A DNA stretch of 64,000 nt, from NCBI GenBank assembly GCA_965219565.1, contig OZ244780.1, forward strand, positions 2,476,256-2,540,255. Reading direction: 5' to 3'. Within the stretch, counting starts at the first letter, position 1; each line of letters starts with the position of its first letter. The notes beneath the pieces were generated by a model. That model was not told the DNA's origin, did not search any database, and worked only from the letters and a program-made list of their open reading frames with translations. Of the stretch, positions 1 through 64,000 are shown piece after piece. The DNA is from Dehalococcoidia bacterium (GTDB lineage: Bacteria > Chloroflexota > Dehalococcoidia > Lucifugimonadales > JAGWBF01). Both the position numbers and the translations under genes were made by a program.

Positions 1-398
1 GCCTGCCGGCGGGAAGCTACCTCTACAGACGAGATGTCCAGGCCCTCGAACAGCTTCAGCAAGGTGATTTCCGTCAAATGGCGGGCTATCTTGGCCTCCG
101 ACAGGCCCTCCCGGCGGACGCCGCGGTGAACATATACATGATCGCCGACTTGGACGAGGCGCTGGATCGTTACGGGAACAGGGGCTACAGAGCGGCCCAA
201 CTGGAAGGCGGCTTAATCGGCGGCAAACTGTACCTGTCAGCCTATGCCCAGCGGCTGGGCGCCACGGGGCTCACCTTCTTCGACGACGACGTAACGACCT
301 TCTTTTCTCCCTCCGCCGAAGGAAAAGGCGTCATGTTTTTGGTGGCTGTAGGAACACCTCTCCGCCGGAGGGTTCGCAGGCCCGCGTCGCCCGCTTAG
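1..398 (+). CDS. SagB-type / nitroreductase-family dehydrogenase, C-terminal part (5-prime end outside window)
   Basis: Frame is open from the window edge (LPAGSYLYRRDVQALEQL...). C-terminal YGNRGYRAAQLEGGLIGGKLYLSAYAQRLGATGLTFFDDD is typical of the nitroreductase/SagB fold. Confidence 0.6.
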   Translation, partial: LPAGSYLYRRDVQALEQLQQGDFRQMAGYLGLRQALPADAAVNIYMIADLDEALDRYGNRGYRAAQLEGGLIGGKLYLSAYAQRLGATGLTFFDDDVTTFFSPSAEGKGVMFLVAVGTPLRRRVRRPASPA

Positions 399-542
399 CC
401 GCCCACTTTGGGATGCTATCTCCCATGTCGCCTTAGAAGACGGTGTCAACCAGAAGCAGGACTACACGTTGGCCCCCAACACTGACCACAGGATTCTTGC
501 TCCTGCCTATAACTGGTCAGCATAGCTTGGCAGGCGCCTCGG

Positions 543-953
543 TTACGCGGGTCTGAAGGCCAACCCCGGCGTCTCGGGGTCCATGTCTTCCAGGTCCAAC
601 ATCACGTCGGAGCCGGTCTTAATGGAGCCGGGGTTGGAGGCGTCCACACCTCTGATCACACCGCCGATGCGAGGCCCCTCCTCCAGAGTCACGATCCCGG
701 AGCAGTAAGGGTTGTCCCGCCCGTAGCCTTTGTCGATCATGCGGTTCGGCGCCACCGAGATGCAGGTGAAGGTGCTTAGCTTCCCCTTGCCCGAAAACTC
801 AGCCCACTCGACGTCCCTGGACTTGCACCCTCTGCAAATGCTCCTGGGCTCGACCGACAGGAGGCCGCAACTCTTGCAGCGGACTCCCATCAGCTTCCCC
901 TCTTCTTTCAGGTATGCGTAAAAGGAATCTCCTGTGAATGGACGCTCTGCCAT
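543..953 (-). CDS. DUF35 OB-fold / zinc-ribbon protein (thiolase partner)
   Basis: 136 aa with CKSCG...CRGC zinc ribbon followed by an OB-fold-like segment. Its start lies 2 nt after the stop of the upstream thiolase-like gene. Confidence 0.75.
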   Translation of the reverse strand: MAERPFTGDSFYAYLKEEGKLMGVRCKSCGLLSVEPRSICRGCKSRDVEWAEFSGKGKLSTFTCISVAPNRMIDKGYGRDNPYCSGIVTLEEGPRIGGVIRGVDASNPGSIKTGSDVMLDLEDMDPETPGLAFRPA

Positions 954-955
954 GT

Positions 956-2233
956 CTACTCTTCCCTGCCGAGGATGTTCACGACGCAGGTGCCGCCGGT
1001 GCCGCCCACATTGTGGGTCAGGCCAAGCCTCAGGTTGGGGATTCGCAGCTGCCGGTCTCCAGCCTCTTCCCGCAACTGGTGGAAGACCTCGATGACCTGG
1101 CCGACTCCAGACGCTCCGACCGGATGCCCCTTGGCCTTAAGTCCTCCGGAAGTGTTAATGGGTTTATCTCCAGTGCGCGCTGTCCGTCCTTCATCCACCG
1201 CCCTGGCCCCCTCGCCGGGGTTGAAGAAACCCAGGTCCTCGGTGGCAACAATTTCGGCAATGGTGAAGCAGTCGTGGACCTCTGCGAACTGGATGTCTCT
1301 GCCGGTCACCCCAGCCATCTCGTAAGCCCGTGCCGACGCGGACTTGGCGGAGGACAGGGAGGTGAGCTCGTCGGAATCGTGGAGCGCCCGTCCGGTCGCC
1401 TGGCCGACGCCCAGAACTCGTATCGGTTTGTCGGTGAAGTTGTGGGCCAGGTCCGACGCCGTCAACAGCACACACGTGCCCCCGTCGGTTATGGGGGCGC
1501 AGTCATAGAGGCGCAGCGGCCAGGCTATCCATGGATTGGCCCTGGGGTCGTTCAGGAAGTCCATGCCGGTCTTCCACGGCGGCACGGGGTCTCCCCTTTG
1601 CTCTGCCCTGGCTATGCGCCGGGCCATCACGTCGTCGATGGTCTGGTTAAACTGGGCTTTGGGGTTCAGGGCGCCGTTGTTGTGGTTCTTGATGCAGACC
1701 TTGAGCAGATGGTCCAGGTTGGTCTCGTAACGGTCCATGTGGGCTTTGGCTAAGGCTCCATAGATTCCCGGGAAGGTGACTCCCGCCGGGACCTCGTACT
1801 GGGCGTCCGCGGCAGTGGCCAGCACGTCGGTGACGCCCTCGGTGGGCAGGTCGGTCATTTTCTCCACGCCGCCTACCAGCACGATGTCATAGAGGCCTGA
1901 GGCTATGGCCATGATGCCTTCTCGGAACGCGCTGCCGCTGGACGCGCAGGCGTTCTCTATACGGGTCACGGGCGTGGGAGTCAGCCCCAGCCAGTCGGCC
2001 AGGATGGGGGCGGTATGGCCCTGCCCCTCGAACAGGTCGGAGGAGTAGTTGCCTACGTAGGCGGTCTCGATATCCTCGGTGTCTATGCCCTGGTCGAGAC
2101 TTTCCAGCATGTCCTGAAAGGCCTCGGTAAAGAGGTCGCGGCTGTTCTTGTCTTTGTAGGCGCCAAAGTGGGACATTCCGGCCCCCACTATGGATACCGA
2201 CCGTCCCAGTTGACGTTTCCTTTGGGATGTCAT
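956..2233 (-). CDS. thiolase-like protein (SCP-x / lipid-transfer type)
   Basis: 425 aa. N-terminal VSIVGAGMSHFG, active-site-like IENACASSGSAF, C-terminal GHPVGASG and NVGGTGGTCVV. AGGAGG RBS upstream. Confidence 0.85.
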   Translation of the reverse strand: MTSQRKRQLGRSVSIVGAGMSHFGAYKDKNSRDLFTEAFQDMLESLDQGIDTEDIETAYVGNYSSDLFEGQGHTAPILADWLGLTPTPVTRIENACASSGSAFREGIMAIASGLYDIVLVGGVEKMTDLPTEGVTDVLATAADAQYEVPAGVTFPGIYGALAKAHMDRYETNLDHLLKVCIKNHNNGALNPKAQFNQTIDDVMARRIARAEQRGDPVPPWKTGMDFLNDPRANPWIAWPLRLYDCAPITDGGTCVLLTASDLAHNFTDKPIRVLGVGQATGRALHDSDELTSLSSAKSASARAYEMAGVTGRDIQFAEVHDCFTIAEIVATEDLGFFNPGEGARAVDEGRTARTGDKPINTSGGLKAKGHPVGASGVGQVIEVFHQLREEAGDRQLRIPNLRLGLTHNVGGTGGTCVVNILGREE

Positions 2234-2331
2234 CTACGTTCCTCCTGAAGGGGCCAGATAAGGTCCAATCCTATCCTGGGCAACCGCTGCAATTATCCCC
2301 AGCCCTGACTATGCCGTCAACCGACGTCGGA

Positions 2332-3279
2332 CTACCACCAATGGGTTTCGTCTAGGTCGCTGTCGCCTTCGAGGGCTGCACCCCAGGGGCGGGAGGGGAG
2401 GTACTTCCAGGCTCCGTCGGAGAACATGGCGACGATGTTCCCCGTTTCACCGGCGGAGGCCATTCTTCTGGCTACTCGCTGGGCTACGTGGAGGGTTGCG
2501 CCCGACGACACGCCAGCCATGATTCCCTCGGCTTCGATGACCGACTTAGCCGCCGCTATGGCCGTGGCGCTATCCACCAGGAACCTTCCCGACAGCATCT
2601 TCAGGTCGAGAAGGGGAGGGACGTAACCTTCCGACAGGCTTCTGAGCCCCTGGAGGGACTGGCCCATGCGCGGCTCTACCCCAATGATTTTGACCTTTGG
2701 GTTTGCTTCCTTGAGGCGTCTGCCCACTCCCATGATGGTGCCAGCAGTGCCGATTCCGGCGACGAACACGTCCACCGGGTCCAAGGCCTCCACGATTTCC
2801 CTGCCCGTTGCGGTATAGTGGGTCTCCATGTTGGTGCGGTCGTCGAACTGCCCCAGGTATTGCCATCCGTTCGCCTTAGCGAGAGCTTGCGCGTGATCGA
2901 TGGCGCCTTTCATGCCCAGGCCTGGCTCGCACCATACCACCTCAGCGCCAAGGAGCCTAAGTATGTCCGCTATGCTGGGCACGACCTCCGGGGGTATGAC
3001 CACCTTCACGTTGTACCCGCGCTGCTTGCCCACCATGCACGACGCAATGGCCGTATTGCCGCTGGAGGCTTCGATGATGGTGTCGCCCGGTTTGAGGCGT
3101 CCCTGGGCCTCGGCCTGCTCCACCATAGCCTTGACTATCCGGTCCTTGATGCTGCCGCTGGGGTTCTGACCTTCCAGCTTGGCAAATATGCGGACGCCGT
3201 CCGTGTCGGGGGATGCCAATTTGGACAGCTCCACTAAGGGCGTGTTCCCTATGAGGTCCAACAGCGAAGATATCGTCAT
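2332..3279 (-). CDS. cysteine synthase family PLP enzyme (CysK/CysM type)
   Basis: 315 aa. LIGNTPLVEL, NPSGSIKDR (PLP lysine motif), SSGNTAIA, GIGTAGTIMG. Confidence 0.8.
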   Translation of the reverse strand: MTISSLLDLIGNTPLVELSKLASPDTDGVRIFAKLEGQNPSGSIKDRIVKAMVEQAEAQGRLKPGDTIIEASSGNTAIASCMVGKQRGYNVKVVIPPEVVPSIADILRLLGAEVVWCEPGLGMKGAIDHAQALAKANGWQYLGQFDDRTNMETHYTATGREIVEALDPVDVFVAGIGTAGTIMGVGRRLKEANPKVKIIGVEPRMGQSLQGLRSLSEGYVPPLLDLKMLSGRFLVDSATAIAAAKSVIEAEGIMAGVSSGATLHVAQRVARRMASAGETGNIVAMFSDGAWKYLPSRPWGAALEGDSDLDETHWW

Positions 3280-3284
3280 TGTCT

Positions 3285-6200
3285 CTAAGCCGTGGCGGAT
3301 ATGGAGCGGTCCCGATGGGCTGACTGGAGCATGGCCCTGGCACGGGCCATGGTCAGCGGGTCCGAGTTGGTGCGGACGACCACGTGCCCGTTTTCGGATG
3401 AAATGATGGGCATTCCGTTGTTGAATACGATTCTGTTGCCAAGGTTCGCTGGAACCCGGTCACCGGGGGTCAGTATCCCCACAAGGTTCAGCGGGTCGCA
3501 GGCTGAAACCACGGCCCAGCCTCCGTCAGACTTCTTGGCCTCCCGCAGGGACTCGACGGCCTCGGGCAGCGCGAACTGTTCCCCTGTGGTCCCAGCCACA
3601 AACCTGCCGCCCCGTATTTCGCCGCGGGCCTCCATTCTCCTTAGGGTTTTGACCAGGTCTCTCCATCGGGGAACCAGGGGTTCGCGGCCAATCAGCTCGG
3701 CGCACAGAACCCCATAGCGTCTTAGGAGCTGGTTGGCGACGGCATCTGTCGCCTCAGCGACCGGTTCCACGGGGTCCAGTGCCGACCACCTGCCAAAGCT
3801 GCGCCGCCTTTGGGTTCGCCGGAATAGGCCCGCGCGTCTTCCCTTTCCGTTAGATCCTTTGATGCGCCGCCGCAGAATCTCAACGCTGTCTGACGTGACC
3901 TTGCCAGCCGCCGCCAAAGTCCACAACGTTTCTTCCACGTCCGACGGGAGGCGATGTACATACGCCACAAGGTCCGACACGAAAGAGGCTCCCCGTTTGT
4001 TCAGGACTTCCAGGACTTCCTTGGGCCCGCCGTCGGGCAGCTCATCGTCTTCAGCGCCTGCGGCCAGCCAGTCCAGACATTCTCTCAACGCGAATGTGAT
4101 GGGCGTGTTGCGATTGAAGTTGATTCTGCCCGAAGGAGGCGGCTCGCCTTCCCGCTTCCGGGAGAGACGTCCCCAGACTATCTCACCTCCTAAGCTGAGA
4201 GAATCCAGCTGCGTGGGCTGGAGGTCGGACACGCGGGCGGCAAGAATTTCGTTCTCCCAGGCTCCGGCGGCGGCCTCGAATCCCTGAAGCTGGTCGATGA
4301 CGTCCAACAGGCCGCCCTCACCTGTGAGCTGCTTGCCAACCTCCACGTGCTGCCATCTGACCAAGAACTTGATGAAGTCAGCCGCCGGGACCGGCTCGAT
4401 TTCTTTCCTCAGCCTGGAGATAGTAGCCGCGTGGATTCGGGCTAGGATACGCCGGTCGCACAGCTCTTCCTCGTCCAGACCTTCACGGTAACGGCCCCGG
4501 ATGACCATTCCCTCAGTTTCCAGCCGGGCCACCGCCGTTTTCACCCGGCCCTCGCCGATTTTCAGCAATGCTGCCAGCTCCGAGACGGCGAAGGGACCCG
4601 ATGACTCGACCCAGCCCCGCACCATAGACAGAGTCACCTCGTCTTCAGTGACCTCAGTTCCGGAAGACGCCGACGGAGGTGCGGGATGAATGCGGGCCGA
4701 AGGGTACGCCGCTCCCACAGCCGCCAGCGACTCAGCCGCGGCAAAGGCCGACAGACCGTCGTCCGTCTCAACCAAATATGCGCGTGACGCATCTCTGAGC
4801 TCGCTGAAATAGGCGTACAGAGCGTCGATGCTTAAGCCAGTGCGCCGTGCGCCTTCCTCTTGGGGCAGACACACCAGCGTCAGCAAAGCGTCGTGGAGCT
4901 CGTCGGCGTCCCTGATGCGGGGCCAGGCATTGGCCGATTCAGTGGCTATAGCTTCCGAGTCCAGCCTTCCCAGATCCCGGCTGTCCTCGGGCAGAGCGCG
5001 TCTCAGGGTTACCGCCCGGGCCCGCCTCTCCTCCAGGGGTGCGTCGTCCAGGAAAGCGTAGGGCATTGCGTTGAGAATCTGGTGGGAGAAGGCCGACGGC
5101 TGAACGGTGTCTCTGGCGTAGACCTGAATATCCCCGGACTCTATCGACTTGAGGAGCCTCTCGAGGCCTTCCACGTCGGAGGCATCGGTCAAACAGTCCC
5201 TCATGGTCTCGAAAACCAACGGGTGGTCAGGGAGTTCCACATGGCCCATTTGGTTGTTGTCCTGGCAGGCGACCTGGGCAGGGAACACCGCCGCCAAGAG
5301 GTCGTCCGAGCGCATTCTTTGGAGAGGCGCCGGGACCTTGGAGCCGCCTGTGTGCCTGAGAATCGCCAACGCCCTGATGACGTTCCAACGCCACCTCGTC
5401 CCAAACAGGGGCGCCTGGAGCATAGCCTGTCCTAGAACGTCTCTGGCATTGGCGGACTTGAGCAAGGAAAAGGTGTCCGATACGGGAAAGGAGAGTTGCG
5501 GGTCAAGGGAGAAATTAAGGCCGTCGTCGGTGGCCGAGGCCTGCAGTTCGAAATCGAAGGTGCGGCAGATATTCTTCCTCAGGGCCATTCCCCAGGCCCG
5601 GTTGATGCGTGACCCTAATGGAGCATGAATGACCAGTTGCATCCCGCCGCTTTCGTCGAAGAACCGCTCGGCGACGATTCGGTTTCCGGTGGGCACCATT
5701 CCAAGGACACGTTTGCCTTCCTCGATATAGGCGACCATCTGCCCAGCGGCTTCCTCGGAAACTCCGGCGGCATGCATCAGCCAGGAGCGGGCCTCTCCCG
5801 GCCTGTCGAGCCGCCTGTCGATGCCGTCGCGGACGGCGGACACCTCATCGGAAAGCTCCCAGGTGCGTCCCGGCGCCTCACCCAGCCAGAAGGGAATGGT
5901 AGGAGCCTGGCCTTGGGCGTCCTCCACTCTCACCCGGCCCTGCTCGACTCTTCTGATTTTCCAGGGGGTGTTGCCCAGGAGAAACACGTCGCCGGCCATG
6001 CTCTCGATGGCGAAGTCTTCGTTTACAGTGCCCACGAAAGCGCCCTCCGGGTCCAGTACCACGTCATAGTCGGCGTTGTCCGGGATAGCTCCTCCGCTGG
6101 TCATGGCCGCTAACCCGGCTCCTCTCCTGCCTTTAAGCTTGCCGTTGACCCCGTCCCGGTGGAGATAAGCCCCTCTCCTCCCCAAGCGGTCCGAATATCC

Positions 6201-7577
6201 TCTGGACAACGTCTCCACCACGCTGTCGAACCTATCCCTCGGAAGGTCCTTGTAGGGGTAGGCCCGCGTGAACATTTCGTACAGGCCGTCCTCTTCCCAC
6301 TCTTCCACGGAACAGGCGGCGACCATCTGCTGGGCCAGGACATCCAGCGGCCAGGGGGGAATCGACAGGGCGTCCAGGTTCCGGTCTGAGATTGCCTTCA
6401 TGAGCGCCGCGCACTCGATAAGCTCGTCCCTGGTCAGAGGGAACAGCCTTCCCTTGGGTGTCCCGCCAACCGTATGCCCCGACCTGCCCACCCTTTGGAG
6501 AAGAAGACCGATAGACCGTGGAGAACCTATCTGGCACACCAGGTCCACCACCCCAACGTCTATGCCAAGCTCCAGGGAAGCGGTGGCCACGCATACTTTG
6601 ATGCCCCCGGACTTGAGCTTCTCTTCGGCGTCCAGGCGTGTGGCCCTGGAAAGGCTGCCGTGATGGGCGGCCACAGAATCCTCACCCAGCCTAAGGGACA
6701 GTTGGTGGGCCACCCGCTCCACTAAACGCCGGGTGTTTACGAACACTAGCGTCGTGCCGTGCTCACGGACCAAGCCAGCTATGTCATCGAGTGTGTCAGC
6801 CCAAAGCTCGTGGGTGGCGATGGGGCCCAACTCCATTTCCTTGGGGAGGGCCAGGTCGATGTCCATCTGTCGACTGTGTCCGGTGTCCACTATTGTGCAC
6901 TCAGGATCGCCCGCGTCAGACATGTTGGAAGCCCCGACTAGAAGCCGGGCCACGTCTTCAATGGGCTTCTGCGTGGCGGAGAGTCCTATTCTGGTGACGG
7001 GGCCGTCGGCCAGAGAACACAGCCTTTCCACCGACAAGGCCAGGTGGGAACCTCTTTTGTCGTCGGCTACTGCGTGTATCTCGTCCAGTATGAGGGTTTT
7101 CACTCCCTTGAGTCCCCTGCGCCCGCTTTTCGAGGTCAGCAGGATATAGAGGGATTCCGGCGTGGTTATGAGGATGTGCGGCGGGTTCTTGGCCATCTTC
7201 TGACGCTGGGACGCGGGAGTGTCCCCAGTCCGCACCTCGGACCGAATCTCAGGCAGCATCATACCCCGCGTTTCGGCCAGTTCGGAAATCTCCTGCAGGG
7301 GAACGGAGAGGTTCTTGTGGATGTCGTTGGAGAGAGCCTTAAGGGGTGAGACGTACACCACCTGGGTGGTTTCCGGCAGACCTTCCTCGACACCCGTACG
7401 CACCAGTCGGTCAACACAATTCAGAAAGGCGGCCAGCGTCTTGCCGGAACCGGTGGGAGCCGCTATGAGCGTATGACGGCCCTGGGCAATGGCTTCCCAC
7501 CCCTCGGCCTGGGCCTGGGTGGGGGCCTGGAACCTATCCAGGAACCAGTCTCTTACGATGGGATGAAAGTTGTCCAT
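3285..7577 (-). CDS. lhr: Lhr-type large ATP-dependent DEAD/DEAH helicase
   Basis: About 1430 aa. MDNFHPIVRDWF..., Walker A AAPTGSGKT, DEIH box, a long Lhr-type C-terminal domain. Start is taken at the internal MDNFH (7577), not ORF start 7625, which would overlap vapC. Confidence 0.85.
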   Translation of the reverse strand: MDNFHPIVRDWFLDRFQAPTQAQAEGWEAIAQGRHTLIAAPTGSGKTLAAFLNCVDRLVRTGVEEGLPETTQVVYVSPLKALSNDIHKNLSVPLQEISELAETRGMMLPEIRSEVRTGDTPASQRQKMAKNPPHILITTPESLYILLTSKSGRRGLKGVKTLILDEIHAVADDKRGSHLALSVERLCSLADGPVTRIGLSATQKPIEDVARLLVGASNMSDAGDPECTIVDTGHSRQMDIDLALPKEMELGPIATHELWADTLDDIAGLVREHGTTLVFVNTRRLVERVAHQLSLRLGEDSVAAHHGSLSRATRLDAEEKLKSGGIKVCVATASLELGIDVGVVDLVCQIGSPRSIGLLLQRVGRSGHTVGGTPKGRLFPLTRDELIECAALMKAISDRNLDALSIPPWPLDVLAQQMVAACSVEEWEEDGLYEMFTRAYPYKDLPRDRFDSVVETLSRGYSDRLGRRGAYLHRDGVNGKLKGRRGAGLAAMTSGGAIPDNADYDVVLDPEGAFVGTVNEDFAIESMAGDVFLLGNTPWKIRRVEQGRVRVEDAQGQAPTIPFWLGEAPGRTWELSDEVSAVRDGIDRRLDRPGEARSWLMHAAGVSEEAAGQMVAYIEEGKRVLGMVPTGNRIVAERFFDESGGMQLVIHAPLGSRINRAWGMALRKNICRTFDFELQASATDDGLNFSLDPQLSFPVSDTFSLLKSANARDVLGQAMLQAPLFGTRWRWNVIRALAILRHTGGSKVPAPLQRMRSDDLLAAVFPAQVACQDNNQMGHVELPDHPLVFETMRDCLTDASDVEGLERLLKSIESGDIQVYARDTVQPSAFSHQILNAMPYAFLDDAPLEERRARAVTLRRALPEDSRDLGRLDSEAIATESANAWPRIRDADELHDALLTLVCLPQEEGARRTGLSIDALYAYFSELRDASRAYLVETDDGLSAFAAAESLAAVGAAYPSARIHPAPPSASSGTEVTEDEVTLSMVRGWVESSGPFAVSELAALLKIGEGRVKTAVARLETEGMVIRGRYREGLDEEELCDRRILARIHAATISRLRKEIEPVPAADFIKFLVRWQHVEVGKQLTGEGGLLDVIDQLQGFEAAAGAWENEILAARVSDLQPTQLDSLSLGGEIVWGRLSRKREGEPPPSGRINFNRNTPITFALRECLDWLAAGAEDDELPDGGPKEVLEVLNKRGASFVSDLVAYVHRLPSDVEETLWTLAAAGKVTSDSVEILRRRIKGSNGKGRRAGLFRRTQRRRSFGRWSALDPVEPVAEATDAVANQLLRRYGVLCAELIGREPLVPRWRDLVKTLRRMEARGEIRGGRFVAGTTGEQFALPEAVESLREAKKSDGGWAVVSACDPLNLVGILTPGDRVPANLGNRIVFNNGMPIISSENGHVVVRTNSDPLTMARARAMLQSAHRDRSISATA

Positions 7578-7587
7578 TAGTCGATGG

Positions 7588-7995
7588 CTATTCGCTTTCG
7601 AACGGATTTTGCAACTCCACACCAAAATCAGCGAAATCTCGCAGATTTCTGGTAACCACAGTCAACCTGTGCACCTTGGCTGTTGCCGCGATCATGGCGT
7701 CCATTGCTAGAACGTTTGACTTTCCGTACATGAGGCGCGCCCATTCTCGGAAAATAGGGGCGTCCATCGACAAGACGCTGTACGAGGTTAGAACTTTATC
7801 GAGCCATTCCTCCAACTCTGCTGACTTTGTTCTGTCCCGACCGCGAGTGTTCTCGATTCCTGACTGTATCTCTCCCACGGTCACTGCGGATATGAAGAGC
7901 TCATACGCCGGCACGTCAGCCATCCATGCCAAGACGGCCCGATGTGGGTGTTGACGTCTCATTTCCGAAACTACATTGGTGTCGAGGAGGTACAT
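7588..7995 (-). CDS. vapC: PIN-domain toxin (VapC/FitB type)
   Basis: MYLLDTNVVSE... with PIN acidic residues. Start at the internal Met (7995), 4 nt after the antitoxin stop. The upstream 28 codons of the tracked ORF overlap the antitoxin. Confidence 0.8.
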   Translation of the reverse strand: MYLLDTNVVSEMRRQHPHRAVLAWMADVPAYELFISAVTVGEIQSGIENTRGRDRTKSAELEEWLDKVLTSYSVLSMDAPIFREWARLMYGKSNVLAMDAMIAATAKVHRLTVVTRNLRDFADFGVELQNPFESE

Positions 7996-7999
7996 AGAC

Positions 8000-8260
8000 C
8001 TACTCGAACTCTGGAGCGGTCCGGAGGTGAAGTGTCCGACGCGGAGGAGTAAGCTCTTCAGTCCGCGCTTCCGGCGCAAGAAGCAGTTCTTTTAGGTTCG
8101 GCCTCGTCATCTCCTCCAGTCTCCGCCAATGTTCGATGGGAAGGAGTACGGCCGTTTCGACCCCGCGCTTGGTCACTATCTGGGGGCCATCCGACAAGCT
8201 GGCTTCAAGGAACTCGCTGAACCTCGCCTTAGCGTCTTGCACCTGCCATGTCCTACTCAT
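8000..8260 (-). CDS. Phd/YefM-type type II antitoxin
   Basis: 86 aa. WQVQDAKARFSEFLE...GPQIVTKRGVETAVLLPIEHWRRL is typical of the prevent-host-death family. Immediately upstream of the PIN toxin. Confidence 0.75.
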   Translation of the reverse strand: MSRTWQVQDAKARFSEFLEASLSDGPQIVTKRGVETAVLLPIEHWRRLEEMTRPNLKELLLAPEARTEELTPPRRTLHLRTAPEFE

Positions 8261-8284
8261 GCTTCCTCCAGCGATAACTACACT

Positions 8285-8304
8285 GACTAGATAGAAGACT
8301 AGTC
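8285..8304. promoter_or_regulatory. inverted repeat GACTAG-N8-CTAGTC, candidate toxin-antitoxin operator
   Basis: 6-bp arms at 8285-8290 and 8299-8304, 25-45 nt upstream of the antitoxin start. TA operons are commonly autoregulated at such palindromes. Confidence 0.3.
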
Positions 8305-8370
8305 TACAACACTTGAACTGTCAATGCAGGTCAATGGGCGACGCCTGTTAAGGCCAGCATGCACACGCAA

Positions 8371-8883
8371 CTACAAGTCGTACTTGTAGGCGTAGACTAC
8401 GTAGTCGGGCCTGGGATGGTGGTCGAACTGAGGAACCCTTTCAAAACCCATACGCTCATACATGCCCCTGGCGGTGGCCATGACCTGCGTCGTGTGGAGG
8501 CCAACGACAGGGATTCCCCTGGCGCGGCACATTTCCAGACACTCGTTCATCATCGCCTTGGCTACGCCCAGACCTCGGGCGTCGGGATGCACCGACACCA
8601 GTCGGATTCCGGCCCAGCCCTCGGGCCAAGACCCAGCGCCTCCCCTGTAGCCGTCCAAGTAAAGGGTGATTGAGCCAATGATGCGACCGTCCAACTCCGC
8701 CACGACCAACTCGGACTCATGGGCCCGGCTCTGCACGTCGGCCTGGCTCTGCTCGTAGCGTTCCCACCATTCCGGCGGGTAGTGGGCCTTATACTCCCGG
8801 TAGGCGGCCTGGATCACCTTGCCGACGGCATCAAATTCGTCGGCGGAGGCTGTCCTTATTTTCAATGTCCTGTTTCCCGCCAT
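8371..8883 (-). CDS. GNAT family N-acetyltransferase
   Basis: 170 aa. Acetyl-CoA-binding segment VHPDARGLGVAKAMMNECLEMCRARG and a C-terminal YERMGF. Confidence 0.8.
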   Translation of the reverse strand: MAGNRTLKIRTASADEFDAVGKVIQAAYREYKAHYPPEWWERYEQSQADVQSRAHESELVVAELDGRIIGSITLYLDGYRGGAGSWPEGWAGIRLVSVHPDARGLGVAKAMMNECLEMCRARGIPVVGLHTTQVMATARGMYERMGFERVPQFDHHPRPDYVVYAYKYDL

Positions 8884-9067
8884 GAGTTTGTCTCCCCGAA
8901 ACTCCGTCCCTCCAGCGGGGGAGCTCCCACAGGTATGATTATCGACACTGACGAAAAATTATGCAAAGGTCATACTCCACACGTTTAGATTAACACCACG
9001 CGGCTGAAGGGCGAAAGGCGCATCGCTGCAAGCCACGCGGTGTTGGGGTCTATCGCCAAGGTGTATA

Positions 9068-9985
9068 ATGGCACGAAGAGGCCCCGCTTTATCCACTATG
9101 GACTACGTGAACATTCATGAACAGCCCGACGGCAAAGCCCGCCATCTGATTACCAGCTTCAAAGGCTGGCCCGACGCGGGAGAGGGCGCCAGCAGCGCTC
9201 TGCGTTATCTTATTCGCAAACTCCCCGCCCGGAAGTTCGCCGAACTCGATTCAGAGGACTTCTACGACTTCACCCAGACACGCCCGCAGACCAGCATCAA
9301 CAGCCAGGGTGCGAGAGTGGTCCGCTGGCCCGCCAACGAGCTGTTCATGCAGCCTTCGGCTGACGGTTCCGAGGGCGTCATGGTCTTTCTGGGTGTGGAA
9401 CCCAACCTGAAATGGCGGACCTTTGCACGGTCCGTGCTCGACGTAGCGGAAATTTCAGGGGTCGATTCGGTGATTCACGTCGGCTCTCTTCTGGACGCCG
9501 TTCCCCACACCAGGCCCGTTCAACTCACCGGGTCGTCTAACGGCGCCGACTTGAAGAAGTCGCTGGAAGGGAACCGCATCGGGACATCCAGCTACCAAGG
9601 CCCCACCGGAATCACTTCGGCCTTCATGGAGGGGTGTTCCCAGAGGGGAATAAGCTTCGCCAGTCTCTGGGGCCACATTCCTCACTACCTTCAAGCCGCC
9701 CCCAACTACCGCGTGGGCTACGCTCTGGTGGACGTATTGATCAAGTTGTTGGGGGTCTCGATACCTCTGGACGAGCTGCGTTCGGCTGCCTCCACCTTCG
9801 ACGACGAGGTGGAAAAGGCGGTTTCCAAGGACAGCCAGATAAGCGCCTACGTGGGAAAACTGGAACAGCAGTACGACGAGGCCAGGTCTCTCATTCACGG
9901 AGACGCGTTACAGCCGGACGAAGTCGTGAAAGACCTGGAAGAGTTCCTGAAGGAGCAGCGCTCAGGCGGAGAAGGCTTTTATTGA
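9068..9985 (+). CDS. PAC2 (proteasome assembly chaperone 2-like) family protein
   Basis: 305 aa. LITSFKGWPDAGEGAS..., GVEPNLKW, YQGPTGITS. Start could be MDYV at 9098. Ends TGA followed directly by TAA. Confidence 0.7.
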   Translation: MARRGPALSTMDYVNIHEQPDGKARHLITSFKGWPDAGEGASSALRYLIRKLPARKFAELDSEDFYDFTQTRPQTSINSQGARVVRWPANELFMQPSADGSEGVMVFLGVEPNLKWRTFARSVLDVAEISGVDSVIHVGSLLDAVPHTRPVQLTGSSNGADLKKSLEGNRIGTSSYQGPTGITSAFMEGCSQRGISFASLWGHIPHYLQAAPNYRVGYALVDVLIKLLGVSIPLDELRSAASTFDDEVEKAVSKDSQISAYVGKLEQQYDEARSLIHGDALQPDEVVKDLEEFLKEQRSGGEGFY

Positions 9986-10010
9986 TAATTCAAGGCGATG
10001 CCCGTTTCAC

Positions 10011-11168
10011 CTAAGCGTGTTCCCAGCTTAGCTCGAACAACTGGTCGAACGCCAAAGCCCAAGGGGGCCTCAAATATCCCAGGGCGTGAACGTCCTGCCG
10101 CCATGCTCCCAGCGGCGAATGCCAGGTGTAGGCTGTCCCGCCGCTGATTTTGCACAACCGGTCCAACACCGACTCCGCCAACCTGGCTATACTCTCCTTG
10201 GCTATCAGAGCGGTGTGACGGGTCTGTGAGCCGTTTTCGGCGGCTTGCATGGCGCCTTCGAAAGCCTGGTTGATAAGCCAGGCGTCCTGCTCGGCGTAGC
10301 TCCATTCCACTTTCTGGAATGCTCTAAGGCCGCTGTCGCTGGCCAGCGAGCTCTTCATCCGCTCCCGTACGTACTCCATAGCGGCGTCCACTACACCGAC
10401 GACCGAGGACAGGAACGCTCCCGCCCCCAGTCCGCCGTTGTCCTGGGCGGCTTTCTCCCGGTCGTAGGCGGGCCAGGCGCAGCGTGTGGCCGGGAAGTCG
10501 GTGAAGTGGAAGGCGTGGCTGTTGGTGGACATCATTCCATGCCCCGCCCAGGGCGCCGTCAGCTTCATGCCTGTAGAACCGTCCCAAGGGACCCCTCGGA
10601 CTTCCAGGAAGAAGTTGTCCATGCCGTCCTCGTCCGCGGGCCTCGCCCGGGTGGTCATAAAGGAGGTGACGCCGGACCCGCTGCCAAAGTGCTTGGCGCC
10701 GTTGAGCAGGTAACGGTGGGGTTCTCCCGTGGTAGAAGCCGTCGCCCGGGTCTTAGCCGTATCGCCTCCGCTGCCCGGCTCGGACACTATCGTTCCCCAC
10801 CAGGCGCCTTCATGAACTGTTTCAAAGACTTCTCGCCGCTGCTTGCTGAAGTCGTCGGTGAAGGGTTCAGGCGCGTTCTGGGGACGCCAGGCAGCCAGCA
10901 CCAGGTGGTGCATCGCGCTGGCCAGCGCCACCGACGGGTCGCCCTTGGCAATGGTCCTGATTACCGTGCATATCGGGCGGACTGACTGGGAATAGCTTTC
11001 CCAAGCGCCTCCAAGGTCTTTCGGCGCCGCCATCAAGTGGTAGCCTATCTCTCGCAGCCGCTGGAAGTCCTCTGGATCAGCCTCGGTCCGCCGTTGGCGT
11101 TCGTCGCGGGTCGCGGCGAAGTCGTGCGCCACGTCGTGGGCCTTGTCCACGATGCTCTGTATGTCCAT
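10011..11168 (-). CDS. acyl-CoA dehydrogenase-fold protein (no canonical C-terminal catalytic Glu motif)
   Basis: 385 aa with ACAD-like N-terminal helical, middle beta and C-terminal helical pattern. Starts 3 nt after the upstream paralog. Confidence 0.65.
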   Translation of the reverse strand: MDIQSIVDKAHDVAHDFAATRDERQRRTEADPEDFQRLREIGYHLMAAPKDLGGAWESYSQSVRPICTVIRTIAKGDPSVALASAMHHLVLAAWRPQNAPEPFTDDFSKQRREVFETVHEGAWWGTIVSEPGSGGDTAKTRATASTTGEPHRYLLNGAKHFGSGSGVTSFMTTRARPADEDGMDNFFLEVRGVPWDGSTGMKLTAPWAGHGMMSTNSHAFHFTDFPATRCAWPAYDREKAAQDNGGLGAGAFLSSVVGVVDAAMEYVRERMKSSLASDSGLRAFQKVEWSYAEQDAWLINQAFEGAMQAAENGSQTRHTALIAKESIARLAESVLDRLCKISGGTAYTWHSPLGAWRQDVHALGYLRPPWALAFDQLFELSWEHA

Positions 11169-11171
11169 GCG

Positions 11172-12350
11172 CTACCCTTCCTGTGCCGGCGGCGGGAAGA
11201 GAATCGGCGTCATGCTCTGGTACGCGGCGTCGTTTGCTATGCCCATTACCACTCCGGCCCGGGCGTCGCGGAAGTAGCGCTCGAAGGGAAGCCTGCCTGC
11301 GAACGCGGTCCCTCCGAACATGGTCATGAGGTCCTGGGTGACCCTGGTGGCCGCTTCCGCGCAGACCACCTTGGCCTGGAAGTAGGGCAGGGCCGACGGG
11401 GAGCGGTCCTGGTCAAAGGCCGACGCTGCCGACAGAAGCAGGGCCCGCGCAGCCTCTATCTGGGCGCTCATCTCCCCCATGCGCCGTTGGTTCAAAACGG
11501 CGTCGATGCGCCGTGCTCCGCTGGGATGAACTCGTCCCGCCTCCTCGACTCCCAGCTCGAACGCGCCTGAGGCGATTCCCAGATAAGCGGCTGCGTAGGT
11601 CAGGGCCAACACAGGGCGGAAGAACCCGGTTGTATCATCCTGCACCTTGTGCTCGGACCCCAGCCGGTATTCCTCAGGCACGAACCCCGAGAAACGCACC
11701 GGGGAGCTGTTGTTGCCCCTCATGCCCAGTCCGGTCCAGGGTTCCACCACTTCCACGTCCATCTCGTTGGCGGCCACGAAGAGAAGAGTCCCGTCGGTCT
11801 GTGGAGTGTCGGCGCCGACTCTGCACCTGAACATATAGTGGGTGGCCTTGCCGGCGGAGGTTACGAAGGACTTGCGAACATTGTCGACCTGGTAGCCTCC
11901 AGGAGCTCTCTCCACAGAGGAACTGTCGCTGGCCGGGGTCCAGTCGGCTCCCTGACCGGAGGACTCGCCTCCGGCGACTGTCGTGAACACCTCGCCCCTG
12001 GACATTGGCTGGACGAACTTGTCCACCTGAAACGGCGTCGGGATGCGGGCTACTATCTCCGCCGCTTCCAGGTGCATTTTGTAGCACATCGCGGTGGACG
12101 GGCATTTCTTGGAAAGCTCCTCCACGACCAGGCACGTGGTGACGAGGTCCTCTCCGAAGCCCCCATGCTCCTTGGACACCCGCAGCGCCCAAAGCCCCTC
12201 TCGTTTGAGAGCGTTCAGCGACTCTTCGGGATATTGGGCGTTGCGGTCCACCTCCGCCGCCCTGGGGGCCAACTCCTGCTGGGCTATGTCGGCGGCGCGC
12301 TCTCTCCATTCTTGTTGTTGAGCAGTTAGGGGGAAGTAGCTCATACTCAT
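11172..12350 (-). CDS. acyl-CoA dehydrogenase-fold protein
   Basis: 392 aa. EHGGFGEDL, C-terminal FGGTAF...[18 protein letters not shown], where Y-E-G is replaced by M-G-I. Confidence 0.7.
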   Translation of the reverse strand: MSMSYFPLTAQQQEWRERAADIAQQELAPRAAEVDRNAQYPEESLNALKREGLWALRVSKEHGGFGEDLVTTCLVVEELSKKCPSTAMCYKMHLEAAEIVARIPTPFQVDKFVQPMSRGEVFTTVAGGESSGQGADWTPASDSSSVERAPGGYQVDNVRKSFVTSAGKATHYMFRCRVGADTPQTDGTLLFVAANEMDVEVVEPWTGLGMRGNNSSPVRFSGFVPEEYRLGSEHKVQDDTTGFFRPVLALTYAAAYLGIASGAFELGVEEAGRVHPSGARRIDAVLNQRRMGEMSAQIEAARALLLSAASAFDQDRSPSALPYFQAKVVCAEAATRVTQDLMTMFGGTAFAGRLPFERYFRDARAGVVMGIANDAAYQSMTPILFPPPAQEG

Positions 12351-12416
12351 TCCTTGCTCTTCAAGTTGTCAATCGGTTATACCCGATCGGTCTAGTCGGC
12401 TAACCCTCTATCCGGG

Positions 12417-13736
12417 CTACGGTTCTTTCGGCAGGTCGTCCTCCCAATGGGGTGTGAGCAGCTTGGACGTGGCAGGCAGTATCAGGATGGAAAGACCGCC
12501 TATCATGCTCAGTATGAACGAAAGCGCGACGGTCCAATGGTAGGTGCCCGATAGGTCCCAAGCCAACCCGCCCAGTCCCGCTCCAGCCGCCATCCCTATG
12601 CCCGCTCCCAGCATTTGCCATCCATAGGTGACTCCTATGGGCGCCGTGAGCCCGTAGTATTGCCGGTTGATGATGGGAAAGGCGCTCATCTCGCCGCCGA
12701 AACCTATGCCAAACAGCACTGCGAACAGGTAGAACTGCCAGGCATCCTGAGCCACAAACAATATCAACACAGGCAGCGCTTGGAGGAAGAAGCATGCCGC
12801 CATTACCCCCTTGCTGCCTATGCGGTCGGCGGTGACGGGTACGACGAACCGGGTGGCGGTGCTTGCCAGTGACATGACCATGAAGGTCCCCGCGGCCATC
12901 TCCAAGGACAGTCCCTGCGCTCTCGCGATGGCCACCATGTACACGAGTACGATGGCGTGTCCAGCGCAACCCCAGAAGTGGATCCCGATAAGGTTCCAGA
13001 AAGCGCCCGTCCGTTGGGCGTGGCGTAGGAAGGTCGCCACCTGAACCTTGGATTCCTTCCCTTTCTTTCTGATGCGTTGCACAGGCTCGTCGGGTTCCGC
13101 CCCCAGAGGCTTCATGTCCAGGTCGGCAGGTTCGCTGTGGAACAACCTGACCATCAGCAACAGAAGTACGCCGCCAACGATTCCCGGACCCCAGAAAGCC
13201 CACTTGAGTCCAAAATCGTCCAGCAACCAGAGTATCAATGGAACGCTGACAAAGGGACCCACTCCCTGGGACGCCTGCAAAGCCCCCATGCCGACTCCCA
13301 ACCTCTTCTTGAACCAGAGGCTTACACCCACCATCAACGGCACCCCGAACACCGCCATTGCGGCAGAGAGAAGCACTCCGAAATAGAGGTAGAACTGCCA
13401 CAGCTCCGTCATAGTGCCGGTGAGCATCATGGCTACGATGAACAGAAGAGCGCCCACGGCCATAGTGGGACGGGCCCCAAAGCGATCCCCCAGCCATCCT
13501 GCCGGAGGACCGAAAACACCGGAAAATATCCACTGTAGGCTGAACGCGGCCCCGACGGCTCCGTAGCTCCAGCCCAAGCCGTCGGAATCGACGAGGACCG
13601 GCACCAGAACGCTGGATGCAGAGCGGGTGGCAGAGCTGGTCAACCTCATCCCCACAGCCACGATGACCATTATCCAGGCGTAATGGACCCCTAACGCCGC
13701 GGCGATCTTTGGCTGGGTCTGGTTAACAACGCTCAA
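12417..13736 (-). CDS. MFS transporter
   Basis: 439 aa with about 12 predicted hydrophobic helices, GWLGDRFGARP loop motif, and a central hydrophilic loop. Confidence 0.8.
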   Translation of the reverse strand: MSVVNQTQPKIAAALGVHYAWIMVIVAVGMRLTSSATRSASSVLVPVLVDSDGLGWSYGAVGAAFSLQWIFSGVFGPPAGWLGDRFGARPTMAVGALLFIVAMMLTGTMTELWQFYLYFGVLLSAAMAVFGVPLMVGVSLWFKKRLGVGMGALQASQGVGPFVSVPLILWLLDDFGLKWAFWGPGIVGGVLLLLMVRLFHSEPADLDMKPLGAEPDEPVQRIRKKGKESKVQVATFLRHAQRTGAFWNLIGIHFWGCAGHAIVLVYMVAIARAQGLSLEMAAGTFMVMSLASTATRFVVPVTADRIGSKGVMAACFFLQALPVLILFVAQDAWQFYLFAVLFGIGFGGEMSAFPIINRQYYGLTAPIGVTYGWQMLGAGIGMAAGAGLGGLAWDLSGTYHWTVALSFILSMIGGLSILILPATSKLLTPHWEDDLPKEP

Positions 13737-13878
13737 TAAACGAACCTCGGAAAGTCAATCGAATTGTACAGTAGCTCCGTTGGCATGTCCAAGAACCGTC
13801 GTATCGGGCCTCGCTGCGTGGTCAAACCAGGGCCGCCATGATACAATCGGGATGGAACATGTACTCAGGGAGGCAAGT

Positions 13879-14190
13879 ATGGCCGAATCTGCGATCACGA
13901 CCGATGAAGTCACCGAAGCCCTCAAGGGTGTGTACGACCCGGAAATCCCGGTCAATGTTGTGGACTTGGGCCTGATATACGACGTCGAGGTCGCCGAGGG
14001 CAACGTCTTCGTCACCATGACTTTGACGGCTCCTGGGTGCGGAATGGGGCCTTTCATCGCCCAACAGGCCGAGTGGGCCATCGCCGAGTTGGAAGGCGTA
14101 GAAGACGTGCAGGTTGAGATGACCTTCGAGCCGCCCTGGAGTCCCGAGCTCATCTCCGAAGACGGCAAGAAACTGCTGGGGCTGGACTAG
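13879..14190 (+). CDS. DUF59 / SufT-like Fe-S cluster assembly protein
   Basis: ALKGVYDPEIPVNVVDLGLIYDV...TMTLTAPGCGMG. GGGAGG RBS at 13867-13872 supports the ATG at 13879 over the tracked start 13780. Confidence 0.8.
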   Translation: MAESAITTDEVTEALKGVYDPEIPVNVVDLGLIYDVEVAEGNVFVTMTLTAPGCGMGPFIAQQAEWAIAELEGVEDVQVEMTFEPPWSPELISEDGKKLLGLD

Positions 14191-14195
14191 CCTGT

Positions 14196-15011
14196 ATGAC
14201 GACTCCTACGCCTCAGGAACAGGCCCGCCTCGAAGCCATCAAGAAGTCCTGGCAGCAGAAGCGCCAGATAAACCAGCGTCTTGGCCAGATAAAGACCAAG
14301 TTGGCCGTGTACAGCGGCAAGGGCGGAGTGGGCAAGACGACCGTGGCGGTAAACCTCGCCACAGCTCTGGCCAGCCAGGGCAAGAAGGTCGGCCTGCTGG
14401 ACGTGGACATCGATTGCCCCAACGTCACCAAGGCCCTTGGCATCAAGGACAAACCCGAATACGTGAACGGGGAGATCAATCCCGCTCAAGTTCACGGCGT
14501 CAAAGTGGTGTCTATGGCCTTCTTCCAGGAAAACGAGGAAGAGGCCATCATCTGGCGCGGGCCGATGATCCACAACGCCATAAACCAATTCCTTCAGATG
14601 ACCAACTGGGGAGACGTGGAATACCTGGTGGTGGACCTACCGCCGGGCACTTCAGACGCTCCCCTTACCGTAATGCAGGCTCTGCCCCTGGACGGCTTCA
14701 TTGTGGTCACCACTCCCCAACACCTGGCCAACCTGGACGCCAAACGCTGCATCAACATGATTCGCAAGCTGAAGGTCAACGTCCTGGGAGTCGTGGAAAA
14801 CTACACCGGGGAGATGTTCGGGGAGGGGTCAGGCAAGGAACTCGCCACAGAGATGGAACTGCCCTTCTTGGGTTCCATTGCCATGAGGTCAGACTACAGA
14901 GACACTTCCAAGCCCACGGCGCTCCGCAACAAAGACGTCATGGCGGAGTACGAAGGCGTCTTGAAGAACGTGAAGGCCAGCCTGGAGCAGTTGGGCCTAC
15001 AGGCCGCGTAA
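14196..15011 (+). CDS. Mrp/NBP35 (ApbC) family ATP-binding Fe-S cluster carrier
   Basis: Deviant Walker A SGKGGVGKTT, LDVDIDCPN, DLPPGTSD. Directly follows the DUF59 gene. Confidence 0.85.
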   Translation: MTTPTPQEQARLEAIKKSWQQKRQINQRLGQIKTKLAVYSGKGGVGKTTVAVNLATALASQGKKVGLLDVDIDCPNVTKALGIKDKPEYVNGEINPAQVHGVKVVSMAFFQENEEEAIIWRGPMIHNAINQFLQMTNWGDVEYLVVDLPPGTSDAPLTVMQALPLDGFIVVTTPQHLANLDAKRCINMIRKLKVNVLGVVENYTGEMFGEGSGKELATEMELPFLGSIAMRSDYRDTSKPTALRNKDVMAEYEGVLKNVKASLEQLGLQAA

Positions 15012-15012
15012 G

Positions 15013-16821
15013 TTAATCGGCGGCGACCTGCTCTTTCGCCCGCTTCCTGCCCTTTTTCGACCTTCCGCCGGTTTCCTTCTCTACGATGTGCTGAAGCAGC
15101 GAGACCTCTCTCCGCCTAGCCGCCTCGTAGTAAGCCGAGCTTTCCCCCATCTTGCGGAACTTCCGGTAGCGGTTCTTGAGCAGCTTCTTCATGCTGGTCT
15201 TGCCCAGTAAGTCCAGATTCCGGGTGATGGCTTCCGCCAGTTCGCTGGCAGCGGCGGACTTGTCGGTATGGGCGCCCTCGTCGGGTTCAGTCACCACCTC
15301 GTCGATAAGGCCCAACTCCTTGCAGTCATAGGCCGTTAGGACCAACTCTTCCGGCTCCGTCTGGTTCCTGACAAGCCCTTTGTGGAGTCGGCTGGGCGTC
15401 GGGGCCGTGGGAGCGGGAGTGAACACTGCATACCGCTGCATCAATATGGAATCGGCGATGCCCAGGGCCAGCGCCGCCTCGCTGCCGCCTTCGCCTACGA
15501 TTGCCGACACGATAGGAGTCGGAGCCTCGGCCATGAGCGACAACGTGGTCGCCACTGCGTTCCCCACGCCTTGCTCCTCCGATTCCAGCCCCGGATGGGC
15601 GCCCTGGGTGTCTACTAAGGTCACCACAGGCAGTTGGAACCTGGAGGCCAGGTCCACCAATCTCCGGGCCTTTCTGAAGCCCTCGGGATAGGTATGGTAC
15701 TTGTTGCTGCGTCCTCCCCGCGTCCTGTCCTGGCCTATTATCACCACAGGCCCCCCGTTGAGGTGCCCAAGGCCGCCCACCATGGTGGTGTCGTCTCCGC
15801 TTACGCGATCACCCTTCAGCTCGAAGAAGTCGTCCACCATCTCTTGTATGTATGAGCGGGCGGTGGGCCTGCGAGGGTGTCGGGCCATCTTCAGGGAGCG
15901 CGCCGGGTCGGCGGCGCCGTTGGACGGCTGGTCTTGCTTCTTCTTCCACTTCCGGGAACCGTTGCTCTGCCGATCGGTCCCCAGTATTTCCAAGATGGTC
16001 TTGAGGCGATCTCTCAGGGCGTCTCGCGGGACTATGTTGTCGATGAGGCCGCCCTTCATGTGGGCCTCGGCGGTGTGAGCGTCGGGCGGGACAGGCTTGC
16101 GGGATTCTTCTTTCAGAGTTCTCATAGGCGCCAAGCCTATCAGGGAGCCGGGTTCGGCAAGGATGACGTCGGCCAGGTTGGCAAAGCTGGCGTATGCCTG
16201 CCCTGTCGAGGGATTGGACAGCACCACTATGAAGGGGATCTGCTTGTCCCTAAGCCTGTTGGCGGCGGCCACGGTCTTCGCCATTTGAAGCAGAGAAAGC
16301 ACCCCTTCCTGCATCCGGGCGCCGCCTCCGTTTACCAGCGCCACAAAGGGCGTCCCGTTCTTGGCGGCGATCTCAAAAGCTTGGGCGACCTTCTCTCCGA
16401 CCACGCTGCCCATACTGCCGCCCATGAAACCGAAGTCCAGCACGGCAATGTAAGTCTTGATTTCACCAATGGTGCATCGTCCGGTTATGCACGCCTCGGT
16501 CAGCCCTGTGCGTGTCTGGTCTTGTGAGAGAAGGTTAGGATAGGCCGTCTTGCGTGACAGAGACTCTGGGCCGACGGACGACATGGCCCGGTTTGTCTCT
16601 TTGAAGCTGCCATCGTCCACCAACAGCGCGATGCGTTCTCTGGCGGTCAATGCGTAGTGGAAGCGGCAGTGGGGGCATATCCGGTAGGTCAAGTACACCG
16701 AAGACTCGCCGATGGCCTCATCGCAGGCAAGGCAGTGGTCCCTGACTATGGACAGGTAAGACCTGTTCAGGGTTTTGCCCCGATGGAGCAGGCGCACCAA
16801 CGAGTTGGAAAGGTTTCTCAC
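15013..16821 (-). CDS. acetyl-CoA carboxylase carboxyltransferase, fused beta (AccD) and alpha (AccA) subunits
   Basis: 602 aa. N-terminal AccD zinc ribbon CLACDE...CPHCRFHY and GGSMG motif, a basic linker, then an AccA-like half (PVVTLVDTQGAHPG, GEGGSEAALA). Confidence 0.8.
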   Translation of the reverse strand: MRNLSNSLVRLLHRGKTLNRSYLSIVRDHCLACDEAIGESSVYLTYRICPHCRFHYALTARERIALLVDDGSFKETNRAMSSVGPESLSRKTAYPNLLSQDQTRTGLTEACITGRCTIGEIKTYIAVLDFGFMGGSMGSVVGEKVAQAFEIAAKNGTPFVALVNGGGARMQEGVLSLLQMAKTVAAANRLRDKQIPFIVVLSNPSTGQAYASFANLADVILAEPGSLIGLAPMRTLKEESRKPVPPDAHTAEAHMKGGLIDNIVPRDALRDRLKTILEILGTDRQSNGSRKWKKKQDQPSNGAADPARSLKMARHPRRPTARSYIQEMVDDFFELKGDRVSGDDTTMVGGLGHLNGGPVVIIGQDRTRGGRSNKYHTYPEGFRKARRLVDLASRFQLPVVTLVDTQGAHPGLESEEQGVGNAVATTLSLMAEAPTPIVSAIVGEGGSEAALALGIADSILMQRYAVFTPAPTAPTPSRLHKGLVRNQTEPEELVLTAYDCKELGLIDEVVTEPDEGAHTDKSAAASELAEAITRNLDLLGKTSMKKLLKNRYRKFRKMGESSAYYEAARRREVSLLQHIVEKETGGRSKKGRKRAKEQVAAD

Positions 16822-16950
16822 AGGACTTCCGTTCTCGGATTCGGCTTCCGGGGAATGGAAAGCCTTGTTTCTTATGTTACATGGTGTCTCTGAATAAAGA
16901 AATGGAAAACGACTCTAATGTTACGAATTTCTCCGTTATGTCATCCTTTG

Positions 16951-19164
16951 CTATCCGTCCGAGGAAGCTCCGACCTGGCTCATGGCCGGGCTTTGCGACC
17001 CGGAGATGAGGCCCTCTTCGTTCAGCAGGTTCACCAGTTCCACAGCACGGGTGTACCCGATGCGCAGCCTGCGTTGCAGAAGTGACGGGGTGACCGTCCC
17101 GGACCTCTCGGCTATCTCGCGGGCCTGTTCCAATAAGTCATAATCGTCCACGTCGGGTTCCGGCGCCTGCACGTCGCTCTCGGACATGGAAATCTCCGGC
17201 AGCGGAGGACCGGTCTGCGTTTTCCAGAAGTCCACAACGGCTTCTATCTCAGCGTCGGACACGTAGGCGCCCTGCACCCTGATTGGCTTCGGAGAGTCGG
17301 AGGTCAGCAGAAGGGCGTCTCCCTTGCCCAGCAGTTTCTCGGCGCCCACGGCATCCAGTATCACCCTGGAGTCCACCTGGGACGCCACTGCAAAGGCTAC
17401 TCTTGCAGGAATGTTGGCCTTCAGCAGCCCCGTCACTACATTCACCGACGGCCGCTGGGTGGCAAGAATGAGGTGAATGCCCGTAGCCCGTCCCAGTTGG
17501 GCAAGGCGGACCAGAGCCTGCTCCACTTCATAGGCCGCCGCCATCATCAGGTCCGCAAGCTCGTCTATGATAATTACGAAGAAGGGCATGTGCTCCGAGG
17601 CTTTGCGGTTGTAGGCCTCCAGATTGCGGGCGCCTACCTCCTCCAGCTTCTTGTAGCGGCGCAGCATTTCGCTCTGGGCCGCCTTCAATACGGCCAACAC
17701 GTCATCCGTGTCGACGATAACGGGAGTCACCAAATGGGGAATCCCGTTAAAGGGGGTCAGCTCCACCCTCTTCGGGTCCACCATCACCATTCTCAGCTTG
17801 TCTGGCGGGCAGGTCATCAACAGAGACGCCACGATGGTGTTGATGCATACGCTCTTGCCGCTTCCGGTGGCTCCGGCGATGAGCAAGTGAGGCAGGGAAC
17901 TCAGGTCCGAGGCCACGGGTTCGCCCGCCGTGTCTTCTCCCAGGGCAATGGGCAGGGAGTCCTTGGCGGCAATCTTCCGGAAGCGGTCACTCTCAGCCAC
18001 CGACCTAAGGGCGACGGTGCGCGGGTGGGGGTTGGGGACCTCCAGGCCCACCAGCGCCTCTCCTGGCACCGGGGCTTCGATTCGCAGGTGGGGAGTCTTC
18101 AGCGCCAATGCCAGGTCCTTCTCCCTCACTAAAATACTCTGGACCTTGACCCGACTCATCTCTGAGGGTTCGCCGGTGTCTTTGCCGACTCGCTTGTTGT
18201 CCCTGTGCTTCTTGACCCACCCGGGAACCAGGCCGAACCTTATGACGCGTGGACCGGTCCTGACATCGTCCACGGCTACGTCGACACGGTGGTCGGCCAG
18301 GGTTTCCTCGATGTGGCGGGACATCTGGTCCAGTATGGCTTCGTGGAGCGGCCGGTCCTCTCCGGGAGTGAGCATATCCATAGGAGGAAGGCTCCAGCCG
18401 AATTTCTTCGACGCCGGCCCTGCTTTGTCCTTGGGCGTGGACACCGCCGCAGTCTGGGTTTGGTCATGGCCGTTGGACGACGTAGGTCCTGGGCCCGCAT
18501 ATTCCGGGTGGACCGCCCGTGAGCCTGTAAGGTCGGCGGCTGTCCCGTCGCGGCCGAATGCCTTTCTAGCGGTCGCCGCCGTTGCAGCGACAGCACCGCG
18601 GGACAGGCGAGACACCTGAACCCATGCCCACTGGCCAACCCGTTTGTAGACCGGCCCCGCCCATTTGGGATGCACCAGAAGCGGAGCGGCCAACACAACG
18701 GCGGCAATCTTCAGGGCGGCCAGGGCGAGGGGCCGTCCACCCAGGTATTGGCTCCAATCACCTCCGAGTGACGCGGTCTCCATAACGCCACTGGAGCCGT
18801 TTATGATCGAGAGCGCCTGTAGGCTGACGATCACGGCTAATGCCGATGCAATCCACAGCCTCCAACCTGAGACGATATAGTTTGCCCTCCATCGCGCGAC
18901 AAAGAAGAAAAGTGTGGTCCAAAGGATGACCGGAATCCATCCGTACCCAAGAGCCCGCAGTTCCCAGTCCTGGGCTTTGGGCCATAGCGCCAGGGTCAAG
19001 ACCATAGCCAGGGGCAGAAGCAGAGCGGGCAGGTAACCTTTGTTGTACCGGAGGAACCAACGGACCCCGGAGCGCTCCTTGAGCTTCGACCGTTGTCGGT
19101 TGTTCCTGTTGGACCTTCTTGAGGAAACCGTGTTAGAAGTAGCCAATCTACACCTCCAGGGCAA
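16951..19164 (-). CDS. ftsK: DNA translocase FtsK/SpoIIIE
   Basis: 737 aa. N-terminal membrane helices, Walker A GATGSGKS, IIIDELADLMM, ATQRPSV, C-terminal gamma-domain-like SLLQRRLRIGYTRA. The exact start is uncertain, since the tracked start overlaps the rnj stop by 17 nt. Confidence 0.85.
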   Translation of the reverse strand: MPWRCRLATSNTVSSRRSNRNNRQRSKLKERSGVRWFLRYNKGYLPALLLPLAMVLTLALWPKAQDWELRALGYGWIPVILWTTLFFFVARWRANYIVSGWRLWIASALAVIVSLQALSIINGSSGVMETASLGGDWSQYLGGRPLALAALKIAAVVLAAPLLVHPKWAGPVYKRVGQWAWVQVSRLSRGAVAATAATARKAFGRDGTAADLTGSRAVHPEYAGPGPTSSNGHDQTQTAAVSTPKDKAGPASKKFGWSLPPMDMLTPGEDRPLHEAILDQMSRHIEETLADHRVDVAVDDVRTGPRVIRFGLVPGWVKKHRDNKRVGKDTGEPSEMSRVKVQSILVREKDLALALKTPHLRIEAPVPGEALVGLEVPNPHPRTVALRSVAESDRFRKIAAKDSLPIALGEDTAGEPVASDLSSLPHLLIAGATGSGKSVCINTIVASLLMTCPPDKLRMVMVDPKRVELTPFNGIPHLVTPVIVDTDDVLAVLKAAQSEMLRRYKKLEEVGARNLEAYNRKASEHMPFFVIIIDELADLMMAAAYEVEQALVRLAQLGRATGIHLILATQRPSVNVVTGLLKANIPARVAFAVASQVDSRVILDAVGAEKLLGKGDALLLTSDSPKPIRVQGAYVSDAEIEAVVDFWKTQTGPPLPEISMSESDVQAPEPDVDDYDLLEQAREIAERSGTVTPSLLQRRLRIGYTRAVELVNLLNEEGLISGSQSPAMSQVGASSDG

Positions 19165-20803
19165 CTGGAGTTACAATGGGAGAACGTCCAGTCTCCTTCA
19201 CCAATAGCCTGGTGACGATTTCCCGGACGCGCTCATCTATACCGTCCCAGTCGGCGGGACCTGACCCGTTGCTCAACGATTCGGCCAGTGACGCGGAGAC
19301 CCTGCTGAAGACCTCCTCCATCTCCTCGCCTTCCATGAATCCCTTAGCGACGATTTCCGGCGGTCTGACGGGCATAAGGGTATGCTTGTCCAAGGCCAGC
19401 GCTACAACGACGACGCCGTCCCGGGCAAGCGCCTTGCGGTCTCGGATGACTCTGCTGCCCTCAGCCAGCCTGTTGCGCCCATCCACGTAGACATGTCCTG
19501 CCGGCGTCGAACCCACGATTTCGCCCTTGTCTCCGTCTATGTCCAGCACATCGCCGTCTTCCAGGATGAAGATGTTTGACTCCTCAACTCCCATCGACTT
19601 GGCCAGGGCCGCGTGGGCCACCAAGTGGTGGAACTCCCCGTGCACGGGCACGAAGAACTTGGGCTTCACCAGGTTGAGCATGGTCTTCAGTTCTTCCTGG
19701 GCGGCGTGGCCGTGGACGTGCACCAGGGCCACTCTGTCGTACAACACCCTCGCTCCCTGTCGGAACAGGTTGTCGATGGTCCTGGTGACTACCGTCTCGT
19801 TGCCCGGTATGGGCGTGGCGGAGATTATCACCGTGTCGCCGCGTTTTATCCGGATGTCTCTGTGGTCCCTGTTGGCGATGCGGACCAGAGCCGAGGTCGG
19901 CTCGCCCTGGCTTCCCGTGGTGATAAGCACCAACTCTTCCGCCGGCAGGTTCCTGGTCTCCCCTAAAGGCAATAGGACTCCCGGTGGAGCGTTCAGATAT
20001 CCCATCTGAACGCTCATCTTGACGTTCTCCACCATGCTTCGGCCGACCACGCAGACCTTGCGGCCATGATTGTAAGCGGCGTCTATCACCTGCTGAATCC
20101 TGGAAATGAGGGAAGCGAAGGTGGCCACCAGCACCCTGCCCGGCGCCTCTCCGATGGCCCGGTCCAACGCGTCGCCCACCACCTGCTCCGACGGCGTGTA
20201 GCCAGGCACTTCGGCGTATGTTGAGTCGGAAAGAAGCAGCAGGACGCCCTTTTCGGCGTAGGATGCGATTTGCGCCAAGTCGGTCGGCAGCCCGTCGACG
20301 GGCGTGTGGTCTACCTTGAAGTCCCCCGTGTGGATGACCATGCCCTGGGGTGTGGAGATGGCCAGACCCATGGCGTCGGGTATGGAGTGGCAGACCCTGA
20401 AGAACTCCACTGAGAACTTGCCCAATTTGACGGGTTTTCCTGGTTCCGCCAGCACAATCTTGGCGTCCCTGTTCCCCGCCCGCTCCCGGAGCTTTACGGA
20501 GATAAGCCCGTGGGCCAGACGCGGGGCATAAACGGGAACGTCCAAGCTGGGCAGCACAAAGGGGAGGGCGCCGGTGTGGTCCTCGTGGCCGTGGGTAATG
20601 AGGATGCCCCGGACCCTGTCCTTTCTTTCCAAAAGGTAGGTGATATCGGGGAGGACCAAGTCGATCCCGGGCATGTCTTCTTCCGGGAAGAGTATCCCGC
20701 AGTCCACCACGATGATGTCCCTGTCGTATTCCAGGGCCATCATGTTCTTCCCGACTTCACCAAGTCCGCCAAGGGGGACTATTCGCAGGGGATTCCTGGC
20801 CAT
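19148..20803 (-). CDS. rnj: ribonuclease J
   Basis: 551 aa. LRIVPLGGLGEVGKNM, metallo-beta-lactamase HGHEDHTGALP, beta-CASP-type remainder. Confidence 0.9.
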   Translation of the reverse strand: MARNPLRIVPLGGLGEVGKNMMALEYDRDIIVVDCGILFPEEDMPGIDLVLPDITYLLERKDRVRGILITHGHEDHTGALPFVLPSLDVPVYAPRLAHGLISVKLRERAGNRDAKIVLAEPGKPVKLGKFSVEFFRVCHSIPDAMGLAISTPQGMVIHTGDFKVDHTPVDGLPTDLAQIASYAEKGVLLLLSDSTYAEVPGYTPSEQVVGDALDRAIGEAPGRVLVATFASLISRIQQVIDAAYNHGRKVCVVGRSMVENVKMSVQMGYLNAPPGVLLPLGETRNLPAEELVLITTGSQGEPTSALVRIANRDHRDIRIKRGDTVIISATPIPGNETVVTRTIDNLFRQGARVLYDRVALVHVHGHAAQEELKTMLNLVKPKFFVPVHGEFHHLVAHAALAKSMGVEESNIFILEDGDVLDIDGDKGEIVGSTPAGHVYVDGRNRLAEGSRVIRDRKALARDGVVVVALALDKHTLMPVRPPEIVAKGFMEGEEMEEVFSRVSASLAESLSNGSGPADWDGIDERVREIVTRLLVKETGRSPIVTPVALEV

Positions 20804-20850
20804 GTCAGACCGTGGGCGCCACAGCGTGGGCGCCTTTCTGTTGTAGATGC

Positions 20851-21459
20851 CTAGAAGAGGGAAAGTTGCTCAGGCTCAGTTTCTTCTTGAATTGGCTCTG
20901 CATCTTCTCGTTCCAGCAACCCTGGTATGGCCAGGAAGTCGCTCTCTATAGTTTTCCTTAACTCCTGACGGTGAAGGGCCGCTGCCGGGTGCATGACGGG
21001 ATAAACGTTGAGTCCGCTTATCTTTCTCAGCTTGCCGCGGGCACGGCTGATGGTCTCGTTTTGAATGAACTTGGCCATCGAGAACCGTCCAAGGGTAACC
21101 ACCAACTCCGGCGCCAGAAGCTCTATCTGACGGTCCAGATATTTGCCGCATTCGGCCACCTCAGCCGGAAGTGGGTCCCTGTTGTTGGGAGGTCGGCATT
21201 TAATCATGTTGGCTATGAAGACGTCCTGTCGCTTCAGGCCAATGGACGCCAGCAACTCCTCCAGGAACGACCCCGCTGCCCCTACGAAGGGCCGCCCCAG
21301 CCTGTCCTCGTGGTGGCCCGGCCCCTCTCCTATGAACATGATCCGGGCGTCGGACGGACCTTCTCCCGGAACTGCGTTAGTGCGCCCCTGGGACAGGGGA
21401 CAATCATGGCAATTGCGGACCTGAGAGGCGACCTCTTCAAGGCTGTTCATCTCCGACAT
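20851..21459 (-). CDS. uracil-DNA glycosylase, family 4
   Basis: 202 aa. CHDCPL, GEGPGHHEDRLGRPFVGAAG, HPAAALH. Confidence 0.85.
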   Translation of the reverse strand: MSEMNSLEEVASQVRNCHDCPLSQGRTNAVPGEGPSDARIMFIGEGPGHHEDRLGRPFVGAAGSFLEELLASIGLKRQDVFIANMIKCRPPNNRDPLPAEVAECGKYLDRQIELLAPELVVTLGRFSMAKFIQNETISRARGKLRKISGLNVYPVMHPAAALHRQELRKTIESDFLAIPGLLEREDAEPIQEETEPEQLSLF

Positions 21460-21581
21460 CCCAACACCCCCCAGCCGTAAAGGAATAGAGTTATCAGGCG
21501 CTTAAGCGCGACGAGTCGCAGGGAACGTCAACCCGCCGCAGCGGCTCAAACGGACCGCCGCCCCCAGGCTCCAAGAAACGG

Positions 21582-21842
21582 TTATTCGTCGGCCACCCCG
21601 TTTGCCTTAAGGTAGTCTATGGCGTTTTGAATTGTGGCAATCTGCCCGGCGTCCTCGTCGGATATCTCGATGGCATTGTCGTCGGTGGAAAACTCTTCCT
21701 CGAAAGCCATTATCAACTCGGCCAAGTCAAGGGAGTCCGCGTTCAAATTGTCGACGAAGGACGCGGAGGGAACCACACTCTCTCCATCGACGTCCAGCTT
21801 ATCGATGACGATAGACTTTACTCGCTCATAAACGGTTGCCAT
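21582..21842 (-). CDS. acpP: acyl carrier protein
   Basis: 86 aa with phosphopantetheine-site motif LNADSLDLAELIMAFEEEF. Confidence 0.9.
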   Translation of the reverse strand: MATVYERVKSIVIDKLDVDGESVVPSASFVDNLNADSLDLAELIMAFEEEFSTDDNAIEISDEDAGQIATIQNAIDYLKANGVADE

Positions 21843-21961
21843 GATATTATTCCATCCTCATTCGGTCCTTGCCCGAATCCGTCCTTCAATATGATGTTTT
21901 AGCGCGCCTCCCGGAATCTGGCTGAGGTCTCTCATAGGGCCTCATCAAGACCCTTGACCTC

Positions 21962-22318
21962 TCACCTTTCATTTTCCATCTGGTCCATGGCAGAACCCAA
22001 GACTCCGTTGACGAACTTTGGAGAGGTTTCCGCTCCGAACACCTTTGCCAACTCCACCGCTTCGTTTATAGCGACCTTGCGGGGAGTGTCCGATCTGTAG
22101 TGCATCTCGTAGAGGGCCAAACGCAAAATGTTGCGTTCCACCGCCGGAAGTTGGCCGACCGGCCAGGCCGGAGCAAACCGTTGGATGTGTTTATCTATTT
22201 CACTTCTCCGCTCCCGGACGCCTTCCGTCAGCTCCATTGCGTAGTTTGAGGACTCCTCAGTCAGCCCCGCTTCTTCCCCAAGCCAACGCAATGAGGACTC
22301 GGCCGGGTGCGCTACCAA
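21962..22318 (-). CDS. nusB: transcription antitermination factor NusB (5-prime end unresolved, homology continues upstream to about 22370-22431)
   Basis: ERNILRLALYEMHY...INEAVELAKVFG...FVNGVLG. The tracked start is a TTG, but NusB-like RSKARVAALQALFEAD is encoded in frame just upstream with no canonical start codon. Confidence 0.7.
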   Translation of the reverse strand: MVAHPAESSLRWLGEEAGLTEESSNYAMELTEGVRERRSEIDKHIQRFAPAWPVGQLPAVERNILRLALYEMHYRSDTPRKVAINEAVELAKVFGAETSPKFVNGVLGSAMDQMENER

Positions 22319-22434
22319 GTCGGCTTCGAACAGGGCTTGCAGGGCGGCGACCCGGGCCTTGCTCCTGGGATTGACGGGCGCGGGGGCCCGCCGTGATGTC
22401 GTCTGGTTAGCGAAAGCCCAATCCCTCTCAACCG

Positions 22435-23421
22435 CTACGCCAAGGCGGACGCCGTGGCGACTTGCCTGGCTGTTTCCAGGTCGGCCACGTTCATGATATC
22501 AAGAGACCGGTCTTTGTAAATCGAGTCTGAGCTGATTCGCTTGATAAGACCGCCCAGTACGCGCCCCGGGCCGAACTCGATAAAGCCGGACACTCCCTCA
22601 TCTATCATACGGCCCACCGACTGCTTCCACCGTACGCAACTGCAGAGCTGGGTCCTGAGCTCTGCCCTTACCATTTCAGCGGTGGTCAAGGGGTCGGACG
22701 TGGCGTTGGCAATGATGGGTATATCAGGATCTCTGATGGTGATTTCGTCGATCGCGGCGCTAAGACCTTCCTGCGCCGGGGACATAAGGGTGGAGTGGAA
22801 AGCTCCACTGACCGGCAAGGGTATGGCCCTCTTGGCGCCCCGGATGGATGCCATATCCAAGGCCCGCGCCACACAGAGCTTGTCCCCGCTTATGACGATT
22901 TGGCCGCCTCCGTTGATGTTGGCTATCTGCGCCCCAGTTTCCATACAGACTTCGGCCAGGGTCGTCTCATCGAGACCCAGGATGGCAGCCATGCTTCCAG
23001 GCCGCTGGTCGCAAGCCTCTTGCATCAGGCGCCCACGTTCTCGCACTAACCTGAAGCCGTCTTCAAGGTCCACTGCGCCGGACACCACCAACGAGGTGTA
23101 TTCTCCCAAGCTGTGTCCCGCCACCGCAGCCGGCACGTACTGGACCTGGCCATGCATTTCCTCCATGGCTCGAAGACACGCCAAGCTCGTCGCCATTATG
23201 GCCGGCTGCGAGTTGACGGTCTTCTCCAGTTCTTCCTGGGGACCCTCGAATATGATTTCCGTCAGATGGGCGCCAAGGATTTCATCGACTTGGTCGAAAA
23301 CTCCTCTGGCCGCTTCGGAACTCTTATAGAGTTCCGAACCCATCCCTACGAACTGCGATCCCTGGCCTGGGAATACGTATGCAATTTTAAGTGACTCGTC
23401 GGTTCCCTCAGTAGCCGCCAT
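22435..23421 (-). CDS. fabD: malonyl CoA-ACP transacylase
   Basis: 328 aa. YVFPGQGSQFVGMG, active site GHSLGEY, SGAFHS. Confidence 0.9.
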   Translation of the reverse strand: MAATEGTDESLKIAYVFPGQGSQFVGMGSELYKSSEAARGVFDQVDEILGAHLTEIIFEGPQEELEKTVNSQPAIMATSLACLRAMEEMHGQVQYVPAAVAGHSLGEYTSLVVSGAVDLEDGFRLVRERGRLMQEACDQRPGSMAAILGLDETTLAEVCMETGAQIANINGGGQIVISGDKLCVARALDMASIRGAKRAIPLPVSGAFHSTLMSPAQEGLSAAIDEITIRDPDIPIIANATSDPLTTAEMVRAELRTQLCSCVRWKQSVGRMIDEGVSGFIEFGPGRVLGGLIKRISSDSIYKDRSLDIMNVADLETARQVATASALA

Positions 23422-23580
23422 TTTGCATCATCCCTCTACATCGACTAAGTTCGATTGACATAAGAAAATACATGAAATAAGCCCGTTGTGCAACCCTAGA
23501 ACACCCGTGTATGCGCCTCGTTCCACCTCCTGCCCATGAAAGCCCCCTCCCAATGCGCCAATATTCTGGCTGCGAGTGGC

Positions 23581-23766
23581 CTATACTTCTCCTGTGTCCA
23601 AGACCCGGCGCCCCTTATAGGAACCGCAGCTTGGGCACGCCCGGTGGGCCAGCTTGGCGCTCCTGCACTGGGGACACCGCCCCGGATGCACGGCCTTTAG
23701 CTTGTAGTGGGCCAATCTCTTGCCCTGCCTGGATTTGGTCAGTTTTTTTACTGGAAGCGCACCCAT
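23581..23766 (-). CDS. rpmF: 50S ribosomal protein L32
   Basis: 61 aa. MGALPVKKLTKSRQGKRLAHYKL with CPQC...CPSC zinc ribbon. Internal Met of tracked ORF 23581..23853. Confidence 0.85.
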   Translation of the reverse strand: MGALPVKKLTKSRQGKRLAHYKLKAVHPGRCPQCRSAKLAHRACPSCGSYKGRRVLDTGEV

Positions 23767-23798
23767 GTCTTCAACTCTTTCTGCTTGAAATTTCAGGC

Positions 23799-24341
23799 CT
23801 ATGCTGGCCTGGGTTCGGATGTTTGCCCAAGAAGCCCTTGCAGCGGCCCCCACCGAGAGTCCACACCACTGTCTTCACACTGACATTCGTCCACGTTCTT
23901 GTCCACTCCGCACATTTGGCAAATGCCCATGCAAAGGGAGTCACAGAGTGGCTTCATAGGTTCGGCGGCAATCAGCCCCTGCCTTAGACCTTCGCTCAAA
24001 TCGAGGATATGGCGGTGTGTGATAGTGAACGACGATGGATCGGCCCCGTCGGGGAGACGCACACGGCCGCCGGTGGCGACGTCGACGGTGGGATAATACT
24101 CTTCCCTGATCGAAAGACGCTGGCGGCTTTCGAAGGTCTTAAGGCACCGGCAACAAACTGCGGGGATACGCACGTCTACTCCGGCGTCCACCCAGATGCC
24201 TTTGTCCGTTCGCATCATTACGACTTTACCGCTACAGCGGACCGGAGGTTCCCCTTCGCTGCTGTCAAACTCGGCATCCACTTCAAAGGTACGGGTTGAG
24301 CCCACCCGCTCCTTCATAAGTTGTGACACATTATATTCCAA
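23799..24341 (-). CDS. yceD: DUF177 / YceD family protein
   Basis: 180 aa directly upstream of rpmF (a conserved pairing), with C-terminal cysteine cluster CDSLCMGICQMCGVDKNVDECQC. Confidence 0.75.
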   Translation of the reverse strand: MEYNVSQLMKERVGSTRTFEVDAEFDSSEGEPPVRCSGKVVMMRTDKGIWVDAGVDVRIPAVCCRCLKTFESRQRLSIREEYYPTVDVATGGRVRLPDGADPSSFTITHRHILDLSEGLRQGLIAAEPMKPLCDSLCMGICQMCGVDKNVDECQCEDSGVDSRWGPLQGLLGQTSEPRPA

Positions 24342-24474
24342 CGTATGTCAGGCCCCATCCTAGATAGGACAGGTGTAATTATATGGGCCGTCTACGTAAG
24401 GGTGTCAATCCCTTGTAACACTAGGTGACTTCGCTTTATCACAACGGGCGTGTTCGCACCTGTTCCGAAAGAAG

Positions 24475-24873
24475 TCAGGGCATGGACTCTCGAATGAAAT
24501 CTATTATGTCCTGGGTTGAGGTGCCTGGTCCGAATATTCCCTTGATTCCCATGTCTTCCAGGACGGGGCGGTCCACCTCTGGGATGATGCCGCCCGCCAG
24601 CACCGTGACGTCACCCATGTCCTTTTCTTTCAGTCCTTCCATGATTGCCGGAAAAATCTCCATATGGGCGCCCGAAAGGATGCTGAGTCCGATGACGTTC
24701 ACGTCCTCCTGAGAGGCCGCCTCCACTATCATCCTAGGGGTCTGGCGGATACCAGTGTAGATCACTTCCATGCCAGCGTCCCTCAGGGCTCTGGCTATGA
24801 CCTTGGCTCCCCGGTCATGGCCGTCCAGACCCGGTTTGGCCACCAGCACACGAATAGTCTTGTTCTGGGTCAT
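24475..24873 (-). CDS. methylmalonyl-CoA mutase, cobalamin-binding small subunit
   Basis: 132 aa. [18 protein letters not shown] (DxHxxG B12 motif), GLSILSGAH. True start is MTQNK at 24873. The Arg-rich upstream part of tracked ORF 24475..25377 overlaps the epimerase gene in another frame. Confidence 0.85.
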
Positions 24874-24893
24874 TTTGTCCTCTGAAGCTGTCT

Positions 24894-25307
24894 CTAGGGA
24901 GTCTGGACCAACTCGGTGAGTATACCATGCACCGACCGGGGGTGTATGAAGGCGATGATGCCCGACAGTCCCTCTCTGGGTTCCTTGTCCACCAACTCCA
25001 CGCCGTCCGCGGCCAGGTCCTTGAGGGAGTCTCCCACATTGTCCACGTGCAGGGCCAGATGGTGGAGTCCTTCGCCCCTGCGTTCTATGAAGCGTCCTAC
25101 TGCGGACTCCGGCGTCAGGGGTTCGAGCAGCTCGATGCGCGTCTCGCCAATGGGCAGCAGAGTCGCCTTGACTCCCTGGTCTTCCAGTGTCTCGATCTCG
25201 CCGGGCGGGACCTGAAAGAGGTCTTGAAACCGCTTCATGGCCGCTTCTATGTCTTTTACGGCCACGCCGATATGGTCTACGTAACGGGCTGCGCAACTTC
25301 CGCTCAA
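24894..25307 (-). CDS. methylmalonyl-CoA epimerase (VOC/glyoxalase fold)
   Basis: 137 aa. [32 protein letters not shown]. Lies inside the mutase operon. Confidence 0.8.
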
Positions 25308-25342
25308 GTCTTCCTCCTAGAGTCGCCTGTGAATCGCCAAAC

Positions 25343-26497
25343 TTATACAGGATACTGGGACATAAGCTGCCTGGCAATGATGAGTCTTTGCACCTCCGAC
25401 GTGCCCTCGTATATCGTCGTCACCCGGGCGTCGCGGAAGTAACGCTCCACAGGAGAGTCCTTGAAATAGCCATAGCCTCCGTGCACCTGGAGAGCCTGGG
25501 AGGTCACCTTCACAGCCATTTCGGAGGCCATCAGCTTGGCCATTGACGCCTCATCGATAAAGGGCAATCCCTCGTCCTTCAGTGTGGCGGCGTGCATTGT
25601 GGCCACGCGTGCCGCAAAGACCTCGGTGGCCATGTCCGCCAGCATGAACTGTATGGCCTGGTGCCCCGCCAGCGGTTTGCCAAAGGTCTCCCGCTGCTGA
25701 GCATATTTGACGGAAGCCTCCAAGGCTGCCTGGGCCATACCCACACACTGGGCGGCTATTATGATGCGGCTGGAGTCCAGAATTTCCATGGCGTACCGGA
25801 AACCCCGTCCCTCCTCGCCCAGCCTGTTGGCCTCGGGGACTTTCACGTTCTCGAAAACCAGCTCGCTGGTGCTGGAACCGCGTATGCCCATCTTCCCGTG
25901 CTGCTTGTGAATGTGAAATCCCGGAGCGCCTTTTTCTACGGCAAAGGCGGTGACGCCCCGGGAACCCTGGCTGCGGTCCAGGTTGGCGAACACCACTACG
26001 ACGTCGGCGATGTCGGCATTGGTGATAAAGGTCTTGGAGCCGTTCAACACGTAGGCGCCGTTGGACCGGGCCGCTGTGGTCTCCATTCCCGCGGCGTCGG
26101 AGCCGCCCCTGGGTTCGGTGAGAGCCCAAGCCGCTATCTGTTCTCCTCTTGCCAGAGGCGGGACCAAGCGGAGCTTTTGCTCTTCGCTGCCGAACTTATA
26201 CAGGGTGGTCACACCCAAGGATATATGGGCGACAAGGCATACGCTGGCTGAGGCGTCGCCCCTGGCCACTTCTTCTTCCACAATGGACATCTGGCGGTAA
26301 CCGCCCCCGGAGCCTCCGTACTTTGGGTCGATGCCCATTCCGGTAAGGCCGAGGGCCGCCATTCCCTTCCAGTTCTCCCAGGAAAACTGCTCCTTTTCGT
26401 CTATCTCTTTGGAACGGGGCATCAGCTCCCGTTCGGCAAAGTCGCGGACGGTGTTCTGGAGCATCCTCTCTTCTTCTGTAAGCAGCAAGTTCGCCAT
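25343..26497 (-). CDS. acyl-CoA dehydrogenase (short/branched-chain type)
   Basis: 384 aa. [13 protein letters not shown], canonical catalytic region [20 protein letters not shown]. Confidence 0.9.
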
Positions 26498-26543
26498 TTT
26501 ATCCCCCTGGTTCGACCGCCTAGCTTGAATTCATCCCTCGACT

Positions 26544-26716
26544 CCCTCTCCCTTGACGGGAGAGGGCTGGGGTGAGGGTGATCCCCGGTCCGCTCTGAGC
26601 TTGTCGAAGGTTCTTCCCCCGCTCCCACATCTGGATTCCGGCCTCCGCCGGAATGACGAGTAAGGATGGGCTGTCGGTTCCCCCTCATGCCGACCTTCTC
26701 TCGACAGGGGAGAAGG
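26544..26716. repeat. composite hairpin repeat, copy A (type-1 unit forward, central hairpin, type-2 unit inverted)
   Basis: CCCTCTCCC-TTGAC-GGGAGAGGG + CTGGGGTGAGGGTGA (26544-26581). ATTCCGGC-CTCC-GCCGGAAT (26635-26654). CCCCCTCATGC + CCTTCTC..GAGAAGG (26680-26716). Intergenic. Confidence 0.8.
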
Positions 26717-26748
26717 GGCAGCCGGACAGCTTTCGTTCCAACAACCAG

Positions 26749-28404
26749 TTAGAAAGCTACGAACTCCTCCTGCTCCCCGAAGACCTCCCGAAGGACGTCG
26801 CATATCTCTCCGATGGTGCAGTAACTTTCCACGCATTCCAGAATGGCCGGGAGGGTGTTGTCCGTTCCTCTCGCAACTTCTTCCAGCCGCTTGAGAGCCA
26901 ACGTCGCAGCCTCGTTGTCCCGCTCCCGCCTGAGAGTCTGAAGCCGTTCCACCTGCTGTCTGGACCCGGCCTCGTCGACTTTGAGCAGTCCCTCGATAGG
27001 AGGGCTTTCGGTGACGAACCTGTTGACTCCCACAATAATCTGTTCGCTCTGTTCAACCTGCTGCTGGTGAATGAAGGCGGCGTCCTGAATTTCCCTAATC
27101 TGGTAGCCGTTTTCCAAAGCCGAAACGGCGCCGCCCTGGGCGTCAATTTTCTCGATGTATTCGAAAGCTTGCTTTTCCAACTGGGAGGTCAGGCTCTCGA
27201 CGTAGTAGGAGCCTCCGAGGGGATCGACCACGTCGCCCACCCCGTTTTCGTAGGCCAGCACCTGCTGGGTTCGCAGCGACAGCTGGACAGACTCCTCGCT
27301 GGGCAACGCCAGGGCCTCGTCTCGGGAGTTGACGTGGAGGGACTGGGTTCCCCCTAGTATGGCGGCCAAGGCCTGCACAGTGGACCGGAGCAGGTTGTTG
27401 TCAGGCTGCTGGGCCGTCAGGGTGACGCCTGCCGTCTGGGTGTGGAAGCGCAGCATCCACGACCGGGGATTCTTGGCGCCGAACCTCTCCCTCATTATCT
27501 TGGCCCACATTCGGCGAGCGGCGCGGAACTTGGCCACCTCCTCGAATAGGTTGTTCTGAGCAACGAAGAAGAAGGAGAGGCGTCCGGCGAACCGGTCCAC
27601 GTCCAACCCGGCGTCGACGGCCGCTTGGACGTAGGCTATTGCGTTGGAGAAGGTGAAGGCCAACTCCTGGGCCGCGGTGGCCCCGGCTTCCCGCATGTGG
27701 TAGCCGCTGATGGAGATGGTGTTCCAACGAGGGACCTCTTCGGCACAATAGCTGAAGACGTCCACGATGAGCCGCATTGAGGGCTTGGGCGGGTAGATGT
27801 AGGTGCCTCGGGCTATGTATTCCTTGAGGACGTCGTTCTGGAGAGTTCCGTTGAGCTCCGTGGCAGCGACGCCCTGCTTCTTTGCCACGGCAATATAGAA
27901 GGCCAGAAGCACCGGCGCCGTGGCGTTGATGGTCATGGAGGTGGAGACCTTGTCCAGAGGGATGCCGTCCAGCAGCGTCTCCATGTCCTGGAGGCTGCTT
28001 ATTGGCACGCCAACCTTCCCTACTTCTCCCTTAGCAAGTTCGTGGTCCGAGTCGTAGCCGATTTGCGTCGGCAGATCGAAGGCCACGGAGAGACCCGTCT
28101 GGCCTTGTTCCAGCAGGTACTTGTAGCGGCGGTTGGACTCTTCCGCCGTAGCGAACCCGGAGTATTGCCGCATGGTCCAGATGCGGCCCCGGTACATGTT
28201 GGGCTGGACTCCACGGGTGAAGGGATATTCTCCCGGGTAACCGAGTTGGTCCTGGTAGTCAGGGTCCTGGACGTCCTCAGGGGTATAGATGGCGTCCTGG
28301 ACTATCCCTGAAGACGTGACGAAGCTTTCTTTACGTTCCGGGAACCGACTGACGGCAGGGTCCAGGGTTTCCTCCTGCCAGTCCTTCTTGGCGCGGCCGG
28401 TCAT
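26749..28404 (-). CDS. methylmalonyl-CoA mutase, large (catalytic) subunit
   Basis: 551 aa. [46 protein letters not shown]. Confidence 0.9.
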
Positions 28405-28466
28405 CGGGACCTCCTTACGATATTAGGGAAAGATGCGTGTGTCCGCAGCCGGAGAAGGACTAAACT

Positions 28467-28584
28467 CCCTCTCCCTTGACGGGAGAGGGTTGGGGTGAGG
28501 GTGGTCCGAGCATCGATCCGTCGACGCGGCACAAAAATCACGTCCTTCCCCCTCATCCTAGCCTTCTCCCGCCAGGGGAGAAGG
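28467..28584. repeat. composite hairpin repeat, copy B (type-1 forward, type-2 inverted)
   Basis: CCCTCTCCC-TTGAC-GGGAGAGGG + TTGGGGTGAGGGTGG (28467-28504). CCCCTCATCC + CCTTCTCCC-GCCAG-GGGAGAAGG (28548-28584). Intergenic. Confidence 0.8.
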
Positions 28585-28610
28585 GACATTTGCGTTCACG
28601 GTTTGATAGT

Positions 28611-29549
28611 TCACTTGGAGAGGTGGCCTACGAGCTCGAGGGTCCTTTGCACGGTGGCTGTTTTGTCGGGGCCGGCCGCAACGGGAGATACCAGGACTTC
28701 CGTGGCCCCCATGTCCAGCACACCTTGCAGCTTGGACGCCACCTGGTCTTCGTTCCCCCAGAAGACAGTCCCGTCTATCATAGCGTCGCTCCACTTGCCC
28801 GCAGACGCCTCCGGGTAGCCTGAGGCAATGAACATTCTCTGGTAGAAGGGGAGGCGGGTGTTCATGATTTGCTCCCGTACCGCCTTCCTGACCTCTTCGG
28901 TGTTTTCATTGACGCACACAGGGGCATGGGCGATAAGGGGAGGCGTAGGGCGACCAGCCTTCTGGGCACCCGCTTCCATGGCAGGAAGGGCCACGTCCCT
29001 CAGGTACGGCGGTGGGCAGACCCAGCTTATGGCCCCGTCGGCGACCTCGCCACACAGCTCGAAAGAGCCTTTTTGCAACGCCGACGCCATGACGGGCATG
29101 TCCATAGCCTCCGGGATAGTTCCCTCGGCCTTGTAGTGGTCTCCGTCGAACTCCACCGAGCCGGTCTGGATGAGCGCTTTCAGGATAAGGAGGTATTCCC
29201 GGAGATGCCCCAGGGGCGAGTTGAACTTGAACCCCATGCCCACCATGCTGGGCCGGTGGCTGGGGCCCACGCCGAGGCGGAACCGGCCGGGAGCCAACTG
29301 CCCCAACGCCTGCACCTGTTGCACCATAACCAGAGGATGCCTTGGGTAGGTGGGCACGATGGACGTGCCGTATAACGCCTTCCCAGGCCTGGACGCGGCC
29401 ACGGCCAGAACGGTCAGGCTGTCCAACCTTACCGCTCCGGTGGTCATCCACGCGGCGGGAATACCCAGTTCCTCCACCCGGTCTATCTCGGCCAGGACCT
29501 CCTGGACCTTAGACCCTGCTACTGCTACTCCGATTAGCTTGTCAGTCAT
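28611..29549 (-). CDS. luciferase-like (LLM class, probably F420-dependent) oxidoreductase
   Basis: 312 aa with TIM-barrel LLM pattern. LGIPAAWMT, RFRLGVGPSH, and a C-terminal stretch typical of F420-dependent LLM members. Confidence 0.7.
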   Translation of the reverse strand: MTDKLIGVAVAGSKVQEVLAEIDRVEELGIPAAWMTTGAVRLDSLTVLAVAASRPGKALYGTSIVPTYPRHPLVMVQQVQALGQLAPGRFRLGVGPSHRPSMVGMGFKFNSPLGHLREYLLILKALIQTGSVEFDGDHYKAEGTIPEAMDMPVMASALQKGSFELCGEVADGAISWVCPPPYLRDVALPAMEAGAQKAGRPTPPLIAHAPVCVNENTEEVRKAVREQIMNTRLPFYQRMFIASGYPEASAGKWSDAMIDGTVFWGNEDQVASKLQGVLDMGATEVLVSPVAAGPDKTATVQRTLELVGHLSK

Positions 29550-29703
29550 GGCGCCCCCTTGAAAAAACTAGCGCAAAATGGCATTGGGAGACGTTTGCGA
29601 GTTTAGCAATCGGACGGGTAGGCGTCAACGACACGAATTGACACTCCGAAAAGCCTTCCTTACACTACTCGAAACCCGATTCATCCACCTGGAAGGTCCC
29701 CAT

Positions 29704-30150
29704 TTGACCGATGAGAAACGCGTCTCCGTAGCCCCGTCCCGCTTCAGGCTCACCGGAGAGGACGGCGCCGACGGCTCCCTGATAGGCACGGCCTGCAACC
29801 AATGCAGCGCCCACTTCTTCGGCAGCCTGGTCTTCTGCCAGAGTTGCTCTTCCAGCGACGTGCGTTCGGTAGAGCTGAGCCGAACAGGAAGCCTCTACAG
29901 CTACACCATCGTCCGGGCGCCTCCGGCGGGTTGGCAGGGAGACGTTCCCTATGCCCTTGGGCAAGTGCAGACCAAGGAAGGCCCCCACGTGATATCGGAG
30001 ATAGTGGACACTCCTTTTGACAAAATCCGCGTGGGGATGGAACTGGAATTGACCGCGGCAGTGGGAGGCCAGGACTCTAAGGGCAACGACCTGGTGGTCT
30101 ACAAGTGGAAACGTCCGGGCGCCGCCGCCCGCACTGTTGAAGGAGGGTGA
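29704..30150 (+). CDS. DUF35 OB-fold / zinc-ribbon protein (thiolase partner)
   Basis: CNQC...CQSC zinc ribbon followed by an OB fold. TTG at 29704 has a GGAAGG RBS 7 nt upstream and gives 148 aa. The tracked ORF starts at 29578, only 28 nt from the divergent gene. The stop overlaps the thiolase gene region. Confidence 0.7.
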   Translation: MTDEKRVSVAPSRFRLTGEDGADGSLIGTACNQCSAHFFGSLVFCQSCSSSDVRSVELSRTGSLYSYTIVRAPPAGWQGDVPYALGQVQTKEGPHVISEIVDTPFDKIRVGMELELTAAVGGQDSKGNDLVVYKWKRPGAAARTVEGG

Positions 30151-30152
30151 AC

Positions 30153-31304
30153 ATGGCCCTTGCTCCTGGAAGAGAAGTGGTAGTGCTGGGTGTCGGGCTC
30201 CATCCTTTTGGGAGGTTTTCGGAAAAGGACCTAGCGGGACTAGCCCGTGACGCCGTGGTGGAAGCCCTGGGTGACGCCGGAGTCCGCTGGGCCGACGTGC
30301 AAGTAGCCTACTTCGGCCACGTCTACTACCAGGGCATGTCCATGGGCGAGGTGACTCTGAAGGACCTGGGCCTGACGGGAATCCCCATAATCAACGTGGA
30401 GAACGCGTGCTCCAGCGGCTCCACGGCTTTCTGGCAAGCCTACTGGGGGATAACCACCGGCCTCTACGACATGGCGCTGGCCTTTGGCGCCGAGAAGGTC
30501 CCGAGGGGGCCGGTGACGGTCACCGCCGAGGACAGCCCGGAACGGCTAATCGGAGCCGACCACATGATGGCCGCCTACGCTCTGAGGGCCCGGCGGTACA
30601 TGGAGGAGTACGGCGTCCCCATAGAAGCCCTGGGGGAAGTGGCGGTGAAAGCCCACGAGAACGCGGCCCTCAACCCCTACGCCCACTACAACAAGCTCTT
30701 CACCCTGGACCAGGTGCTGGAGTCCAGGGCCATAGCCGACCCATTGACCCTGTACCAGTGCTGCCCCACCAGTGAGGGCGGCTCGGCGGCAATACTTTGC
30801 GCTAAAGAAGCCGTAGCCCGCTACGCCCCCGACAACTCCCGCGCTATCTCAGTGGCCGGGGCCGTCCTGACCACTGGCACCTACACAGGCCGGGGAGCGG
30901 ACAATCCAGCCATGAATCCCTACCGTGGCGAAGAGGGCGCAAGGCAGGCCTATGAGATGGCGGGCATCGGACCCGAGGACGTGGACATTGTCCAGGTCCA
31001 CGACGCCGCCACCATCGGAGAGCTGCAGCAGCTTGAAACTCTTGAACTGCTGCCCAAGGGCGAGGCCTGGATAGCGTCCAGAGAGGGACGCACTCAACTC
31101 AGCGGAGACCTCCCCACCAACACCGACGGCGGTCTATTGGCCATGGGGCACCCCTTCGGAGCCACGGGCATCCGCCAGATTCACGAGACGGTGCTGCAAC
31201 TGCGCGGCGAGGCTGGCAAGCGTCAGGTAGCCGACCCCAAGGTGGGCATAGCTCAGTGCTCAGGCGCCGGCGACATCACCACGGTCCACATACTGAAGAA
31301 GTAG
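30153..31304 (+). CDS. thiolase-like protein (SCP-x type)
   Basis: VENACSSGSTAF, GHPFGATG, C-terminal CSGAGDITTVHILKK. The ATG at 30153 has AGGAGG 6 nt upstream, whereas the tracked GTG at 30147 has no spacing. Confidence 0.85.
   Translation: MALAPGREVVVLGVGLHPFGRFSEKDLAGLARDAVVEALGDAGVRWADVQVAYFGHVYYQGMSMGEVTLKDLGLTGIPIINVENACSSGSTAFWQAYWGITTGLYDMALAFGAEKVPRGPVTVTAEDSPERLIGADHMMAAYALRARRYMEEYGVPIEALGEVAVKAHENAALNPYAHYNKLFTLDQVLESRAIADPLTLYQCCPTSEGGSAAILCAKEAVARYAPDNSRAISVAGAVLTTGTYTGRGADNPAMNPYRGEEGARQAYEMAGIGPEDVDIVQVHDAATIGELQQLETLELLPKGEAWIASREGRTQLSGDLPTNTDGGLLAMGHPFGATGIRQIHETVLQLRGEAGKRQVADPKVGIAQCSGAGDITTVHILKK
31241..31301. repeat. direct repeat copy 1 (last 20 codons of the thiolase gene)
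   Basis: 61 nt, identical at 58/61 positions to 31810-31870. Confidence 0.9.
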
Positions 31305-31394
31305 GCTAGCCTCAGACCCCTTAAATAGGTGAGCCGAAGTGTACTGTACAGCGAACTTTGATTCAGTATTTCTCGATAAGGTAGGAGGCCAATC

Positions 31395-31790
31395 ATGAGC
31401 ACTACCACAGAAGGCAATGTGGTGCAGGTAGTCCATGGCACTCAGGACCCAAGTACCACAACCCAAACCCGGGGTATGATCAGAAGGCCCGGTATCGACG
31501 CCAACACCGTTGGCGCCGGCAAGATCTGGCTAGGCCACGTGACTTGTTCACCTAATACCTTGGGACCTCCACACCACCACGGCGAGGCAGAGACCGCAGC
31601 CTTCGTGTTGAGCGGTCAGGTCCGGGTCTACTTCGGAGAGAATTTCGAAGAATACGTGGATGCTGGCCCAGGGGACTTTATTTTCGTGCCAGCGCATATG
31701 CCCCATATTGAAGGGAACGTAACCGACGAACCTGCCGAGGCTGTGCTCTCGAGGGGTCCAGACAACATAGTGATTAATCTGGGGGAGTGA
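31395..31790 (+). CDS. cupin domain protein
   Basis: 131 aa. GPPHHHGEAETAAFVLSG...GDFIFVPAHMPH, the two cupin motifs. Confidence 0.75.
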   Translation: MSTTTEGNVVQVVHGTQDPSTTTQTRGMIRRPGIDANTVGAGKIWLGHVTCSPNTLGPPHHHGEAETAAFVLSGQVRVYFGENFEEYVDAGPGDFIFVPAHMPHIEGNVTDEPAEAVLSRGPDNIVINLGE

Positions 31791-31809
31791 GCGCTCCCGG
31801 GGTTGCTGG

Positions 31810-31870
31810 GGTGGGCATAGCCCAGCGCTCAGGCGTCGGCGACATCACCACGGTCCACATACTGAAGAAG
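31810..31870. repeat. direct repeat copy 2 (detached relic of the thiolase 3-prime end)
   Basis: Encodes VGIAQRSGVGDITTVHILKK, then reads on (CAG instead of TAG) into non-homologous sequence. Sits inside tracked ORF 31787..32035. Confidence 0.85.
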
Positions 31871-32077
31871 CAGGGCGGGGGTGCGTTGCTCCCTCTGCTT
31901 TCTAGGGTAGGGTCGTCAGTAAAGTACTTTCTACTGAACCTGTGGGCACCACTATGCGAGATCGAGGCATCCCCGTTACACGGTGGTCGATGTCCGAACC
32001 ATGCTTTATTTTCTTGGGCTGAGCCCGGTCGTTAGGTGACCACACCATTCCCTGTCTGAACTCCATTCCCACCGGGA

Positions 32078-32914
32078 CTAGCCATCGGAAACGTCCAAAT
32101 ACATTCTTCGCTGTCCAGACCTCAACCTGCCAATTGACTTCTCCCAGAAATCAAGACCCCTAGGGTGCTTCGAAGCGAAAAGAAGGTAGAACATTGGGAC
32201 TCCGGTTGAGTTCCGTATGGCCATTGGATCACCAAATTGAGTGTAATCCAATTTTTTTCTAAGGCTATCTCGAAACGTATCGATTAACACTGTGGTAGAG
32301 GGATTAGAGACATCGCCTTGTGATTCCCAGTAGCGGGTCCGCCAATTCTTGTCGTTAAGGAATGTGTCAACCGCCGCGATTAGACGATGCGCGTTCCTTT
32401 TGATTGCCGTTGTATGAAATGTGACTATAAGGTCAGTCGCCGGTCTTTGTCCCAAATGGGAGAGGCCGTCGAATGTTAGCTCATAATTCCACGGATCGAT
32501 TAATGCAAGAGTCAGAGCACCTTTCGGAATCTGCTCAGCGATCTCCTTCGCTGCTCGATTGCAGTCCAGGTTGAAGTATTCGACATTGGCCTGTGGATCA
32601 AGCTGCTGCTGTCGTCTAGTGAGTGCGTTCACAAAGTCTTTGTCTATGTCGTTGAAATACAAGTGGGTGAACGGCGTCTGGCATTTGAGGGCTACAATCG
32701 GAGACCCGTCAAACTCGGTTCCTGTTCCCCTTTCTTTGCATAGGCCTGGCCCAGCGAAGAGGTCGACATATGCCCGAGTTTGCCAACGGTTTTTCATACC
32801 CCCATTGAACAAGGAGCTAAAGTACCTGACGAAGTGAAGTTTGTCTTCGCTCCAAGGCCCTTGTATCAAGGTTGGCAGGCCGTCACTTCCGGGTTCAGTT
32901 CCTTGGCCGGGCAC
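32078..32914 (-). CDS. three-Cys-motif partner protein (TcmP-like), putative methyltransferase fold
   Basis: 278 aa. W..DKLHFVRYF then YVDLFAGPGL (SAM motif-I-like). Overlaps the upstream DUF5131 gene by 20 nt. Local GC is far below the window average (one 60-nt line is 35% GC). Confidence 0.7.
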   Translation of the reverse strand: MPGQGTEPGSDGLPTLIQGPWSEDKLHFVRYFSSLFNGGMKNRWQTRAYVDLFAGPGLCKERGTGTEFDGSPIVALKCQTPFTHLYFNDIDKDFVNALTRRQQQLDPQANVEYFNLDCNRAAKEIAEQIPKGALTLALIDPWNYELTFDGLSHLGQRPATDLIVTFHTTAIKRNAHRLIAAVDTFLNDKNWRTRYWESQGDVSNPSTTVLIDTFRDSLRKKLDYTQFGDPMAIRNSTGVPMFYLLFASKHPRGLDFWEKSIGRLRSGQRRMYLDVSDG

Positions 32915-33662
32915 CAGCGACTTCCTTTACCGACAAGGTTTGATCGGGCATGTCATCCCAGTGACGCCCATCGAGTTCCCGGCCCCCAGACTTGCTGGTC
33001 CTGCCACCCCATTGCTTGAAGAAGAAGGGTACGCCTACTTCCGCACAATCGTCTCTGATGCGTATAGCCCATTCCTCACTCATCGGTCTTGCTCTGTGCC
33101 CACTCTCGCCTCCAACGATCACCCATTGGAGGTTGGTTAGGTACGGAGTCAGATCCACAGCTTTCAACAGAGGCTCAACTGATATGAATCGCACTTTGGC
33201 AGGAATCTGCTGAAGTATAGGTATACGTCGGTCTGCCCAATACTGACTCTCGACCGAGGTCCCAGCCCAAACGTGATCTGGCCAGTTCAGGCGTTGCGTT
33301 TCCCATTCGACGAACTCCAGCATTCGTTCTGGCCGCTTCGTCAGCACCTGATATACATGGGCGTCATAAGTCTCCATCTTGTGGAACACCTCGCGTATGT
33401 ATTCGAACGGAACCTCTTCGTGGAAGAGGTCACTCATGCTGTTGACGAATACACGCCGCGGTGTACGCCAATTGCCGGGGACCTCCAGTCTCTCTGGGTG
33501 GAGGCGCACGGTGGTTTTCCCTGGAAGAAAGGGACCGCCACGTTTGAATCTAAGGGTGATGGCCTCCGCGTAGCAGTGGGCACATCCAGGGCTGACCTTA
33601 GTACAGCCTGTCACAGGATTCCAGGTGGCGTCAGTCCATTCGATGGCACTGTTGTCCGACAA
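32895..33662 (-). CDS. DUF5131 / phage Gp37-Gp68 family protein (three-Cys motif)
   Basis: 255 aa. N-terminal IEWTDATWNPVTGCTKVSPGCAHCYA is the family signature as I remember it. TTG start. Confidence 0.8.
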   Translation of the reverse strand: MSDNSAIEWTDATWNPVTGCTKVSPGCAHCYAEAITLRFKRGGPFLPGKTTVRLHPERLEVPGNWRTPRRVFVNSMSDLFHEEVPFEYIREVFHKMETYDAHVYQVLTKRPERMLEFVEWETQRLNWPDHVWAGTSVESQYWADRRIPILQQIPAKVRFISVEPLLKAVDLTPYLTNLQWVIVGGESGHRARPMSEEWAIRIRDDCAEVGVPFFFKQWGGRTSKSGGRELDGRHWDDMPDQTLSVKEVAGARPRN

Positions 33663-34070
33663 AGGTTAGCTTTCCACTCCTCTAGTGTCACCATTAGAAC
33701 AAAATAGAACACAATCGTTCGAGCAAAGTCAAGGCGTAGTCAGAGCCTGAACGGTGTACTATAGGACGAGCGGGTTCATCTGGCCTTCGGAGAAGCGGCT
33801 TATCTTCTGTAGTGAAAAAGGGATTTAACCATTCTCGTCGCGAGTGCTGAAAATGAAGAGCCCGATATTTGACGGCTTCGTCAGCCGCAGTCATTGCTGT
33901 TGTGAGCGTGAAGGACCGCGAGCCCTCACGCCCTCTAGAACGCTTGCTTCCCCACTACGACCGAACTATCACTGGGGATTACAGGCAAGCAAGTACGACT
34001 GTTATCTCGCCACATCATTAGTGAGGGCTATGGGCCACGTTGCTTGCCGAAAACTGCGTCGTTGAGGCGC

Positions 34071-34919
34071 CTATCTCTCGATGGGGGCCCTGACGATGCT
34101 TCCGTATTCGGTCCAGGAACCGTCGTAGTTGCGGACGTTGTCGTAGCCCAGAAGCCGGCTCAGCACGAACCAGGTGTGGGAGGAACGTTCGCCAATCCGG
34201 CAGTAGGCGATGGTCTCCTTGCCTCCGTCCACACCCTTGCCGCCGTATATGGCCGCCAACTCGTCGGCTGACTTGAACGTCCCGTCTTCCGCCACGGCGG
34301 TAGCCCATGGCACATTGGCCGCCCCGGGGATGTGGCCGCCCCTTTGTGAACCCTCTTGGGGAAGGTGTTCAGGAGCCAGAAGCTCTCCGCTGAACTCCGC
34401 CGGAGAACGCACGTCGACCAGGGCGATGTTCCCTGACTGGACGGCGCTCAAGACCTGCTCCCTGTAGGCGCGGATAGACTCGTCGGGGGGGCCGGCCGAG
34501 TAGCTCTTGGCTGCGTGGCTGGACGCGTCGGTGGTCAGCGGCCTGTCCTCGGCCACCCACTTGGCCCGCCCGCCGTTCATGAGCCGCACGTCGTCGTGGC
34601 CGTAGTACTTCATCTGCCAGAAGGCCCACGAGGCAAACCAGTTGTTGTTGTCGCCGTAGAGAATCACTGTGGTGTCATTGTCGATGCTCGACTGGCCCAG
34701 AAGCTCTTCCATCTCGCTCTGGCTGACGATGTCGCGGCTCACGTTGTCCTGAAGCTGGCTCTTCCAGTTCCAGGCGACGGCGCCGGCTATGTGGCCTTGC
34801 TCGTAGGCCATGGTGTCCACGTCCACCTCTACCAATCGGACGTTGTCGTCGCTTCCGTGGTCAGCCACCCACTGGGTGTCAACCAGGGACTCAGGATGCG
34901 CGTAGTCGGCCATAGCCAC
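34071..34919 (-). CDS. tandem-rhodanese sulfurtransferase (thiosulfate / 3-mercaptopyruvate type)
   Basis: 282 aa with two rhodanese domains and active-site loop YCRIGERSS. Confidence 0.85.
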   Translation of the reverse strand: MAMADYAHPESLVDTQWVADHGSDDNVRLVEVDVDTMAYEQGHIAGAVAWNWKSQLQDNVSRDIVSQSEMEELLGQSSIDNDTTVILYGDNNNWFASWAFWQMKYYGHDDVRLMNGGRAKWVAEDRPLTTDASSHAAKSYSAGPPDESIRAYREQVLSAVQSGNIALVDVRSPAEFSGELLAPEHLPQEGSQRGGHIPGAANVPWATAVAEDGTFKSADELAAIYGGKGVDGGKETIAYCRIGERSSHTWFVLSRLLGYDNVRNYDGSWTEYGSIVRAPIER

Positions 34920-35011
34920 ACCTCCGGATTGTGTTGCAGGGTTGTTGAAACTTGCGCTAGAGCAATCGAGTCGATATTAAGACGCCACGTTATAACTGTC
35001 AAATTGGCGAA

Positions 35012-35040
35012 TTGACTCGACGCCTGCCCCAGATTACAAT
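35012..35040 (+). promoter_or_regulatory. sigma-70-like promoter TTGACT-N17-TACAAT
   Basis: -35 at 35012-35017 and -10 at 35035-35040, 78 nt upstream of the enoyl-CoA hydratase ATG. An imperfect palindrome GTCAAATT-GGCG-AATTGAC overlaps the -35. Confidence 0.4.
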
Positions 35041-35117
35041 GCGAATCGCCGAGCGGCGAGGTTTCCCGCGCAGTTGCGCTGCCGAATTCATCCCCACACT
35101 CGTTACGAGGAGCAACC

Positions 35118-35906
35118 ATGTCCTACCAGACCATCGTAGTTGAAAACTCCGAAGGGGTGGCCACCATCACGCTCAACAGGCCCGAGGTGCTGAACGCCAT
35201 GAACCACGTTCTGGTGGGAGAGCTTGACCAGGCCATGTCTGAAGCGGAGGAGGACGACTCCATCGCGGCCATTATTCTCACCGGCGCAGGAGACAGGGCT
35301 TTCTCAGCGGGCGCCGACATTCACGAGCAACGGGAAGACGCCACGAAACGAGAGAGCGGCGAACTGACCGAGGACGAAGACCGTCATAACAGGGCGGTAC
35401 GGTCCCAGGCCAGCTGGCACGTAGGTTCCTCTTCAAAGCCGGTCATCGGCGCTCTCAACGGACTGTCCTACGGCGGCGGCAGCGTACTGGCATCCTCCCT
35501 GGACATCCGGGTTGGATGCGAGCGTTCCAGGTTTCGGTTCCTGGCAGCCGCGTACGGCCGTCTCAACTGCACCTGGACCCTTCCGCAGCAGGTGGGCTGG
35601 CCCATCGCCAAGGAGCTTCTCTTCACAGGCCGGGTTGTGGAACCCGACGAGGCCCACCGCATCGGACTGCTCAACCACCTTGTCTCCCACGACCGGGTGA
35701 TGGAGAAGGCCCGGGAGATTGCGGTAACCATCGCAGGGAACAACCAGAACTCGGTGCGGGGCCTGAAGAAGCTGCTGATGGAAGACGTGGGGTCCGGGTT
35801 CCAGGAGATGTGGGAGCGGGAGCGAAACTTCCTGAGGGACGACTTTGTGGCTCCCCACGTAGAGGACTCCTTCAAGGAGTTCATAGAGCGCAAGGGCCGG
35901 TCTTAG
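35118..35906 (+). CDS. enoyl-CoA hydratase/isomerase (crotonase) family
   Basis: 262 aa. ITLNRPEVLNA, GAGDRAFSAGADI, NGLSYGGG. Confidence 0.85.
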   Translation: MSYQTIVVENSEGVATITLNRPEVLNAMNHVLVGELDQAMSEAEEDDSIAAIILTGAGDRAFSAGADIHEQREDATKRESGELTEDEDRHNRAVRSQASWHVGSSSKPVIGALNGLSYGGGSVLASSLDIRVGCERSRFRFLAAAYGRLNCTWTLPQQVGWPIAKELLFTGRVVEPDEAHRIGLLNHLVSHDRVMEKAREIAVTIAGNNQNSVRGLKKLLMEDVGSGFQEMWERERNFLRDDFVAPHVEDSFKEFIERKGRS

Positions 35907-35950
35907 AGCAGCAGGGACGCCCAACAAACAGGGATTTTTGGCCCCCGGCT

Positions 35951-35987
35951 CACCGCCATCTCAATCTTCCCCCTCAAGAGGGAAGAG
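35951..35987. repeat. hairpin repeat, copy D (single type-3 unit, inverted)
   Basis: CACCGCCATCTCAATCTTCCCCCTCAAGAGGGAAGAG is the reverse complement of the second unit of copy C (54768-54805), apart from a few substitutions. Confidence 0.7.
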
Positions 35988-36004
35988 ACTTTGCGAAGGC
36001 TTCG

Positions 36005-36361
36005 TTACAGCTGATTCCTCAGCTTCGCCAAAAACTGGTCCACCTGGTGCAGATGGAGAGTAATCGCAGGTCGGCTCAGCCAACCCTCATAGAAGTTGAT
36101 GTGCAAGTTTGCAGCGCTGCCGAATTGGAGCCTGAGGTCATCATCTTCGGCTTCTTGCGCAAGCTTAGAAACAGCGTCATGCAGGTCATGGTGGCTCTTG
36201 TGGTCCCACCGGCGTTTTTCAGCAACGGCCTTGACCATTTGCGAGGCCGCACCCCAACCCTTTTCCGAGGCTTGCCGCAAATCGTCCTTCTCTAGCTCTT
36301 CCTGGGCCTGCCGCCAGTATTCCGCCGATTGCTCAGCATAAGTTTTTCTCGCCGTTGTCAT
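36005..36361 (-). CDS. PaREP1-like (HEPN-superfamily-like) helical protein
   Basis: 118 aa. DLRQASEKGWGAASQMVKAVAEKRRWDHKSHHDLHDAVSKLA...NLHINFYE matches my memory of the PaREP1 family pattern. Confidence 0.55.
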   Translation of the reverse strand: MTTARKTYAEQSAEYWRQAQEELEKDDLRQASEKGWGAASQMVKAVAEKRRWDHKSHHDLHDAVSKLAQEAEDDDLRLQFGSAANLHINFYEGWLSRPAITLHLHQVDQFLAKLRNQL

Positions 36362-36457
36362 GTATTGAGCCTTCCCCTACTTATAGGATTCATGCTACAC
36401 CCTCGCGTTGGACTGTTAAGGAAGACAGGAAATGAAGGGCCCGCGAGCGCCCGGCGT

Positions 36458-37660
36458 CTACTGGATGATTTCCTTGTCCAGCATCTCCTGTATCTGGGTG
36501 TCGCTGTAGCCCATCCCTGACAGGACCTCTTTGGTATGCTGGCCTACGGTGGGACCGAGGTTCCTGAATCCCGGCGGGGTGTCCGACATGTGGAGCGACG
36601 ACGCCGGCTGGATAATCTTCTCCCCTTCGGGCCCTTCCAACTCCAGGACCATGCCCCGTTCGACCAGGTGAGGGTCTTGCATGGCCTCGTCGATGGAGTA
36701 GACCTTTCCGACGCATATGTCTTTGTCCTTTAGCTCCTCGAACCATTCGTCCATAGTCTTGGTCTTGAAAGTGTCCGTGAGAAGCTGAAAAACCTCCTGG
36801 CGTTTCTCACCCTCGGTATGCTGGTGGGAGACAAGGTCGGGCCGTTCCAGGTAGTTGCAGAGGTTCTCCCAAAACCAGGGTTCAAGCGCCGCGACGGAAA
36901 TGTACTGCCTGTCCTTGGTTTCGTAAACGTTGTAATGAGGGTAGCCGCCATTGAGCCTGTTGCGCCCTCGTACGGGAATCTCCCCATAGGTCTGGTGACG
37001 GGCGATCAGAGCGGCCATCAGGTAGAAGGCGCCCTCGGCCATTCCTATGTCGATGTATTGGCCACGCCCCGTCTTCTCGCGGGCAATGATGGCGGCCAGA
37101 ATAGCGACGGCGCTGCAGAGGCTGCCTCCGGCATAGTCCGCTATGTAGTTCATAGGGATGGCTGGTTTGTCGTTGGGATCGTATCCCACGAAGTCCAGGG
37201 CTCCCGCCAGGGAGATATAGTTGATGTCGTGGCCCGCCATTAGCTTATAGGGGCCGTCCTGGCCATACCCTGACAGGGACAAATAGACGATTCGCGGATT
37301 AATTTCATTGATGGTCTCGTATCCGACGCCCAACCGGTCAACCACGCCGGGACGAAAACCCTCGATGACGACGTCAGCGTCCTTGGCCAAGCTGTAGAAG
37401 ATATCCTGAGCCTCTCTATGCTTCAGGTTCAAGGCGATGCTCCGTTTGTTCCGGTGCATGGCGCTGTACTGCAAATCTTTCGACACTTGGCCCCAGCTTG
37501 CGGCTCCCGTTGAACTGCGCTCGAACGCGGTCCGCGCGCTATCCATGGGGCGTTCGACCTTGAGTACGTCGGCGCCCAGGTCACCCAGCATCATCGTGCA
37601 GAACTCACCCGGAGTGTTGCGGGTCAGGTCCAGAATCTTGATTCCATCTAGGGCGAACAT
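36458..37660 (-). CDS. CaiB/BaiF family III CoA-transferase
   Basis: 400 aa. LDGIKILDLTRNTPGEFCTMMLGDLGADVLKVERP, catalytic-Asp region GHDINY. Confidence 0.85.
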   Translation of the reverse strand: MFALDGIKILDLTRNTPGEFCTMMLGDLGADVLKVERPMDSARTAFERSSTGAASWGQVSKDLQYSAMHRNKRSIALNLKHREAQDIFYSLAKDADVVIEGFRPGVVDRLGVGYETINEINPRIVYLSLSGYGQDGPYKLMAGHDINYISLAGALDFVGYDPNDKPAIPMNYIADYAGGSLCSAVAILAAIIAREKTGRGQYIDIGMAEGAFYLMAALIARHQTYGEIPVRGRNRLNGGYPHYNVYETKDRQYISVAALEPWFWENLCNYLERPDLVSHQHTEGEKRQEVFQLLTDTFKTKTMDEWFEELKDKDICVGKVYSIDEAMQDPHLVERGMVLELEGPEGEKIIQPASSLHMSDTPPGFRNLGPTVGQHTKEVLSGMGYSDTQIQEMLDKEIIQ

Positions 37661-37675
37661 CCTTCGTCTCCTGAA

Positions 37676-38479
37676 CTAGCTGAGGCTTCCCATGAACTTG
37701 CGCCACACATCGACGCACTTGTCGGGATCGGTGTGCTGCACGAAGCCCGACGTTCCCTTTATGACCTCCAGCCTGGCGCCTGGAACCAGGCTGACTATGC
37801 CGTCTGCTCTTCCAGGCTCCCGGTTGTACTCCCCCTCGGAGATGAGGACCAGGGTCGGCGTGGTGATTTCGGGCAATATGGCAGTCAAGTCTACGGTGGA
37901 CAGGTACGTCAGGGTTTCCACAACCACATGCTGCGCAGTGGGTATCATCTGCTGGGCGTACCATTCCCTGTATCCGTTGTCGTTGTCCCCCGGCGGCGCC
38001 CTGCGGTCCATTTCCTGCCGCACCCAGGGTTCGACTCCCTGTGCCGCCACCAGGTCCCGGTTCTCCACGTAGGACGACGCCCCCACGAACTTAAAGGGTG
38101 AGCTGCACACGGTCAGGCTCTTGAGACGGTCGGGATACATATGGGCGAACCTCATGGAGATGGTGCCGCCCACCGTCTCCCCCACAAGATGGACTTTGTC
38201 CAGCCCCATTGCGTCCAAGAAGTTCCTTATGTCATCCGCGAACCCTTCCAGGGACCAGTCGTAGCCAGGAGCGGGCACGGACGAGTTCCCGTAGCCCCTG
38301 GCATCTATGCGCAGCGTTCTGTACTGGCGGGCCAACTCCGGGACCCATCCGTACCATAGCTTGTGGTTCTTGGCCTGGCCGTGGTGCATCACCACAGCGT
38401 CGGGAGTGCGCCAGGGGTCTGTGTAGTCGTTGTCCTCGTAGAACATTTCAAGGGAGCCCGGCAAGCTCACGGTGGGCAT
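37676..38479 (-). CDS. alpha/beta hydrolase
   Basis: Start MPTVSL at 38479 with a GGAG-containing RBS (GGGGGTGGAG). HHGQAKN, nucleophile elbow GETVGG. The tracked ORF extends to 38668 without support. Confidence 0.75.
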   Translation of the reverse strand: MPTVSLPGSLEMFYEDNDYTDPWRTPDAVVMHHGQAKNHKLWYGWVPELARQYRTLRIDARGYGNSSVPAPGYDWSLEGFADDIRNFLDAMGLDKVHLVGETVGGTISMRFAHMYPDRLKSLTVCSSPFKFVGASSYVENRDLVAAQGVEPWVRQEMDRRAPPGDNDNGYREWYAQQMIPTAQHVVVETLTYLSTVDLTAILPEITTPTLVLISEGEYNREPGRADGIVSLVPGARLEVIKGTSGFVQHTDPDKCVDVWRKFMGSLS

Positions 38480-38656
38480 ACTCCACCCCCAATACGGTCG
38501 AAAATCCAGGGCGATTATAGCATGACCCGTCCCACGGCTTCCCGACGCCGACGGGCGGGCGGAGGCCGGACCCGACAGCGCCTCACAAGCAAACGCCACG
38601 CGTTTACGACATCGGGTCCTACGCAAACCGATCTCCGGTGGGGTAAAATAGCCGCC

Positions 38657-41551
38657 ATGCCCCGCCACACGGAACCAAGCGCCAATAACGACCTGTCAGA
38701 CCTGTTGCGGCCCATGCTCCCCGGCTGGGAAGTGCGTTCCGAGAACACTCAGATCATCTTGGGCCACCCGGGCCTGCAACCCGATATCCTGATTACGGTG
38801 CAGGGCCGCTCTCCGGTGGTTATAGAGGCAGAATACATGCCCGCCCACACAGTGGAGGCGGAAGCTCTGTCCCGCCTGGGGCTGTCCGTCACCGTCCATA
38901 CCCGTCCCATCGAGGCGGCCATAGCCCTACGCTACCCAGAGGGTGTCGCCGACTCCGACGACCTCTTGACTGCGCTAGCAAACGCCCGGGTCTCCTATGC
39001 AGTTTTCACCGAGGACGGCAAGCGTTTCCCCGAATCGGGATGGCTGGACGGCTCCCCCATTGACCTTGCCGACCTTATACGCTTGGTGTCCGTGCCACAG
39101 CGTGCCGTCAACGCGGCTGCCACCGCACTGGAGAAAGGCATTGACCGAGCCGCCAACATTCTGAACGACATGTCAAAATTGCGACCCGGCATCACCGCCG
39201 ACATCGCCCGACTGCTGGGCATGAGAGATGTTCCTCAGACCCGGCGCATGGCCGGCGCCATCATTGCAAACGCACTGGTGTTTCACGAACGCATCGCCGG
39301 AATGCACGACGGAGTAAAACCGACCGAGATGGTGTGTGGGCCCGACGCTGCCAATCCCAAGGGCGAAACACTGGCTGCGTGGACCGAAATCCTGGAAGTC
39401 AACTACTGGCCCATATTCGCTATTGGCAAGGACATCCTCCGGCAGCTTCCGTCCGGAGACGCCGCCAACATCCTCAGGACTTTGCAATACACGGTCGACG
39501 AAGTAAACGCAGCCGGCATCAACAGCGCCCATGACCTGACCGGGCGCATCTTCCAACGCCTCATTGCCGACCGGAAATATCTGGCCACTTTCTATACCCT
39601 GCCAGCCTCGGCGGCCTTGCTGGCCCGGCTGGCTGTGGCCAAAATCGACCGTGTAGACTGGAGCGACGTAGAGGCCATTGGCAAGATGCGTATCGCCGAC
39701 TTCGCCTGCGGCACCGGCGCCCTCCTTGCCGCAGTCTACGAGCAGATAGCCGCCCTCTATGAACGAACCGGAGGGGACCCGGCGAAACTACATCCCATGA
39801 TGATGGAAGAGGCACTCTTCGGCTGCGACGTAATGCCGTCGGCAATCCACATCACAGGCTCGACCCTGTCGGGCGCCCAACCAGCCGTCCAATTCTTTCG
39901 GTCCCGTCTCTACACCCTCCCCTACGGTCGGCAACGAGACGGCAGTGTTTCCATTGGCTCCCTTGAGCTGTTGCAGTCCTCGGCGACGGGGGTCTTGTTC
40001 AACACCAGCGATCCTGCCTTGCGTACCAGCAGCATAGGAGAGGAGACCGCTAGCTACGTAATCGCCGACGTCCCTGACGAAGGCTTCGACGTGGTGATAA
40101 TGAACCCGCCGTTTACCAGCAACACTAAACACTATGATGCTAGCGAAGGAGTTGTAAACGCCGCTTTTGCCGCCTTCGATTCTTCTGAGGAAGACCAGTC
40201 CAGAATGGCGAATCGGCTGAGACAGCTGGCCACGGACACTTGCTATCACGGACATGCCGGAGAAGGTTCCGTATTCGCCGCGCTTGCCGACAAAAAACTA
40301 CACCCCAACGGGGTTATCGCTTTAGTGCTGCCCTTCACAGCAATCAACGGAGCCTCGTGGTCGAAGTTCAGGGAACTTATTGCCACACAATATGACGACG
40401 TTACGATTGTAAGCATCGCGGCCAATGGACACGACATGTCCTTTTCATCGGACACCGGCATAGCAGAGTGTCTTATCATAGGTCGCAAAATAGCTCGAGA
40501 TGAAGAGCCTAGCTATCGCGCAAAGTTCGTCTCTTTGCGGCACAGGCCGTCAAGTTTTGTTGATGCTCAACTGCTCGCCAGAACTATCGTGTCAGATATG
40601 GCCACTCGTCAATTGGAAGACGGGCCATATGGCGGCATACCCATATATAGCGGAGACGCCTTGACGGGAGAGTTGCTGGATGCTCCCATCGACAGGCACG
40701 AGAACGGCTGGGGCGCCGCTCGAATTCGTGATGCCTCAGTAGCCCAGACCGCGTATTCGTTGTCTTCCGGAAAGCTTTGGTTACCTGCGGAACCTAGTTC
40801 TTATGACATACCAGTAGCGCAATTGAGCCAAGTCGGGCGGCGGGGACTGGATTCTCAGTTGTTCATTAGCTCTGCCCACAAAGGTCCCTTCACCAAGGCG
40901 CCGCCCAGCCCCACCGCCACCTATCCCGCACTGTGGAACCACGACGCCAAGAATGAAACACGAATGGTCTGTACCCCTGACTCTCAATTGTTGGTCAGAC
41001 CCGGAATGGAGGCCAAAGCCTCTGAGGTTTGGGCAACTGCCAGCCGTGTTCATATCAACCGTGATTTTACTTTCGGTTCACAGGCTCTCGTCATTGCATT
41101 TACCGAATGGAGGTCCATAGGCGGCCGGGTGTGGCCCAACTTGATCTTCGGCGACGACAGATTCGACTATGCCTCCATGGTATGGGGAAACAGTACGTTA
41201 GGGCTTCTGAGTTATTGGTGGCACTCAAGCCGGCAGCAATCGAGCAAGGCTGGAATGACCATCCGATCTGCCGAAACGCTGCCAGTGCTGGACTTTCGCA
41301 CTCTGAGCGACGAGCAGTTGGCCTTGGCCCAGGAGATATTCGAAGAGTTCAGGGACAAGGAGCTCAAGCCTGCTTACCTGGCCGACGCCGACCCCAACCG
41401 TGCGCTGCTGGACAGACGCGTGGTCTGCGATCTGCTGGGATTCAACGAAAGCGTCTATGAAGGTGTCCGGCGTCTTGCCGCCAAGTGGTGCGCTGAGCCT
41501 TCGGTGCACGGCGGTAAGGCCCGACCCAAAGACGCCGTATTCGAGATGTAA
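38657..41551 (+). CDS. large N6-adenine-type SAM-dependent methyltransferase with N-terminal nuclease-like region (candidate type IIG/IIL restriction-modification enzyme)
   Basis: 964 aa from the ATG at 38657. Motif I DFACGTGALL (39698-39718) then motif IV NPPF (40103-40114), which is gamma-class order. N-terminal PDILITVQGRSPVVIEAEY (38780-38836). About 450 aa of C-terminal region of unknown fold. Confidence 0.65.
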   Translation: MPRHTEPSANNDLSDLLRPMLPGWEVRSENTQIILGHPGLQPDILITVQGRSPVVIEAEYMPAHTVEAEALSRLGLSVTVHTRPIEAAIALRYPEGVADSDDLLTALANARVSYAVFTEDGKRFPESGWLDGSPIDLADLIRLVSVPQRAVNAAATALEKGIDRAANILNDMSKLRPGITADIARLLGMRDVPQTRRMAGAIIANALVFHERIAGMHDGVKPTEMVCGPDAANPKGETLAAWTEILEVNYWPIFAIGKDILRQLPSGDAANILRTLQYTVDEVNAAGINSAHDLTGRIFQRLIADRKYLATFYTLPASAALLARLAVAKIDRVDWSDVEAIGKMRIADFACGTGALLAAVYEQIAALYERTGGDPAKLHPMMMEEALFGCDVMPSAIHITGSTLSGAQPAVQFFRSRLYTLPYGRQRDGSVSIGSLELLQSSATGVLFNTSDPALRTSSIGEETASYVIADVPDEGFDVVIMNPPFTSNTKHYDASEGVVNAAFAAFDSSEEDQSRMANRLRQLATDTCYHGHAGEGSVFAALADKKLHPNGVIALVLPFTAINGASWSKFRELIATQYDDVTIVSIAANGHDMSFSSDTGIAECLIIGRKIARDEEPSYRAKFVSLRHRPSSFVDAQLLARTIVSDMATRQLEDGPYGGIPIYSGDALTGELLDAPIDRHENGWGAARIRDASVAQTAYSLSSGKLWLPAEPSSYDIPVAQLSQVGRRGLDSQLFISSAHKGPFTKAPPSPTATYPALWNHDAKNETRMVCTPDSQLLVRPGMEAKASEVWATASRVHINRDFTFGSQALVIAFTEWRSIGGRVWPNLIFGDDRFDYASMVWGNSTLGLLSYWWHSSRQQSSKAGMTIRSAETLPVLDFRTLSDEQLALAQEIFEEFRDKELKPAYLADADPNRALLDRRVVCDLLGFNESVYEGVRRLAAKWCAEPSVHGGKARPKDAVFEM

Positions 41552-41728
41552 CGGCATCTCCCATCCGCATCTACCGCCCCCGTGACGCAGCCAAACACGG
41601 CAACCTGGTCACCGCGGAAAGAGCCCAGCGTCCAGACAGCGCCGTTTCCATCGGCGGAATCAAGTCTGTTATCATGGGTCTATCGCAAGCTGAACGTCTG
41701 CGGAACGTTGCGGAAGAGGGGCTGAGAG

Positions 41729-42553
41729 TTGCAACAAGACATCAAAGTGTCGGTGGGGGTGGGGGAGGAACCCCAAAGGCAGGACGACAGGCCGGTCAAA
41801 CTCCGCACTCAAGGTCTCAAGGCTTGGTACGGACAGGCGCTTGCCCTGCGGGACGTGGACCTGGCTATACCGTCCGAGCGGGTGACGGCCATAATAGGGC
41901 CTTCGGGCTGCGGCAAAAGCACCCTGCTTCGCTGCTTCAACCGCATGAACGACCTCATACCCGACGCACGGATAGAAGGACAGATACTCTTCAACGACGT
42001 GGACATCTACTCCCCGGAGGTGGACGCAACAGAGATACGCTACCGCATCGGGATGGTCTTTCAGAAGCCCAATCCTTTCCCAAAGTCCATCTACGACAAC
42101 GTAGCCTTCGGTCTGCGCATCAACGGATACAGGGGCAACATCGGGGACATGGTCGAGCGAACGCTGAAGCAGGCCGCACTCTGGGATGAGGTGAAAGACC
42201 GGGTGAAGAAAAGCGCCTTGACCCTCTCTGGGGGCCAACAGCAGAGGCTGTGCATAGCAAGGGCCCTGGCCGTGGAACCCGACGTAATCCTGATGGACGA
42301 GCCATGCTCAGCGTTGGACCCCATCGCAACTCTTGCCATCGAAGACCTGGTGCGTTCGCTTTCCTCGCAGTATACGATTATAATAGTCACCCACAACATG
42401 CAGCAGGCGGCCCGGGTGTCCGACCGAACTGCTTTCCTTTCGGTCGGCCCAGACAGCGCCGGTCACCTTGTTGAGTACGGGAACACTCGCCAGCTCTTCA
42501 CCAATCCCACTGACGAGAGAACCGAAGCCTACATTACAGGAAGATTCGGATGA
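41729..42553 (+). CDS. pstB: phosphate ABC transporter ATP-binding protein
   Basis: 274 aa. [55 protein letters not shown] start. Confidence 0.9.
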
Positions 42554-43257
42554 CCGAAGAGCGAATAGGTATCACGAGGGAAGAGCCCATGCGGGTGCGG
42601 TCTGGGCTGGACCGCCAACTCCGCTTCCTCCAGGACGAAGTGCTGACCCTGGGGAGCATGGTGGAGAAGTCCATCGCCAGGGCCGTGGACGCCCTGGACC
42701 GCCGGGACCTGGAAGCCTCTCAGCAGGTCATCATCGAAGACGATCTGGTAGACAGCAAACGCTTCGAAATCGAGGAGAGGTGCATCGACCTTATAGCCAC
42801 CCAGCAGCCTATGGCCGGGGACCTGCGCATCCTGGTGTCCATGCTGCACATTGCGGTGGAACTGGAACGCATGGGCGACTATGCCGAGGGAATCGCCAAA
42901 ATCAACATCATGATGGGGGATGAGCCTCTCATAAAACCCCTCATAGACGTCCCGTTGATGACCGAAAAGGCGACCCGAATGCTTCGTCGCAGCCTGGAGG
43001 CTTTGGTGAACCGCGACACGGTGACGGCGCGCCAAGTGTGCAATGACGACGATGAAGTGGATGCGCTGTACCAGACGGTTTACCGGGACCTGCTGGACAT
43101 CATGATTAAGGACCCCACCACCATTCAACGAGCCACATACCTGTTGTGGGTGGCCCACGACTTGGAGCGAATCGCAGATAGGGCGACCAACGTAGCCGAG
43201 CGAGTGGTGTATCTAGTGACGGGCAAGATGGAGGAGATAAACGTCTCCAAGTACTAG
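42550..43257 (+). CDS. phoU: phosphate signalling complex protein PhoU
   Basis: 235 aa with the duplicated PhoU repeat ([13 protein letters not shown] / [13 protein letters not shown]). Overlaps the pstB stop by 4 nt. Confidence 0.9.
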
Positions 43258-43595
43258 CCCTTCTTGTGGAACATATGGAGCAGGTTGCGCTGATGGGCCC
43301 AGTTGTGGGCCCTTTTTAGTAGAGGCTCCGGTATCTCCCGCCCCTGAACCGTTATCTTGATGGTCTCATATTTTCCGCCCATCGGCGTGGGGGCGTCGGG
43401 CAGGTGAACAGCCTCGCACCCCCCGGCTTCTAGGGCCGCTTTCAGAGCATCGTAGCCCTTTAGCTTGGCGTTGGGGCTGCGGTACATGCGGAACTCCACT
43501 GAACCCAGCATCTCATGGAAGTGGTCCGCTGCCTCTTCGAGGTTGTTCCCGCCGCCTTGGCGCAGCTCCCTCCTGGTGAAACGTCGAGTGTTCAT
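43254..43595 (-). CDS. hypothetical protein
   Basis: 113 aa ORF with ordinary composition and no recognisable motif. Convergent with phoU. Confidence 0.4.
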   Translation of the reverse strand: MNTRRFTRRELRQGGGNNLEEAADHFHEMLGSVEFRMYRSPNAKLKGYDALKAALEAGGCEAVHLPDAPTPMGGKYETIKITVQGREIPEPLLKRAHNWAHQRNLLHMFHKKG

Positions 43596-43645
43596 CGAGT
43601 CACGAGCATGCTGAGCTTACGCACGCCGTCGACGCGGCGGAGAGC

Positions 43646-44041
43646 CTACGGCTCCCTGGCGTACTCCTGAAGCTCGATGCGTACGTTGTCAGGAGCCTTT
43701 ACGTAGCAGATAGTGCCGTTGCGGCCTTCACGGATGGGTTCCAGAACCTCGACGCCCGCCGCCTCCATCCTGGCAACCAACTCCTCCATCCCGTACACCC
43801 TCAAGCCGAAGTGGTCTATGCCCATCTGCGGCGCGGGGCTGGCTGGGGCCATGTCCTCGCCTGCCGGCACGTCCATAACGGTGATGCGGACGCCTCCCAT
43901 GTCCAAAGCCCTGTGGGTCTGACCTGACGCTGCAGTAAAAGTGTCAACGTGGTCGGCATCGAGGAAGTCCACGTACCACTGGACGGCTGCTTCGGGGTCC
44001 GTGGATCTCAAGTGAAGATGTGTCACCGATACACTGGGCAT
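43646..44041 (-). CDS. VOC (glyoxalase/bleomycin-resistance) family protein
   Basis: 131 aa. VTHLHLRSTDPEAA, GIDHFGLRV, paired beta-alpha-beta-beta-beta pattern. Confidence 0.7.
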   Translation of the reverse strand: MPSVSVTHLHLRSTDPEAAVQWYVDFLDADHVDTFTAASGQTHRALDMGGVRITVMDVPAGEDMAPASPAPQMGIDHFGLRVYGMEELVARMEAAGVEVLEPIREGRNGTICYVKAPDNVRIELQEYAREP

Positions 44042-44165
44042 AGCTCACCTCCAAGTTATGGTTTGCGCTTGGGAATAGGATTTGGAACAGACTAACATGA
44101 AAGCGGAAGCCTGAGAAGAATTGTTAGGACCGATGCTGGGACTTCAACACTCCCGTTCCATCCGA

Positions 44166-44573
44166 TTACCGATTCACAGGACCAAAACCCTTGAGCCGTA
44201 CGGCCGGAAGCCTTTTTAGCCTTTGATTAAGCGGGTCCACCTCAATGCCCACTGACTCTAGGGCAGTCACTCCCAGCAAAGGTTCGCTCTCCGCCTCACC
44301 CATAACAATCGTGCCGCCAACGATTTCACCCATGAACTCGATGTCTGCTGTCGTTACATCCATTCGAATTTCACTGCCGTCGGCCAGGGAATATACTCGC
44401 TGCCCTTTGGGTGTAAGACCTATGGATTCCAGACACGGCCGAGGAACAAGGGTATCGGTCGCCCCAGTGTCGACCAAGAACAGCCCCTCCCAAACCCTTT
44501 CTGGTTCGGCAGGGTTCCGTATGGCAACGGTTACATGTGTTGCTCCCATCTCAGGTCCTTTCTCGCTCACCAA
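44166..44573 (-). CDS. retropepsin-like (clan AA) aspartic protease
   Basis: 135 aa. Catalytic LVDTGATDTLV, then a GxxxxG-rich flap-like region. Confidence 0.7.
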   Translation of the reverse strand: MVSEKGPEMGATHVTVAIRNPAEPERVWEGLFLVDTGATDTLVPRPCLESIGLTPKGQRVYSLADGSEIRMDVTTADIEFMGEIVGGTIVMGEAESEPLLGVTALESVGIEVDPLNQRLKRLPAVRLKGFGPVNR

Positions 44574-44698
44574 AGATCAACTCAATACTAACATACCCCG
44601 CCAGGTGACCATGTCAGCATCCGATTCAACGCTAACAGGCACTGTCCAGGGGGACCGAGAAGAAGTCCAATCCATGTTTGTCTAAAAGGTCATCAGCC

Positions 44699-44728
44699 TT
44701 GACACTAATCTCGCTCAAGGGGTAGCAT
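44699..44728 (+). promoter_or_regulatory. candidate promoter TTGACA-N18-TAGCAT
   Basis: Perfect -35 at 44699-44704 and a weak -10 at 44723-44728. GGAGG RBS at 44747-44751, 5 nt before the ATG at 44757. Confidence 0.3.
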
Positions 44729-44756
44729 CCAGGCAACACTAGACACGGAGGTTCGG

Positions 44757-45293
44757 ATGGCAATAGGAAAAATCAGCATCCTGGACCCCACCGCCCAGTC
44801 CAACACCCAGGACTCCGGCTTGGCCCCCAGGGTCGGCGGACTAGGGGGCGGGACGCTGGGCCTGATCACCAATAGCTGGCGGAGCTTCGACGTGGTGTCA
44901 AACCACATCGAGCAGATGGCCAAGGACCGGTACGAGGTCCGTGAGGTGATGAGGACCATCAACCCTGACGTTTCCAGCCCCACTCCCAAAGACACGCTGA
45001 ACATCCTCATCGACAAGTCGGACGCCGCCATCGTCGGCATGGGACATTGAGGGTCCTGCACAACGTGGAGTGTCCACGACGCAGTTTCCCTGGATGAAAG
45101 CGGAGTCCCTTCAGTCGTGATAGTCACGGAGCAGTTCAGCCGGCTGGCTTCCACGATAGCCAAGTCCCGGGGCAGGCCCGGCCTCCCCATCCTTGTCCTG
45201 CCAGCCAACATAGAAGACCTGTCCGACAATGAGTTGGAGGACTTGGCACATAAGACCCTGGACCAGGCGGCAGAGAAACTGACAGAGGTCTAG
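44757..45293 (+). CDS. UGSC-motif protein, candidate selenoprotein (in-frame TGA at 45048-45050 read as Sec)
   Basis: The frame stays open for 81 codons after the TGA, to TAG 45291-45293. Read-through gives DAAIVGMGH-U-GSCTTWSVHDAV... A hairpin starts 13 nt after the TGA. The next gene starts 8 nt after the TAG. Confidence 0.7.
45057..45083 (+). promoter_or_regulatory. SECIS-like hairpin downstream of the UGA
   Basis: CGTGG-AGTGT-CCACG (45064-45078) with an outer TGC/GCA pairing (45057-59 / 45081-83). The core stem begins 13 nt after the UGA. Confidence 0.45.
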
Positions 45294-45300
45294 ACAGGCT

Positions 45301-46344
45301 GTGACCAGCCCTCCCCTAAAATCGGAACGTTCCGAAATCGAGGACTCGCCAGAGGCAGTCCTCGATTTCGTATTGAATCAGGGTTGGGGAGACGGCCTCC
45401 CCGTGATTCCCCCCACTGAAGAACGAGTGCGGGCAATGGTGGAAGGCTCCGGCCTGCCCGCAGACCATCTCATTGGCAGCGTGGGGCCCGCCAAAGGCGA
45501 GGCCACCATCGAGAAGATTGCCGTGAACGCCGTCATGGCCGGATGCAAACCGGAGTACATGCCGGTTCTGACAGCCGCGATGGAAGCGGTATGCGAGTCC
45601 CAGTTCAACATCGACGGGGTGCAGAGCACGACCAATCCCTGTGGCGTCGGTATAGTGGTCAACGGCCCGATACGCAATACGCTGGACATCAACTGCTCCC
45701 GCAACTGCATGGGCCCGGGGTGGCAAGCAAACGCTACTATAGGCCGCGCCATGTCATTGATGTGGCTGAACATCGGCGGGGCCAAGCCCGGAGAGGTGGA
45801 CAAGGCCTCCCACGGCTATCCTGGCAAGTACACCTTGTGTTTCGGAGAGGACGAGGAGCACACGCCCTGGGAGCCGCTCCACGTCGAGCGAGGGTTCAAA
45901 GCCGAGGAGAACACGGTGACAATTAACTCCTTCAACGGCACCCTGAACATCATCGGGGCCACCTACACTGAGATAGACAGCATGCTCCATGTCATAGCCC
46001 ACGACTTCAGCCAAATGGGGAGCAACAACCTGCACCTTGGCAAGGGCAATCCGGGTCTGGTCCTGACAGCGGGCCATGCGCGCTGGGCGCATGAAGCCGG
46101 AATGTCCAAGTCCGACGTGAAGGAGTTCGTATACCGGAACAGCGGCTTCCCGGTTGAGAAGCTGAGGCCCATGATCCGGCGGAACCGGATTGACGCGGTG
46201 ATAGAAGACGGAGTCGTCCGGCAAGTGCGTAAGCCCGACGACATCATGATAGTGGTGGCGGGCGGTGTGGAACCCTACCACGCCGTGCTTATGCCGACCT
46301 TTGGCGACTCCTGGGCCGTCACTAAGCCCATCCGCGTTCCCTGA
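45301..46344 (+). CDS. uncharacterised conserved-looking protein, partner of the UGSC gene
   Basis: 347 aa, GTG start with a GAGG-type RBS. GWGDGLPVIPPTEERV, AVNAVMAGCKPEYMPV, several Cys (NPCG, INCSRNCMGPG). No family recognised. Confidence 0.6.
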   Translation: MTSPPLKSERSEIEDSPEAVLDFVLNQGWGDGLPVIPPTEERVRAMVEGSGLPADHLIGSVGPAKGEATIEKIAVNAVMAGCKPEYMPVLTAAMEAVCESQFNIDGVQSTTNPCGVGIVVNGPIRNTLDINCSRNCMGPGWQANATIGRAMSLMWLNIGGAKPGEVDKASHGYPGKYTLCFGEDEEHTPWEPLHVERGFKAEENTVTINSFNGTLNIIGATYTEIDSMLHVIAHDFSQMGSNNLHLGKGNPGLVLTAGHARWAHEAGMSKSDVKEFVYRNSGFPVEKLRPMIRRNRIDAVIEDGVVRQVRKPDDIMIVVAGGVEPYHAVLMPTFGDSWAVTKPIRVP

Positions 46345-46350
46345 GCAGAG

Positions 46351-47493
46351 CTATTTGACGGGCTTGGCCCACTCTGGTATCTGTTTGGTGGGAAGCTGGA
46401 CTGTCGCCGTGCCCTTGGTGGTCATTTCCTTGCGCTGGTTCTCACCGATGAACTCTATGTCCACCAGCCGATCCTCACCCTCAACGCGTTTGTCAGTGAC
46501 TTTCCCGCGGAGCCAGGTCGTGTCCCCTACCATGTTGAAGCGGCGGAGCTCCACGTACATTTTCTTCAGAAACCCGTCGTCGCCCATCCAATTGGTGAAG
46601 AGGTTCCCAACCCAGGAACAGCGCTGGCAGCCGTAGTCGTAGGCTCCGGGAAGGCCTGCGCTGGTGGCCGCCTCCTCGATGTCATGGACGCGCACGATGG
46701 CTTCCTGGGCGCCGGTGTTGGGGTCACGAAAGCCCCATGAAGGATGACGCCGAACTTCCTTTAGTTGAAGGCCGTGGGCCAGTCCGCCGATGCAGCCTGC
46801 CACAAAGGCGGTGATGTCTCCGTGGCTCAGGGGTCCCTTGACCACCGGGCCAATTTCGTCGCCCACGTTCACGTCGTCCCACCACCTGGGGTTGGCGCCC
46901 CTGATTTCCTCGTTGAGGACTGCATCCTCTATCTCATCGATTTCGTCCCTTGTGTATGCGTAGGGCTGAAAGTCGTACTTCCTGTTCTCCCGGGCGGCGG
47001 TGCGTTCGGCCCTAAAGTTCCAACCGCGGGTGCGGGCAATGACCTCGCCGCGCTGGTTATAGTAGTGGCAGGTGGAGGACTGCTTGATGGTCTTTCCGGC
47101 GAACCTGCTGGGCATCTCCTCCAAGTCCGAGAACTGCTCCTTCACGGAGATGCGGTCGTCCATGTGTATGGGGCGGAACCACTCCCAATCGGAGCCCGAG
47201 TGGAAGGCATGGACCCCAGGAAGTCCTCCGGTGCGGCCTGAGCACCAGTAGACGCTGTACAAGAAGCAGGGGGGAGCTATGATGGTCCCATACTTTGTCT
47301 GGCGGGCGTACGATTCGTCCTGATATAGGGGATTCGGGTCGCCTATGCCCTGGCAGAAATGACGAATGGCGTCACGCGATGCAAACTCGTTGAAGAGTCC
47401 TACACCGTATTGCCTGGGCCTGTTGAAAGCGCCCAGTCTGTCCCTCAGGCGTTGCAGCCCCTCTTCCGTTATCTTTCCAGCTTCCAGCACCAT
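46351..47493 (-). CDS. double hot-dog (MaoC / FAS1-dehydratase-like) acyl dehydratase
   Basis: 380 aa. N-terminal IRHFCQGIGDPNPLY and a second hot-dog half ending in a beta-sheet-rich region. First gene of a CoA-transferase operon. Confidence 0.6.
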   Translation of the reverse strand: MVLEAGKITEEGLQRLRDRLGAFNRPRQYGVGLFNEFASRDAIRHFCQGIGDPNPLYQDESYARQTKYGTIIAPPCFLYSVYWCSGRTGGLPGVHAFHSGSDWEWFRPIHMDDRISVKEQFSDLEEMPSRFAGKTIKQSSTCHYYNQRGEVIARTRGWNFRAERTAARENRKYDFQPYAYTRDEIDEIEDAVLNEEIRGANPRWWDDVNVGDEIGPVVKGPLSHGDITAFVAGCIGGLAHGLQLKEVRRHPSWGFRDPNTGAQEAIVRVHDIEEAATSAGLPGAYDYGCQRCSWVGNLFTNWMGDDGFLKKMYVELRRFNMVGDTTWLRGKVTDKRVEGEDRLVDIEFIGENQRKEMTTKGTATVQLPTKQIPEWAKPVK

Positions 47494-47585
47494 GAAACAA
47501 AACCTCCTGGGTTTATGGGTACCTTTACACGGGAGCTAGGTCCGGCGAACCCTATGGTAACGGTTCCCGGCCAACTTAGACAACC

Positions 47586-48821
47586 TCAGTGGACAGCGCC
47601 GCTCTCCACAAGCAGCTTCAAACTGGGAGCTGGTACGCCCAGGAGTTCCCCGAAAATGTACTCGTTGTGTTCTCCGAGCAACGGAGCCGGACGCCGCACC
47701 TTGGCTTCGGCGCCGCTCATCACCCAGGGTTGCCCGTAGAGCCATTCGGCCCCGATGTGGGGATGTTCAGTCTCCAGAAACGCATTTCGTTGGTGGAAGT
47801 GCTCCTCCTGGAACTGGTCGCCTATGTGCATTACGGTCATCGCCGCCACTCCGGCGCCTTGCAGAAGTTCGGTCACTTCCTCAGGACTTCTTTGAGAGGT
47901 CCAAGCCGCCACGTGTTTGTCCAACTCCGCTCGGTTAACGTGACGCAAGTAACGGTCTCCGAACCGGGAGTCCTTGGTCCAGTCCGGGAAGCCCAAGGCT
48001 TCACAGAAGGCCAGCCACTCCTCCTGTGTCCGCACGGCTATGGACACCCACCTGTCGTCGCCCGCGCAGGGGTAATTATTGTGAGGGCCAAACTCAGGGT
48101 CAACGTTGCCCATGGGTTCCGAGACCCTTCCGTTCATCGAAAAACCCAGCAGGCTCTCGCCCATCATGGCCGTGGACGCCTCTAACTGGGCCACCTCCAC
48201 GTACTGGCCTTGGCCGGTGCGGTTCCGGTGGCGCAGGGCGGCGGCGGCGGCCAGCGCCGCGTGCAGCGACGCCACTGCATCGCACCACGCCGACTGGATT
48301 TCACCCACCAGAGGCTCGTCGGGATACCCCACCAGGCTCATCATGCCAGAGAGGGCTTGGACGATGGGGGCGTAAGCCAGAATGTCCCTTTCGGGACCCG
48401 TCTCCCCCGCCGCGGGCATGGAGACGACGATGATGTCGGGCCGCAAGGCCTTAAGCGCCTCGTATCCCAGCCCAAGCCGGTCCATGACTCCGGGAGAGAA
48501 GTTGTGCATCACTACGTCGCTCTGGGCAATCAGATCCTTCACGAGGGCCAGGCCGTCGGGTTCCTTCAGGTTGACCGTGACGCACATTTTATTGCGGTTG
48601 AGGCTGTGGTACAGAGGCTGAAGCTCCGGCCAAAGTCCCCGGTCTCCCCCGGCAAAGTCCTCACCCACCAAGGGTCTGCCCAGGCGAAGCCCGTCCATTC
48701 GGACGCGGCTCTCGACCTTTATCACCTCGGCGCCCATGTCTCCCAGCAATTGAGCGCCCATAGGCCCCGCCCATGCAGTGCCGAAGTCCACAACTCTGTA
48801 TCGTTCCAGGGGCAGAGCCAT
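47586..48821 (-). CDS. CaiB/BaiF family III CoA-transferase
   Basis: 411 aa. YRVVDFGTAWAGPMGAQLLGDMGAEVIKVE and family III architecture. Confidence 0.85.
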   Translation of the reverse strand: MALPLERYRVVDFGTAWAGPMGAQLLGDMGAEVIKVESRVRMDGLRLGRPLVGEDFAGGDRGLWPELQPLYHSLNRNKMCVTVNLKEPDGLALVKDLIAQSDVVMHNFSPGVMDRLGLGYEALKALRPDIIVVSMPAAGETGPERDILAYAPIVQALSGMMSLVGYPDEPLVGEIQSAWCDAVASLHAALAAAAALRHRNRTGQGQYVEVAQLEASTAMMGESLLGFSMNGRVSEPMGNVDPEFGPHNNYPCAGDDRWVSIAVRTQEEWLAFCEALGFPDWTKDSRFGDRYLRHVNRAELDKHVAAWTSQRSPEEVTELLQGAGVAAMTVMHIGDQFQEEHFHQRNAFLETEHPHIGAEWLYGQPWVMSGAEAKVRRPAPLLGEHNEYIFGELLGVPAPSLKLLVESGAVH

Positions 48822-48823
48822 CG

Positions 48824-50083
48824 CTATATGATTCCCGTCCTTCTCATCAGCGTCAGGTCTTCCGGACTATGCCCCAACTGGCCGCATATAATCTCCCGGT
48901 TGTGCTGGCCCAGGGTCGGGGCGGGTCTGACCAGCTTCCAGGGAGTTTCCTGGAAGCGGATTGGAGCGCCGGGGTACCTCAACGTGCCGGCCTTAGGGTG
49001 GTCCAACTCATGGAAGAACTCCCTCTCGTTCATGTGCTCGCTGTTCATCACGTCGTCTATGGTGCGGACAGGCACACAGGGCACCCGATTTTCCATGCAC
49101 ATCTCCATGATTTCCGCCTTGGTGTGCTCCATGAACCAGGGCGTAATCAAGGCTTCAGCCTCCTCCGGGTACTCCTCCGTCATGGCCCGCCGGTTACGAA
49201 ATTTGGGGTCCTCTGTCCATTCCGGGTCGCCGATCATGTGGAGAAATCGCTGGTACTGCTCCATCTGGGGACAGTCGATGCAGACGTAGCCGTCTTTGCA
49301 GGGGAGCACACAGTTGGGGAAAAGCCCCAGCCGCATCCGATTCCCCGAGCGCCATCCGGCTATCCCCCGGTATATGTATGTGGGCAGATGGTAGCCGGTG
49401 AGTATTACGGCAATCACCTGGGACTCGGACACGTCCACAAGCTGGCCCTCACCGCTGATGTCTCGTCCTACAAGTGCGATAGTGGTGGCCAAGGCTGCGG
49501 TTACGCCCGCCATGAAGCTGGCCTGGTAGGCGGGTGTCGTCAGAGGCTCTCTATGGGGATGACCGTTCCCAAAACTGAAGCCTCCCGCTGCGTTAGCGGT
49601 CAGGTCGCATCCCTTGTAGTCCTTGTAAGGGCCGGTCCGGCCATAGGGGGTAATGGAGGTGACTATCAGCCGGGGGACCTCTTGCTTAAGGGTCTCGTAC
49701 TCCAGACCCAACTCGCGGGTTTCGCTGACGGGCCGGTTCTCTACGAATACGTCCGCCCATCGGAGGAGGTCCAGAAGAATTCCCCCGCCGGCCGGATTTC
49801 CGGGGTCGAGACTTATCCCACGCTTGTTGGAATTCAAGAACAGGAACAGCCCGCTCCGCTCACGATCGGGGACGTCTCCGGGGAAGGGGCCGTGGATCCT
49901 GGCCTCGTCGCCGTAGAACGGCGGCTCCACCTTGATCACGTCCGCCCCCATGTCGGCCATCATCTTGGAGCAGTACGGCCCTGAAATGGAGCTGCCCCAT
50001 TCTACGACCCGTACCCCGTCCAGCGGACCTGATGGACCGGTCTTGTCGCCCACCACTGTCCTAACCTTCCTCAGCCACGCCAC
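48824..50083 (-). CDS. CaiB/BaiF family III CoA-transferase
   Basis: 419 aa. LDGVRVVEWGSSISGPYCSKMMADMGADVIKVEPP. Its stop is 2 nt before the next paralog start. Confidence 0.85.
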   Translation of the reverse strand: MAWLRKVRTVVGDKTGPSGPLDGVRVVEWGSSISGPYCSKMMADMGADVIKVEPPFYGDEARIHGPFPGDVPDRERSGLFLFLNSNKRGISLDPGNPAGGGILLDLLRWADVFVENRPVSETRELGLEYETLKQEVPRLIVTSITPYGRTGPYKDYKGCDLTANAAGGFSFGNGHPHREPLTTPAYQASFMAGVTAALATTIALVGRDISGEGQLVDVSESQVIAVILTGYHLPTYIYRGIAGWRSGNRMRLGLFPNCVLPCKDGYVCIDCPQMEQYQRFLHMIGDPEWTEDPKFRNRRAMTEEYPEEAEALITPWFMEHTKAEIMEMCMENRVPCVPVRTIDDVMNSEHMNEREFFHELDHPKAGTLRYPGAPIRFQETPWKLVRPAPTLGQHNREIICGQLGHSPEDLTLMRRTGII

Positions 50084-51068
50084 TTAGGTTGGGAATGACC
50101 TCCCGGCCGAAGAGCTCGATGCACTTCACACTGTCCTCCGGGTCCATGCCTAGGTAGTAGACCCTGAAGAACATGTACTCAGCGCCGAACTCGTCTCTAT
50201 ACTGCTGGATTTGCTCCGTCACGTCGTCCGGGTCTCCGACGATAATGCGCTCTCCCTTGAGCTGGGCGAAATCCAGGTCGTACCTCTCTCCGGGCTGGCC
50301 TGCCTTGTGGTAGACCTGATAGAGCCTTTCAAAGGAATCTCGTATGGTCCGCTCGGCGGCCTCACGGCTGTCGCTGACGAACATTTCTCTAAAGAATACT
50401 GGTGGGGGCGCTGGAAGCCCCAACCCTTCCCTACACGTCTTATACGCCTCCAGCGCCTCCCGTAAGAAGACCTTGGAGTGTCTTGGACTGGTGAGCCATG
50501 CATCTCCCGCCTCAGCCGCGCGCCGGACTCCCCGCAAGGTGTCTCCGCCAACCCAGATCGGCGGTCCCGGCTGCTGCACTGGCTTCGGAGCAATGCTCAC
50601 GTCTTTAATCCGAAAGAACTCTCCATCCCAAGTGACCCGGTCCTGGGACCACAGCTTCCTGATGACCCGTATGGACTCCTCCAGACGCATTCCACGGCAC
50701 GCCTTGGGGATTCCAAAGGAGTCGAACTCCTCGTCTCTGTAACCCTGGCCGACTCCGAACACGAATCGGCCCCCAGTGATGACATCCAGATTCGCCGCCA
50801 GCTCTGCGGCTTCAACCGGGTTGTGGAGGCTCAGCAGGTACACTGCCGTGCCCATCGTCATTCCCTCGGCTTCGGCGGCCAGCCTCGCCAGTAAAGGGAC
50901 CGGTTGGAACATGCCCTCGTTCGGTCCCGTCACGTAGTGATGGGAGGCGAATATGCCGTCAAATCCCGATTCCCGCGCAGCCCTCGTCTGCTTTATTGCA
51001 TACCTGAAGGCTTCACTGCCCCCCATGTCGGCGGGGTAATGGGGGTAGAGGTCTATCCCGAATTTCAA
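50061..51068 (-). CDS. luciferase-like (LLM class) flavin-dependent oxidoreductase
   Basis: 335 aa. MKFGIDLYP, FDGIFASHH, RFVFGVGQGY. Confidence 0.8.
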   Translation of the reverse strand: MKFGIDLYPHYPADMGGSEAFRYAIKQTRAARESGFDGIFASHHYVTGPNEGMFQPVPLLARLAAEAEGMTMGTAVYLLSLHNPVEAAELAANLDVITGGRFVFGVGQGYRDEEFDSFGIPKACRGMRLEESIRVIRKLWSQDRVTWDGEFFRIKDVSIAPKPVQQPGPPIWVGGDTLRGVRRAAEAGDAWLTSPRHSKVFLREALEAYKTCREGLGLPAPPPVFFREMFVSDSREAAERTIRDSFERLYQVYHKAGQPGERYDLDFAQLKGERIIVGDPDDVTEQIQQYRDEFGAEYMFFRVYYLGMDPEDSVKCIELFGREVIPNLSGVAEEG

Positions 51069-51207
51069 GCAAACCTCATAGGCCGGGGACCCGTTCGAAA
51101 GCCCGTCTAATCTACCTTAGCAGCAGCCGTTAGTCAACGGAAATTTCGGCTCATGCTAAAATGTCACAAAACCTTCATATCGCCATTTTTTGCTTTGGAG
51201 GAAAGTC

Positions 51208-52380
51208 ATGACTCAACAGGAAACTTACGACCTGCTCATCAAGGGCGGAACACTCATGGACCCGGCCCAGGGCGTCAATGACCGACGTGACATCGCCGTC
51301 AAGGACGGCAGGGTGGCCCAAGTTGCCGAAAGGATCGATCCCACAACCGCAACCGAAGTCCTGGACGTTGCGGGCAAGGTCGTGACTCCCGGTTTGATAG
51401 ACCTGCACGGGCACTTCTACCACGGGGGCAATCCAACAGCCTGCGACGCCAACTACTGCGCCCTGGAGGCCGGATGCACCACCGGCGTGGATGCCGGCTC
51501 GGCGGGTTGGGCAAACTACCGGGCCATGAAGGACTACATATTCCCCACGAAGGACGTCCGCCTTCTCGCCTTCATCCACATCGGGGCCACCGGCATTCTT
51601 CTGAACGGCGTCGTTGGCGGTGAGCTCCAGGACATCCGCCACGCCAATGTAGAGCGCACCGTAGACGCGATAAAGGCGGAACCTGATTTCTTCCTGGGAG
51701 TAAAAGTGCGGATGCAGCGAGACGCCGTAGCGCACTGGGACGCCCGCACGGCGCTCCACCGAGCCAGGGAAGCCGCCGACAAAGCGGGCGTGAAGCTGAT
51801 GGTGCATGTCAGCGGCACACCAATACCATTGCCGGAAATCCTGGACGTGTTGGGGCCAGGCGACATAGCCACCCACGCCTACAACGGCCATCCTGAAAAC
51901 ATGCTGGGCAAGAACGACCGTGTACGGCCAGAGGTCAGGGCCGCGGCCGAGCGGGGAGTTGTGATGGACGTGGGCCATGCGGGAGTCCATTGCGACGTGG
52001 AGATAAGCAAAGCCGCCATCGCCGAGGGCTTTTACCCCACCTCCATCAGCACTGACATCCACAACCCTCCGCCGGAACGGGTGGTCTATGGGATGAGCGA
52101 CCTAATCAGCAAGTTCCACGCCATGGGTCAACCCTTGGGAGACGCCGTCGCCGCCAGCACGTCGCGTCCCGCCAAAGTCCTGGGCATGGACCAGGAAATC
52201 GGGACCTTGGCCGAGGGAGCAATAGCCGACATAGCCATATTCGACCTGCAGGAGGGAACCCACGTCTGGCAGGACATGGCGGGCCATACCGTGTCCGGGA
52301 ACCTGAGGTTGGCAACTTTCGCCACTCTGAAGGACGGGGCAGTCGTGTGGCTGGAAGGGAATTATCTAGGCCGTTCCTAG
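51208..52380 (+). CDS. amidohydrolase-superfamily metallohydrolase (dihydroorotase/deacetylase-like)
   Basis: YDLLIKGGTLMDP, GLIDLHGHF metal motif. GGAGGA RBS at 51197-51202 supports the ATG at 51208. Confidence 0.75.
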   Translation: MTQQETYDLLIKGGTLMDPAQGVNDRRDIAVKDGRVAQVAERIDPTTATEVLDVAGKVVTPGLIDLHGHFYHGGNPTACDANYCALEAGCTTGVDAGSAGWANYRAMKDYIFPTKDVRLLAFIHIGATGILLNGVVGGELQDIRHANVERTVDAIKAEPDFFLGVKVRMQRDAVAHWDARTALHRAREAADKAGVKLMVHVSGTPIPLPEILDVLGPGDIATHAYNGHPENMLGKNDRVRPEVRAAAERGVVMDVGHAGVHCDVEISKAAIAEGFYPTSISTDIHNPPPERVVYGMSDLISKFHAMGQPLGDAVAASTSRPAKVLGMDQEIGTLAEGAIADIAIFDLQEGTHVWQDMAGHTVSGNLRLATFATLKDGAVVWLEGNYLGRS

Positions 52381-53501
52381 GACAACGGCTGCTCCAAGAG
52401 GCGCCGCCGCATCTCCGCCGGGACCTCCCTGAAGCGGCGCCAAGGAGGAGCGTCCGTTCTGGCGCCCACAGACCTGGCCGCCTCGACAGCCATAAGGACT
52501 CCGCCGACAAAGTCGTCGATGTGGATATGCTCCGCCTGTACTGAGCCGTCGGGGGCGGCATTGTGGTAGTTGCCCAACGGAAACGCTATGCCGGTTGACC
52601 TGTAGCCGTAGAACCTGAAGCCGCTGGCCTCACAAGTGCCGCCGCTCATCAGTTGCCGCTGGGCCTTGAATCCCGAATCTCTTTGGGACAGTTCCTCCCT
52701 GGCCTTTAGCAAAACACTCTCGGCCTCGGCGTCGAACGTAAAGCTGGCGTCCCCCACCCTGATTACCGGCCCCTCACCGATAGCGGCCCCCGGCAATGTC
52801 CGGCTGGCCTCTAAAGAGACCACCAAAGTCTCCCTGGGAAGGGTCCCGTCCTCGGCTAGGAGTCTGGCTCCCACCAGACCTACCTCTTCCGCCCTGGTGA
52901 AGACGCCGTACACCTCTCCGCAAGCTTCCACGTCCTTCATCTGCTCCAAAGCAACCAGGATGGCGGCGCATCCAGCAAGGTCGTCCAGAGCCCTCATGTG
53001 CACAAGGTCACCGTCAAAGTCGAAGTCAGTGAGGTCGAACACTATGGGCAGCGGACACTGCAGATCGGCGGCTGTCTCTAATTCGACGTTGATAAGACGG
53101 TCGTCGTCGGTTCCATGCTTTCCGCCTGTGATGCCTTTAACCCGTGTGCCGTCCTGGAGGACTGCCTGCACCGGGACGCGGTCAGTCAGGGAAACGGCGG
53201 GGACGCCCCCAAGGGGCGCTGCCACGACCGTGGCGCCGTCAATCTCCAGCGCCTCGAACCCCGGATGGTCCATGTGGGCCATGAATGCTATGGGAGGGTC
53301 CTCCGACGGAGCTCCCATATGGACGATCAAGTTCCCATGCCGATCGGACTCTATCCCAAGGCCCATGCCCTCCACGGTCTTGCGAATGAAAGAAGCGACC
53401 AGCCCTTCCTGGTACGCGACGGCGGGACAGGCTCCCAGACCGGCCAACACTTCCAGAGACCTGCTCCGAATACGTTCAGAGTCATTGCGCCATTGCGTCA
53501 T
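52377..53501 (-). CDS. M42-type (FrvX-like) metallopeptidase
   Basis: 374 aa. AFMAHMDHPGF, ALDDLAGC, TRAEEVGLVGA. Confidence 0.6.
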   Translation of the reverse strand: MTQWRNDSERIRSRSLEVLAGLGACPAVAYQEGLVASFIRKTVEGMGLGIESDRHGNLIVHMGAPSEDPPIAFMAHMDHPGFEALEIDGATVVAAPLGGVPAVSLTDRVPVQAVLQDGTRVKGITGGKHGTDDDRLINVELETAADLQCPLPIVFDLTDFDFDGDLVHMRALDDLAGCAAILVALEQMKDVEACGEVYGVFTRAEEVGLVGARLLAEDGTLPRETLVVSLEASRTLPGAAIGEGPVIRVGDASFTFDAEAESVLLKAREELSQRDSGFKAQRQLMSGGTCEASGFRFYGYRSTGIAFPLGNYHNAAPDGSVQAEHIHIDDFVGGVLMAVEAARSVGARTDAPPWRRFREVPAEMRRRLLEQPLS

Positions 53502-53599
53502 CGCGTTTCCTCTTTCCCAGCCGCTCCGATGGGATTATAATCCCATAACATTGTAACCCAGCCGGGCTAACCCATGTCGGGCGTATAAGGAGGCATCCA

Positions 53600-54706
53600 A
53601 TGGCAGACAGAGGCAGAGTCATCGTACACGTTGAGCATGGCAAACCCTTCGAGATTCGGGAGTACGAACTCCCGGACCCCGAACCCGGAGCAATCATCGT
53701 CAAAATCGAACAGGCCGGCATCTGCGGCTCCGATCTGCATACCTGGAGGGGCGACCAGGTAAACATTCCCATCCCTCCCGGGGGCCGCGTCATGGGCCAC
53801 GAGGGGACGGGCGTCGTCTACAAGATGGGCGCCGGAGTCACCACCGACAGCGGCGGAACTCCCATCAAGGAAGGCGACCGGCTGATGCACGTCCACGTCT
53901 TCCCATGCTACAGCTGCCACATGTGCAACAGGGGCGCGACCAACTGGTGCGTAAACCGCCAGTACCCCGAGGGTGGGATATGGCCCTACTTCACGGGGAC
54001 CTATTGTGACTGGATTTACCTTCCGCCCCGCCACCCGGCTTTCAAGGTGCCCGACGAGCTTCCCGACGACATCCTGGGTTATGTCAACTGCGCCATGGGC
54101 ACCGTCACCGAAGGGCTGATGCGGGCCTCCGCCCATGAAGGAGACTCGGTGGTCATAATGGGTGCAGGCGGCCTGGGCCTCAACGCAATAGCAATGGCCA
54201 GGGACATGGGCGCCGACAGAATCATAGCCCTGGACAGGCTGGAGAACCGCCTCAAGCTGGCGGAAGACTTCGGGGCCGACTACACCATCAACATCGAGGA
54301 GTACAACACGCCGGAGACACGGGTGCAGCGGGTCTGGGAGTTGACCCGGAACCGTGGCGCCGACATCGTCATGGAGCTGGTGGGCAGGGCCGAACTGCTG
54401 GTTGAGGGAATCGACATGCTCAGCAACGGCGGCACATTCGTCGAAATCGGAGACATCGTCCCCGGACCCACGGCGGCCATCGACCCATCCAAGATGCTGA
54501 GGGGCAAGAACATCGTGGGATCGTCCATGTACCGGCCGGACACCCTGGCCAGGCTGCTGGACTACCTGGTGAAGAACCGGGACAAGATTCCATTCCACAA
54601 AATCGTGTCCCACAAGTTCACATTCGACGAAATTAACGACGCCTTCCCGAAAGCCGAGTGGCAGCAGCGCCAGACGGACATCTCCAGAGCGATGTTGGTC
54701 CCCTAG
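53600..54706 (+). CDS. zinc-dependent alcohol dehydrogenase (MDR) family
   Basis: 368 aa. GICGSDLH, GHEGTGVV, structural-zinc Cys cluster CYSCHMCNRGATNWC, Rossmann IMGAGGLG. Confidence 0.85.
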   Translation: MADRGRVIVHVEHGKPFEIREYELPDPEPGAIIVKIEQAGICGSDLHTWRGDQVNIPIPPGGRVMGHEGTGVVYKMGAGVTTDSGGTPIKEGDRLMHVHVFPCYSCHMCNRGATNWCVNRQYPEGGIWPYFTGTYCDWIYLPPRHPAFKVPDELPDDILGYVNCAMGTVTEGLMRASAHEGDSVVIMGAGGLGLNAIAMARDMGADRIIALDRLENRLKLAEDFGADYTINIEEYNTPETRVQRVWELTRNRGADIVMELVGRAELLVEGIDMLSNGGTFVEIGDIVPGPTAAIDPSKMLRGKNIVGSSMYRPDTLARLLDYLVKNRDKIPFHKIVSHKFTFDEINDAFPKAEWQQRQTDISRAMLVP

Positions 54707-54726
54707 GCAACCTTTGCGCAAATCCC

Positions 54727-54805
54727 CCCTCTCCCTCTGGGAGAGGGTTGGGGTGAGGGCCGCTCTGCCTCTTCCCCATTGAGGGGGAAGATTGAGATGG
54801 GGGTG
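54727..54805. repeat. hairpin repeat, copy C (type-1 unit plus type-3 unit, both forward)
   Basis: CCCTCTCCC-TCT-GGGAGAGGG + TTGGGGTGAGGGC (54727-54760). CTTCCCC-ATTGAG-GGGGAAG + ATTGAGATGGGGGTG (54771-54805). Confidence 0.8.
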
Positions 54806-54842
54806 AACGGGAGCGGCGCCTTGGCTCAGGGCTGCCCTAAAC

Positions 54843-56325
54843 TCAAGGCTGGTAGATAAAAGCGTCGGGCCTGAACGAGGCCCACGAAAACCACAGTGCG
54901 CTGGGGTAGTGGGGCAGCGGGTCCAGTCTGGCGCCCCCCAACGGTCCCGACGTAGCAAGTCCCAGTAGGTTCCAGGAACTCCCCGTCTCCTCGTCGACGA
55001 ACACGCCGTCCTTGCCGTCTGGGCTCCGGGAAAAGCTCAACCGGTCTCCGTCGACTATGGGGGAGAAGACACCTACGGACCCCACCTCGCGCCCCAGGGC
55101 GATTACCTGGTTGTCCAGGGCCGAGGCCGTGTGCGGCTCGTAGAACACCACGATAGGCTCGCCTCCGACCGTCGCTTCCACCACTGGCTGCTCCCGTAGG
55201 ACCGAGTAGGGCGCAGCGAAAGCCTCTCCGTTCAATTCTACGCCCCGCCACCCGCGTCATCCTCGACAACGTCACTTCGTTGGAACCCGACGTGATTCCC
55301 AGCTGGTTGTAGGTGTCGTAGCCTGCGTAGGCTGACATGCCATAAGGAATGCTCGTGTCGGGCTTCGAAAGGACTTTGCCGTCAGGGAAACTATCCTTGA
55401 AGTCCGACCAGGACACCATCGCCATAGGCAACTGCTCCAGCTTCACGCCCGCGTACACGCCAACTATGCCCTCTCCGCCGAACTCCTGCCACCAGGACTC
55501 GGTCTGCCGGTCATACATTATCAGGTTGAGGCGGCGCAGCTTGCCTGAAACGCCGAAGTCCAGGACCCCCCCATCCAACGTCCGCCTGTACACGAAGGCG
55601 GTGTTGCAGAGTGGTCAATAAGTGACCACAACAGGCTCTCCTCCCACCAAGTCGTTGACCAGCTCGTGGAACATCATTATCTGGATTGGGTAGGCCCTGT
55701 GGTCTCCGTCGATGCTGACCGTCTGCACCGGCTCCCAGTCGGCCAACCACTGGCTTGCCGATTCCACCGACTCAAACTGGGGTGCGTCGATGGACTCTAT
55801 GCCGTCCTTGGGAGGACCGCCGCCCCGGATTCCAAGAAAATCGACGGTCTTGAACCTGAAGTCCGTCTTCGGCCATTCGGAGGTGTTTATGAGCGCTTCG
55901 GCCAACTCACGGCGAGCGTCCGACCGGCTTATAGCTTGCACTCCTCCCTTGGAATACTCGACGGGTTCGGGCGTGGACGTGGGACGTGGCGAGGCGGTGG
56001 GATTGGGTTGAGGCGTCGGAACGGGTGTGGCTGTTAGCGGAGCCGTGGGACTGGGAGCCGCAGTAGGGCTGGGCGCAGGCATCGGTGTGGCATTGGGCGT
56101 TGGGCTTGGAGCCGGAGAGCCATCAGAACCGTCCCCGCATGCCGCAACAGCGACAACCAACATGACTGCGGCTGTCAACCTCAGGGCCAAAACCGCCGGC
56201 TTGGAATGGGAAATGCGACGACGGGAGAAACGCCTCGGGAGAACTTCGCCCTGATGCCCGGCTTCCAAAGAGGTCCTATATTCCTTCCGTGTAGACGAAT
56301 CGATCCGCTGTAGCAGGTTTGACAA
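54843..56325 (-). CDS. DUF3179 lipoprotein, interrupted as assembled: in-frame TGA at the conserved Cys (candidate Sec) plus an apparent 1-nt frameshift near 55242
   Basis: Lipobox VAVAAC and a Pro/Thr/Ser linker. DGDHRAYPIQIMMFHELVND...VVVTY-TGA-PLCNTAFVY...IMYDRQTESWWQ continues in the same frame (tracked ORF 54826..55593). The C-terminal part (NGEAFAAPYSVL...) is in the frame of ORF 54843..55235. Confidence 0.6.
55582..55601 (-). promoter_or_regulatory. SECIS-like hairpin downstream of the UGA in the DUF3179 gene
   Basis: On the coding strand CCGCCT-TCGTGTAC-AGGCGG, with the stem starting 13 nt after the UGA (55617..55615). Confidence 0.4.
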
Positions 56326-56449
56326 CCTTCAATGCCTAAGTCTACATTACCCTAGCCGTCCTTCTTACGTCAAAGGACACACCCAGCTACAAATGCCAGC
56401 CACAAAACGACCGATCCTTTAACTAAGCTCAGGCATAGGCGCTTTCATC

Positions 56450-56767
56450 GTGAGCCCAAACGCAAGCAACCCACAATGCCCCAACTGCAACCGCAGGGAA
56501 TTGAAGGGCGGGCTGACCTTCGCAATAAAGACCAAGGAAAGCGAAAGCCTGTGCTGCTGGCTGTGCGCCTTCAAGAATCCGGCGATGCTCCGACGCTCCT
56601 TCTACACAGCCATCGTCGTGGGCGCGGGGCTTACCCTCCTGAACCAGGGCGACGCAATCTTTTCCGGCGCATGGCCGGGCGCCCTTTACTGGAAGGTCCC
56701 TCTCACCTTCGGAGTCCCCTTTTGCGTTGCAACCTGGGGAGCGCTCTCCAACGCACGGCGTCAGTAG
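56450..56767 (+). CDS. NrtS-like small membrane protein with N-terminal zinc-ribbon-like extension
   Basis: C-terminal RRSFYTAIVVGAGLTLLNQGDAIFSG...VPFCVATWGALS resembles the nitrate/nitrite transporter NrtS family. N-terminal CPNC...CCWLC. GTG start. Confidence 0.55.
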   Translation: MSPNASNPQCPNCNRRELKGGLTFAIKTKESESLCCWLCAFKNPAMLRRSFYTAIVVGAGLTLLNQGDAIFSGAWPGALYWKVPLTFGVPFCVATWGALSNARRQ

Positions 56768-56875
56768 ATCTGCGCCCCAAAAAACTTGCTTTATTCCGAT
56801 TCATTTCTTCTTGCATCGGCTTTTGAGCAGGTGTAACATAAACCACCGAATCTTATGTAAGGAGGAGTGGCCGCG

Positions 56876-57487
56876 ATGGCACAAGAGCAGCCGGCGCCCG
56901 TCGTTTTCGACGTTGAGTATCCGGAGTCGTTGTCGCGGCTCCACCTGCTCCTTAAGACCTTCCTCGGCTGGATTTACGCCGGGATTCCCCACGGAATCAT
57001 CCTGTACGTCTACGGCATAATCGTTTCCCTTGTGAGTCTCGTGGCCTTTGTCGTTATATTGATCAAAGGAAACTATCCGCGGAGCCTATTCGACATTGTC
57101 GTCGGCTACTACAGGTGGGAGGCCAGGCTCAACGCATATATGGGGTTTATGACGGACAAATATCCGCCATTCTCTCCCGACGAAGTTCCCGATAACCCCG
57201 TGCGGCTGCATGTGGAATACCCCGAGCGGCTTTCCAAGGGCCACGCCCTGCTTAAGTTCTTCTTAGGATGGATCTATGCAGGGATTCCCCACGGACTGAT
57301 CCTGCTCCTCTACGCCCTCTTGTTGTCGTTGCTTGGAATCGTAGTTTGGTTTGCAATACTTTTCACTGGCCGATACCCAAGAGGGCTATTCAATCTGGCC
57401 GTGGGGTACAACAGATGGAGCACTCGGGTGAACGCATATTTGGGTCTAATGCGGGACGAGTACCCTCCCTTCAGCACCCGCCCCTAG
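56876..57487 (+). CDS. DUF4389 membrane protein (two tandem domains)
   Basis: Two copies of EYPE.LS..H.LLK.FLGWIYAGIPHG...G.YPR.LF...VGY.RW..R.NAY.G.M.D.YPPFS. The ATG at 56876 has GGAGGA 9 nt upstream. Confidence 0.75.
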   Translation: MAQEQPAPVVFDVEYPESLSRLHLLLKTFLGWIYAGIPHGIILYVYGIIVSLVSLVAFVVILIKGNYPRSLFDIVVGYYRWEARLNAYMGFMTDKYPPFSPDEVPDNPVRLHVEYPERLSKGHALLKFFLGWIYAGIPHGLILLLYALLLSLLGIVVWFAILFTGRYPRGLFNLAVGYNRWSTRVNAYLGLMRDEYPPFSTRP

Positions 57488-57563
57488 TCCTCTGACTTCA
57501 AGCGACACGTCAACGAGGGGCTCTCTTCTGCGAGAGAGCTCCTCTTCCATTTCGAAAACTGCT

Positions 57564-57684
57564 CCTTCTCCACTGGCGGGAGAAGGTTGGGATGAGGGGG
57601 AACCAACGAAGCATGCAAAGGTGAGGTCTAACGAAAGTCACCTGTATCACCCTCACCCCAGCCCTCTCCCGTCAAGGGAGAGGG
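57564..57684. repeat. composite hairpin repeat, copy E (type-2 forward, type-1 inverted, the reverse orientation of copies A and B)
   Basis: CCTTCTCC-ACTGGCG-GGAGAAGG + TTGGGATGAGGGGG (57564-57600). CACCCTCACCCCA + GCCCTCTCCC-GTCAA-GGGAGAGGG (57648-57684). Confidence 0.8.
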
Positions 57685-57717
57685 GGTATCGACTCCGCCG
57701 TGGGGGCGCCCCCGGGG

Positions 57718-58242
57718 TCAGCCGCCCGGCAGGTCAATGCCGTGTCCGGCGGCCTTGTGGACTTGGGCGTTGTGGATGTAGTTTTCAGTGACGTTTTCCA
57801 GCCGGAGTCTGTTGGCCTCGGATAGAGCACGCACCTGGCCCGGCACGCCCACCACCAGTGAGTTGTCGGGTATGACGGCTTTGTCCCGCACTATGGCTCC
57901 GGCCCCTATTAGCACGAAGTTGCCTACTTCCGCGTCCTCCAAGAGGGCCGCGTTGATTCCGATTAGCACGTTGTTACCCACCTTGTGGCAGTGAAGAACT
58001 GCGCCGTGGGTCACCAGCACGTTGTCGCCGATGTCGAGGTAGTCGTCAGCGTGGACGACACATGTGTCCTGAATGACCGAATTGCGGCCTATTGTGATGC
58101 GCCCGAAGTCGCCCCGTATAACCGCTCCCGGCCATACACTGGACCCCTCTCCTATTTCTACGTCCCCCACGATGTACGCGGCGTCGCTTATGAAGACTGA
58201 AGGGTGGATTTTAGGAGCCTTGCCGTTCAGGCTGCGAATCAT
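57718..58242 (-). CDS. gamma-carbonic-anhydrase-like left-handed beta-helix protein
   Basis: 174 aa. KIHPSVFISDAAYIVGDVEIGEGSSVWPGAVIRGD and hexapeptide repeats throughout. Confidence 0.8.
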   Translation of the reverse strand: MIRSLNGKAPKIHPSVFISDAAYIVGDVEIGEGSSVWPGAVIRGDFGRITIGRNSVIQDTCVVHADDYLDIGDNVLVTHGAVLHCHKVGNNVLIGINAALLEDAEVGNFVLIGAGAIVRDKAVIPDNSLVVGVPGQVRALSEANRLRLENVTENYIHNAQVHKAAGHGIDLPGG

Positions 58243-58367
58243 GATGCCTCCTGGCTAAGCGGTTGGTCGGCATATTCTAACATCAGCCGGATTCAAACGG
58301 TCCGCTCCCAGCCATCGTACCTTAGCCTAACGTGGGGCGCCCAGTGTTATACTCCCCGTCAGCGCTC

Positions 58368-59267
58368 ATGTGGATACTCTTCGCCATACTCTTCCCAACC
58401 TTTACCGGCGCCGCCAACATCCTGGACAAGGCAATCGTTGACCGCTGCCGCAGCGTTCCTCAATACTCTTACTGGATAGGAATATTCGAGCTGGCGCTGG
58501 GCCTTATCACGTTTGGAATCGTGACAGGCCTGGACGGAGTCGAGGCCCGGACTGTCGGTTTGGCCTTGGGCACCGGAGTCCTGGCAGCCTGCAGCTTGAT
58601 ACTCTTTCTGAGCGCCCTCAGGACAGGTCAAGTGGCGCGGGTCGTGCCCATATGGCACCTCTATCCCTTGATAGTTGCGCCTCTGGCTGCGGGGTTCTTG
58701 GGTGAGAAGTTGTCCTGGCTCGCTGTCGGGGCCATATTCCTATCGGTCATCGGCGCGGCGCTCGTGTCATGGGAGAAGACGCGGGGCGGAAGGCTAACAG
58801 GAGACGTCAGGGTGATTCTGCTAAGCCTGGGAGCCGCGGCGCTTCTGGCGTTCTCATTCGTCCTGGCCAAGGTGGCCCTGGACGGCGGCGACTTTTGGCA
58901 ATTCTTCGGCTCATATCGGGTCGGGTTCGCCCCCATCATGTTTGCCCTGGCCTTCTCGTCGGCGGAAGCCAGAGCGGGCGCTCCGGGGCTCCTCCACGAC
59001 CGGCCTTTCATGGCGATGCTGTTCGGGGTTGAGGTACTGATTACGGTGGCTCTGCTCACCCGGTTTGCGGCAATTAATTTAGGGGACGTGGCTCTGGTAG
59101 CCGCGGTAGGGGCTATCCAACCCCTGTTGGTTTTCCTCTCCTCTCTGGGGCTGGCCTCCTGGCGTCCGGCGGCCTTTGGCCACTGGATCACCAGGGGAAC
59201 ACTCGGGCCACAGGCTTTGGGGATTGCCTCAATAACGGCAGCGGTAGTGATTATTTCGTTGCAGTAG
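58368..59267 (+). CDS. EamA/DMT family transporter
   Basis: About 10 hydrophobic helices in two similar halves. Start ATG 58368 (MWILFAILF). The tracked start 58332 is a GTG. Confidence 0.65.
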   Translation: MWILFAILFPTFTGAANILDKAIVDRCRSVPQYSYWIGIFELALGLITFGIVTGLDGVEARTVGLALGTGVLAACSLILFLSALRTGQVARVVPIWHLYPLIVAPLAAGFLGEKLSWLAVGAIFLSVIGAALVSWEKTRGGRLTGDVRVILLSLGAAALLAFSFVLAKVALDGGDFWQFFGSYRVGFAPIMFALAFSSAEARAGAPGLLHDRPFMAMLFGVEVLITVALLTRFAAINLGDVALVAAVGAIQPLLVFLSSLGLASWRPAAFGHWITRGTLGPQALGIASITAAVVIISLQ

Positions 59268-59278
59268 CGGGAAATGTA

Positions 59279-59301
59279 GGGGCAGGTCTTGTACCTGCCC
59301 T
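59279..59301. terminator. GC-rich hairpin between convergent genes
   Basis: GGGCAGGT-CTTGT-ACCTGCCC (8-bp perfect stem), 12 nt after the transporter stop. No U-tract follows. Confidence 0.35.
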
Positions 59302-59367
59302 ATACCCACTAATAGGAACAGGACACCAATAAGGCAACGCCGGTTTCATAATCTCCTCGTGCGGATT

Positions 59368-59425
59368 CTTGCCGTGGGGAAGGGCGCCCACAAGGGGACG
59401 CCCCTACAAGGGTGGAGACGGCAAG
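59368..59425. repeat. 58-nt composite stem-loop just 3-prime of rpsI
   Basis: Outer arms CTTGCCGT (59368-75) and ACGGCAAG (59418-25) enclose an inner hairpin GGGCGCCC-ACAAG-GGGACGCCC and a duplicated ACAAGGG motif. Confidence 0.4.
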
Positions 59426-59429
59426 ACGA

Positions 59430-59858
59430 CTAACGCTTGGTGTACTGAGGCGCGCGCCTGGCCCTCTTGAGCCCGTACTTCTTGCTCTCCTTGATGCGCG
59501 AGTCCCGGGTTAGGAACCCGTGCTGTCGGAGAACGGGCTTAAACGACTCATCATAGAGGGCGAGGGCCCGCGAAATGCCGTGGCGGACTGCGTGGCTCCA
59601 GGCGGATATGCCTCCGCCTTGGACAGAGGCGACTATGGTGAAACGGTCCAGGGAGTCAGTGACCTTCAGAGGCTCTTTGACAGCCTCCTGCCAGGGGAAC
59701 CAGGAGAAGACTTCCTCCAACGGACGCCCGTTGACCCTGATGTGGCCGGGGGCGCCTATGTCCGAGGAACCAGCCGCCAGGTACAAGCGCACCTTGGCTA
59801 TGGCCAGCTTCCGTTTTCCCGTTCCGTAGTAGTACTGTTGTGTAGACTCCTGGACCAA
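59430..59858 (-). CDS. rpsI: 30S ribosomal protein S9
   Basis: 142 aa. YYGTGKRK, C-terminal KKYGLKRARRAPQYTKR. Confidence 0.95.
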   Translation of the reverse strand: MVQESTQQYYYGTGKRKLAIAKVRLYLAAGSSDIGAPGHIRVNGRPLEEVFSWFPWQEAVKEPLKVTDSLDRFTIVASVQGGGISAWSHAVRHGISRALALYDESFKPVLRQHGFLTRDSRIKESKKYGLKRARRAPQYTKR

Positions 59859-59882
59859 GTTTATCTCCTTAATGACCTACTC

Positions 59883-60329
59883 TTATTCGACTCCCGCCGC
59901 CGCCGGGGCCCCCAGCTGCGCCTGGTGGGGATGGCTGTCCCCACGGTAGACCTTGAGCCGCTTGAACATGTCCCTGCCCCTTTTGGTACGGGGCAGCATT
60001 CCCTTGACCGCCATTTCTAGAACCCGCTCCGGGTTCTTCTCCATGACGTCTTTCATTACGAAGGTCTTGAGGTTCCCCACGTACCCGCTGTGGCGGTAGT
60101 AGAGCTTCTGGTTCAGCTTCCGCCCGGTGATCCTCACTTTTTCAGCATTCACCACGACGACGAAGTCGCCTGTAAGCACGTTAGGCGTATAGATCGGCTT
60201 GTCCTTGCCTTGAAGAGCCCTGGATATCCGAGTGGCCAGCCTGCCCAGAGTCTGCCCGGAGGCGTCTACCAGGCGCCATTGGGGAGTGACTTCCGACTGC
60301 TTCGCGTGATATGTCTTATCTCGTTTCAT
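59883..60329 (-). CDS. rplM: 50S ribosomal protein L13
   Basis: 148 aa. [37 protein letters not shown]. Confidence 0.95.
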
Positions 60330-61149
60330 TCTCGTCCAACCCAGCCTTGAGCGTATCCGACGAAAATCCAGGATAGTTCACCTTTATCAAGCACAGCCCC
60401 CTGGCCGGAAGCGAGGGGCAACTATCCATTTTTTGAACGGACCGGTCAATTATATTTCGAATTGCGTCTACGGGCAACTTGCCCAGGCCCACTCTGACCA
60501 GCAGAGCGTTAGTCCTCCTGATCTGGTGAGGCAGGAAGCTGTCGCCTTCCGCCTCCATGATTACCCTTTCGTCCTCCCTCCACACATCCCACCGCCTGAC
60601 CGTGCGCACCGGGTTGCGGCCCGGCGACAGTGAGGAAGCGATGGCGGAGAAGTCGTGAGCGCCAAGCAATGATTCGGAGGCTTCCCGCATTGCCGTCAGG
60701 TCCAGCCCATCCCTGACCCAGTAGGAGAAGTTCCTCCACAGCGCCGTCGGGTGTCTATGGTTCCAGACGGTGTACCTGTAGACCCGGCTGACCGCCGAGA
60801 ATCTGGCGCTGAAGTCCCGGGACATCTCCACAGCTCCCCGAACCCTGATGTCAGGCGGCAGGAAGGAGTTGAGCGCTCGGCAGAATATATCGGTTGGATA
60901 AGGAGCTTGAGTCAGGAAGTCCGCCACCTGACCGGCGGCGTGGGCCCCTGAGTCGGTGCGGGACGCCCCACGGATGCGAATGACTTCTCCGGTGAAGCTC
61001 TTTAGGGCATCCTCCACTGTGCCTTGGACTGAAGGAGCATTGGCCTGAAACTGGAACCCATTGTACGCGGTCCCTTCATATTCCAGGACCAGTGCAATTC
61101 GCCGCTCTTCTGCTTGCTCACGGTCCTGAGCGTCGTCTGCCCCGGCCAT
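60316..61149 (-). CDS. truA: tRNA pseudouridine(38-40) synthase TruA
   Basis: 277 aa. [12 protein letters not shown], catalytic [18 protein letters not shown]. Confidence 0.9.
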
Positions 61150-61165
61150 CTTGTGGCCTCGGCGC

Positions 61166-61519
61166 TTAGACCAACTCGATGAGGGACATGGGCGCTGCGT
61201 CGCCCTTGCGAGATCCCAGCTTTATTATTCTAGTGTATCCCCCTGCACGGCTGGCATATCGCGGCGCCAACTCGTCGAAGACCTTGGAAATCACCTCCTC
61301 GTTTGGGACGCGTGACAGGGCCAGCCTCCTGTGGTGGAGACCTCCCTTCTTGCCGTGAGTAATAAGCCGTTCGACCTCTCTACGGGCCTCCACAGCTTTG
61401 GGGTGGGTGGTAACCACCTTTTCATGCCGGACAATATCGGACGCCAGATTGCGCAGCAACGCTATCCTTTGGTCTTTAGGTCTGCCGAGCTTCTTTCCTT
61501 TAATGCGATGGGCCACCAT
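61166..61519 (-). CDS. rplQ: 50S ribosomal protein L17
   Basis: 117 aa from the internal Met (MVAHRIKGKKLGRPKDQRIALLRNL...TTHPKAVEARREVERLIT). The tracked ORF extension overlaps rpoA. Confidence 0.9.
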   Translation of the reverse strand: MVAHRIKGKKLGRPKDQRIALLRNLASDIVRHEKVVTTHPKAVEARREVERLITHGKKGGLHHRRLALSRVPNEEVISKVFDELAPRYASRAGGYTRIIKLGSRKGDAAPMSLIELV

Positions 61520-61523
61520 GAGC

Positions 61524-62681
61524 CTAGCACTCCTCGTCGTATTCCGACTCTTCGCCCTTATCGTCATCACCGAGGTCTTCGTCATTACCCTGAGGGAATT
61601 CGTACTCCACAGTGGAAGGCTCTGACGGCCCGGCTTCTTCCATCGCCAGGGCTGCGGCGTCATCCAGACTCGCAAGAGTGGTTTCACCGTCTGTTGAGCG
61701 TTCGTTTTCCCCGATAACTCCCTCTCGCCTCAGCCGGTCCATGAGCTCTTCCAGGGACTTTTCCCCGAAGTTTCGTATCTTCAAGAGCTCTTCGTTGGTC
61801 ATCTCCAACACCTGACCAACCTTGGTGATGTGGGCCCGCTTGAGGCAATTTAGAGTCCTGGACGACAGTTCCAGTTTCTCAATGGGAGTCTGGTACACCT
61901 CAGGGGACACCATCAACGAGGTGCGTTCCGTCCCCGCCTTCACTTCCGAGCCCAGGTTGTTGAACAGGAAGAAGTGGCTTACCAGCACCTCGGATGAGGC
62001 CTTCACTGCTTCCACCGGAGTGATGGCGCCGTCGGTCCATACTTCCAACACGAGCCTCTCGTAGTCGGTGAAGTACCCGACACGGGTCCTCTCCACGTTG
62101 TAGTTGACCTTCCTGACAGGGTTGAAAATAGCGTCCACCGGAAGGGCGCCCATCAGAGAGCCTGCAGAACCGTCGCCCTGGGTGGGAACGGGCTGGTAGC
62201 CCTTGCCGTTGTCCACGTTAAACTCCACCGACAAGGTGGCGTCGTCGGAGTCCAGGGTCGCCAGGTGGTGCTCAGGGTTCACGATCTCGAAGTCTGCGGA
62301 TGTGGCCACGTCGCCGGCGCATACACGACCTTCTCCCTTGATTTCGAGACGCATCTTGCCCGGGCGGCCCGTCACCGAACGGATTCGAATCCCCTTCACG
62401 TTCAGAAGAAAGTCCATGACCTCTTCCTTCATGTGGGGGATGGAGGAGTACTCATGAAGCACTCCGTCTATCTTCACCCATGTAATGGCCGCTCCTTCAA
62501 CGGAGCCGAGGAGCATCCTGCGCATGGGGTTTCCAAGGGTTATTCCATACCCTCTTTCGAGAGGTTCTATCGCGAACTTGCCGTAGGTGTCCGTCAGCTC
62601 CAGCATCTTGATCTCCGGAACGATTGGTTCCGGTGTGCGCTGGGCCGCGGTTCGCGTCAGGATTGCGGTTTCCAATACCAT
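61524..62681 (-). CDS. rpoA: DNA-directed RNA polymerase alpha subunit (with acidic C-terminal tail)
   Basis: 385 aa. IEPLERGYGITLGNPMRRMLL, C-terminal-domain LELSSRTLNCLKRAHITKVGQV, then a roughly 60-aa Asp/Glu-rich tail. Confidence 0.95.
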   Translation of the reverse strand: MVLETAILTRTAAQRTPEPIVPEIKMLELTDTYGKFAIEPLERGYGITLGNPMRRMLLGSVEGAAITWVKIDGVLHEYSSIPHMKEEVMDFLLNVKGIRIRSVTGRPGKMRLEIKGEGRVCAGDVATSADFEIVNPEHHLATLDSDDATLSVEFNVDNGKGYQPVPTQGDGSAGSLMGALPVDAIFNPVRKVNYNVERTRVGYFTDYERLVLEVWTDGAITPVEAVKASSEVLVSHFFLFNNLGSEVKAGTERTSLMVSPEVYQTPIEKLELSSRTLNCLKRAHITKVGQVLEMTNEELLKIRNFGEKSLEELMDRLRREGVIGENERSTDGETTLASLDDAAALAMEEAGPSEPSTVEYEFPQGNDEDLGDDDKGEESEYDEEC

Positions 62682-62685
62682 TGCT

Positions 62686-63312
62686 TTACCTCGAGTAGAA
62701 CTCCACTATGAGACGGGTGTCTATCGCGGACTCCAGATCTTCCTCCGTGGGCAGGTTGTTCACGGTGCCTGCCATGTTTTCCAGGTCAAGGTGAATCCAC
62801 TGCGGTATAGGCCTCTTGGGAATGTCCTGAGTCAACGCCGTATAGAAGTCCTTGGACTTTCGGGACTCCTGCCATGATATGACATCTCCGGCCTTTACCA
62901 TAAAGGAAGGGATGGTCGTCTTTTTGCCGTTTACGTTGAAGTGTCCGTGCAGGACAAGCTGCCTCGCCTGGTTCCTAGAGTCTGCGAACCCCAGCCTGAA
63001 TATGACGTTGTCCATTCGCCGCTCGAGAATCTCCATCAGGTATTGGCCGGTGGCGCCCGGCTTCTTGAAGGCCTCGTCCATATAGCGGCGGAACTGCTTC
63101 TCCATGACGCCGTAGATTTGCCTGGCCTTCTGCTTTTCCCTGAGCTGGATGCCATGGTCCGAGGTGCGCCGTCTGCGAGGAGATTGGTTTCCTGGTGGAG
63201 TTCGTCGCCGTTCGATGGCGCAGCGCGGCGTGTAGCAACGCTCTCCCTTGAGCATGAGCTTTTCCCCCGCCCTGCGGCACAGCCTGCAAACCGGTCCGGT
63301 ATATCGCGCCAT
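62686..63312 (-). CDS. rpsD: 30S ribosomal protein S4
   Basis: MARYTGPVCRLCRRAGEKLMLKGERC... Start at the internal Met 63312. Confidence 0.95.
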   Translation of the reverse strand: MARYTGPVCRLCRRAGEKLMLKGERCYTPRCAIERRRTPPGNQSPRRRRTSDHGIQLREKQKARQIYGVMEKQFRRYMDEAFKKPGATGQYLMEILERRMDNVIFRLGFADSRNQARQLVLHGHFNVNGKKTTIPSFMVKAGDVISWQESRKSKDFYTALTQDIPKRPIPQWIHLDLENMAGTVNNLPTEEDLESAIDTRLIVEFYSR

Positions 63313-63317
63313 ACTAT

Positions 63318-63701
63318 CTACACCCTTCTTCTCTTGGGAGGCCTGCACCCATTGTGGGGTATGGGAGTAACGTCCCGAATGCTGTTTATCATTAGCCCGG
63401 CGGCCTGTAGGGACCGAATGGCAGCCTCTCTGCCAGCTCCGGGACCCTTGATGAATACATCGATAAAGCGCATACCGTGGTCCATGCCCCTACGAGCGGC
63501 CTGTTCCGCCGCCCTTTGGGCTGCAAAAGCCGTGCCCTTTCTCGACCCCTTGAATCCGGACGTTCCAGTGCTGGACGAGACAATTACCGCGCCCTGCGGG
63601 TCGGTCAGAGTAACCAAAGTGTTGTTGAAAGTCGAGTGGATATATGCCTTGCCCCGGGGAACCGACTTTCTTTCTCTTCTGCGTGTTCGCGGTCTGGCCA
63701 T
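63318..63701 (-). CDS. rpsK: 30S ribosomal protein S11
   Basis: 127 aa. [36 protein letters not shown]. Confidence 0.95.
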
Positions 63702-63711
63702 GAGGCCTCCT

Positions 63712-64000
63712 CTACTTCTTGCCGCCAGTCCGGCGTCCGCGTCCGGCGACGGTCCTTCTGGGTCCCTTGCGAGTGCGTGCGTTTGTGCGAGTCCTCTGTC
63801 CTCTGACGGGCAGTCCCCGCCGGTGGCGCAGCCCCCGCGTGGAGCCGATTTCTATGAGCCTCCGGACGTTCATGGTCACTTCACGCCGGAGATCGCCTTC
63901 CACCTTGTATTCCTTGTCGATGATTTCCCGCAGCCGGTCGATTTCCGCTTCCGACAGCTCGGTGATTTTGGGCTTGGGTTCACCTTCTATGTCCGCCCGC
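63712..64000 (-). CDS. rpsM: 30S ribosomal protein S13 (N-terminus outside window)
   Basis: The frame is open to the window edge (...[30 protein letters not shown]...[24 protein letters not shown]). The tracked M at 63903 is an internal GTG. Confidence 0.9.

Follow-up and report, generated by a model that had tools for sequence, protein, structure and literature searches.

The window, the whole 64-kb stretch of DNA analysed here, carries a selenoprotein gene of the UGSC family followed on the same strand by a second open reading frame, whose product is referred to below as the partner (Table 1). The spacer between the UGSC stop codon TAG (45291-45293) and the GTG start of the partner (45301) measures 7 nt, rather than the 8 nt given in a first-pass annotation of this DNA. 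Other elements of that description are borne out by the sequence: the second frame has the length assigned to it and contains all four of the peptide strings quoted for it, and the genes flanking the pair on both sides run on the opposite strand. The single promoter proposed for the pair is the top sigma-70-like consensus match between positions 44100 and 46800, agreeing at 10 of 12 positions, and stands as a candidate by its consensus. Four sigma-70-like sites occur in the same interval against 0.9 expected in shuffled sequences.

Table 1. Features of the UGSC-partner locus and its surroundings, in window positions
Feature	Position	Strand	Remarks
Flanking gene	44166-44573	-	Outside the bicistron; opposite strand to the pair
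Candidate sigma-70-type promoter, TTGACA-N18-TAGCAT	44699-44728	+	Consensus match; putative function
Shine-Dalgarno-like GGAGG	44747-44751	+	5 nt ahead of the UGSC ATG; read from sequence
UGSC gene	44757-45293	+	178 aa including Sec98; translated with TGA read through
Sec98 codon TGA	45048-45050	+	In-frame within the UGSC gene; start of the U-G-S-C motif
SECIS-like hairpin	45056-45084	+	Lower stem CUGC/GCAG, upper stem CGUGGA/UCCACG, apical loop GUG at 45070-45072
Partner gene	45301-46344	+	347 aa from a GTG start; family not catalogued; may be the catalytic or substrate-binding subunit
Partner Cys82 codon	45544-45546	+	Motif NAVMAGC; just ahead of predicted helix 84-97
Partner Cys180 codon	45838-45840	+	Motif C-F-G-E-D-E-E; follows the loop modelled with least confidence
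MaoC-like double-hotdog hydratase	46351-47493	-	Pfam; opposite strand to the pair
Family III CoA-transferase, first	47586-48821	-	Pfam
Family III CoA-transferase, second	48824-50083	-	Pfam

The first gene had been read as encoding a selenocysteine-containing UGSC protein, and this assignment holds. Translated through its in-frame TGA, the product matches Pfam PF24696 (E=2e-43, 149 bits against a cut-off of 25), with residues 8-176 aligned to positions 2-171 of the 172-position model. Scored with U as C, it reaches 106.1 bits against the NCBIfam equivalog NF041046, under the cut-off of 125, and by its sequence can be assigned to that family in the broad sense, outside the curated equivalog threshold. 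The translation around the selenocysteine reads ...IVGMGH-U-GSC-TTWSVHD..., where H-U-G-S-C spans residues 97-101. With the UGSC family the protein thus shares Pfam membership, the U-G-S-C motif and a strong preference for Sec over Cys. TGA occupies the aligned position in 78 of 82 full-length homologous copies and Cys in three others; its nearest relatives in the databases are fragments of 97 aa that end at the same TGA. The cysteine of the U-x-x-C motif, Cys101, is conserved in about 90% of homologues, and a few copies (L052, L053 and L061) carry U-G-S-S instead, leaving them with no resolving Cys.

The region from 45045 to 45110 folds at -24.2 kcal/mol (z=-1.8), and a SECIS-like hairpin is found at the same position in homologues of many phyla. 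Among 54 distinct homologous sequences, compensatory changes occur in six of the eight pairs and 87.7% of cells are paired, and the covariation score of 0.247 compares with 0.015-0.086 in slid controls and was reached by none of 500 shuffles. The hairpin that follows the TGA is both conserved and covarying, as expected of a bacterial SECIS. Neither tRNA-Sec nor sel genes were found within the 64-kb window, and scanning it with Rfam and for tRNAs gave no matches.

For the structure of UGSC, an AF2 model of a Cys-form homologue (P0307), 33% identical to the window protein, was used. This model, with a pLDDT of 89.8, shows an alpha/beta domain of five strands in which the Cys/Sec lies where strand 87-93 meets helix 96-111, and its matches in the PDB, at TM 0.4-0.5, are flavodoxin, lumazine synthase, CheY-like and PTS IIB folds. 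UGSC is thus predicted to adopt a flavodoxin-like fold with the U-x-x-C motif at a helix N-terminus, and a thioredoxin fold is not supported, as the model matches flavodoxin-like folds instead. Searches of PDB sequences with profiles of the UGSC and partner families returned nothing meaningful.

The partner had been described as a protein of no recognized family, and it keeps that status: it has no match in Pfam or NCBIfam, 44 homologues have none at E<=5, and PDB sequences yield none at E<=10. Its family comprises at least 7997 clusters at 90% identity and at least 7306 at 50%, and the N-terminus set by the GTG start lines up with the starts of homologues. The AF2 model of the partner (pLDDT 93.6, pTM 0.92) finds its best PDB fold match at TM 0.30, and the predicted fold appears to be one with no close solved relative; the least confident part of the model is the block 171-180, with a pLDDT of 69. 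Two cysteines stand out in the family. Cys82 is kept in 98% of 88 diverse representatives and in about 97% of 100 locus copies, and Cys180 in 93% of the representatives and about 89% of the locus copies, so that some 11% of partners at these loci are devoid of it. The conserved polar residues are D31, N76, N144, R149, E183 and E185, with Glu183 present in all tabulated copies and Glu185 in nearly all. A three-cysteine Fe-S site was considered and ruled out because C136, at 43% of representatives, is far less conserved than C82 and C180.

The case for treating the two proteins together comes from their distribution across genomes, which had been set beforehand as a refutation test and proved strongly positive in both search directions. 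Among loci seeded on the partner, 75 of 83, from more than 10 phyla, have an adjacent UGSC gene on the same strand, and 84 of the 91 UGSC copies in these loci are paired. The carriers include Chloroflexota, Betaproteobacteria, Binatia, Methylomirabilota, Acidobacteriota, Actinomycetota, Alphaproteobacteria, haloarchaea and methanogens. A second, partner-blind sample consisted of 120 metagenome loci seeded on a Sec/SECIS DNA pattern. Here the partner lies within 500 nt of UGSC in 89 loci and at 520-620 nt in three more; about 92 of the 94 loci with adequate flank carry it and two do not, the remaining loci ending too near UGSC to judge. The Cys form of UGSC is likewise adjacent to the partner in an Actinomycetes MAG and in Methanobacterium. 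Natrialba asiatica DSM 12278 has a Cys pair too, and Xenophilus azovorans DSM 13620, Vineibacter terrae and Hyphomonas neptunium are carriers in culture. Exceptions exist on both sides, namely partners with no UGSC within 5 kb (L001, L007, L038 and L056) and the Cys-type UGSC of Methanothermus fervidus, which has no partner nearby. The adjacency of UGSC and partner is far beyond chance.

Fusions of the two proteins occur in both orders. The UGSC-partner order is seen in P0137, P0139 and P0167 and in the Sec-truncated P0122 and P0151, and the partner-UGSC order in P0156, P0180, P0187 and P0246, each of which stops exactly before Sec. With strong co-occurrence in both directions and fusions in both orders, the earlier proposal of a self-contained two-gene unit is well supported. 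Since UGSC and the partner adjoin and are fused elsewhere, they most likely form one selenium-dependent enzyme. Gene neighbourhoods were also searched for a constant third gene, and none was found; a conserved ORF of 106-107 aa upstream of UGSC in the closest relatives was rejected as a third component, being missing from the window and matching no family. The pair can occur many times in a genome, and in one Chloroflexota MAG the partner is present in at least 11 copies, most of them in a pair with UGSC.

The UGSC selenoprotein family was described in 2007-2008 by Zhang and Gladyshev, and a fusion labelled 'UGSC/Unknown_1' was reported in 2008 (PMC2398784); the UGSC-partner fusions found here are probably the same. 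In that literature UGSC was treated as a stand-alone protein, for which a thioredoxin-like fold was guessed, and in the GOS survey Sec forms outnumbered Cys forms by 255 to 21 (PMC2398784). In contrast, the present model indicates a flavodoxin-like fold, and the partner is nearly obligatory in both search directions. Some 18 years on, no function for the family is reported in the literature searched. The pair had been put forward as an undescribed system, which goes too far: the family is long known and is represented in Pfam and NCBIfam, and what appears to be new is the near-obligate pairing, the folds of both proteins and a link to thioredoxin reductase.

This last link consists of one fusion cluster and two loci among about 200 examined, most loci having no dedicated reductase. 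P0252 is a fusion of the partner with a thioredoxin-disulfide reductase (TIGR01292, 331 bits, CAVC motif), and in L042 and L015 a TrxR-like gene lies directly upstream of UGSC. These arrangements point to redox turnover of the pair. A redox role would thereby draw independent support from the conserved U-x-x-C motif, the TrxR fusion and the TrxR-like upstream genes. The thiol that resolves such a cycle would not be fixed, because some UGSC proteins have U-G-S-S and about 11% of partners lose Cys180.

The wider neighbourhood gives an indication of the pathway. In the loci L086/L087 and L088/L089, from close relatives, orthologues of the CoA-transferases and the MaoC-like hydratase (53-62% identity) follow UGSC-partner immediately and in the same orientation, which makes them the probable pathway context of the pair in the window, outside the bicistron. 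Neighbours elsewhere are variable but catabolic, and include TctC, CoA_transf_3, amidohydrolases, luciferase-like proteins, SDR, acyl-CoA dehydrogenase and ECH.

The reading that we favor, tentatively, is that the pair is a two-subunit selenoenzyme, recycled by the thioredoxin system and acting on small carboxylates or CoA esters, that is a single fused polypeptide in some genomes. In such an enzyme, the conserved residues of the partner would form a substrate pocket into which UGSC docks Sec98. The selenolate would attack the substrate in the pocket, a small carboxylate or acyl-CoA-type compound, or else its adduct with Cys82. Cys101 of the U-x-x-C motif, or a cysteine of the partner, would then resolve the Se-linked intermediate, giving a selenenylsulfide and a reduced or cleaved product. 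The thioredoxin reductase/thioredoxin system would return the selenenylsulfide to the reduced state at the expense of NAD(P)H. In the window, the enzyme probably feeds a CoA-transferase and MaoC-type hydratase pathway for C4/C5-type organic acids. It is possible, if rather doubtful, that such enzymes make up a new class, with a flavodoxin-like subunit bringing the Sec to a catalytic subunit of novel fold on docking. Members of the class would carry out thioredoxin-driven reductive chemistry on small carboxylates or CoA esters through selenoether or selenenylsulfide cycling, in aerobic and facultative bacteria as well as archaea, and would have diversified into many substrate-specific paralogues.

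In its chemical logic the proposal follows the Sec-dependent glycine and proline reductases, with unrelated proteins in place of theirs. Those reductases are two-protein Sec units re-reduced by a thiol/thioredoxin system. Like PrdA/PrdB and GrdE/GrdB, the UGSC pair would combine a small-to-medium Sec protein bearing U-x-x-C with a larger, substrate-activating subunit, and in all of them Sec is seldom replaced by Cys. The suggestion that UGSC is itself GrdB- or PrdB-like around the Sec is not supported: no match to Pfam GRDB (PF07355) was found among 28 UGSC members at E<=5, and the PDB fold matches are generic flavodoxin-like ones with none of the GrdB/PrdB type. Homology of the partner to PrdA/GrdE was rejected as well, there being no match to the pyruvoyl-forming Pfam family Gly_reductase for the partner and 43 homologues at E<=5. 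Since homology is absent on both sides, the analogy is purely chemical. The settings also differ, in that the lineages with the UGSC pair are largely aerobic or facultative, its clusters are catabolic ones with CoA-transferases instead of Stickland operons, and components of the GrdA or GrdC/D type are missing.

Among selenoenzymes, a near-obligate reliance on Sec typically goes with redox or nucleophilic-reductive catalysis. This bears on a redox-neutral alternative, in which the pair is an isomerase, racemase or cis-trans isomerase and Sec98 faces Cys82 across an inter-subunit site, where the two would play the part of the paired cysteines in maleate isomerase and enzymes of the Asp/Glu racemase type, acting as a nucleophile or as an acid-base pair. 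The models place Sec98 and Cys82 at helix N-termini of two alpha/beta units, which is the geometry of a two-cysteine racemase, and such an enzyme would suit a self-contained pair that usually has no dedicated reductase nearby, occurs as many paralogues per genome in differing catabolic contexts, and counts hydantoinases, amidohydrolases and family III CoA-transferases among its neighbours. A pure acid-base role, however, needs no Cys101, which lies one helical turn from Sec and is kept almost as a rule, and it leaves the TrxR fusion and adjacency unexplained; the preference for Sec is typical of other chemistry, and no racemase-type fold appears in the top 50 PDB matches of the UGSC model. We regard this alternative as unlikely.

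A similarly low probability is given to a role for UGSC outside the catalytic site, as a dedicated redoxin, thioredoxin-like in function, that reduces a Cys82-Cys180 disulfide or an oxidised Cys82 in the partner and so keeps it active or switches it. Here the U-x-x-C motif at a helix N-terminus would be the classic redoxin arrangement, the two well-conserved partner cysteines would be its targets, and a TrxR fused to the partner or beside UGSC would fit a chain from TrxR through redoxin to target. The likeness to TrxR/thioredoxin and AhpF/AhpC-type relays is real in two respects, the redox-active X-x-x-C at a helix N-terminus and the genetic tie of the pair to a TrxB-type flavoprotein (the P0252 fusion and the L042 and L015 adjacencies). 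Unlike those relays, UGSC has one specific partner instead of many targets, uses Sec almost exclusively, and is modelled as flavodoxin-like and not thioredoxin-like. Fusion in both orders and an adjacency of about 98% would be unusual for a mere maintenance factor, and the partners that have no Cys180 are still accompanied by Sec-UGSC. The Sec bias of UGSC is also far above that of ordinary redoxin families (PMC2398784).

A metal or Fe-S center at the interface, bound by Sec98, Cys101, Cys82, Cys180 and acidic partner residues, would make the pair a metallo-hydro-lyase or oxidoreductase, perhaps distantly like the class I fumarate and tartrate hydratases, and is quite improbable. Its appeal lies in the top Foldseek matches of the partner, which are chains of class I fumarate hydratase (7xky_A, E=1.4e-4; 6uqn_B, E=1.2e-3), in a weak Fumerase_C match of one UGSC member (E=0.13), and in subunit sizes of 347 and 178 aa, like those of alpha/beta hydratases. 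Neighbours handle dicarboxylate or CoA esters, and the Methanobacterium locus has a fumarase and a ferredoxin-type Fe-S protein with Fer2_3/Fer4 domains. Comparison with FumA-type class I fumarate hydratase and L-tartrate dehydratase (TtdAB) accordingly brings out a likeness in subunit sizes, weak structural matches and organic-acid context, but homology was rejected. The TM-scores to fumarate hydratase are just 0.22-0.30 with an rmsd of about 16 A, hhalign comparisons of the partner profile with E. coli TtdA and of the UGSC profile with TtdB give probabilities below 1%, the poor conservation of C136 leaves the partner with no three-Cys site for a [4Fe-4S] cluster, and the UGSC model matches flavodoxin-like folds and not the fumarase beta domain. 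The notion that there is no module at all, the TGA being an ordinary stop between two unrelated short ORFs placed together by chance, agrees with public gene calls that split UGSC at the TGA but is effectively refuted by a single Pfam domain covering both halves, by the recurrence of TGA, or else Cys, at one aligned codon, by the covarying hairpin 3' of it, and by adjacency and fusions across phyla.

Because UGSC is nearly always accompanied by one specific protein of about 350 aa, an orphan selenoprotein becomes part of a defined, probable two-component enzyme, open to co-expression, modelling and assay. If the pair is indeed a two-subunit selenoenzyme class, this would account for the great rarity of Cys in place of Sec in UGSC, which ranks with the most abundant selenoprotein families of aquatic habitats. 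The partner exposes a very large protein family, with more than 7000 clusters at 50% identity and no Pfam or NCBIfam model. Furthermore, because gene callers split UGSC at its TGA, genomes with many Sec paralogues of the pair would have a selenoproteome and a selenium demand that routine annotation misses. The same window also contains a second TGA-containing (Sec) gene, encoding a DUF3179 protein.

The UGSC gene is a new member of an already catalogued family of small selenocysteine (Sec) proteins. With U replaced by C for scoring, its product matches the Pfam 'UGSC family' (PF24696) over the whole domain at E=2e-43 (149 bits, cut-off 25), and scores 106 bits against NCBIfam NF041046, under the equivalog cut-off of 125. 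Direct reading of the sequence bears out the layout proposed by the first-pass annotation, namely a UGSC gene closely followed by a same-strand partner ORF, and recovers every peptide quoted from that ORF, the opposite-strand orientation of both flanking genes and the promoter candidate. One correction concerns the spacing, as TAG stop and GTG start are 7 nt apart rather than 8. The partner start agrees with homologue N-termini.

Features of the window and of the compared loci (L numbers)
Feature	Locus	Position	Strand	Detail
UGSC-family gene	window	44757-45293	+	single frame broken by one TGA; readthrough gives 178 residues
In-frame TGA	window	45048-45050	+	readthrough context ...AAIVGMGH-U-GSC-TTWSVHD...
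SECIS-like hairpin	window	45056-45084		apical loop GUG; directly 3' of UGA
Partner ORF	window	45301-46344	+	GTG start, 347 codons
Promoter candidate	window	44699-44728		TTGACA-N18-TAGCAT; best sigma-70-like match nearby, a pattern match to consensus only
GGAGG	window			5 nt before UGSC ATG
CoA-transferases and hydratase	window	46351-50083		
Family III CoA-transferases	window	47586-50083		counterparts of the two halves of one fused protein of L088
Fused CoA-transferase	L088	10622-13135		837 aa
DUF3179 (PF11376) halves	window	54826-56325	-	two adjoining ORFs
TGA joining the halves	window	55618-55620	-	in frame; ...VVVTY-U-PLC-NTA...
1062-aa ORF	window	38363-41551	+	NPPF motif (VVIMNPPFTS)
pstB-phoU-like genes	window	41729-43257		274-aa ABC-type ATPase, 235-aa protein; named by sequence only
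DUF6282 sub-type	L042	2600-6020		
DUF6282 sub-type	L015	44-2983		
DUF6282 sub-type	L026	2476-4897		
106-107-aa ORF	L086	6030-6353		
106-107-aa ORF	L088	5960-6280		
106-107-aa ORF	L002	5055-5375		
106-107-aa ORF	L004	104-415	-	
Cys-type pair and neighbors	L213/L214	1-6696		Methanobacterium sp.
UGSC-less partner and neighbors	L007	4992-8686		

The TGA is, as judged by comparative sequence evidence, a selenocysteine codon. Full-length UGSC copies adjoining partners in other genomes number 82; the aligned codon is TGA in 78 and Cys in 3, the last copy being degenerate, with neither Sec nor the motif cysteine. Gene callers ended the near database relatives of the window protein at the same codon, leaving 97-aa fragments. 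Furthermore, the hairpin keeps a constant position across phyla, over the codons T-S-W-S-V/I-H-D. In 54 distinct sequences, from loci recruited via the partner and not via the hairpin, pairing holds in 87.7% of cells and two-sided changes occur in 6 of 8 pairs (for instance UGG to UGC with GUC to GUG); the covariation score is 0.247 versus 0.015-0.086 for slid controls, and none of 500 shuffles reaches it. The GOS survey counted 255 Sec against 21 Cys forms of UGSC, the strongest Sec bias among families in one portion of its table (PMC2398784). Judged by both sets of counts, the dependence of UGSC on Sec is extreme. Such dependence is typical of selenoenzymes that use Sec as catalytic nucleophile or redox center.

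Gene neighborhoods indicate that the pairing of UGSC with its partner is real and nearly obligatory, and the check proposed in the first-pass annotation finds the two adjacent in both search directions. A partner-seeded sample of 83 loci (80 by partner peptide patterns, 3 by protein look-up) holds an adjacent same-strand UGSC, identified with the UGSC HMM, in 75, and three of the eight exceptions are located at contig ends. UGSC mostly lies upstream, and immediately downstream in about 17. Over all copies at these loci, 84 of the 91 UGSC genes have a partner within 400 nt, and 85 of the 100 partner genes a UGSC gene. The UGSC-seeded sample was blind to the partner and comprised 120 metagenome loci recruited by a DNA pattern of Sec codon plus SECIS. 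A partner lies within 500 nt in 89 (86 downstream, 3 upstream), at 520-620 nt in 3 and at 3.4 kb in 1; one locus has none, and 26 are unjudgeable, the contig ending too near UGSC on one or both sides. That there is no module at all is barely conceivable.

The pair is found in Chloroflexota/Dehalococcoidia, Betaproteobacteria (including Xenophilus azovorans DSM 13620), Alphaproteobacteria (Vineibacter terrae, Sphingomonas), Binatia, Methylomirabilota, Acidobacteriota, Actinomycetota, Nitrospinota, Natrialba asiatica and Methanobacteriaceae. Cys-type UGSC also adjoins the partner, in an Actinomycetes MAG and in Methanobacterium, where the neighbors are a class II fumarase, an amino-acid permease, a ferredoxin-type Fe-S protein (Fer2_3/Fer4 domains) and an FMN_dh-rubredoxin fusion; the Cys-UGSC of Methanothermus fervidus is unpaired within the fetched flanks. 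Partners lacking UGSC within fetched flanks occur at L001, L007, L038 and L056. The one at L007 is flanked by an SBP_bac_5 solute-binding protein and by an 800-aa protein which, since it ends in the glycyl-radical signature RVAGYS, would be a pyruvate formate-lyase-like enzyme. The contigs of one groundwater Chloroflexi MAG (JACPQD01; L005, L006, L007, L016, L045, L076) hold no fewer than 11 copies of the partner, most with a Sec-UGSC and some in tandem arrays of three pairs, and this copy number implies a large selenoproteome overlooked by annotation.

Fusions exist in both orders. UGSC precedes the partner in the proteins P0137, P0139 and P0167, and in P0122 and P0151, which start just past Sec through gene-caller truncation; the partner comes first in P0156, P0180, P0187 and P0246, all ending ...GD right before Sec. 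They probably correspond to what PMC2398784 called, in 2008, a 'UGSC/Unknown_1 fusion'.

The partner family is uncatalogued. Neither the window protein, for which the first-pass annotation recognized no family, nor 43 homologues at E<=5 match Pfam or NCBIfam, and the family profile finds nothing among PDB sequences at E<=10. The family is nevertheless very large, with 7306 representatives at 50% identity and, at 90%, no fewer than 7997 clusters; members with a source name are labelled 'hypothetical protein'. About 100 divergent copies conserve D31 (in DGLPxxPPT), N76, C82 (NAVMAGC), N144, R149 (ANATIGRA), and E183 and E185 (CFGEDEE); C180 is present in ~89-93% and C136 in only 43%. In the AlphaFold2 model (pLDDT 93.6, pTM 0.92), C82 immediately precedes helix 84-97. 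The best PDB folds are weak matches to class I fumarate hydratase chains (E=1.4e-4 and 1.2e-3, TM 0.22-0.30), followed by Toblerone-fold amidohydrolases and chorismatase.

For UGSC, the fold was taken from a model of P0307, a Cys-form homologue 33% identical to the window protein (pLDDT 89.8). It is a five-stranded alpha/beta domain in which the D-C/U-G-S-C motif lies where strand 87-93 ends and helix 96-111 begins. Its PDB matches are generic flavodoxin-like folds (TM 0.4-0.5), including flavodoxin domains, lumazine synthase, CheY-like receivers and PTS IIB; no thioredoxin fold, GrdB/PrdB or fumarase beta domain is among them, and no UGSC member matches Pfam GRDB at E<=5. The GrdB/PrdB likeness suggested earlier therefore finds no support as homology, and neither does the 'Trx-like fold' of the literature (PMC2398784).

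A redox role is suggested by the second cysteine of U-x-x-C, ~90% conserved, and, in a few cases, by an apparent link to thioredoxin reductase: P0252 fuses a partner domain to a genuine thioredoxin-disulfide reductase (TIGR01292, 331 bits, CAVC motif), and at L042 and L015 UGSC is immediately preceded by a TrxR-like gene and followed by a DUF6282 gene and then the partner. A DUF6282 gene (~290 aa) between UGSC and partner marks a module sub-type, also seen at L026. What the data show is the parts list; from it we infer, at somewhat less than an even chance, Sec reductive chemistry by the two proteins together. The partner would be the substrate-binding or catalytic subunit, into whose pocket UGSC would deliver the selenolate; Cys101 or a partner cysteine would resolve a Se-linked intermediate to a selenenylsulfide, and thioredoxin reductase/thioredoxin would restore the selenol. 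Glycine and proline reductases share this chemical logic, although the proteins are unrelated. A redox-neutral Sec/Cys isomerase or racemase is an unlikely alternative, and it is similarly improbable that UGSC is a dedicated redoxin merely servicing the partner, to which the thioredoxin reductase cases also speak. A metal or cluster site at the interface, possibly fumarase-like as in the weak partner fold matches, is less probable still.

Reductive Sec chemistry would place the pair with Sec-dependent U-x-x-C oxidoreductase systems; that it constitutes a truly new enzyme class is possible but rather doubtful. Reviews up to 2026 list UGSC function as unknown, and no assignment was found in the literature searched. 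Four features appear not to have been described previously: near-obligate pairing whichever of the two genes seeds the search, fusions in both orders, a flavodoxin-like UGSC fold and a link to thioredoxin reductase.

Genomic context makes small organic acids or their CoA esters the likely substrates. Over the 83 loci no third gene is constant; the commonest neighbors are TctC/Bug receptors (15), family III CoA-transferases (12), luciferase-like oxidoreductases (11) and amidohydrolases (7+7), with SBP_bac_5, SDR, acyl-CoA dehydrogenase and enoyl-CoA hydratase among the others. Other relatives of the pair adjoin FMN-dependent 2-hydroxyacid oxidases, HpcH/HpaI aldolase and GlcD-like oxidases. In the window subclade (L086-L089), three or four CoA-transferase genes and one for a 380-aa MaoC-like hydratase come after the pair and share its strand. 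Their window orthologues are 53-62% identical, about equal to the partner's own 57-60%, and unlike them lie on the strand opposite to the pair. The single fused protein of L088 suggests that the window's two CoA-transferases work as a heterodimer. In the closest relatives of the window pair, a conserved 106-107-aa ORF directly precedes UGSC; it has no Pfam/NCBIfam match and is absent throughout the 64-kb window.

Elsewhere in the window, the 1062-aa ORF upstream of the pstB-phoU-like genes carries a motif typical of N6-adenine DNA methyltransferases. The TGA-joined halves are probably a second selenoprotein gene, as DUF3179, which has a UxxC motif, is listed among selenoprotein families (PMC13188914).

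Follow-up and report, generated by a model that had tools for sequence, protein, structure and literature searches.

A short gene in a Dehalococcoidia genome raises two questions. Does its in-frame TGA end a protein of 97 residues, or does it encode selenocysteine (Sec)? And if it encodes Sec, with what other protein, and in what kind of reaction, does the full-length product act? A preliminary description of the locus had noted that the frame stops at the TGA (45048-45050) and then stays open to a TAG (45291-45293), the next gene starting 8 nt farther on. The layout is as described: the TGA is followed by 80 codons and the TAG, and a GTG at 45301 opens the next gene. Positions are those of the window, by which is meant the whole 64,000-nucleotide stretch of DNA that was analysed. 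The features of the locus are these:

44699..44728, forward strand: promoter-like site before the UGSC gene (TTGACA, 18 nt, TAGCAT), from a consensus scan with 10 of 12 matches; a pattern match only, Chloroflexota promoter types being poorly covered
44705..45229, reverse strand: spurious antisense ORF of 174 aa that overlaps the UGSC gene and has atypical codon-position GC
44747..44751, forward strand: ribosome-binding site GGAGG, 5 nt before the ATG at 44757, read from the sequence
44757..45047, forward strand: N-terminal 97 codons of the UGSC gene (to ...VGMGH), supported by coverage of Pfam PF24696 and by 97-aa database fragments
45048..45050, forward strand: in-frame TGA, the putative Sec codon (U98), aligned with TGA or with TGC/TGT in relatives
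45051..45293, forward strand: C-terminal 80 codons of the UGSC gene and its TAG (45291-45293); the PF24696 match extends to residue 176 of 178
45056..45084, forward strand: candidate bacterial SECIS element, from its fold, covariation and agreement with published SECIS criteria
45301..46344, forward strand: partner gene (GTG start at 45301), coding for 347 aa; its family is large and unnamed, and a member follows UGSC directly in 42 of 44 loci

A member of the UGSC family

The read-through product has 178 residues (...AAIVGMGH-U-GSC-TTWSVHDAV...). With Cys in place of Sec, it matches the UGSC family, Pfam PF24696, at 149 bits (E 2e-43; cut-off 25), residues 8-176 aligning with profile positions 2-171 of 172. 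The top NCBIfam match is the equivalog NF041046, "UGSC family (seleno)protein", whose profile positions 3-147 of 147 align with residues 32-176; its score, 106.1 bits, falls under the curated cut-off of 125. By this measure of sequence, the window protein is a divergent member relative to the NCBI seed set of NF041046. A PDB sequence search with the UGSC product also returned ribosomal protein S10 (E 0.002-0.01); these weak matches were judged spurious, because they did not recur when the family profile was used.

The UGSC family was described from Sargasso Sea and GOS metagenomes, where it is among the most abundant selenoprotein families (PMC2398784). The GOS data held 255 Sec and 21 Cys forms (PMC2398784). 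A thioredoxin-like (Trx-like) fold and a thiol-redox role were suggested, and fusion to an unnamed domain, "Unknown_1", was reported (PMC2398784); a 2026 review still classes the function as uncharacterised (PMC13188914). Taken with these descriptions, the Pfam match means that the preliminary description had named the right family, and that the family was already known: it dates from 2005-2008 (Zhang and Gladyshev), and the window gene is a Dehalococcoidia member of it.

Decoding of the in-frame TGA

The twelve database proteins closest to the window product (60-96% identity) are all exactly 97 aa long and end at the TGA codon, just the fragment that automatic annotation had been expected to yield. 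In full-length homologs, which are more distant, the TGA column holds Cys. The UGSC gene and its relatives are thus mis-called in public databases, as 97-aa fragments that are sometimes accompanied by a second fragment.

A scan of reference genomes, in which the window proved 94-98% identical to Dehalococcoidia MAGs, returned 40 loci; the comparison set consists of 44 loci from Dehalococcoidia, Acidobacteriota, Alphaproteobacteria, Moorellales, and Anaerolineae. All align across the position in question, which is TGA in 21 loci and a Cys codon (TGC or TGT) in 23. The TGA loci comprise 13 from Dehalococcoidia, two each from Acidobacteriota and Rhodospirillales, one each from Moorellales and Anaerolineae, and duplicate contigs. 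This alternation of Sec and Cys, together with a PF24696 match over the whole read-through product, bears out the assignment to a selenoprotein of the UGSC family. All three of the checks carried out from those suggested in the preliminary description came out in its favour.

The DNA beyond the TGA has the character of coding sequence. Its codon-position GC (0.62/0.44/0.72) is like that of real genes in the window, which has 59.5% GC overall. Divergence from close relatives is mainly third-position, and most changed codons (17 of 18 in one comparison, 19 of 21 in another) are synonymous; in mid-distance relatives (L001, L004, and L011) the C-terminal part is at least as conserved as the N-terminal part (74 versus 63%, 65 versus 60%, and 68 versus 64% identity). 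The region after the TGA is under purifying selection, and the coding conservation anticipated for 45051-45290 is seen both in its gene-like GC pattern and in its mostly synonymous changes. The antisense ORF, which had been suspected of being spurious, shows an atypical pattern (0.48/0.56/0.77); it is found in related loci as well, but only as the mirror image of a conserved sense gene. A systematic scan of the window for coding-like frames interrupted by TGA recovered the UGSC site, and all other matches were antisense artefacts. Among the window's 42 Pfam-supported genes, nine end in TGA as an ordinary stop codon, so no reassignment of the genetic code has taken place.

Could the TGA nevertheless be a genuine stop? 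The gene would then make a 97-aa protein, and the following 80 codons would be untranslated or would encode a separate small protein from the GTG at 45117. Gene callers do annotate a 97-aa protein in every database copy, and Sec machinery is not visible within the 64-kb window, which holds no selA, selB, selD, or tRNA-Sec, nor any other tRNA. However, the 22 codons that separate the TGA from this earliest available start (GSCTTWSVHDAVSLDESGVPSV) belong to the best-conserved parts of the family and align unbroken to full-length Cys-form proteins; synonymous changes dominate the divergence past the TGA; and Pfam covers both halves as one domain. Termination at this codon is accordingly judged highly improbable.

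A second such mis-called, TGA-interrupted gene lies elsewhere in the window:

55615..56325, reverse strand: ORF of a DUF3179 gene, ending at a TGA (55615-55617) that reads as U in ...VVVTY-U-PLCNTAF...

Lists of selenoprotein families include DUF3179, with a UxxC/T motif (PMC13188914). Reading through the TGA raises the DUF3179 match from 76 bits (profile positions 1-64) to 223 bits (positions 1-194), and a relative, L050, has the identical TGA followed by an intact frame. The presence of a second selenoprotein-family gene, here with U-P-L-C, lends support to Sec decoding. So does the entry in BSepDB of Dehalococcoidia MAGs with 46-49 selenoprotein genes, which marks the lineage as one that uses Sec.

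This same gene supplies the one argument for a mistake in the DNA: relative to L050 it has an extra G near 55246, so the window contains at least one likely indel error. That the UGSC gene is a pseudogene, or that a Cys codon (TGC or TGT) was turned into TGA by faulty sequencing or assembly, is nonetheless scarcely credible. Thirteen Dehalococcoidia loci, 45-98% identical and from independent assemblies, share the TGA; it is found again in Acidobacteriota, Rhodospirillales, Moorellales, and Anaerolineae; and the downstream frame is intact and under purifying selection. Comparison of the loci thus indicates that the in-frame TGA at 45048-45050 is almost certainly a real selenocysteine codon.

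The SECIS hairpin

Sec insertion in bacteria calls on a SECIS hairpin, and the preliminary description had proposed one at 45064-45078, beginning 13 nt past the UGA. Its upper stem, CGUGGA/UCCACG, has 6 bp (45064-45069 with 45073-45078) and is closed by the apical loop GUG (45070-45072); a lower stem, CUGC/GCAG, pairs 45056-45059 with 45081-45084. Bacterial SECIS criteria, as quoted in PMC13188914, are a loop of 3-9 nt, a stem of 4-16 bp, G in the first two loop positions, a distance of 16-37 nt from the UGA, and a minimum free energy (MFE) of -7.5 kcal/mol or lower. The hairpin agrees with every one of these: GUG loop, 6-bp stem, 19-nt spacing, and local MFE of -9.1 kcal/mol.

The hairpin is also kept in the Sec loci and absent from the Cys loci, which supports its identification as the SECIS element. 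In 13 Sec loci, 94% of cells in the stem columns pair, versus 19-52% in slid controls. One stem pair shows compensatory change (G-C to C-G in Acidobacteriota, and G-U in Rhodospirillales), so the covariation amounts to one base pair in few lineages. In the Cys loci, CAUCG replaces CCACG. Local MFE is -10.8 kcal/mol for Sec loci versus -7.5 kcal/mol for Cys loci (Mann-Whitney p ~7e-5, for loci that are not phylogenetically independent). Only the local hairpin makes this distinction: the folding energy of the 63 nt past the UGA does not separate Sec from Cys loci, and does not differ significantly from that of shuffles (z -0.9). Rfam searches of the whole window (gathering threshold) and of 44950-45200 (E<=10) returned nothing relevant, and the SECIS element has no Rfam match. 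Two loci that encode Sec-type fusion proteins, L041 and L043, have another hairpin at equal distance; it too is strong, but its loop is GGUC.

A conserved partner gene

What does the UGSC protein work with? A homolog of the 347-aa partner is encoded directly downstream of UGSC in 42 of the 44 loci, representing five phylum-level groups. The two exceptions are L037, where the contig ends, and L011, where the chromosome carries the partner (P0020) some 75 kb from UGSC, beside IS21 and HicB genes. In L011 a HicB-type gene follows the orphan UGSC, which suggests that the separation is a secondary rearrangement. The reverse check gave the same picture: for three partner homologs that were looked up (L045, L047, and L048) and a second unit in the same locus, a TGA-split UGSC gene lies directly upstream of all four partner units. 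L045 contains three UGSC-partner units in tandem.

The two proteins also occur as one chain. Reading through the TGA in L041 and L043 gives single UGSC-partner proteins of 546 and 551 aa, and L045 has a fusion as well. An exhaustive profile search placed 7,369 clusters (at 50% identity) in the partner family, 4,950 of them with E<=1e-10. Among the best 150 of the 7,369 representatives, 46 (about 30%) are fused to UGSC: 18 have a full-length UGSC match, and 28 start with only the last ~60 positions of the UGSC profile. These partial starts are the footprint of Sec-type fusions cut at the TGA. Adjacency, the reverse check, and single-chain fusion together imply that UGSC and its partner are functionally coupled.

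The partner gave no meaningful match to Pfam (as a single sequence or through 76 members individually), to NCBIfam, or to the PDB by sequence and profile. We infer that its family is the "Unknown_1" domain of PMC2398784. The more novel element here is that UGSC is coupled, almost without exception, to a family that is very large, unnamed, and without a recognisable structural relative.

Other neighbours differ between clades. In Alphaproteobacteria and Acidobacteriota, an MmgE/PrpD-family gene follows the UGSC-partner pair (23 loci), and is joined by TctC in 12 loci, GntR/FCD in nine, and Iso_dh in six. Neighbours in Dehalococcoidia, including the window, encode a double-hotdog MaoC-like hydratase, two family III CoA-transferases, a luciferase-like monooxygenase, an amidohydrolase, and an M42 peptidase. 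Other Chloroflexota loci add genes for AcnX, glutamate mutase, or hydantoinase. A common theme would be the metabolism of small organic acids or acyl-CoA. This context is only a hint, because the neighbours vary with clade and Dehalococcoidia genomes are rich in such paralogs.

Predicted folds and conserved residues

The structural model is that of a Cys-form UGSC homolog, P0013, which is 35% identical to the window protein; the two are assumed to share a fold. The AF2 model of P0013 (pLDDT 85.9) is a five-strand beta-alpha-beta sandwich in which strand 3 is followed at once by the Cys/Sec site, where helix 3 begins. Foldseek matched the model to flavodoxins, receiver domains (CheY), PTS IIB, and the succinyl-CoA synthetase alpha domain, with TM scores up to 0.46; the top 50 include no thioredoxins. 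This UGSC homolog thus models as flavodoxin-like, not thioredoxin-like.

These results bear on the proposal that UGSC is a free-standing thioredoxin-like oxidoreductase whose adjacency to the 347-aa gene is mere co-regulation. A Trx-like fold and thiol-redox role are what PMC2398784 proposed, and the U-x-x-C motif of the window clade would suit such a protein. It is a very unlikely reading all the same: the predicted fold is five-stranded and flavodoxin-like, with flavodoxins, receiver domains, and PTS IIB as top matches; adjacency spans five phylum-level groups; and, among the best 150 of 7,369 partner representatives, about 30% are covalently fused to UGSC.

The Sec motif varies by lineage: HUGSC, NUGSC, NUGAC, YUGGC, HUSTC, and H[U/C]GSS. 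The U-x-x-C redox pair of the preliminary description stands for the window clade, since Chloroflexota members have UGSC, UGAC, UGGC, or USTC. It does not extend to the family as a whole: the alphaproteobacterial and acidobacterial members have [U/C]GSS, a form seen in 26 of 49 sequences, and carry the second Cys elsewhere. Cys at position 101 (23 sequences) never occurs together with Cys at position 128; where position 101 is Ser (26 sequences), Cys is found at position 128 in 24 and at position 125 in two. In the P0013 model, position 128 follows the adjacent strand 4, in the first turn of the next helix. Through this exchange one nearby Cys is always kept, which, in the modelled structure, fits a resolving Cys for a selenenylsulfide; the relocation represents only two or three evolutionary events.

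The AF2 model of the partner (pLDDT 95.7, pTM 0.93) has no Foldseek match in the PDB below E 1e-3. Its best matches are class I fumarate hydratases, 7xky_A and 6uqn_B (E 1.7e-3, probability 0.38-0.57), and they are weak (TM 0.22-0.28, rmsd ~16 A). Conservation among 151 diverse partners is highest for E183 (100%), R149 and N144 (99% each), D31 (98%), and C82 (97%), followed by C180 and E185 (90% each). However, C82 and C180 are absent from the Sec-type fusions L041 and L043, and four full fusions have no Cys at the Sec column. No single thiol-relay scheme therefore fits every member.

A model for UGSC and its partner

The observations as a whole are probably best explained by a two-part selenol/thiol enzyme for an organic-acid substrate, with Sec-decoded UGSC as the small subunit and the partner as the large subunit. 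We also lean, somewhat less firmly, toward a broader statement: that UGSC, rather than being a free-standing redoxin, is the obligate selenol/thiol subunit (or domain) of an enzyme with two components that is widespread, undescribed, and active on small organic acids.

The model runs as follows. The UGA at 45048-45050 would be decoded as Sec, directed by the SECIS hairpin 13 nt downstream. The resulting 178-residue UGSC protein would form the small subunit and the 347-aa product of 45301-46344 the large subunit, both probably made from one transcript. In the flavodoxin-like small subunit, Sec98 is predicted to lie at the end of strand 3, at a helix N-terminus, where it could form a reversible selenenylsulfide with the second Cys (at +3 in the window clade, past the adjacent strand elsewhere). 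A putative pocket in the partner (C82, C180, E183, R149, N144, and D31) may bind a substrate that is a small organic acid or is related to acyl-CoA. The Sec/Cys centre might then either pass reducing equivalents to the large subunit or serve as a direct nucleophile in its conserved pocket. Sec recoding through the SECIS element, and the pairing of UGSC with its partner, are supported by comparative evidence; that a flavodoxin-like subunit brings a Sec98-Cys centre to a carboxylate pocket in the partner is what we infer from there.

If the model is right, an abundant orphan selenoprotein family of aquatic metagenomes gains a partner, a set of active-site residues, and a tractable operon. The partner link, the conserved residues, and the carboxylate context would together turn "function unknown" into a testable hypothesis of a two-subunit enzyme.

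Relation to known systems

Class I fumarate and tartrate dehydratases have a large and a small subunit, and fused variants exist. They suggest a different chemistry for a genuine selenoprotein, in which the Sec/Cys residue and the two Cys residues of the partner would be ligands of a shared metal or Fe-S centre, in a two-subunit hydro-lyase. The likenesses are several: subunits of ~350 and ~180 aa and fused forms of ~550 aa, which resemble the class I family; neighbours suggestive of di- and tricarboxylate metabolism; two highly conserved Cys in the partner; and best, though weak, structural matches that are class I fumarate hydratases, including a two-subunit archaeal enzyme (E 1.7e-3). Yet TM scores of only 0.22-0.28 at an rmsd of ~16 A are poor, and no PDB chain or Pfam family resembles the partner in sequence. 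UGSC, for its part, is modelled as flavodoxin-like, and no fumarase beta subunit came up in its fold search. UGSC fusions also have the opposite domain order, with the small subunit first; the partner has only two conserved Cys, not the three needed as [4Fe-4S] ligands in class I hydratases; and the partner Cys or the UGSC Cys are missing in some members. A shared metal centre is therefore unlikely, and a selenol/thiol enzyme is the preferred reading.

The nearest working analogy for such an enzyme would be PrdB with PrdA in D-proline reductase. In that enzyme, the substrate is attacked by the selenol, which is reduced again afterwards (PMC11229817), and the Sec subunits PrdB and GrdB have a U-x-x-C motif (PMC2398784). 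A small Sec-bearing U-x-x-C subunit that works with a larger, substrate-binding subunit would be common to PrdA/PrdB, GrdB (pfam07355), and UGSC with its partner. The resemblance to GrdB/PrdB proteins that the preliminary description had noticed finds no echo in sequence: a Pfam scan of the read-through product gave no match to GRDB (PF07355) at E<=0.1. Nor do the neighbours in the loci examined include a pyruvoyl proprotein (PrdA/GrdE), PrdC, or Stickland genes, and UGSC occurs in aerobic-type Alphaproteobacteria and in Dehalococcoidia, not in clostridia. Neither sequence nor gene context places UGSC in the GrdB/PrdB family; the fold-search matches offered no PrdB or GrdB structure for comparison.

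Flavodoxin-like proteins with a catalytic Cys offer a structural parallel. PTS IIB cellobiose proteins (1iib and 3nbm) have in common with the UGSC model a three-layer alpha/beta/alpha sandwich and a reactive residue placed where a helix begins at the C-terminal edge of the sheet. Similarity to the flavodoxin-like Foldseek matches is limited (TM only 0.3-0.46, identity 8-18%), and these proteins, PTS IIB among them, have neither Sec nor a 347-aa partner, unlike UGSC.

Compared with the UGSC family as first described, the window protein has the same full-length Pfam match and the same Sec or Cys at the first position of the motif. It differs in coming from a Dehalococcoidia lineage, in scoring under the NCBIfam cut-off, and in a predicted fold that is flavodoxin-like rather than Trx-like.

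UGSC and partner genes: repeats, fusions, and separation

Units comprising UGSC, the selenoprotein family, and its partner, the large unnamed protein family encoded directly downstream in the window, occur three times in tandem in a Chloroflexi MAG (GCA_016190665.1; JACPQD010000030.1, locus L045, 1194-7041). One of the three is a single-chain fusion of 563 aa with a degenerate site (ALCDQGVTQNCC); the other two are Sec-type split pairs, with motifs N-U-G-A-C and N-U-G-S-C. Downstream of the triple unit lie genes for SBP_bac_5, cupin, NAD-binding dehydrogenase, and AcnX proteins.

The partner family also includes proteins with internal tandem duplications (P0256, P0269, P0279, P0307, P0340, and P0347; about 700-741 aa), each called from two or three matched stretches. 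The UGSC domain was not found in P0256 or P0269, the two duplicated proteins scanned. Four other proteins of about 460 aa (P0281, P0309, P0317, and P0378) match the UGSC HMM elsewhere than at the N-terminus, and may have the reversed domain order.

UGSC and partner are apart in a sole genome (loci L011, OZ240206.1, and L049), where about 75 kb separates them. HicB-like antitoxin genes flank both sites, and an IS21 IstB gene additionally flanks one of them. These flanking genes suggest that the separation arose through mobile element-mediated rearrangement.

A second selenoprotein-family gene

The window contains another gene of a selenoprotein family:

54846-56325 (-): DUF3179 (PF11376), in-frame TGA at 55615-55617

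The TGA lies within the sequence ...VVVTY-U-PLCNTAF..., is followed on its 3' side by a hairpin (CCGCCU-UCGUGUAC-AGGCGG), and is also present in the related locus L050. Translated through this codon, the gene product scores 223 bits against the Pfam model, compared with 76 bits when it ends there. The reading frame shifts at about 55213-55246 (-), where a G-run reads GGGG in the window versus GGG in L050 (+1 G); the additional base reflects an assembly indel, or else a genuine frameshift in the window strain.

Neighboring genes and stop-codon usage

Two further genes have counterparts in L050:

38363-41551 (+): 1,062 aa, weak match to Eco57I-type restriction-modification methylase
53600-54703 (+): zinc-type alcohol dehydrogenase

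The first is called as 955 aa in L050; the second is 99.5% identical to its counterpart, and is the real gene at its position. The longest ORF there, of 463 aa at 53567-54958 (-), is an antisense artefact, with no Pfam match and a first-position GC of 0.78.

Most of the 42 Pfam-supported window genes end in TAG (25/42), with TGA (9/42) and TAA (8/42) less frequent. The expected dominant stop at 59.5% GC is TGA, so the preponderance of TAG seems unusual for such a genome.

Acyl-CoA metabolism paralogs are densely packed at 34071-37660 and 46351-51068. The window's acyl-CoA gene set includes acyl-CoA dehydrogenases and thiolases, along with:

26749-28404: methylmalonyl-CoA mutase
28611-29549 and 50061-51068: luciferase-like monooxygenases
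35118-35906: enoyl-CoA hydratase
36458-37660, 47586-48821, and 48824-50083: family III CoA-transferases (three)
46351-47493: MaoC-like double hotdog protein

This content resembles what has been described for SAR202-type Chloroflexota.

Follow-up and report, generated by a model that had tools for sequence, protein, structure and literature searches.

DUF3179 proteins (PF11376) with a UxxC/T motif are listed among the prokaryotic selenoprotein families (PMC9312934, PMC13188914), and both reviews credit the family to a study of the symbionts of Olavius algarvensis (PMC1976440). The same reviews report no experimental incorporation of selenium for the family. Selenoproteins are also well documented in the class discussed here: among the richest bacteria in BSepDB are two MAGs of Dehalococcoidia, one having 46 selenoproteins and the other 49 (PMC13326102). 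A search for homologs annotated with selenocysteine (Sec) returned, beside the family entries in the reviews, an NCBI record named 'DUF3179 domain-containing (seleno)protein'. Both DUF3179 as a family with a Sec form and the occurrence of Sec in Dehalococcoidia are thus established, and the gene described below is another member. Like the described selenoproteins of this family, it has a full-length Pfam domain, a predicted Sec at the first position of CxxC, homologs that in the majority carry Cys, and a coding-region hairpin immediately past the UGA. Unlike them, the present copy has an additional frameshift; and whereas the attribution is to a study of deltaproteobacterial symbionts, the present member belongs to the Dehalococcoidia.

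The SECIS of Escherichia coli fdhF is the reference bacterial Sec insertion element, with an 11-nt spacer, a bulged U, and G23/U24 in its loop. The DUF3179 hairpin resembles it in being a coding-region stem-loop immediately 3' of the UGA, whose apical loop carries a GU at a near-fixed distance: G25/U26 in DUF3179 (+25/+26, counted from the U of UGA) and G23/U24 in both fdhF and a UGSC-family gene nearby. It differs from the fdhF element in its 13-nt spacer, its perfect 6-bp stem without a bulged U, and its 8-nt loop, and the two show no sequence similarity.

The window, by which we mean the whole 64-kb stretch of Dehalococcoidia DNA that was analyzed, contains both genes, and their features are collected in Table 1. 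Comparison with relatives leads us to read the in-frame TGA of the DUF3179 gene as a selenocysteine codon, as evolved in this lineage, with a probability of roughly 90%.

Table 1. Positions of the DUF3179 and UGSC features in the window, with the orthologs of the former
Feature	Position	Strand	Remarks
DUF3179 (PF11376) lipoprotein gene	54843..56268	-	one UGA (predicted Sec) and a 1-nt insertion
Likely start, conserved TTG	56268-56266	-	putative choice of start
Lipobox Cys codon	56139-56137	-	
In-frame TGA	55615..55617	-	family motif UxxC; first Cys of C-P-L-C-N
SECIS-like hairpin within the CDS	55582..55601	-	stem 55601-55596 / 55587-55582, CCGCCU/AGGCGG
Hairpin loop, 8 nt	55595-55588	-	UCGUGUAC
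GGGG run with one extra G	55243..55246	-	+1 frameshift
Own stop of the DUF3179 gene, TGA	54843..54845	-	after ...IYQP; homologs end ...IYQP or ...IYQPS
UGSC-family selenoprotein gene (predicted)	44757..45293	+	about 10 kb from the DUF3179 gene
UGSC TGA	45048-45050	+	
UGSC hairpin, CGUGGA-GUG-UCCACG	45064-45078	+	13-nt spacer
Syntenic DUF3179 orthologs			L001-L003, L074-L076

The minus-strand ORF 55615..56325 ends in ...LVGGEPVVVTY directly ahead of the TGA, and the same frame runs on past it as PLCNTAFVYRRTLDGG... (over a longer stretch, PLCNTAFVYRRTLDGGVLDFGVSGKLRRLNLIMYDRQTESWWQEF), just as the original prediction had read it. The ORF that had been taken for the continuation, 54826..55593, does hold the DUF3179 frame down to about 55246; beyond that point it does not, and the true C-terminus is encoded in the other frame, by ORF 54843..55235. 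When the TGA is read as Cys and the frameshift is repaired by removal of one base, the product matches PF11376 in a single stretch over positions 1-291 of 292 (E = 2e-88; 296.9 bits against a gathering cut-off of 27). This match, along with a visible V-A-A-C lipobox, bears out the proposed identity of the gene as a DUF3179 lipoprotein. The putative TTG start and the AGGA preceding it are conserved in an alignment of five sequences.

The position of the TGA within the domain is equally well defined. In relatives, the segment ahead of the codon covers PF11376 HMM positions 1-64, and its last matched residue directly precedes the TGA. C-P-L-C-N is invariant in all 40 full-length DUF3179 homologs aligned; the TGA therefore stands for the first Cys of CxxC. 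The profile alignment and the 40-homolog alignment agree on this placement, as the original prediction had proposed. More than 4,000 DUF3179 proteins were recovered by homolog search, and the three nearest database proteins (86-87% identity) are 244-aa fragments that begin just past the TGA, that is, orthologs broken by gene callers at the identical codon.

This codon is shared well beyond the nearest relatives. Three of the syntenic assemblies (L001-L003), read directly at the sequence level, have the same TGA and no other stop or frameshift, and in two more at 94-95% DNA identity (L075, L076) the DUF3179 gene is split at the same point; the TGA is likewise found in relatives across 79-95% DNA identity. 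We scanned 596 Gb of genomes, one genome per species, with the DNA pattern T-[Y/F]-TGA-P-L-C-N-[T/S]-A, for which we estimate about 4 matches by chance. The scan gave 71 matches, 4 in unrelated sequence and 67 in DUF3179 genes, and every one of the latter (67/67) came from Chloroflexota/Dehalococcoidia, one SAR202 bin included. Provided that the locus extends far enough, the DUF3179 genes of these 67 species-level genomes continue for 253-266 open codons past the TGA. Such breadth within one class is not stated in PMC9312934 or PMC13188914. A scan of metagenomes that allowed TGA, TGC, or TGT at the codon gave at least 120 matches; among the matches listed, 118 of 120 homologs have Cys (TGC/TGT) and 2 are Sec forms. 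With these two contigs added to the 67 genomes, the frames are intact on either side of the TGA throughout.

The hairpin lies where the original prediction had placed it, with the same CCGCCT/AGGCGG stem, beginning 13 nt past the TGA, and its 6-bp stem is present in both the minimum-energy and the centroid folds. It distinguishes the two forms of the gene. Among the matches listed, all six stem pairs are formed in 68 of 69 distinct Sec forms vs none of 110 Cys forms, in which the commonest count is three of six. Third codon positions tell the same story: those scored within the hairpin (Thr ACC, Ala GCC, Phe UUC, Val GUG, Arg AGG, Arg CGG, and Thr ACG) have an entropy of 0.1-0.37 bits in Sec forms vs 1.4-1.8 bits in Cys forms, and third positions just beyond the hairpin vary freely in Sec and Cys forms alike. 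The encoded peptide differs as well, FV[YF]RRT in Sec forms vs [IVL][AV]F[DE]RR in Cys forms, as would be expected if codon choice were governed by an RNA element. In L054, L059, L064, and L061, the stem sequence differs and the hairpin is kept at the same place. The 6-bp stems of a divergent Sec subclade, at an unchanged distance, read CGGCCA/UGGCCG, CGGCUA/UAGCCG (whose loop is UGGUCUU), and CGGCCA/UGGUCG. CCGCCC/GGGCGG occurs in one additional sequence. The loops of the variant hairpins all contain G/U, and compensatory change is limited to four divergent sequences. Judged from these sequence comparisons, the hairpin is under Sec-specific conservation at the nucleotide level. The presence of the TGA and hairpin in 67 Dehalococcoidia species, with a complete stem in none of the 110 Cys forms, favors the Sec decoding that had been proposed.

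Generic tests of RNA structure were less telling. The folding stability of the DUF3179 hairpin is not above that of shuffled sequence (z = -0.12), a score that carries no information in a sequence so rich in G+C. A fixed-column covariation test found one compensatory pair, with a score not above shuffles; the near-invariance of the stem, together with three variants whose 7-nt loop shifts the pairing register, accounts for the lack of significance. The Rfam SECIS models gave no match over the whole window at the gathering score, or around the two UGA sites at E <= 10. To our knowledge these models are specific to other lineages, and a non-match is therefore weak evidence.

A second gene in the window shows the same arrangement. 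An 85-aa fragment of the UGSC-family product matches NF041046 (UGSC_fam) at 78 bits, the curated cut-off of 125 bits applying to the whole protein. Its TGA and hairpin are kept in four relatives (L075, L076, L001, L002), so the second UGA site that had been paired with the present one is real, and the matching geometry then noted, a 13-nt spacer and GUG(U) in the loop, holds. The two genes also share a UxxC motif and a 6-bp stem. They differ in that UGSC is an unrelated small protein of cytoplasmic type, and in that its hairpin has a loop of 3-5 nt vs 8 nt in DUF3179. A scan of the whole window for TGA codons flanked on either side by an open frame yielded no credible site beyond these two.

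Taken together, these patterns are consistent with a conventional route of Sec insertion. In the mRNA, the hairpin would act during translation as a bacterial SECIS element and would recruit SelB-GTP carrying Sec-tRNA(Sec) to the ribosome, presumably by binding SelB. The UGA would then be read as Sec rather than as a stop, and translation would run on into PLCNTAFVYRR..., to give a product bearing U-P-L-C where most DUF3179 members bear C-P-L-C.

Whether the window copy itself still yields such a product is a separate matter. One alternative grants that the TGA is ancestral and functional in the lineage and holds that this copy is a pseudogene, inactivated by the inserted base in the G-run; we regard this as a tentative possibility, at somewhat less than even odds. 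In its favor, none of the 8 relatives compared has the extra G, not even those that are 92-95% identical (alignments without the base include L001, L002, L025, L047, L074, and L076; at the frameshift the window has GGCGGGGCGTAGAA where L074 has GGC-GGGCATCGAA). It is also the sole uncompensated coding indel across 20 kb of alignment between the window and L076, which implies that the assembly is not generally error-prone. On the other hand, a G-run that is one base too long is typical of consensus errors, and the repaired frame 3' of the insertion has no further stop or indel and no visible decay. The synonymous/non-synonymous codon differences from L074 are also alike on the two sides, 44/17 before the shift and 25/9 after it in the repaired frame. 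Such similar ratios indicate that the insertion is very recent or not real; the extra G is either a consensus or assembly error in the G-run or an inactivating mutation of very recent date. In the latter case, the Sec protein made from this copy would be scrambled in its last third. With a frameshift seen in no relative, the window copy may fail to give a full-length product. The frameshift, which may render the window copy non-functional, had not been part of the original prediction.

The preferred reading, a TGA decoded as Sec, concerns the lineage, and it can be set against a second alternative, in which TGA either has been reassigned throughout the genome, for instance as a Trp or Gly codon, or, in the absence of Sec machinery, is decoded by a near-cognate tRNA. 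The searches for that machinery are the point in its favor. ARAGORN found no tRNA genes, tRNA-Sec included, in the 64-kb window, and no tRNA-Sec in the fetched loci (about 1.2 Mb). selA, selB, and selD are absent among the roughly 40 Pfam-annotated ORFs at window 1-46 kb, and from the Pfam listings of syntenic-contig genes matching window 43-64 kb. A tblastn search with E. coli SelD (a query 99.7% identical to E. coli records) gave no match in the window or in any of the fetched loci (about 1.2 Mb). Indirectly, a Sec-decoding genome is favored by the two conserved, predicted selenoprotein genes that lie no more than 10 kb apart in the window, and by the selenoprotein-rich Dehalococcoidia MAGs cited above. 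Several features nevertheless make reassignment or machinery-free readthrough very improbable. TGA is the called stop in 11 of 47 confident ORFs of the window, and the DUF3179 gene itself terminates on TGA at the usual C-terminus of the family, which argues for local recoding and not for a changed genetic code. Moreover, homologs have Cys at this position, as in the classic exchange of Sec and Cys, and a genome-wide change would need no conserved downstream hairpin.

Gene annotation might suggest another reading, that of two separate genes whose N-terminal and C-terminal fragments are made as two polypeptides. In the public gene calls examined, both the DUF3179 and the UGSC genes are broken at the TGA into two fragments each, and the callers split the DUF3179 locus in this way in every relative, with 92-204 aa in the N-terminal piece and 244 aa in the C-terminal one. 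Yet such a split would fall within the invariant CPLC, at HMM positions 64/65 of one continuous Pfam domain, and the called 244-aa ORFs begin 12 codons downstream, at a non-conserved Met. The AlphaFold model of a DUF3179 homolog (pLDDT 87.9, pTM 0.83) likewise predicts a single compact fold that spans the TGA junction, with pLDDT >=94 near the motif. Two independent products are accordingly even harder to credit than a reassigned code. The notion that the TGA arose from a Cys codon by mere nonsense mutation or by a sequencing error, which takes just one substitution in TGC or TGT and to which the second lesion in the same gene might seem to point, is scarcely tenable, given that independent assemblies agree on the TGA, that the same codon recurs with intact flanking frames in all the genomes and contigs counted above, and that it is accompanied by a hairpin exclusive to TGA forms.

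Because such genes are split at the TGA, the selenoproteome of these abundant Dehalococcoidia is under-annotated. The comparisons above provide a lineage-wide signature by which genes of this kind could be found and joined: a TGA on the CPLC Cys, the RNA motif ACCGCCUUCGUGUWCAGGCGG beginning 12 nt past the UGA with an A that lies ahead of the stem, and the peptide FV[YF]RRT.

Features of the protein suggest where the Sec residue would act. By eye, the lipobox reads ...AVMLVVAVAAC-GDG, in agreement with [LVI][ASTVI][GAS]C, with counterparts LSAAC, LTAC, and LAAAC in homologs, and it is followed by a Pro/Thr-rich linker. The lipobox and linker together predict a location on the outer face of the membrane, where the DUF3179 protein is probably anchored. 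There, U-P-L-C would most likely form a redox-active or metal-binding selenol/thiol pair. Sec is used heavily at CxxC, which speaks for this motif as the center of catalysis or ligand binding in DUF3179. The upstream in-frame extensions of some relatives contain no extra domain, and NCBIfam has no DUF3179-specific model, its single match being a spurious one to the Pro-rich linker.

Structure comparison offers one lead as to the chemistry. A sequence search of the PDB found no solved structure related to DUF3179, and Foldseek of the AlphaFold model against the PDB gave no match at E <= 0.001. The weak local Foldseek matches are to Rieske proteins (5cxm_A, with probability 0.99 and TMt 0.55 over 94 columns; 8hn2_A; 3c0d_B), and one DUF3179 member has a weak match to PF13806 (E = 0.053). 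The ligand motif of Rieske proteins is C-x-H...C-x-x-H, and an invariant His 17 residues ahead of C/U-x-x-C in the 40 homologs recalls the spacing of these [2Fe-2S] domains. DUF3179 is unlike them in that the four ligands are not all present and the protein is about three times larger. We treat the relation, which is drawn from a predicted model, as a structural lead and claim no membership. Under a Rieske-like reading, the active center may be built from U/C-P-L-C, with its Sec/Cys and its second Cys, and from the invariant His; if this were true, the Dehalococcoidia would have systematically replaced the first ligand by selenium. We consider it unlikely that DUF3179 is an extracytoplasmic protein whose metal or redox site is a degenerate Rieske-like one. 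As a separate matter, a real frameshift may mean that the strain is losing the gene. A further indication of function comes from one DUF3179 homolog that is fused with thioredoxin-like and AhpC/TSA domains, which points to thiol redox chemistry.

Both selenoprotein genes, the DUF3179 lipoprotein gene and the UGSC gene (whose TGA and SECIS-like hairpin are kept in L075, L076, L001, and L002), are broken at the TGA by public gene calls in the gene tables of the syntenic loci of relatives (L001-L003, L075, L076). In these loci, DUF3179 is recorded as a piece of 92-204 aa and another of 244 aa, and UGSC as 97 aa plus 58 aa or as the 97 aa piece alone; protein databases hold the fragments of both as separate proteins.

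Matches in genome contigs also recover a divergent Sec-containing DUF3179 subclade (L054, L059, L064), with the peptide PLCNTA[TM]VF[GS]R..., in which WD replaces YD. In this subclade the stem of the SECIS hairpin differs, and its loop is 7 nt long; GGUC occurs in two of the three loops, as it does in the loop of E. coli fdhF.

The window copy of the DUF3179 gene carries an extra G that puts its last third out of frame. This G is missing in all eight relatives compared, and over 20 kb of comparison with L076 no other uncompensated indel falls in coding sequence. Divergence between these two copies is not uniform along the gene; across window positions 54843..56160, L076 differs at 8 codons over the first two thirds and at 25 over the final third. 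Such unevenness suggests intragenic recombination among close relatives.

Features of the window, with positions and strands
Feature	Position	Strand	Remark
Tandem rhodanese-domain protein	34071..34976	minus	
UGSC-family selenoprotein gene	44757..45293	plus	TGA at 45048..45050
SECIS-like hairpin of UGSC gene	45064..45078	plus	
Intergenic perfect hairpins	54727..54747, 54770..54791, 57662..57684, 57515..57544		
GGGG run with one extra G	55243..55246	minus	alignment to relatives
Small ORF, 105 aa	56450..56767	plus	adjoins DUF3179 gene

Sec forms are also known among rhodanese-related sulfurtransferases; no in-frame TGA was seen in the tandem rhodanese-domain gene. The 105-aa ORF carries a CxxC...CC motif near its N-terminus, and its C-terminal half is hydrophobic. 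Its position is kept in L075 and L076, where no Pfam family is recorded for the syntenic gene, likewise of 105 aa.

Stop codons in the 47 confident genes of the whole window, a count that depends on our own choice of ORFs, are TAG in 30, TGA in 11, and TAA in 6, a predominance of TAG that seems unusual for a genome of 59.5% G+C. The intergenic perfect hairpins, with stems CCCTCTCCC/GGGAGAGGG (twice) and TCTTCCCC/GGGGAAGA, sit between convergent or adjacent genes and probably represent terminators or REP-like repeats. The 54.7-kb block is kept in L074, L047, L025, and L002.
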